Positions 1 to 21,095 of a stretch of DNA of 21,095 nucleotides are shown one piece after another. Location of the stretch: NCBI GenBank assembly GCA_964344235.1, contig CAYFMJ010000014.1, forward strand, positions 1 to 21,095, given 5' to 3'. The DNA is from an uncultured Methanosarcinales archaeon (GTDB lineage: Archaea; Nanobdellota; Nanobdellia; Woesearchaeales; GW2011-AR9). Within the stretch, counting starts at the first letter, position 1. The number at the start of each line of letters is the position of its first letter. Below the pieces are notes generated by a model. That model saw only the letters and a program-made list of their open reading frames with translations, did no database searches and was not told the DNA's origin. The position numbers were made by a program, and so were the translations under genes.

Positions 1-1
1 C

Positions 2-54
2 ATTATAACCACCAAAGTGGTTAATGTACTGTGTAGTTAAAACGGGATACTACA
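2..54 (-). repeat. Left copy of a 53-bp terminal inverted repeat, possibly the end/leader of a multicopy IS-like element pointing out of the window
   Basis: Positions 2-54 are the exact reverse complement of 21043-21095, and identity stops abruptly at 55. On the - strand it reads TGTAGTATCCCGTTTTAACTACA...GGTGGTTATA-ATG, with the ATG at 3-1. No transposase is visible in the window. Confidence 0.9.
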
Positions 55-70
55 GGTATGGAAAGAGATA

Positions 71-84
71 GAAAGCTTTATATA
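71..84 (+). promoter_or_regulatory. Archaeal BRE/TATA promoter of the small membrane protein gene
   Basis: GAAAGC-TTTATATA (TATA 77-84) lies 21 nt before the ATG at 106, a spacing typical of leaderless transcripts. Confidence 0.55.
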
Positions 85-105
85 GCAAAAAAAAATACTG
101 GGACC

Positions 106-261
106 ATGCTCAAAAGAGGTCAATTAGGTATTATTGAATTCAAGTATTTCATGCTTGGAGGCGTTATTTTCTTTTTCCTGGCACTACTATTAGTATATCT
201 TGGTAATGTTGGTGTATTACCGTTTAAGATACCGCTGGTGTGTCCTGTTGTTGCGCAATAA
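106..261 (+). CDS. Small single-pass membrane protein (51 aa) with a class III signal peptide-like N-terminus
   Basis: MLKRGQ is followed by a hydrophobic stretch (FMLGGVIFFFLALLLVYLG). The start is moved from 58 to 106 because the TATA box lies inside the longer ORF. Confidence 0.6.
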   Translation: MLKRGQLGIIEFKYFMLGGVIFFFLALLLVYLGNVGVLPFKIPLVCPVVAQ

Positions 262-351
262 GTTCTATAGGCACAAGAATAGAAAACGTTATAATAGTAG
301 AAACTGTTTCTGAGACTAGTTTTAGGTGTAACAATAAGGAAGGTGACGATT

Positions 352-927
352 ATGGATGTTGATAAAATTCAAAAAGTAAATAATATGGCGCTTGAACTTC
401 TGAAGCAGGGATTAGCGCAAAGTCGAGAAGAAGCTGTAGAGCAAGCAGAGAAAATTTTTAGTGGCCAAGATTTAGGTGGATTTGAGCGGGTGCTTGGGCA
501 GGAGTCAGCGGGCAGTGAGGCTGTAAAGGAAGAAGCTGCAGAAGTGAGTGAGCCAGCACAAGAAGCCGAAAGTGTTGTATTAGACGCTGCAAAGATTGAA
601 GAAATTCTTTCGCAGAACTCTGCGTTCTTGGTTAAGAAAATTCAAGAATTTCAAAGTAAAATGACTGATTTACAGAATGAAGTAACGTTTCTCCGTAATT
701 CCATGAATAATAGGAGTTTAGTGAATACTTCCGTTGCTGAAGCGGCGGCAGTGGTAGCGGCAGAACCTGAGCCAGTACAGCAAGAGGAACCAAAAGCAGC
801 CGAGACAAGTGCAGAACCGCAACAGACTGCACTTGCAGAAGAAAAGAAACAGAGTCATCCGCGGTCAGGAAATTACAACGAAGATGATGTTTCAATTGAA
901 AAATTCTTCTACATGGGGAGTAAGTAG
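352..927 (+). CDS. Hypothetical protein with a coiled coil and an Ala/Glu/Pro-rich linker
   Basis: ORF 343-927. The SD-like GGAAGGTGA (338-346) favours the ATG at 352. It has a helical N-terminus, a central coiled coil (LVKKIQEFQSKMTDLQNEVTFL) and an ordered-looking C-terminal motif (HPRSGNYNEDDVSIEKFFYMG). Confidence 0.8.
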   Translation: MDVDKIQKVNNMALELLKQGLAQSREEAVEQAEKIFSGQDLGGFERVLGQESAGSEAVKEEAAEVSEPAQEAESVVLDAAKIEEILSQNSAFLVKKIQEFQSKMTDLQNEVTFLRNSMNNRSLVNTSVAEAAAVVAAEPEPVQQEEPKAAETSAEPQQTALAEEKKQSHPRSGNYNEDDVSIEKFFYMGSK

Positions 928-932
928 ATAAC

Positions 933-963
933 TTCTACTTTTTTATTTCTGTTTTATTTTTTT
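933..963 (+). terminator. Oligo-T archaeal terminator
   Basis: Several T runs directly follow the stop codon at 927. Confidence 0.45.
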
Positions 964-983
964 CATTATGATTCTGCAATAAC

Positions 984-1035
984 ACTACTCTGGAACCTAA
1001 ATCAGAAAGGTTTATATAGAATAACTACTCTGGAA
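984..1035 (+). promoter_or_regulatory. Promoter of the surface-protein genes, with a TATA box flanked by a 12-bp direct repeat
   Basis: CAGAAAGG-TTTATATA (TATA 1011-1018) lies 24 nt before ATG 1043. ACTACTCTGGAA occurs at 984-995 and 1024-1035. Confidence 0.6.
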
Positions 1036-1042
1036 TGGAAAC

Positions 1043-2500
1043 ATGACTTACACAAAGTTTAGTAGCATCGTATTTGTGGTGTTTTTGATCTCGTTAATGA
1101 CAGCAACAGCTGCTGTAAATATTGTTGAAGATTCTGTTACAATTGACGTTGATTACCAGGATTTTAATGATGAAGATCTTGATACAATTGTACAAACGAC
1201 TAAAACATTCACTTTAGAGAATGATGCGACAGAAGAAGCTATAGTGACGATTTCTGTTACAGGTTTACCAGAAGATTATGGGACTGTTGAGAAAGAAGTA
1301 ACAGTGCCAGCGGCAACAGCAGATGCAGTAGGGACTGAAAGTGTAACATTTGAACTTGATGTACCGCACCAAGCAGATCCAGGCGAAGCTGACATTGGAA
1401 CAATCGTTGTTACGAATGCTGCAGGAACAGAGGAAGACACAGCATCACTTACACAGAACACATTAACAATGATTGAAATTACTAAGTTAGAGTTTAGTTA
1501 TACTGATGAAAAAGGAAAATCAACTGATGATGATTTTGATGGCGATGGAACAAGTTTTTCGTTCAGTGATGATGTAAAACCGTTTACTGAAATTGTAATT
1601 GAAATTGAAATTGAAAATTTATTTGATAATGATTACGATAAAGAGGGAGAATTAGATAGCGTTGTGGTTACGATTGACGCAAGTCCAAACGATATCTTCC
1701 CTTCAGGATTTGAGGAAGAGTATGATTTGCCAGACATCGAAGCTGGAAGCGAGGAGCAACTGACGGTCTCATTCATTATTGATGAGGACGCCGATCCTGA
1801 CGATTACACGTTTGAGATCACAGTGGAAGCAGATGACGGCGAGAGTATCACCTATGAATTAAATAAAGAAATCGATTTCAAGTTGGAGCAGGAAAAAGAT
1901 GACTTACGGATTATCAAAGCAGACGTTATTTCAACAGCTATTACTGCATGTGATGCAAGTTTTGCGCTTGATTTCGAAATGAAAAATTTTGGTTCGAAAG
2001 ATCAAGACTTTGGTGGTGTTGTTATCTACAATAAAGAGTTAGGTATTAATGAAAACATTGATAAAATTAAAGTTGAAGAACATGGGGATGACGACACATG
2101 GAGTCAGTTGTTTACGCTAAACTTAGATAATCCTGCAGTAAAGGAATACACATTAGATGTGCAGACTTTTGTTGATCAGGATGAGTTATCTGATGATATA
2201 TTACTGAAAGTGAACGTTGGGAAGTGTAACGGCGCAGTTGAGGAACCTGCAACAACTCCAGGCACACAGCAAGGTACGGAACAGACTGCAACTGTTGACG
2301 TTCCTGAAACAGCAGGGCAGGATACTACGACAACACAACAAACAGAAAGTGATGCAACTGTTGTAGGTTCAGGAGATGTTGTACAATCCATTGAAGAAGC
2401 ATACACTAGTTACGATATGCTTGTTGCAGTGTTCATCGTAGGGATTGTCTTAGTGGTTGCAATCATAATTTTACTAATTGCAGTACTATTAAAGAAGTAA
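1043..2500 (+). CDS. Acidic membrane-anchored surface protein (putative S-layer family, Ig/CARDB-like beta domains)
   Basis: It has an N-terminal signal peptide, D/E/T/V-rich beta-strand pattern, a T/Q-rich linker and a C-terminal TM helix plus KK. It resembles the C-terminal third of 2578-7824. Confidence 0.8.
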   Translation: MTYTKFSSIVFVVFLISLMTATAAVNIVEDSVTIDVDYQDFNDEDLDTIVQTTKTFTLENDATEEAIVTISVTGLPEDYGTVEKEVTVPAATADAVGTESVTFELDVPHQADPGEADIGTIVVTNAAGTEEDTASLTQNTLTMIEITKLEFSYTDEKGKSTDDDFDGDGTSFSFSDDVKPFTEIVIEIEIENLFDNDYDKEGELDSVVVTIDASPNDIFPSGFEEEYDLPDIEAGSEEQLTVSFIIDEDADPDDYTFEITVEADDGESITYELNKEIDFKLEQEKDDLRIIKADVISTAITACDASFALDFEMKNFGSKDQDFGGVVIYNKELGINENIDKIKVEEHGDDDTWSQLFTLNLDNPAVKEYTLDVQTFVDQDELSDDILLKVNVGKCNGAVEEPATTPGTQQGTEQTATVDVPETAGQDTTTTQQTESDATVVGSGDVVQSIEEAYTSYDMLVAVFIVGIVLVVAIIILLIAVLLKK

Positions 2501-2577
2501 TTTTTTAATTTTCTTTAATCAAAAAGAGTGGGAGATGTCTTTAACGATTACACAATCAGGAAGATGAGGGGGAAACA

Positions 2578-5500
2578 ATGAGAAAAACACAAAAGGTTCT
2601 AATTATTTTATTTGCTGTTGTTGCATTACTTGTAACGGCACAAGCGGCACTAGGAGACGTTGTCATCAATGAGGTTATGCCAAATCCGGCTGCCGTTGAT
2701 GATGCAGTTGGGGAGTATATTGAATTGTTTAATACAGGAGATGTAGCTGTGAATATTGATGGATATACATTAGAAGATTTTGGTGGTAACCCCCATACGA
2801 TTGATAATGGTGGAGTGTTAAATGTTCCTGCCAAAGGTTACCTATTACTCTGTCGTGATGCAGACGTTGCAGTGAATGGTGTACTTGGTTGTGATTATGA
2901 ATATGGAAGTTTTGATCTGGTGAATACGGGCGACGTTATCTTTTTGCATGAAAGTGCTGGTGGAGCAATTGTTGACTTCGTAGATTATGATGAGACATTT
3001 CCATTCTCTGCGGGAGTTGCAATGGAGCTTATTGACCCATCACTCGATGGTGAGTTAGTGGAAAATTGGAGAGCTGCTACTGTTGCATATGGTTCAGGTG
3101 ATTTAGGAACGCCAGGACAAGAAAATAATGTTGCACCAAATCTAAATGTTGAGGATAGAGTAGTTGAGGAGGACAGTGGTTTTGCATACTTTAATTTGCA
3201 GGAAGCGGCAAGTGATGAAGAGACGAATGACGAAGAATTGTTATTTTTCTTAGAATCACAAACTGGATCTGAAGTGATTACTTGTGGTCTTGATGATGGT
3301 TCGCATATAGTGAATTGTAAAACCCAGGAAAACCAGTTTGGAGAGAATGTCGTTACAGTTTCTGTTGTTGATGAAAATGGGGCCGAAGCAGTTGATACAT
3401 TTACAATTACAGTTAATGCGGTGAACGATGCGCCCGAAGTGGGAGAAGATGTTCTTACTGTTGATGAGGATTCTGAAGTAAACTTTGTTGATGTATTAGA
3501 TAATGATAATGATGTAGAAGACGGAAAGCCAACCGTTGTTTCAGTGACAGAAGCGACGAATGGAGTTGTTGGACTAAATAATGGTCTTGTCACATACACA
3601 CCAAATGAGAATTTCTTTGGCAGTGATTTATTTGCGTATACTGTACAAGATACTGAAAGTGAGGAAGCAACTGCCTTTGTTGAAGTAACAGTGATTTCAG
3701 TTAATGACGTTCCTGTAGTTGATGTAATTGATGATGTAGAAGTTGTGGAAAGTACTACAGAAACTATAACAGTGACGGCAACTGACGTTGAAGGAAGCGA
3801 TTTAGAAATTGATACTGCTTTATCCACAATTGATGGAGAAGCGTTTGAAGATTTATCATGGGTTACAGTTGATGGGTTGGGGTTTAAAGTTACTCCTGAC
3901 ACGGCAGGTTCATTTGACGTAAGCGTGGTTGTAACAGATGTGATTGATAGCTCAGAGCCAGTGAATTTTGATCTGGAGGTTGTTCCAGCGTTACAAATTG
4001 TTGAAGTGACAATTGATGGAGAAGTTATCAATACTGCAAGCTCAGCAAAGATTGATGTTACTGCGGGTGATGAGGTAACAGTAGCGTTTACGTATACAAA
4101 TAATTTAGATGAAAGTTTGTTTGGAGATTTAATTAATTCATGGTTTGGTGATATAGAAACGTTAGTCGTTAGTAATCCGGGTGTTCTTGTTGAGAACGCA
4201 AATGGAGAGAATGAATTGTTAACGACACCTCACCATGAACCGAAGAACCCAACATTAAAGAGTGGGGAGACGGGAGAAGTTGAACTGACATTTACAGTGC
4301 CAAAAGATATCGGACAGGATTCATTGAATATGGCTGTTTCGGTTAAAGGAAAGATTCTTGGAATCGAAACATATCAAGATGCTGCATCATTTGCATTTAA
4401 TGTAGGGTTTAATGTCGTTGATGTATATGTTGATCCAGAGATGACGATTGAGGAAGATCTGTTGATTTGCGATAGAACTGCAACGGTCCATACTACAATG
4501 ACAAATATTGGAGCTACACCAGTACTGCCAACCATCATGGTATTTGACGAACCAGCAGAGATTGATGCAGACTCTGGAATTGTAACAAGTACAGGCAATT
4601 TACTTGCTGAGAAACTTGTTCAACCAGGTTTAGCACCAGGGGAAACTCTGGAGGCGCAAGTTAATGTTGATGGCGGCTCACTAGCTGTAGGCGAACACAC
4701 TCTTTACGTGTATGTTGAAAGCAATTACTTCTGGAGTGAAGAAGCTGGTCATTACTTTGGTGGAGAAGGCAGTGTTGTCGTAAATGTTGAGGATTGTTTG
4801 AACACTGAAGCGATTGAGGCAGACTTGATTGTTGACAAGAACGAAGAGAATGCATTGTCACTTAATTTACTAGAGGTTGATGTGAGCAACGAGTATGAAT
4901 ATGTTAACGAAGAAATTGCTGGGGCTGCCGCAGTTGAATTTTCAATTGTGGAAGATGGACAGTCAAATGAAGAATTGATTTCATGTTCAATCGAGGACGA
5001 ACAGACTTTAGTATGTGAAGCACCGAAGGAAGATAGTGTTGGTACTTCAGAGATCACGCTTGGTATTAGCGCAAGTGGTTCTAAAGAGACATTTGAAGAA
5101 AGTGTTACTGTTACTGTCGCAACAAGCTTAGGTTTAACAGATGTAACTGTTAACGGAGTCAGCGGAGATACGCTTCAAGAAGACGGTGTCGTGGTTAAAC
5201 CGTTAGGGACGGTTGAATTGAGTTTCATGTTGGAGAATTCTCTGGAAGAAACATTAATTCAGATTGAAGCGATAGCCGTTGACACTAATGCTTTAGGTGA
5301 TGGGTATGAATTTGAATTTGATGAAGAAGATACTGTTACAACAACGGCACTAGCAGCGGGAGAGAGTACGAGTACACAAACAATTAGTTTCGTTGTACCT
5401 GGAAATGTTCCAGAGGGCGAGTATGAGGTTGGTTTAATGACAACAGGAGTAACGTTAGATGACGAATTATTTGGTGATCTGGTTGAATTCCCACTCCATG

Positions 5501-7824
5501 TTGTTCCAGAACTATCTGAAATTATCTTAACTGCAGAATTTGACGATGCTGATAATACAGTCTCATGTGATGCAACTGGAAATTTGAAATTTACAATCAC
5601 AAACACAGGAAGTGTTGAAGAAGATGATGTTGTGTTGACGTTCTACGACAATGGAGAGCAAATTGACAAATTAGAAGAGATGACTGTTGCTGTTGGGCAA
5701 ACATGGCAGGGAGAGCATGAAGTGACACTTGAAGAAGATGGTGAGCACACATTAACAGTTACTCTTGAATATAACTTTGCTGGAGATGAGGCTGCAAGTA
5801 GTGCAACTCCTGCAACGGCTGTTGTAACGAAAGAAGCTTGTTTAGGCGATACGTTCTCTCCGAAAGAGACCGAGGTTTCATTACAGGATGGTGTGACTCA
5901 AGAATTCTCAATAGAGACAAACAGTGCTATCTCACCAACATTAATTGCGTGGACGGTTACTGATGAAACTGGTGCAGTTACAGGTGAGAGTGGAGCTGTC
6001 ATTGAGGAAGGTAGTGGAACGAAGTTTTCATTTAGTTCATTACACGCTGGAGAGTTCACAGTGAAAGTTGTTGTTAATGGCAATGAAGCTGAGAGTCGGG
6101 AGTGGACCGTTACAGTTGTTACAGTACCGGTAGATGCTGCTGACTTTGGATTTACAGGAGAAGTAGCAGACCCAGCGACGGTAAGTGGTTTAGAATTATC
6201 ACAAAATGATGCGACAATTGTATTTACTGAATCTGTTGATATTAGCGATGTTGATTCATTTGCAGACGTTGTGACGTTAAGTAAAGTAAGTGCTGACAAG
6301 CGAGTTGTGGCTGTTGATTCAACAACAGCACCTGGCTTAGATAGTCCAGCAACAGTTACATTAGAGAACTTCCCTGATGGGGATACATCAATTACTCGAT
6401 ATCCTGGCTTTGGCGATGTTGATACGTTAACTGGCGGTGTTGATTGTATTGCAAGTGGTGCCTGTGTTATTACAAGCCAAGCTGATTCAACATTAACGTT
6501 TACTGTTGATGGATTCTCAACATATGTTGTGCAGAATGAACAGGCAGCAGATATTGAGTTGTCAGTATCAGAAGTTGCTTTCAGCGATGTTCACTTTAGT
6601 GAAACAACAACAAGCGCGTTTACGGTGACGAATGTTGGAACAAGCGATACAATCACGGGTTTAACGTTTGATACCTCAAGTATTGGAAGCGAATATGCTG
6701 TAGTAATAACAGATGCACCAGTAAGTTTAGATTCACAGGAAAGCCAAACAGTAACAGTTCAGATTACCGTGCCTGAAGATGGAGCGAGTGGAAAACATAC
6801 AATTGGTAATGTTGTCGTTTCGTGGGATGGTGCAGCTGAGAGTGTAACTCTACCAGTAACCATTTCTCCGGAGAGTTTCTTGAGTATCTCTAAAGTTGAG
6901 ATCAATGGTAAAACCTCAGGCGACTTAAAGATCGATGAAGATACTGAGATTGAAGTTGAAATTACCAATGATTACAGTGAAGACATGGAAGATGTTGAAG
7001 TTACTGTTACAATCTTAGACGTTGATGGTGATGACTTAGATGAAGATGATGAGATTGGCGATCTTGATGAAGGAGACGACGACACAGTTACGTTGAAGTT
7101 TGATCTGCAGAATGAAGACATTGATGAAGAAAAGTATACTATTGAGATCAAAGTTGAAGGTACAGCAGATGACGACACGGAACACGAAACAATCATCACG
7201 AAAGAAGTTGACGTGGACATTGAAAGTCATGCATTGACATTAAAGCATGCCGGCCTTTCAGTAGGAACAGTACAATGCTCAGCGTTAACAACGGTCCAAG
7301 TAACGGCATTAAACATCGGTTCAAAAGATGAAAATGACGTGGCAATTAGGGTGCGAAACAGTGCTTTAGGATTGGATTCGCAGAAGACCGGCATTGACAT
7401 CGATAAGTTTTTCGACAATGATAACGATTACAAAACGTCGTTTACGGTTGCAGTGGATAAAGATGTTGCTCCAGGAACATACCCCATTACTGTTGAATTG
7501 TTTAGAGATGATGATAAGCTTGAAGACAGCGAAGTTGTGAACTTAGTGGTCCAGGATTGTTTCACCTCACAAAGTTCAGAACAAGCTCAGAGTCAATTAG
7601 GTAGTGGTTCAGAACTAGCAGCACAATTACAGGCGCAGTTGAATGCACAGTTACAAGGAACTGTACAACAAGGAGCAGTACCCGTAGGGAATAGCGCAGC
7701 GAGTGTTACATCATCGTTCCGACAGAGTAATACGTACTTGCTATTGTTAGGATCGTTGGCATTACTTGTGTTTATTGCATTAATCCTAGCGATTGCAGTT
7801 GCTGCAAAGAGAAAGCGACGGTAA
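2578..7824 (+). CDS. Giant acidic cell-surface protein (1748 aa): lamin-tail domain, cadherin/Ig-like repeats, S-layer/CARDB-like modules, C-terminal TM anchor
   Basis: Signal peptide; LTD motifs (VVINEVMPNP...EYIELFN); cadherin-like motifs (VNAVNDAP, VTYTPNENFFGSDLFAYTV, ISVNDVP); Q-rich linker; TM helix and KRKRR tail. SD GAGGGG upstream. Confidence 0.85.
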   Translation: MRKTQKVLIILFAVVALLVTAQAALGDVVINEVMPNPAAVDDAVGEYIELFNTGDVAVNIDGYTLEDFGGNPHTIDNGGVLNVPAKGYLLLCRDADVAVNGVLGCDYEYGSFDLVNTGDVIFLHESAGGAIVDFVDYDETFPFSAGVAMELIDPSLDGELVENWRAATVAYGSGDLGTPGQENNVAPNLNVEDRVVEEDSGFAYFNLQEAASDEETNDEELLFFLESQTGSEVITCGLDDGSHIVNCKTQENQFGENVVTVSVVDENGAEAVDTFTITVNAVNDAPEVGEDVLTVDEDSEVNFVDVLDNDNDVEDGKPTVVSVTEATNGVVGLNNGLVTYTPNENFFGSDLFAYTVQDTESEEATAFVEVTVISVNDVPVVDVIDDVEVVESTTETITVTATDVEGSDLEIDTALSTIDGEAFEDLSWVTVDGLGFKVTPDTAGSFDVSVVVTDVIDSSEPVNFDLEVVPALQIVEVTIDGEVINTASSAKIDVTAGDEVTVAFTYTNNLDESLFGDLINSWFGDIETLVVSNPGVLVENANGENELLTTPHHEPKNPTLKSGETGEVELTFTVPKDIGQDSLNMAVSVKGKILGIETYQDAASFAFNVGFNVVDVYVDPEMTIEEDLLICDRTATVHTTMTNIGATPVLPTIMVFDEPAEIDADSGIVTSTGNLLAEKLVQPGLAPGETLEAQVNVDGGSLAVGEHTLYVYVESNYFWSEEAGHYFGGEGSVVVNVEDCLNTEAIEADLIVDKNEENALSLNLLEVDVSNEYEYVNEEIAGAAAVEFSIVEDGQSNEELISCSIEDEQTLVCEAPKEDSVGTSEITLGISASGSKETFEESVTVTVATSLGLTDVTVNGVSGDTLQEDGVVVKPLGTVELSFMLENSLEETLIQIEAIAVDTNALGDGYEFEFDEEDTVTTTALAAGESTSTQTISFVVPGNVPEGEYEVGLMTTGVTLDDELFGDLVEFPLHVVPELSEIILTAEFDDADNTVSCDATGNLKFTITNTGSVEEDDVVLTFYDNGEQIDKLEEMTVAVGQTWQGEHEVTLEEDGEHTLTVTLEYNFAGDEAASSATPATAVVTKEACLGDTFSPKETEVSLQDGVTQEFSIETNSAISPTLIAWTVTDETGAVTGESGAVIEEGSGTKFSFSSLHAGEFTVKVVVNGNEAESREWTVTVVTVPVDAADFGFTGEVADPATVSGLELSQNDATIVFTESVDISDVDSFADVVTLSKVSADKRVVAVDSTTAPGLDSPATVTLENFPDGDTSITRYPGFGDVDTLTGGVDCIASGACVITSQADSTLTFTVDGFSTYVVQNEQAADIELSVSEVAFSDVHFSETTTSAFTVTNVGTSDTITGLTFDTSSIGSEYAVVITDAPVSLDSQESQTVTVQITVPEDGASGKHTIGNVVVSWDGAAESVTLPVTISPESFLSISKVEINGKTSGDLKIDEDTEIEVEITNDYSEDMEDVEVTVTILDVDGDDLDEDDEIGDLDEGDDDTVTLKFDLQNEDIDEEKYTIEIKVEGTADDDTEHETIITKEVDVDIESHALTLKHAGLSVGTVQCSALTTVQVTALNIGSKDENDVAIRVRNSALGLDSQKTGIDIDKFFDNDNDYKTSFTVAVDKDVAPGTYPITVELFRDDDKLEDSEVVNLVVQDCFTSQSSEQAQSQLGSGSELAAQLQAQLNAQLQGTVQQGAVPVGNSAASVTSSFRQSNTYLLLLGSLALLVFIALILAIAVAAKRKRR

Positions 7825-7829
7825 TTTTC

Positions 7830-8393
7830 TTATATTTTCTTTATTTTTTCTTCTAATTTTTGTATTGTGTCCCAATTTTCTTTGAGTTTTGTATTGAGAT
7901 GATCGAGTAACCATTGTTGATCTCCTGCAAAAAGGGGGGTGTTGTCCAAGTAGAATGGCATTTCAATAACTGTTGAAGAACGAATTTCCACGATGATTTT
8001 CTTGTTCATGGTGAGGATTGATGATTTCTTGTACACTGTTTGTGCTACCTTTAGGAGAGAATTCGCGGCTTCGGCATCTTTACAGGCAACATGTAAAATA
8101 AAGCCCTCATAACGGAGCCAGATTTGACTGGTTGTGTTTTCTATGGTAAAAAAAGAATTGTTAATGAGGTCGTGGGAAATATTTATCCACTCTGTTTCGT
8201 TTTTCTTTCCCGCTGATCTGTGGAAGTAGACTCGCCCAGAGCAAGAGGAGGTCGTATAGTAGTTTCCTTTTTTGTTAATGGTGCTAATGATAGACTGTGC
8301 TTTTGCATCAATAAAGCCTTTCTTGGACTTATCTAACTTTGCAAGATAGGTTTTTTTATTGTTTTGAAAGTTCTTATCGGTGTGAGATCTCAT
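7830..8393 (-). CDS. taw3: tRNA wybutosine-synthesizing protein 3 (TYW3/Taw3) methyltransferase
   Basis: Hallmark D-x-S-x-KG-x-ID and YYTTSSCSGR motifs, plus ILHVAC. Confidence 0.9.
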   Translation of the reverse strand: MRSHTDKNFQNNKKTYLAKLDKSKKGFIDAKAQSIISTINKKGNYYTTSSCSGRVYFHRSAGKKNETEWINISHDLINNSFFTIENTTSQIWLRYEGFILHVACKDAEAANSLLKVAQTVYKKSSILTMNKKIIVEIRSSTVIEMPFYLDNTPLFAGDQQWLLDHLNTKLKENWDTIQKLEEKIKKI

Positions 8394-8443
8394 GGTTGAT
8401 TTTTGAGAGGAATATTTAAAAACGTTACCGTTACAGAAGGAGT

Positions 8444-9178
8444 ATGCGTGGAATTAAGAGAATTCTGATTGAACAGAAAACTGGGAAAAAGTATTTTGTG
8501 AAAGACTTGAGTGATGACTTTCATACATCTTCCGGGGTTTTAAGCAGTAAAGATCTGAAGTCGAAAAAAGGCATAGTGGAATCAAATACGGGTAAAGCGT
8601 TTGCTCTTGTAGAACCGCAATTTGCTGATTTATGGGGAAACTTAAAGCGAGGACCTCAAATTATGCAGCAGAAAGATATTGGTTTAGTGTTAGCACGGAT
8701 TGGCGTGAATGGAGCTTCTCGGGTGGTTGATGCAGGCGGCGGATCAGGGAGTTTGTGTTTATCTCTTGCTAATGTGTGTAAAGAAGTGTATGTGTATGAG
8801 AAAAACCCCGAGCATTATGATGTTGTAGCAAAGAATGCTAAGTTGTTTGGTATAAAGAACATTGTGTTAAAGCAGGAGAATGTCTACGACGGTATTGCTG
8901 AGAAGAATGTTGACGTTGTAACGTTAGACTTGCCTGAACCATGGAGGGTTGTTGGCCATGCAGAGAACGCGTTGAAGCGAGGAGGCCATTTGGTGGTGTA
9001 TCTGCCAAATTTACACCAAGTAAAGATGTTTTTGGATTCAACACGGCGGACTGCAATTAACGTAGTGGAGATTGTTGAGTTATTACAGCGATCGTGGAAA
9101 ATTACAGATAAGATAATGCGGCCAGAGTTTGAGATGTTAGGCCATACAGGATTTTTGATATTTTGCAGGAGGTTTTGA
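8444..9178 (+). CDS. trmI: tRNA (adenine-57/58-N1)-methyltransferase
   Basis: RGPQIM..KD, SAM motif DAGGGSGSL, LDLPEPW and C-terminal GHTGFL. Confidence 0.92.
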   Translation: MRGIKRILIEQKTGKKYFVKDLSDDFHTSSGVLSSKDLKSKKGIVESNTGKAFALVEPQFADLWGNLKRGPQIMQQKDIGLVLARIGVNGASRVVDAGGGSGSLCLSLANVCKEVYVYEKNPEHYDVVAKNAKLFGIKNIVLKQENVYDGIAEKNVDVVTLDLPEPWRVVGHAENALKRGGHLVVYLPNLHQVKMFLDSTRRTAINVVEIVELLQRSWKITDKIMRPEFEMLGHTGFLIFCRRF

Positions 9179-9181
9179 GGG

Positions 9182-9604
9182 ATGATTAAAGTTAAGAAGT
9201 TAACGGAGAGTGCAAGATTGCCTTCATACGCTAATCCAAGAGATGCGGGTATGGACTTTTATGCAAGTGAAACAATAACACTACAGCCAGGAGAGCGGAG
9301 ATTAGTACCGACGGGGATTGCTATGGCAATACCACAAGGGTTCGTTGGTTTGTTATGGGATAAATCAGGTGTTGCAACAAAATTTGGAATTAAAACAATG
9401 GCTGGAGTGATCGATGCAGGTTATAGAGGCGAGGTTAAGATTCTTGTGCATAATCTTTCTGGTGTTGAATACACGTTTGAACAAGGGATGAAAGTTGCAC
9501 AGATGCTTATTCAACCGGTTGAACAGAGAGAAATCGTAGAGAGTGAAGAGTTAGGCGATACTGAACGGGGAGAAGGGGCATTTGGCAGTACCGGATTACA
9601 TTAA
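9182..9604 (+). CDS. dut: dUTP diphosphatase (trimeric dUTPase)
   Basis: dUTPase motifs AGMD, DKSG, GVIDAGYRGE, AQM and RGEGAFGSTG. The stop codon overlaps the convergent gene's stop (TTAA, 9601-9604). Confidence 0.95.
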   Translation: MIKVKKLTESARLPSYANPRDAGMDFYASETITLQPGERRLVPTGIAMAIPQGFVGLLWDKSGVATKFGIKTMAGVIDAGYRGEVKILVHNLSGVEYTFEQGMKVAQMLIQPVEQREIVESEELGDTERGEGAFGSTGLH

Positions 9605-11079
9605 CTAATACTGTATCCCTTATTTTTCTTTATGAAGTCTTTTGCTAGATTTAATTTGAACTTACTCACCGCATAGATTGTGTAAAGGGTTTCATTCCGT
9701 TTGACGGTTTGATGAATTTTTTTGTTGAGAAACATTCCTGCTCCTTTATCATCTGGGGCTCCGGCAAGACGAGCAATTTTAGCGATGATATGATTATCAA
9801 TTGTATGGATCTTCCCTGCTTTAGAAGATTTAACAATATGGCGATAATGACCAAGAGAGAGTTTCGGTTGTTTTCCCTGCGCTTTGATAATTTGTTGCAT
9901 CTTAGCCAACGCTTTTCCGTTTGTAAGAAGTTCCTGAGCAGCTTTCGCACCGGTTCTTTTTCTGTATTTCCCGGTCATCTCTAATAAAACACCTGCCATG
10001 CAGACTGCTTTCTTACGAAGGTCTTGCGGCGCAAGAGGATCATTCCTGAGAACAGCCATAACATCTTCTGCTTCGAGCAGTGGTCCGATACCATTACCAA
10101 TCGGGTGGGATCCGTCAGTAACGATAACAGAGACATTCGTCCCAAGTCTCCTACCGATTAATTCAAACATTTTTTTGAGATGTTTTGCTTGCTTCTTTGT
10201 CTTTGCTTTGACTTGTGGCCCCATTGGGATGTCAATAAGAATATGGTTAGCAGTGACAGAGTATTTCTTCGCCATAACAGAAGCAAGAAGTTGGCCTTCA
10301 GCATCAATGGAAAGAGGATGTTCAACTTCAATGATTTTATCATCAGCTGGTGCAAGATTCATAGACCCACCGTGAACAATGCAAGCCCCTGTTTTTTTGA
10401 TGATGGATTTAATTTTCTTCTCAGACAATTCAACTTTTGCTAAGCATTCCATTGTATCGGCAGTGCCTGCGGGAGAGGTAATAGCACGAGAACTTGTTTT
10501 TGGAATGGTAAAACCTGCAGCGGCAATGATCGGGATAACAATCATCGTCGTTCTGTTTCCAGGAACGCCGCCAATACAGTGTTTATCAAGTGTTAAGCCT
10601 TTAAACTTTATTTTCTGGCCAGTTTCAACCATTGCTTTGGTCATATTAACAACTTCTTCAGTACTCCACCCGTTAATGAATCCTGCAGACACAAAATAGG
10701 TTTTTTCAATAGGACTAAGACGGTCGTTGGTGATGTCATCGATAATGTGGTAGAGTTCTTTGTACGTTAATCTTTTCCCAAAGAGTTTGTCACGGATATG
10801 TTTTACTGATTCCGGTTTTCCAGTAAGATTCACCTGGACTTTTTGATTTTTCTTTATCTTTAATTTTTTAAGAACTTCTTCATACAATCCTACCTTCCCT
10901 TCAGGAACAGCCCTATTACTTTCCGAGATGTTAAGAAGGCAGGTTAATTCACTGTGATCAAATGAAAGAAGAATACGGTCGCCGGAATGAAGGTCGAGCT
11001 TTTTCGCATCTTTAATGTTTAATGTAGCAACAAACGGACCCCCCGTCTGTATGTCCATATCTTTTACACGAAATTCCAT
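9601..11079 (-). CDS. deoA: AMP phosphorylase (archaeal thymidine/pyrimidine-nucleoside phosphorylase family)
   Basis: An N-terminal extra domain, DKHCIGGVPGNRTT, PKTSSRAITSPAGTADTME, LAPADDKII and SVMAKK; 492 aa. Confidence 0.9.
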   Translation of the reverse strand: MEFRVKDMDIQTGGPFVATLNIKDAKKLDLHSGDRILLSFDHSELTCLLNISESNRAVPEGKVGLYEEVLKKLKIKKNQKVQVNLTGKPESVKHIRDKLFGKRLTYKELYHIIDDITNDRLSPIEKTYFVSAGFINGWSTEEVVNMTKAMVETGQKIKFKGLTLDKHCIGGVPGNRTTMIVIPIIAAAGFTIPKTSSRAITSPAGTADTMECLAKVELSEKKIKSIIKKTGACIVHGGSMNLAPADDKIIEVEHPLSIDAEGQLLASVMAKKYSVTANHILIDIPMGPQVKAKTKKQAKHLKKMFELIGRRLGTNVSVIVTDGSHPIGNGIGPLLEAEDVMAVLRNDPLAPQDLRKKAVCMAGVLLEMTGKYRKRTGAKAAQELLTNGKALAKMQQIIKAQGKQPKLSLGHYRHIVKSSKAGKIHTIDNHIIAKIARLAGAPDDKGAGMFLNKKIHQTVKRNETLYTIYAVSKFKLNLAKDFIKKNKGYSIS

Positions 11080-11133
11080 TAGCCCCTCTTTTTATGATAG
11101 AATAAAATATGTTAAAGTTATATAGGTTTTGGT

Positions 11134-13098
11134 TTAGTGTTTTCTTTTAATCAAATAACTGCCAACAATGATCAAAGCGATGAGTGCTGCAAGCAGCGCA
11201 GGAACATGCCACCCCTCTAACCGATAATCGGCAGCCGCTGGTTCCGGTTTGGTTAATTCTTTAGGAGGAATTTCTGCCGCGGGTTGTGTTTCCGCTTCTC
11301 CTTTAGTTGTTTCGGGAACAATGGGCCGTTCTTTTTCTCCAATTATAAAATAGCTGAAGCCAGGAGTTTCTGTCTGGAGGTAAAGGTAGTCTAGGTCTTC
11401 AGCAGTAATCGTTGTAGGAAGTTCTACCCATTCTGTTGTGTGTCTAAACATAGCAACGTCATCTTTATCCAAGTTGTTTTCAGTTAACCATGATTGCTCA
11501 ACTTTGGAACGAATGTGGATAGAACCAAAGTCGTCGATCTTAAAATTCTTCGGCGTGAACTCTAAAATACGGAAGGTAAACCGATCAAAAGAAGTCGTTT
11601 CTCCCAGGGGAATGGAATCAAGACGTTCAATTTTTAACTGGGGACCCTTAACGTCTCTCGTCACAGTAAAGATGATTTCTTCAAAGCCGACGTTATCGTT
11701 ACCATTAACAGTGACTTTCTCATCTTTGTAAATCAGGGACCAAATCATATTAAGACTGTTAGCAACTTTGACACCAACACCAGAACTGCCACCAGCACCA
11801 GGACTCGAATCACTGCTGGAAGAACTGGAAGAAGAACTGGATTCCGTAGTATCGTTAGATTCTAAGGTGTAATTACTAAAACTGCTGATGTTCGCATATA
11901 AAATGCCGTTTACATCATCATACGTTACGTTACAGAGATCTAAACCGTCTGCACACGCAACCCCATCTTTAAGGAGCCGAGGAGTAGTAGCAAAAGAGAG
12001 ATCATAAAACTCAAGTTCCGCGGTGTTGTTGAGATTAATACTATCTTTCGAGGTTCGTAAGCCAGCCTTATGTTCTTCTAAAAAGACAGTTACTCCAAGC
12101 TCTAAACTCATATTAGTCGTAACGTTAATTTGAGACCAGTTGATTTTACTGTAGCCATTACTGTAAATGATATCATTAGTGAAAGCAGCACCAGTGTCAT
12201 CATAGAATGATGCATTAACAGAGCTGATGGTCGTGTTGACAAATGAATTGTTGTCAGGTGTGCCGCTAAACCCTAGGGAAAGAAGTTTAATCCCATAGGC
12301 TGTATCATTGGTTGTTGTAATATTTGTATTAATGAAAGTATTGTTAACCGTGTTATTCCAATCACAGAGGGTACAGCTACCGCCGCTAGAGATGGAGATT
12401 AGTGCTGAACTGGAAGAATTTGCAGCATTTGTCATATTGTTGTTTATGATAGTGGAGTTGCCTAGACCTCCCGTAGATTGGATTCCAAAGTTTGTTTCAT
12501 TATCACCTAGACTGATGAATAAACTATCAGCAACGGTGATGTTTTCTTTGGTACTGCTCCCAAGATCGATGAGTTTTGAATCTGGAAGGTTGGAGTAGAA
12601 CGCGCATGAACTTATGTTTGTGTGGCTTGCTTCTGTTTCGTGAGAGAATCCAGTAGGCGCGTTATTTGCAGTCTCAGAATCGTTAAAGGTCATATTGTAA
12701 AGCGTTAGGTGAGATACGTTTTTCGTTCGAATACCGGCGTTCGTGTAGTTGAGAATGGTGAGGTTGAAGATAGTGATGTTCTCTACAGCTGCCGATTCAT
12801 TTCCAATAACGAAACCATCCGTTTTACCATCTGAAGCCCCTGTTCCATTAACGATAATAGTTGTACCATTGCCATCAATACTAACATTAGATGTCATGAT
12901 TGTGATGCAACCTGCAACAGAGAGATTAGTGAAACTTTGGTTAATAACATATTCACCGGGAGTTTCGATGTCATTGTTCTTCCCAGCTGTACGACAATCA
13001 TCAATGATCGTTGCGGCATAAGACGTTGCAGTAAGCGTGAAGAGAATTGTGCAGACGAGAAATAATAGTCCCACAGTACTTCTAACACCCCTTTTCAT
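11134..13098 (-). CDS. PGF-pre-PGF domain surface glycoprotein with a parallel beta-helix-like N-terminal region
   Basis: Signal peptide, N/T/S-rich beta-helix-like repeats with 33 N-x-S/T sequons by my count, poly-Ser/Gly linker, a domain ending ETPGFSYFIIG, then a TM helix and basic tail. Confidence 0.85.
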   Translation of the reverse strand: MKRGVRSTVGLLFLVCTILFTLTATSYAATIIDDCRTAGKNNDIETPGEYVINQSFTNLSVAGCITIMTSNVSIDGNGTTIIVNGTGASDGKTDGFVIGNESAAVENITIFNLTILNYTNAGIRTKNVSHLTLYNMTFNDSETANNAPTGFSHETEASHTNISSCAFYSNLPDSKLIDLGSSTKENITVADSLFISLGDNETNFGIQSTGGLGNSTIINNNMTNAANSSSSALISISSGGSCTLCDWNNTVNNTFINTNITTTNDTAYGIKLLSLGFSGTPDNNSFVNTTISSVNASFYDDTGAAFTNDIIYSNGYSKINWSQINVTTNMSLELGVTVFLEEHKAGLRTSKDSINLNNTAELEFYDLSFATTPRLLKDGVACADGLDLCNVTYDDVNGILYANISSFSNYTLESNDTTESSSSSSSSSSDSSPGAGGSSGVGVKVANSLNMIWSLIYKDEKVTVNGNDNVGFEEIIFTVTRDVKGPQLKIERLDSIPLGETTSFDRFTFRILEFTPKNFKIDDFGSIHIRSKVEQSWLTENNLDKDDVAMFRHTTEWVELPTTITAEDLDYLYLQTETPGFSYFIIGEKERPIVPETTKGEAETQPAAEIPPKELTKPEPAAADYRLEGWHVPALLAALIALIIVGSYLIKRKH

Positions 13099-13119
13099 AT
13101 GTGAGAAAGAATTTTAGGG

Positions 13120-13127
13120 TTTATAAA
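13120..13127 (-). promoter_or_regulatory. TATA box of the PGF-pre-PGF gene
   Basis: TTTATAAA lies 21 nt upstream of the ATG at 13098. Confidence 0.5.
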
Positions 13128-13133
13128 TGTTTT

Positions 13134-15926
13134 TTAGCGGTTTGTTCTTGTTGGTCGTCTGTACTCTCGCTGAAGTCTTGTTTTAGAAGTGTCGGTGATT
13201 TTCTCTTGCATGGAATTAATTTTTTCATTATTCCAAACAAGTGTTCTATCTCGCGTAGGTCTTTGTAGATGGACATTACGTTTTGTTAGTACAATGTCGT
13301 CGATGATAAAGAATGACGTGGCGAATGTATTGGTGCCGGTTTCTTTAATGGAAACTTTAATGTTTTCTGTTCCTTTAGGAACTTTACTTAGAGGGATAGT
13401 GGCTGTTTTCCAATCTTTGGTGTAGGAAACTTCAACTGCGTTGTCTGAAAGAATGTTGTTGTTTTTATCTAGGAGGCTTAAGGTGAAAATCCCTTTGACA
13501 TCTGGGTGGTTCATTTTATATTTTGCTTGCAGACCATAACGCATGATACCGTTGTTTGCTAACTTCGATTCACACAGTAAAGAAACCGTTTGCTTCATTT
13601 CACCTCCCGGATGTAAGCCGAATCCATGATTGCCATTAGTCCCCGCAGTGATTGCGACATCACCAGAGGTTTCCCATTGTTGTAAATATTGTAATGCTTT
13701 GCCATTTCTGACTTGCGATTCTATTTTAATGTTAAAGTCTTTGTCTTGTTGCAGGGTTTCGTAATGAGTAGGGGTTTCAACGCCATTGATGGTAACTCTC
13801 AAATTCTCTTCTGGTGTTGTCGTAATTGCAATAGGTAAACCGGTGAAATACACTCCGCTAAATTCAGTGTCCTGCATCTGTAACGTGTTTACGAGCACGT
13901 TTCCACCACACGTGGGAGTTGTGATAGTAACGTCAGCAGTGCCGGTTGGTTCTTCGAAGTATTCAATAATGTGGGTTCTGAGGTAATCAGGTCGCTGTTC
14001 GGCGAATCCACGTATTACGTTGATTCTTTTCTTCCAGATATTTAGGTAGGATTCCTCATCTGAAGAGGGATACGTGGCCCAACGGTTAAAATGTTGGAAT
14101 ATTTCTGGTTCAAGTCTGTTTTCAAAAACATCAATCTGGGGTGTTACTATGTCTGTATGGAAATGAGTGTTGAGCAAGTCCGCAAAGCGAATGATGAACT
14201 GTTCTTGAAGAGCAGAGTTACGTAAGACGTCGCCAATTGGTACGGGCGAAGGGTACAGTTCTTGCACAGTTAAAAATTCTGCAAAGTTGTTTTCCATAGC
14301 AGGGGTTTTGAATAGTTCTATGGAGGGATTACCAGAATGCTTGCCCATACTCATGTCTGTATCGTGGAGCATCCATCGCCAAACACCGCCTTCTTTGGGT
14401 TTCCAATAGCGAACATTTGGCCAGTCGTCGTTGGAGATATAGATCTGTGTGGCGTAATAGTCAAACATGTTACTAATGTCATATTTTGTGGCAATGAAAT
14501 CGATAAACTCGGAAGTCTCAAAACCATTATCTTGACCGAATTGCCATATTGCGAAGTGGTCGTCTTGGAATTTTAGGTAGTTTTGATAATCCTCTTCAGA
14601 TGCTAAACCCCAATCGTACTCTGAACCAGTTTTACCATCAACAACCATGACCTCTTCAGGGTCAAGATCGTAATGGTCTGCTAGGAAATATTTGTCATGT
14701 CGCTCTCGTAAATAATAGATGCCCCAATATTCTCCATTAATGAACACAATCACAGGAGATGAGGCTTGTGTGTCCATGTCTAAATCGTCTACAAGAGAAT
14801 GAATAAAAGGGTCGCGCATGTGAACGCTTCTGGCCGATTGAGGGACACCGTCCTGCCCAGCGTTTCGCACGATAATTCGCTTATAGCTTTCAAGAGAATC
14901 TTCACCAAACAGAGGATATTCGATTCGGTCCTGACCATACTTCTCTTTGGCATAAATACGAAACGGAGATTGGAAAAGTTCAGGATATCCTGGGTTGTGA
15001 CTATGCCGTTTTCCATCGACGGTCATGGCGAAGGCAAGTTCTTTCTCTTGGTTGTAATACTCCATCTCCAGCGTATGAAATTGTTTATTAGCTTTCGAAG
15101 AAAATTCAGCCAAAAGACCTGTTTCTTTCGTGTATAAGTCAATTGGGTCTGCAATAAACGTGACGACAGGCAGAGTGTAGTCTTCATCAATAAGAAATGT
15201 TTTGGAAATTACTTCACTCTGTGCATCCCCAGATACTGTCATTGCTCTGATGGCGGTTGTATCTTCTATTTCGATAGGTTCGGTGTAAAGATTTTGTTCA
15301 CTCACTGTTGGGAGGGAGCCATCTGTGGTGTAGAAGATTGTGTTATCGTCACCCGTTGTTAGTTCTAGAGTTATTGACTCATCATGGAAACCAGCGTCAT
15401 GGTTGAACGTTGGTGGTTCGATGATTTCAGTAAAGACATTTGCTTCTCCAGGAGTCGGTTCAATAAGGAGATTCCAGTGGTTTGTGCCATCGGGGATTCT
15501 ACCAAAAGAAATGTCTGGTTGTTGTGGGCCGAATTCTATGTTGTCTATTAACGTTGTGCCATCAGTGTCATACAATGTGATCAGTTCGCCGTTACTGCTC
15601 AGTTTAAAGTTAGTGTGTAATGGGCCGTCTTCTTCGTTGTCATCAGCTATGAATATGAGAAAAGATTCTGCGGGGATGATGACGTTATTAGGGATTTCAT
15701 ATTTTGTGGGGTTGTTTGCTTTATCGGAAAGGTACATCCCTGACAAGTCCATTGGTTGGTCCTCTGCGTTGTATAATTCAAACCAGTCTGGTGTTTTATC
15801 ATCAATTTCAAAATCGTCGTTTACTGCGAGAAGTTCATTGATGTATATTTCAGGAGCTGCGAGAGCAAGAGTTGAGGATAAAACGAGAATGAGTCCGAAT
15901 ATTACTGCCCACAGAGTGGATTTCAT
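13134..15926 (-). CDS. Secreted CotH-family protein kinase with a lamin-tail domain, an Fn3-associated/chitobiase-like domain and a C-terminal carbohydrate-binding-like domain
   Basis: Signal peptide; LTD (IYINELLA..DWFELYN..DLSGMYLSD); IFYTTDGSLP; CotH motifs (VFINGEYWGIY.LRER, NDDWP, WRWMLHDTD); a C-terminal beta-sandwich ending IDDIVL. Confidence 0.85.
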   Translation of the reverse strand: MKSTLWAVIFGLILVLSSTLALAAPEIYINELLAVNDDFEIDDKTPDWFELYNAEDQPMDLSGMYLSDKANNPTKYEIPNNVIIPAESFLIFIADDNEEDGPLHTNFKLSSNGELITLYDTDGTTLIDNIEFGPQQPDISFGRIPDGTNHWNLLIEPTPGEANVFTEIIEPPTFNHDAGFHDESITLELTTGDDNTIFYTTDGSLPTVSEQNLYTEPIEIEDTTAIRAMTVSGDAQSEVISKTFLIDEDYTLPVVTFIADPIDLYTKETGLLAEFSSKANKQFHTLEMEYYNQEKELAFAMTVDGKRHSHNPGYPELFQSPFRIYAKEKYGQDRIEYPLFGEDSLESYKRIIVRNAGQDGVPQSARSVHMRDPFIHSLVDDLDMDTQASSPVIVFINGEYWGIYYLRERHDKYFLADHYDLDPEEVMVVDGKTGSEYDWGLASEEDYQNYLKFQDDHFAIWQFGQDNGFETSEFIDFIATKYDISNMFDYYATQIYISNDDWPNVRYWKPKEGGVWRWMLHDTDMSMGKHSGNPSIELFKTPAMENNFAEFLTVQELYPSPVPIGDVLRNSALQEQFIIRFADLLNTHFHTDIVTPQIDVFENRLEPEIFQHFNRWATYPSSDEESYLNIWKKRINVIRGFAEQRPDYLRTHIIEYFEEPTGTADVTITTPTCGGNVLVNTLQMQDTEFSGVYFTGLPIAITTTPEENLRVTINGVETPTHYETLQQDKDFNIKIESQVRNGKALQYLQQWETSGDVAITAGTNGNHGFGLHPGGEMKQTVSLLCESKLANNGIMRYGLQAKYKMNHPDVKGIFTLSLLDKNNNILSDNAVEVSYTKDWKTATIPLSKVPKGTENIKVSIKETGTNTFATSFFIIDDIVLTKRNVHLQRPTRDRTLVWNNEKINSMQEKITDTSKTRLQREYRRPTRTNR

Positions 15927-15946
15927 TAGGGGTTGAGAGGAAGGAG

Positions 15947-15955
15947 ATATAAAAA
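15947..15955 (-). promoter_or_regulatory. TATA box of the CotH gene
   Basis: TTTTTATAT on the - strand lies 20 nt upstream of the ATG at 15926. Confidence 0.45.
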
Positions 15956-16060
15956 TGTTTTCTTTGGTGTTTGAAGTAAAACAATAATATTTTTAAAGAA
16001 TGGCTATCAAATCACTTCTGGGCGGGCCCATGGTCTAGTGGCTATGACAGTGCCCTTACA

Positions 16061-16106
16061 AGATATCGAGAACGCGTTCTCGGAACCTTTCATCGGTATC
16101 TCTGAA
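16061..16106 (+). other. tRNA intron at the canonical 37/38 position (46 nt, relaxed BHB)
   Basis: Two 3-nt bulges (16059-61 and 16105-07) flank a 4-nt central segment with only 2 pairs. Intron helix GATATCGA/TCGGTATC. Confidence 0.85.
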
Positions 16107-16128
16107 AGGCATTGATCGCCGGTTCGAG

Positions 16129-16147
16129 ATGGAGCAATCCACGAGTT
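16129..16147 (+). other. tRNA intron at the non-canonical T-loop position 59/60 (19 nt, strict BHB)
   Basis: Central helix TTCG/CGAG, bulges AGA and TTT, and an inner helix TGGA/TCCA closed by a GCAA (GNRA) tetraloop. Confidence 0.88.
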
Positions 16148-16173
16148 TCCGGCTGGGCCCACCATTTTTCATT

Positions 16174-16683
16174 ATGAAATTTACGCCAACAATCCCAAAT
16201 ATTCTCACAACAATACGTTTATTGTTATCTGTTCCATTATTTTATTTCATTATTCAAAATAATTATTTTGCGGCCCTGATTACATTCTTCGCTGCTATAG
16301 CTACAGAGATAGATGGGACCGTTGCCAGGAGATTTAAGCAGGAGACCGATTTTGGAGCAGTGTATGACCCGATAGTTGACGGAATTTTTATAGCTGCAGG
16401 ATTCGTTGCCCTTTTGATAGTTGGGGTTCTCCCCGTAGTTTTAATTGGGTTGCTAATATTGGTAAATATACCACGAATGGTTTTCATGAAGCTGTTTTAC
16501 CAGAAACAATCGAGATTTAGGTCCACCTTTTGGAGTAAGTTATCGGGATTACTGGCAACATTAATAATTCCATTGGTGTTAATTGATTTCTTATATCTTG
16601 AATGGTTTATCATAGGCATTATTATGTTTACAGGCATTATCATGATTAAAAGGTGGTTTGATTATAGAAATTTATTGGGTTAG
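16174..16683 (+). CDS. CDP-alcohol phosphatidyltransferase (PgsA-like)
   Basis: IPNILTTIR and the family motif DG..AR..(8)..G...D...D, with several TM helices. The ORF-track start at 16129 lies inside the tRNA, so the ATG at 16174 is used. Confidence 0.85.
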   Translation: MKFTPTIPNILTTIRLLLSVPLFYFIIQNNYFAALITFFAAIATEIDGTVARRFKQETDFGAVYDPIVDGIFIAAGFVALLIVGVLPVVLIGLLILVNIPRMVFMKLFYQKQSRFRSTFWSKLSGLLATLIIPLVLIDFLYLEWFIIGIIMFTGIIMIKRWFDYRNLLG

Positions 16684-16693
16684 AACCACAAGC

Positions 16694-16700
16694 TTTAAAA
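16694..16700 (+). promoter_or_regulatory. TATA box of scpA
   Basis: AAGC-TTTAAAA lies 22 nt before ATG 16723. Confidence 0.45.
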
Positions 16701-16722
16701 CAGAAATTCTATTCTTAGACGT

Positions 16723-17448
16723 ATGCAAGAACAAATTATGGACCTTGTGTTAAAGCAGGAAGAGGTTGGATGGAAAGATATTCTGTATGATTTAATCAAA
16801 TCAGAACAGATGGACCCATGGCATATTGATGTGACGTTATTAACGCAAAAGTATATTGCAACGATTAAAGAGATGCAGGAACATAATTTGCGAGTTTCAG
16901 GGAAGATTCTATTAGCAGCAGCGTATTTGCTGAAGATGAAGTCTGCTCATTTATTGGATAATGATATTAGTAAATTTGATTTATTGTTAAATCCGGAAGA
17001 AGAGTTTGAAGAAGAGTTCTTTGAAGAGAATGGTAGAGTGAGAAGAGATAAGGAGACGTTCCCATTAATTCCAAAGAACCCACAGCCGCGGAATAGGAAA
17101 GTTTCGATCCATGATTTAGTAAACGCGTTACAGAGAGCAATGGCTACGAAGAAGCGAGTATTACAGAAAATGAGGCCAGTGAAGTTTACGATGCCCTCTC
17201 GCAAGATAGATATTATGGAAGTTATCAAAGATGTCTATCATAAAGTGCAGTATTATAGTAAGAAAGATAAAGCTGAGGAGATTGCATTTTCTCGGTTGCT
17301 TCCTGCAAAAGCAGGCAGAGAGGATAAGGTGTTTACATTTCTACCATTGTTGCATTTAGAGAATGAGCGGAAGATTGCGATGGTGCAAGAGAATGCATTC
17401 GATGAGATTATGGTGAGTTTGAAGGGGAAGACTAGGAAAGCCAAATAA
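16723..17448 (+). CDS. scpA: Segregation and condensation protein A (SMC kleisin)
   Basis: MDPWHIDVTLLTQKY, SGKILLAAAYLLKMKS and a C-terminal winged helix with FLPLLHL...QENAFDEI. Confidence 0.9.
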   Translation: MQEQIMDLVLKQEEVGWKDILYDLIKSEQMDPWHIDVTLLTQKYIATIKEMQEHNLRVSGKILLAAAYLLKMKSAHLLDNDISKFDLLLNPEEEFEEEFFEENGRVRRDKETFPLIPKNPQPRNRKVSIHDLVNALQRAMATKKRVLQKMRPVKFTMPSRKIDIMEVIKDVYHKVQYYSKKDKAEEIAFSRLLPAKAGREDKVFTFLPLLHLENERKIAMVQENAFDEIMVSLKGKTRKAK

Positions 17449-17513
17449 CTCCATAAGTCTTTTAAATACTGGCATTAAATTCGGTCCTATAATAGATAGA
17501 TGTTTCTTTGACC

Positions 17514-19565
17514 ATGGCAGAACCGAAATCCACCAAAAATATTCGTATTTCGAAGCAGATTGTTGAACAGGTAATTGGCCAAGATGAGGCTGTGAAAGTT
17601 ATCAAGAAAGCAGCTCAGCAACGCAGACACGTTCTATTAATCGGAGAACCAGGAACAGGGAAATCGATGTTGGGGTTAGCCCTAGCAGAGTTATTGCCAA
17701 AATCAAGTTTGAAAGATATTTTATCCATCCAAAATGTGAATGATGAGAATAATCCGTTAGTCAAAGTCATCCCCGCGGGGAAAGGAAGAGAGGAAGTCAG
17801 TAAATTAGCTCTTGACTCTAAGCAGCTAATGAAAAATAATAATTTCTTGTTGTTTTTAGTAGCGATCTTCACGTTAATCGCACCATGGTGGGTGAGATCA
17901 CATTACAAATCAGATTTAATGTTCACAGCATTCTTCTTAGGAGGTATGTTATTCTTAGCTGCGTTTGCAATTATGATGAGTATGGGTCCTAGAATGTTTA
18001 AAGGACAGAAAGGAGCAGTACCACCAAAAACGATTGTGGATAATTTTGGTAAGAAACAAGCGCCGTTTTTTGACGCAACGGGTGCACATGCAGGTGCGTT
18101 ATTAGGGGATGTGCTTCACGATCCGTTTCAGACGTTTTTAGGGGAACTAGAGCTTAGTAAAATTAAACAGAATAGAATCCTCCCAGTGAAGCTTAGGGAA
18201 GAATTAGATAGATATTTTGATAAAGAAAAACACAAAATAGTAAAAAGCATTGAGAGAGATAACTACGAAGCTATCTTCTTACCAAAGAATAACCTGTCGG
18301 TACTTGGTGAAATCAACGGTTCTGTCTCTCCAGTTGAAGTTTTATCATCCAACCGGTATGATTATGACGGTGAAATGATAAAAATCACCACTTCCGAAAA
18401 CAAAGAACTTGTGATTACACCAGAGCATAGAATCGGTGTTTGGAAGAACGGAAAAGTGGCGTATATTGAAGCACGGGAGATACAACAAGGAGATGAGGTT
18501 GTAGCTAAGTCCGAGAATATTATCATCGATGAGCTAGATATTATCAACACATACGATGCACGACAACGGGAACAATGCAGACTTTACTATAGATATCAAG
18601 AAATTAAAGCGGAACAACCAACATGGGGTTACAAAAAGATCGCTAAGGCAATGGGCCAACCGATTGGGAAAACACGATGGTGGCATACTGGAAAACACGT
18701 TCCAGTTCCAATACAAACTATAAGGTGGCTAAAAGAACGTGGGCTTCTGCCGCTTACGATAGACAACCCAAAGCTCCCACTTATCGCAAAAGTGCTTGGA
18801 TCCAGTTTTGGAGATGGTGGAATATTTGAAAATCTCAATGCAATATTCCTTTCGAGTTCGGAACTAAGAGCAACGGAAGAATTTGGAGAGGACTTAGTGA
18901 GAATATTCGGTGAAGAAGTTGAAGAAAACACGAGGACAATCGAAGCGGGAATTGAAGGGCATTCTTGGTGCTATCAAAACACCAATAGAAAAGTGATTAG
19001 ATTTTTTGTTGCTTTAGGAGCTCCACAAGGAAAAAAGACAGTACAGGAACTCACATTTCCTACATGGGTAAAGCTTAAAGATTATATTGAGAAAGAATTC
19101 TACGGTTCTTTCATTGGTAGCGAGTTAGGAACACCAATTATTCATAAACATGGTAACTATCTAACAAGTTTGGAGGTAGGGACCTCAAGTGCCCCGCAAT
19201 TAAAAGAGAATAGGTTGGAGACACTGAGAAATCTCGAAGATTACCTACAAAGGAATAGGGTCAGTACCACATCAATTTATCAAGGGAAATCAAATACGGA
19301 AGGGAACCTTGTTTATAGATTGCTTATTGAAAAGAAAATGGATAATGTTATTTTATTCTTAATGAATATCAAAATAAATTATTGCGTCTATAAAGTTGAA
19401 AGGTTATACAAAGCGTTAGGACAATGGGCTGATCTCAAGAAAAAGAAGTACTTTGAGTTACTGGAAAGAGGGTACGGCTCCGAGAGAGCGATGAAAGTGT
19501 TAAACTTAACACCAAATGCCCTTTACTTATTATTAAATCATTTTGGATCAGAGGTTAAAACATGA
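17514..19565 (+). CDS. lonB: LonB protease N-terminal part (AAA+ Walker A, TM hairpin) fused to the N-terminal intein fragment with a LAGLIDADG endonuclease
   Basis: [18 protein letters not shown], two TM helices and [13 protein letters not shown], then an intein. The ORF track starts at TTG 17508; ATG 17514 is the likely start. Confidence 0.9.
18132..19562 (+). mobile_element. Intein N-fragment (IntN, 477 aa) with a LAGLIDADG homing endonuclease
   Basis: It starts after HDPFQ with TFLGE. Block B is LVITPEHRI, followed by [11 protein letters not shown]. Endonuclease motifs are [11 protein letters not shown] and [12 protein letters not shown]. No block F/G occurs before the TGA. Confidence 0.88.
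19551..19555 (+). promoter_or_regulatory. SD-like site for the IntC-LonC ORF
   Basis: GAGGT lies 6 nt before ATG 19562, which overlaps the upstream TGA (ATGA). Confidence 0.55.
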
Positions 19566-19678
19566 AACTCACGAAACAGACTATCACAAAAGTGGAACGA
19601 ATTCCGTACAACGGCAAATTGTACAATATTACAACTAGCTCGGGAAATGTTATAGTCAACGGGGTTCTATGTAAAAAT
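19562..19678 (+). mobile_element. Intein C-fragment (IntC), blocks F/G
   Basis: [18 protein letters not shown] followed by Ser+1. Removing IntN and IntC restores the conserved Lon junction HDPFQ|SGGLGTP. Confidence 0.9.
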
Positions 19679-20935
19679 TCAGGAGGATTAGGAACACCAG
19701 CACACCAGAGAGTCGTTGCAGGGATGATTCACAAAGCACACTTAGGCGTATTGTTTATCGATGAGATTGCTACACTCCATCCACGAACGCAGCAGGAATT
19801 ATTGTCGGCATTACAAGAACGAAAATTCCCAATTACCGGACAGTCCGAGAGAAGTGCAGGAGCGATGGTACGAACGGAAGCAGTGCCATGTGATTTTGTG
19901 TTAGTAGCTGCGGGGAATTTAGACACGATTAAGAACATGCATCCAGCATTACGAAGCAGAATTAGAGGGTATGGATATGAAATTTATATGAATGAAACGA
20001 TGCCCGATACAAAGGAGAATAGAATGAAAATTGCTCGCTTTGTAGCACAGGAAGTGGAAAAAGAAAAAGGAAAAATTCCACATTTCGATTTATCAGGGAT
20101 TAACGGGATTATTGAAGAAGCCCGTAGACGGGCTAACAGAAAAGGACATTTAACATTGCATCTTAGAGGGTTAGGTGGTTTAGTACGAGCGGCGGGTGAT
20201 TTAGCACGAGAAGGGAAAGCAGAATTTGTGACAAAACAACATGTGAAGGAAGCGAAAACAGTTGCTCGGCCTCTTGAACAGCAAATTGCAGATAAATATA
20301 TTGAGCGGAAGAAGGAGTATGAAGTGATTATGACGTCTGGCAAGCAAGTTGGAAGAGTGAATGGTTTAGCGGTGATTGGTTCAGGCAGTGCGCATTCAGG
20401 AATTTTATTACCAATTGAAGCGGAAGTAACGATTGGTGGGAAAAAGTCAGAGTTTATTGCAACCGGAAAATTAGGAGAGATTGCAAAGGAAGCGATCAAG
20501 AACGTTTCCGCTATTGTATTAAAGTATTTCGGAGAAGACTTGAAGGAAAAGTATGATGTGTATGTACAATTCTTACAAACGTATGAAGGAGTTGAAGGGG
20601 ATTCCGCTTCCATTGCTGTAGCCACTGCGATTATTTCGGCGTTCAAAGGTATTCCTGTGAAGCAGGAGATAGCGATGACGGGTTCATTGTCAGTGAGAGG
20701 AGAAGTCTTACCAGTTGGAGGCGTTTCATCTAAAGTTGAGGCGGCGATTGATACTGGGGTGAAGACAGTTATTGTACCGAAATCCAATATGCAGGATATT
20801 ATTTTAGATAAAGAAAAGATGGCGAAGGTAAAGATTATTCCTGTAACGAAGATTGAGGAAGTTCTAGAGTATGCGTTAGACTGGAATGGGCAGAAGAAAG
20901 TCAAAGACAAGATTCTGAATGGGAAGAAAAAATAA
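19562..20935 (+). CDS. lonB: Intein C-fragment (39 aa) fused to the LonB C-terminal part (Walker B, sensor, Ser-Lys protease domain)
   Basis: [39 protein letters not shown]|SGGLGTP, then [20 protein letters not shown] (catalytic Ser) and GGVSSK (catalytic Lys). Confidence 0.9.
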
Positions 20936-20936
20936 G

Positions 20937-21033
20937 GTGTATTTAGTTAGTTTGCACGGCACGATTACGGGGACAATCCAATAACCAATTTTAGGTCCCC
21001 GTGTGCCTCCTTTGGCAAAACTACTAAATACGC
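20937..21033. ncRNA. Long imperfect hairpin (~31 bp of stem) downstream of lonB; candidate structured RNA of unknown family
   Basis: GTGTATTTAGT/ACTAAATACGC, AGTTTGC/GCA(A)AACT, GGCAC/GTGCC and ACGGGGAC/GTCCCCGT nested around a 20-nt loop. Confidence 0.45.
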
Positions 21034-21042
21034 ACAAATAGG

Positions 21043-21095
21043 TGTAGTATCCCGTTTTAACTACACAGTACATTAACCACTTTGGTGGTTATAAT
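21043..21095 (+). repeat. Right copy of the 53-bp terminal inverted repeat
   Basis: Exact reverse complement of 2-54. It begins TGTAGT and ends at the window edge with GGTGGTTATAAT. Confidence 0.9.

Follow-up and report, generated by a model that had tools for sequence, protein, structure and literature searches.

Natural split inteins are usually viewed as evolutionary dead ends which are fixed in one lineage. The inteins of Nanoarchaeum equitans PolB (Neq Pol) and of cyanobacterial DnaE (Ssp/Npu) are split just before block F, with a Met-initiated C-intein of 35-40 aa; they have no endonuclease, their halves are unlinked, and the host enzyme lies in two genes and is rejoined by trans-splicing. 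Natural split inteins have been described as endonuclease-free mini-inteins (PMC4760082), and the same paper lists 10 contiguous LonB inteins in Euryarchaeota. The fractured genes gp41-1, NrdJ-1 and IMPDH-1 (Dassa et al. 2009, PMC2677866) belong to DNA-metabolism enzymes of phage-like contigs and are accompanied by a free-standing GIY-YIG or Vsr-like endonuclease gene, and neither LAGLIDADG nor Lon is mentioned in that paper.

Here we analyzed the lonB locus in one stretch of archaeal DNA (the window, 21,095 nucleotides in full). As in Neq Pol and DnaE, the intein is broken just before block F and LonB is encoded by two genes, which would be rejoined by trans-splicing; as in Neq Pol, the catalytic positions are free of cysteine (Thr1 and Ser+1). 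The locus differs from both in its host, in having Thr as residue 1, in its adjacent and overlapping halves and in its N-intein (IntN) of 477 aa which contains a predicted LAGLIDADG domain. The halves of the fractured genes likewise lie in one locus and in one orientation with the endonuclease between the splicing halves, whereas in LonB, an archaeal protease, the LAGLIDADG part is translated within IntN and the halves have no ORF between them. A genome of the same order (G035) has a cis intein at the same insertion site with homologous blocks F and G, but in a single reading frame of 1075 aa and with the canonical Cys1 and ...THN/S (a slash marks the splice site throughout).

Table 1. Features of the split lonB locus, in window coordinates.
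Feature	Position	Strand	Basis and remarks
ORF1: LonB N-part and N-intein	17514..19565	+	683 aa from ATG 17514; stop TGA 19563-65; Pfam
N-extein, 206 aa, ends HDPFQ	17514..18131	+	Walker A GEPGTGKS and two hydrophobic membrane segments (translation)
N-intein HINT splicing part, intein residues 1-140	18132..18551	+	Pfam, 112-cluster conservation, contacts in complex model
Predicted LAGLIDADG homing-endonuclease domain, intein residues 141-477	18552..19562	+	AlphaFold model, Foldseek, conserved acids
GAGGT, Shine-Dalgarno-like	19551..19555	+	6 nt before ORF2 ATG
ATGA start/stop overlap ORF1/ORF2	19562..19565	+	ORF2 in -1 frame, ATG 19562-64
C-intein, 39 aa, blocks F and G, M1 to C-K-N39	19562..19678	+	translation, 17-genome conservation, model contacts
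C-extein, 418 aa, Ser+1 GGLGTPAH onward	19679..20935	+	Walker B GVLFIDE, LonB lid, Lon_C protease; stop 20933-35

All coordinates of the preliminary description were reproduced by ORF translation and by reading of the junction. ORF1 has an alternative in-frame TTG start at 17508, and its 683-aa form is database cluster P0001. It reads ...HDPFQ/TFLGELEL... at the entry of the intein and ends in ...HFGSEVKT, while ORF2 reads MKLTKQ...VLCKN/SGGLGTPAH. The insertion site, HDPFQ/SGG, is fixed because the intein-less LonB of relatives in the same family reads through there unbroken. The Thr1 codon occupies 18132-34 and block B (T96-P-E-H99) 18417-18428, and a poorly conserved insert of ~45 aa follows the first strand of the HINT part. 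The putative endonuclease domain is in frame with the end of the N-intein, where it runs out in the variable tail SEVKT.

The split is genuine. A naturally split intein lies in the sole lonB copy of this DPANN archaeon of Woesearchaeota type, and its host is very probably joined after translation. The preliminary description had proposed such an intein dividing LonB into two coupled genes, and its recurrence in relatives backs this reading. The intein is carried by 24 of 401 genomes of the same order and is split at one residue in 24/24. Database matches comprise 211 protein clusters from Woesearchaeota/Nanoarchaeota assemblies, of which more than 100 end at the same split point; among the 120 clusters listed of these 211, and over the length range searched, no contiguous form of ~1140 aa was found, and nearly all are of 675-745 aa. 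Close relatives that were all contiguous had been named as grounds for abandoning the proposal; the opposite was found, with no contiguous member among those recovered of this split family. The C-intein always opens at a start codon 39 aa ahead of the splice site, and the tail beyond ...LNHFG differs in length and sequence among relatives, like a true C-terminus. The junctions of the 24 genomes vary from the ATGA overlap to an 11-nt overlap, an in-frame stop plus 3 nt, and gaps of 14, 34, 224, 225, 325, 330 and 439 nt. The ATGA overlap recurs in 11/19 other script-scored junctions and in G139, so of the conserved features earlier proposed for checking, the split site and ATGA recur, while the GAGGT sequence does not, other purine-rich stretches being present in the relatives. 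A direct search found the IntN and IntC halves adjacent in G139, G044 and G328, and in G270 and G274 they lie on separate contigs owing to contig ends. Identity to the closest relative is no higher than 73%.

The N-half is confidently modelled as carrying a LAGLIDADG homing endonuclease. Since Pfam returned nothing useful for the 337-aa insert alone, this assignment is drawn from the structure model and the fold search. In the AlphaFold model (pLDDT 89, pTM 0.86) this part takes up the alpha-beta-beta-alpha-beta-beta-alpha fold with two motifs, each closed by an acidic residue, and Foldseek matched it with probability 1.00 to the TliVMA intein endonuclease, I-Tsp061I, I-DmoI and PI-SceI. The motif acids are D228, conserved in at least 90%, and E331, conserved in 100%. 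N-inteins of 137-146 aa which lack the endonuclease occur in two genomes (G310 and G372), and in one of them a remnant of the endonuclease tail is left in the spacer (E 1e-12); the model of PMC2677866 similarly foresees a later loss of the endonuclease. The endonuclease on the N-half, the Thr at residue 1 and the patchy, apparently mobile element were absent from the preliminary description.

The trees were built as quick trees, to which an AU test was added, and in them the intein phylogeny disagrees both with that of the exteins and with taxonomy. The exteins of G270 and G000, which belong to the same family, are 78% and 81% identical while their IntN are only 52% identical, and the IntN of G213, G139 and G349, from other families, are 65-66% identical to that of G000. 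The extein tree pairs G000 with G270, G213 with G274 and G299 with G403 (branch values 100, 99 and 98), and all three pairs are parted in the IntN tree; the AU test on IntN rejects G000 with G270 (p = 0.005), G270 being on a long branch. By this pattern the cassette probably moved between lineages while it was already split, though the discordance could also stem from ancient intein lineages that were sorted among their hosts instead of from recent homing. We give an even chance to a large and still-mobile split family, in which homing duplicates the break as well as the element and so carries a 'pre-split' gene from one archaeal lineage to another, and whose Thr1 members, ~40% of the family, constitute natural cysteine-independent split inteins.

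LonB is present in single copy in the genome of the window (a 96%-complete draft of 37 contigs) and is found in 40/41 relatives, and therefore a working product is expected. The joined exteins make 624 aa, against 620-650 aa for LonB of the relatives, with the domain order of archaeal LonB (Walker A, membrane segments, Walker B, LonB lid and S16 protease), and the N-extein shares 72-83% identity with LonB of those family relatives that lack the intein. Pfam matched AAA-type domains at residues 14-88 of the N-extein and Lon_C (E 3e-33) and LonB_AAA-LID (E 3e-7) in the C-extein. The earlier statement that Walker A and the membrane anchor are on one polypeptide and Walker B and the protease on the other is thus seen in the translations and in the Pfam matches.

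The two intein halves are predicted to assemble into one HINT fold. Pfam Intein_splicing scored 31.2 bits on IntN, short of its cut-off at 35.8 (E values of 2e-7 and 4.5e-7), the C-terminal blocks being in the other gene, and the only solved chain matched by sequence was the Mja KlbA intein (PDB 2jmz; E 4.6e-8, IntN residues 20-142), which differs in being a contiguous class 2 mini-intein starting with Ala. The complex model of IntN with IntC gave an ipSAE of 0.64 (median of three runs) against 0.00 for the best control, a mark which is reached by 58/80 solved complexes and by 2/110 mismatched pairs; solved split inteins exist, and resemblance to those structures may account for part of this score. 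The partner pLDDT was at least 69, the runs shared at least 82% of their contacts, and the modelled contacts involve all of IntC (1-40) and IntN 206-215 and 263-339.

It was also considered that the halves may no longer splice, so that the fragments of Lon would only be held together non-covalently or the gene would be decaying, and we hold this to be improbable. It would accord with the unusual residues of the intein. Judged from the translations, Thr1, the block-F Asn and the penultimate Lys are non-canonical: the review PMC4031507 gives Cys1 or Ser1 as the nucleophile of the first step, for which Thr is seldom cited, the block-F position (F:4, by our own reading) is Asn22 where Asp is usual, and the penultimate residue (G:6) is Lys or Ser and not His. 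The block-F Asp and the penultimate His are assisting residues of class 1 inteins and are not strictly required. Against this, residue 1 is limited to nucleophiles in the 112 clusters (Cys in 45, Thr in 43 and Ser in 24, with Thr in the window), the T and H of the block B TxxH are kept in at least 98% of them, and the terminal Asn39 and Ser+1 are invariant in 17 genomes, as are E12, Y16, G18, K19, Y21, N22, T24, T25, S27, G28, N29 and L36 of the C-intein. The Thr1 clade has moreover diverged to 61-68% identity with both genes intact, both exteins match intein-less LonB in their degree of conservation, and an AAA+ hexamer would be unlikely to tolerate an insert of 516 aa separating its Walker A from its Walker B.

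Programmed -1 frameshifting or stop-start reinitiation, yielding a contiguous cis-splicing precursor, appears very improbable. The ATGA overlap and the A-rich run ahead of the stop would favor it, and one could imagine a single tRNA slipping at AAA 19557-59; however, no X-XXY-YYZ heptamer is present at the junction of the window, in agreement with the preliminary description, and the TAA at 19556-58, which shuts the frame of ORF2 upstream, leaves a window of two codons only. The sequence before ATGA is not conserved as a slippery one in relatives (e.g. ...cagcATGa, ...catcATGa and ...ccgcATGa), many of which have their genes spaced by up to 439 nt, and IntC begins with a start codon in every case. 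Loss of one A from the A4 run (19557-60), by which sequencing or assembly error would have broken an ordinary contiguous intein, can be dismissed as extremely improbable even though one added A fuses the two frames and the source genome is a draft. G037, which belongs to a different family of the order, shows A5 there with the same split, the same frame relation and an ungapped DNA alignment, and ORF1 stops at the same residue in all the intein-bearing genomes and clusters counted above, which come from independent assemblies. Several relatives lack an A-run ahead of the ATG, or their two genes are spaced by 14-439 nt; the earlier caveat that an extra A would make a cis intein is thereby removed for the family.

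For the naturally split intein we infer trans-splicing, the splicing chemistry, co-translation and homing activity as follows. ORF1 and ORF2 would be co-transcribed and translationally coupled through ATGA. ORF1 would supply N-Lon, with Walker A and the membrane anchor, followed by IntN with its endonuclease, and ORF2 would supply IntC followed by C-Lon with Walker B, the lid and the protease. IntC would dock onto the HINT half of IntN, and the standard class 1 steps may then follow (N-O acyl shift at Thr1, attack by Ser+1 and cyclisation of Asn39), giving a LonB of 624 aa with the junction HDPFQSGGLGTP. Both halves and the endonuclease share a single cassette at the point of insertion, so homing could still move the element as a whole.

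The literature searched, subscription journals being outside its coverage, yielded no account of a Lon protein with a split intein, in keeping with the preliminary description. In contrast to the common view of split inteins, the LonB family combines a split intein with a predicted endonuclease on one half, in a protease rather than a replication enzyme, and it is distributed patchily over many DPANN lineages with a tree at odds with the host gene. If it does home while split, a selfish element would be spreading gene fission horizontally. One order holds several forms which may represent stages, namely contiguous at the same site (G035), split with the endonuclease and split without it. PMC10189870 describes cysteine-independent split inteins that are active at moderate temperature as very rare and in demand, and a search of the text of that paper for Thr1 matched only Thr106. 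The LonB family holds dozens of natural variants with Thr1 or Ser1 together with Ser+1, which may serve as candidate cysteine-independent split inteins.

The LonB locus of the host genome (G000; 37 contigs totalling 1.19 Mb, completeness 96%, one LonB) was re-examined, and the coordinates and ORF layout of the preliminary description, in which a split trans-splicing intein was proposed to divide LonB between two genes, were borne out base by base (see table). In the same family, LonB genes that lack the intein run uninterrupted through [13 protein letters not shown], which places the insert precisely between Q and S. Once joined, the exteins (the LonB portions) would amount to 624 aa, and the LonB proteins of relatives have 620-650 aa. 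The window also encodes two large proteins (2578-7824 on the forward and 13134-15926 on the reverse strand) that are predicted to be surface proteins and contain lamin-tail domains. One has 1748 aa and Big_9/cadherin-like repeats, the other 930 aa and a CotH kinase domain. There are also three ORFs of 194, 485 and 654 aa (within 343-2500, forward, and 11134-13098, reverse) which gave no Pfam match at E 1e-5.

Features of the divided LonB gene in the window (forward strand)
Feature	Position	Length	Remarks
ORF1	ATG 17514 to TGA 19563-65		In-frame TTG at 17508
LonB N-part	Start of ORF1	206 aa	Walker A GEPGTGKS and two hydrophobic segments; HDPFQ at end
N-intein (IntN)	After HDPFQ	477 aa	Begins TFLGELEL, terminates ...[10 protein letters not shown]
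ORF2	From ATG 19562		ATGA overlap with ORF1, -1 frame; GAGGT 6 nt before
C-intein (IntC)	Start of ORF2	39 aa	MKLTKQ...VLCKN, then SGGLGTPAH...
LonB C-part	In ORF2		Walker B, lid, Lon_C domain (Pfam, E 3e-33)

The split intein was found in 24 of the 401 genomes of the order (19 of the 282 high-quality genomes), and scripted dissection together with a direct search for ORF2 placed the split at an identical point in all 24 of these intein-bearing genomes, which supports a naturally split intein in LonB. In 22 of them the ORF with IntN has 680-737 aa, and in the other two 358-360 aa; IntC starts with M-K/N/T-L/F and is 39 aa long, except in one genome with 37. One unpublished genome (G339, locus L018) was used in the genome counts, the split dissection and one row of extein/IntN identities; it was left out of the alignments, trees and models, and bears on no conclusion.

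The commonest junction between the halves is the ATGA overlap; other forms include an 11-nt overlap and gaps of 14, 34, 224, 225, 325, 330 and 439 nt. A sequencing error in the window, namely the loss of one A from the A4 run at 19557-60 as the preliminary description had cautioned, is excluded by the recurrence of the split with varied geometry in 24 of 24 genomes and by G037, a genome of another family in the order, which has the same two ORFs and the same ATGA overlap and is split alike with A5 in place of A4 in a gap-free alignment of the junction DNA. Programmed frameshifting could be considered where the ORFs overlap, but it cannot apply to the spaced genes; moreover the window has no slippery site and only two codons of room, and the relatives have no conserved sequence before ATGA. 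The junction of G044 consists of an in-frame stop, one codon and then ATG; here (L032, reverse strand, 2893-2901) the halves are in the same frame, only the stop and one Lys codon precede the ATG, and read-through of the stop would result in a contiguous intein. G159 has TTG where others have ATG, which we read as the start of IntC. The 325-nt spacer of G384 (L034, 2968-3292) contains an open frame rich in C-x-x-C motifs, resembling part of a small zinc-binding protein.

In a large protein collection 211 clusters were matched, with source names of Woesearchaeota or Nanoarchaeota archaeon. Nearly all of the best 120 have 675-745 aa, and their ...LNHF/LN end is followed by 3-10 aa of variable tail. 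The searched range took in about 1140 aa, the length of a contiguous form, but no such form is among these 120.

Across 112 clusters only Cys (45), Thr (43) and Ser (24) occupy residue 1 of the intein. All three are nucleophilic, and so narrow a choice is difficult to explain without continuing selection on the first acyl shift. The T and H of block B (T-P-E-H) are kept in at least 98% of the same clusters, and in the C-inteins of 17 genomes 13 positions do not vary, the terminal Asn39 among them; Ser+1 is likewise invariant. The split intein thus appears functional, splicing itself being predicted from these residues; halves which merely associate and do not splice fit poorly with the conserved nucleophiles. 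Three positions are non-canonical, namely Thr1, Asn22 of IntC and the penultimate residue, where Lys or Ser replaces His. Block F usually holds Asp, and we read Asn22 as that position. Thr1 is kept by all members of the clade of the window's intein (G000, G213, G139, G349, G299, G037 and G238) through divergence to 61-68% identity with G000, while the first step is described for Cys1 or Ser1, with Thr only in a figure legend (PMC4031507).

A model of the complex between IntN (alignment A3) and IntC extended by 21 extein residues (alignment A2) passed, with a median score of 0.64 against 0.00 for the best control; 58 of the 80 solved complexes attained the mark, as did 2 of the 110 mismatched pairs. 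The partner pLDDT was at least 69 and at least 82% of contacts were common to the runs; all of IntC 1-40 contacts IntN 206-215 (N-splice junction) and 263-339 (HINT core). This pass partly reflects likeness, because solved split-intein structures exist, and the binding of these halves is a prediction.

The last 337 aa of IntN gave no Pfam match. The confident fold model of this region (21-row alignment; pLDDT 89, pTM 0.86) matched LAGLIDADG enzymes with a Foldseek probability of 1.00 (TliVMA intein endonuclease, I-Tsp061I, I-DmoI and PI-SceI), and the motif-end acids are conserved, D228 (...FGDGG) in at least 90% of members and E331 (...GSELG) in 100%. By its modelled fold the N-half carries a LAGLIDADG homing endonuclease, which puts the break at the C-terminal border of the endonuclease insertion, where classical split inteins also break; in this family the endonuclease remained joined to IntN.

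LonB is mostly intein-less among the family relatives, and only G000 and G270 carry the intein within the family. G270 has the exteins nearest to those of G000 (78% and 81% identical) but one of the most distant IntN (52%); the IntN of G213, G139 and G349, from other families, are 65-66% identical to that of G000. The extein tree pairs G000 with G270 (100), G213 with G274 (99) and G299 with G403 (98), matching family codes, whereas the IntN tree has G000 in a clade (99) without G270, G274 with G279/G319 (96) and G403 with G337 (99). An AU test on the intein rejected G000 with G270 (p = 0.005), the trees being quick ones with G270 on a long branch. The simplest reading is that the cassette of IntN, endonuclease, break and IntC moved across lineages by homing once split; the alternative is that old intein lineages were sorted among hosts. 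At 19679-19720 the C-extein of G000 has [12 protein letters not shown]; intein-less family relatives (L006-L015), G270 and G139 have ...GTPANQRV and most intein-bearing alleles ...GTPAHERV, a difference which might, speculatively, be a short co-conversion tract from homing.

LonB inteins are described as contiguous elements of Euryarchaeota (10 inteins), and split inteins are defined as split mini-inteins with cyanobacterial DnaE as the largest known group (PMC4760082). The fractured genes of Dassa et al. differ in that their endonuclease genes, of GIY-YIG or Vsr-like type, stand free between the halves; neither LAGLIDADG nor Lon is mentioned there, and a full-text literature search found no description of a split Lon intein. 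The initial reading of a split intein dividing LonB is supported, with splicing and homing as predictions, and the LonB intein of G000 is a naturally split, endonuclease-bearing Thr1 intein, probably still mobile.

Related forms also occur in the order. In G035, LonB is contiguous, with 1075 aa (L045, 171-3398, reverse strand), and is interrupted by an intein exactly at HDPFQ|SGG; this intein is canonical in its Cys1 and ...THN|S and differs in the endonuclease region, and its blocks F/G are clearly homologous. In G310 (L038) and G372 (L039) IntN has Cys1, lacks the endonuclease and is 137-146 aa long, and the gene for the 39-aa IntC follows after 330-439 nt. Part of the endonuclease tail survives as non-coding sequence in the spacer of G310 (57% identity over 42 aa, E 1e-12), so the endonuclease was probably deleted from an already split form. 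The Woesearchaeota LonB N-halves P0058 and P0065 have the same split end and an extra cis intein in the Walker A loop (ending ...FVHN|SMMG), which places two inteins, one cis and one split, in one LonB.
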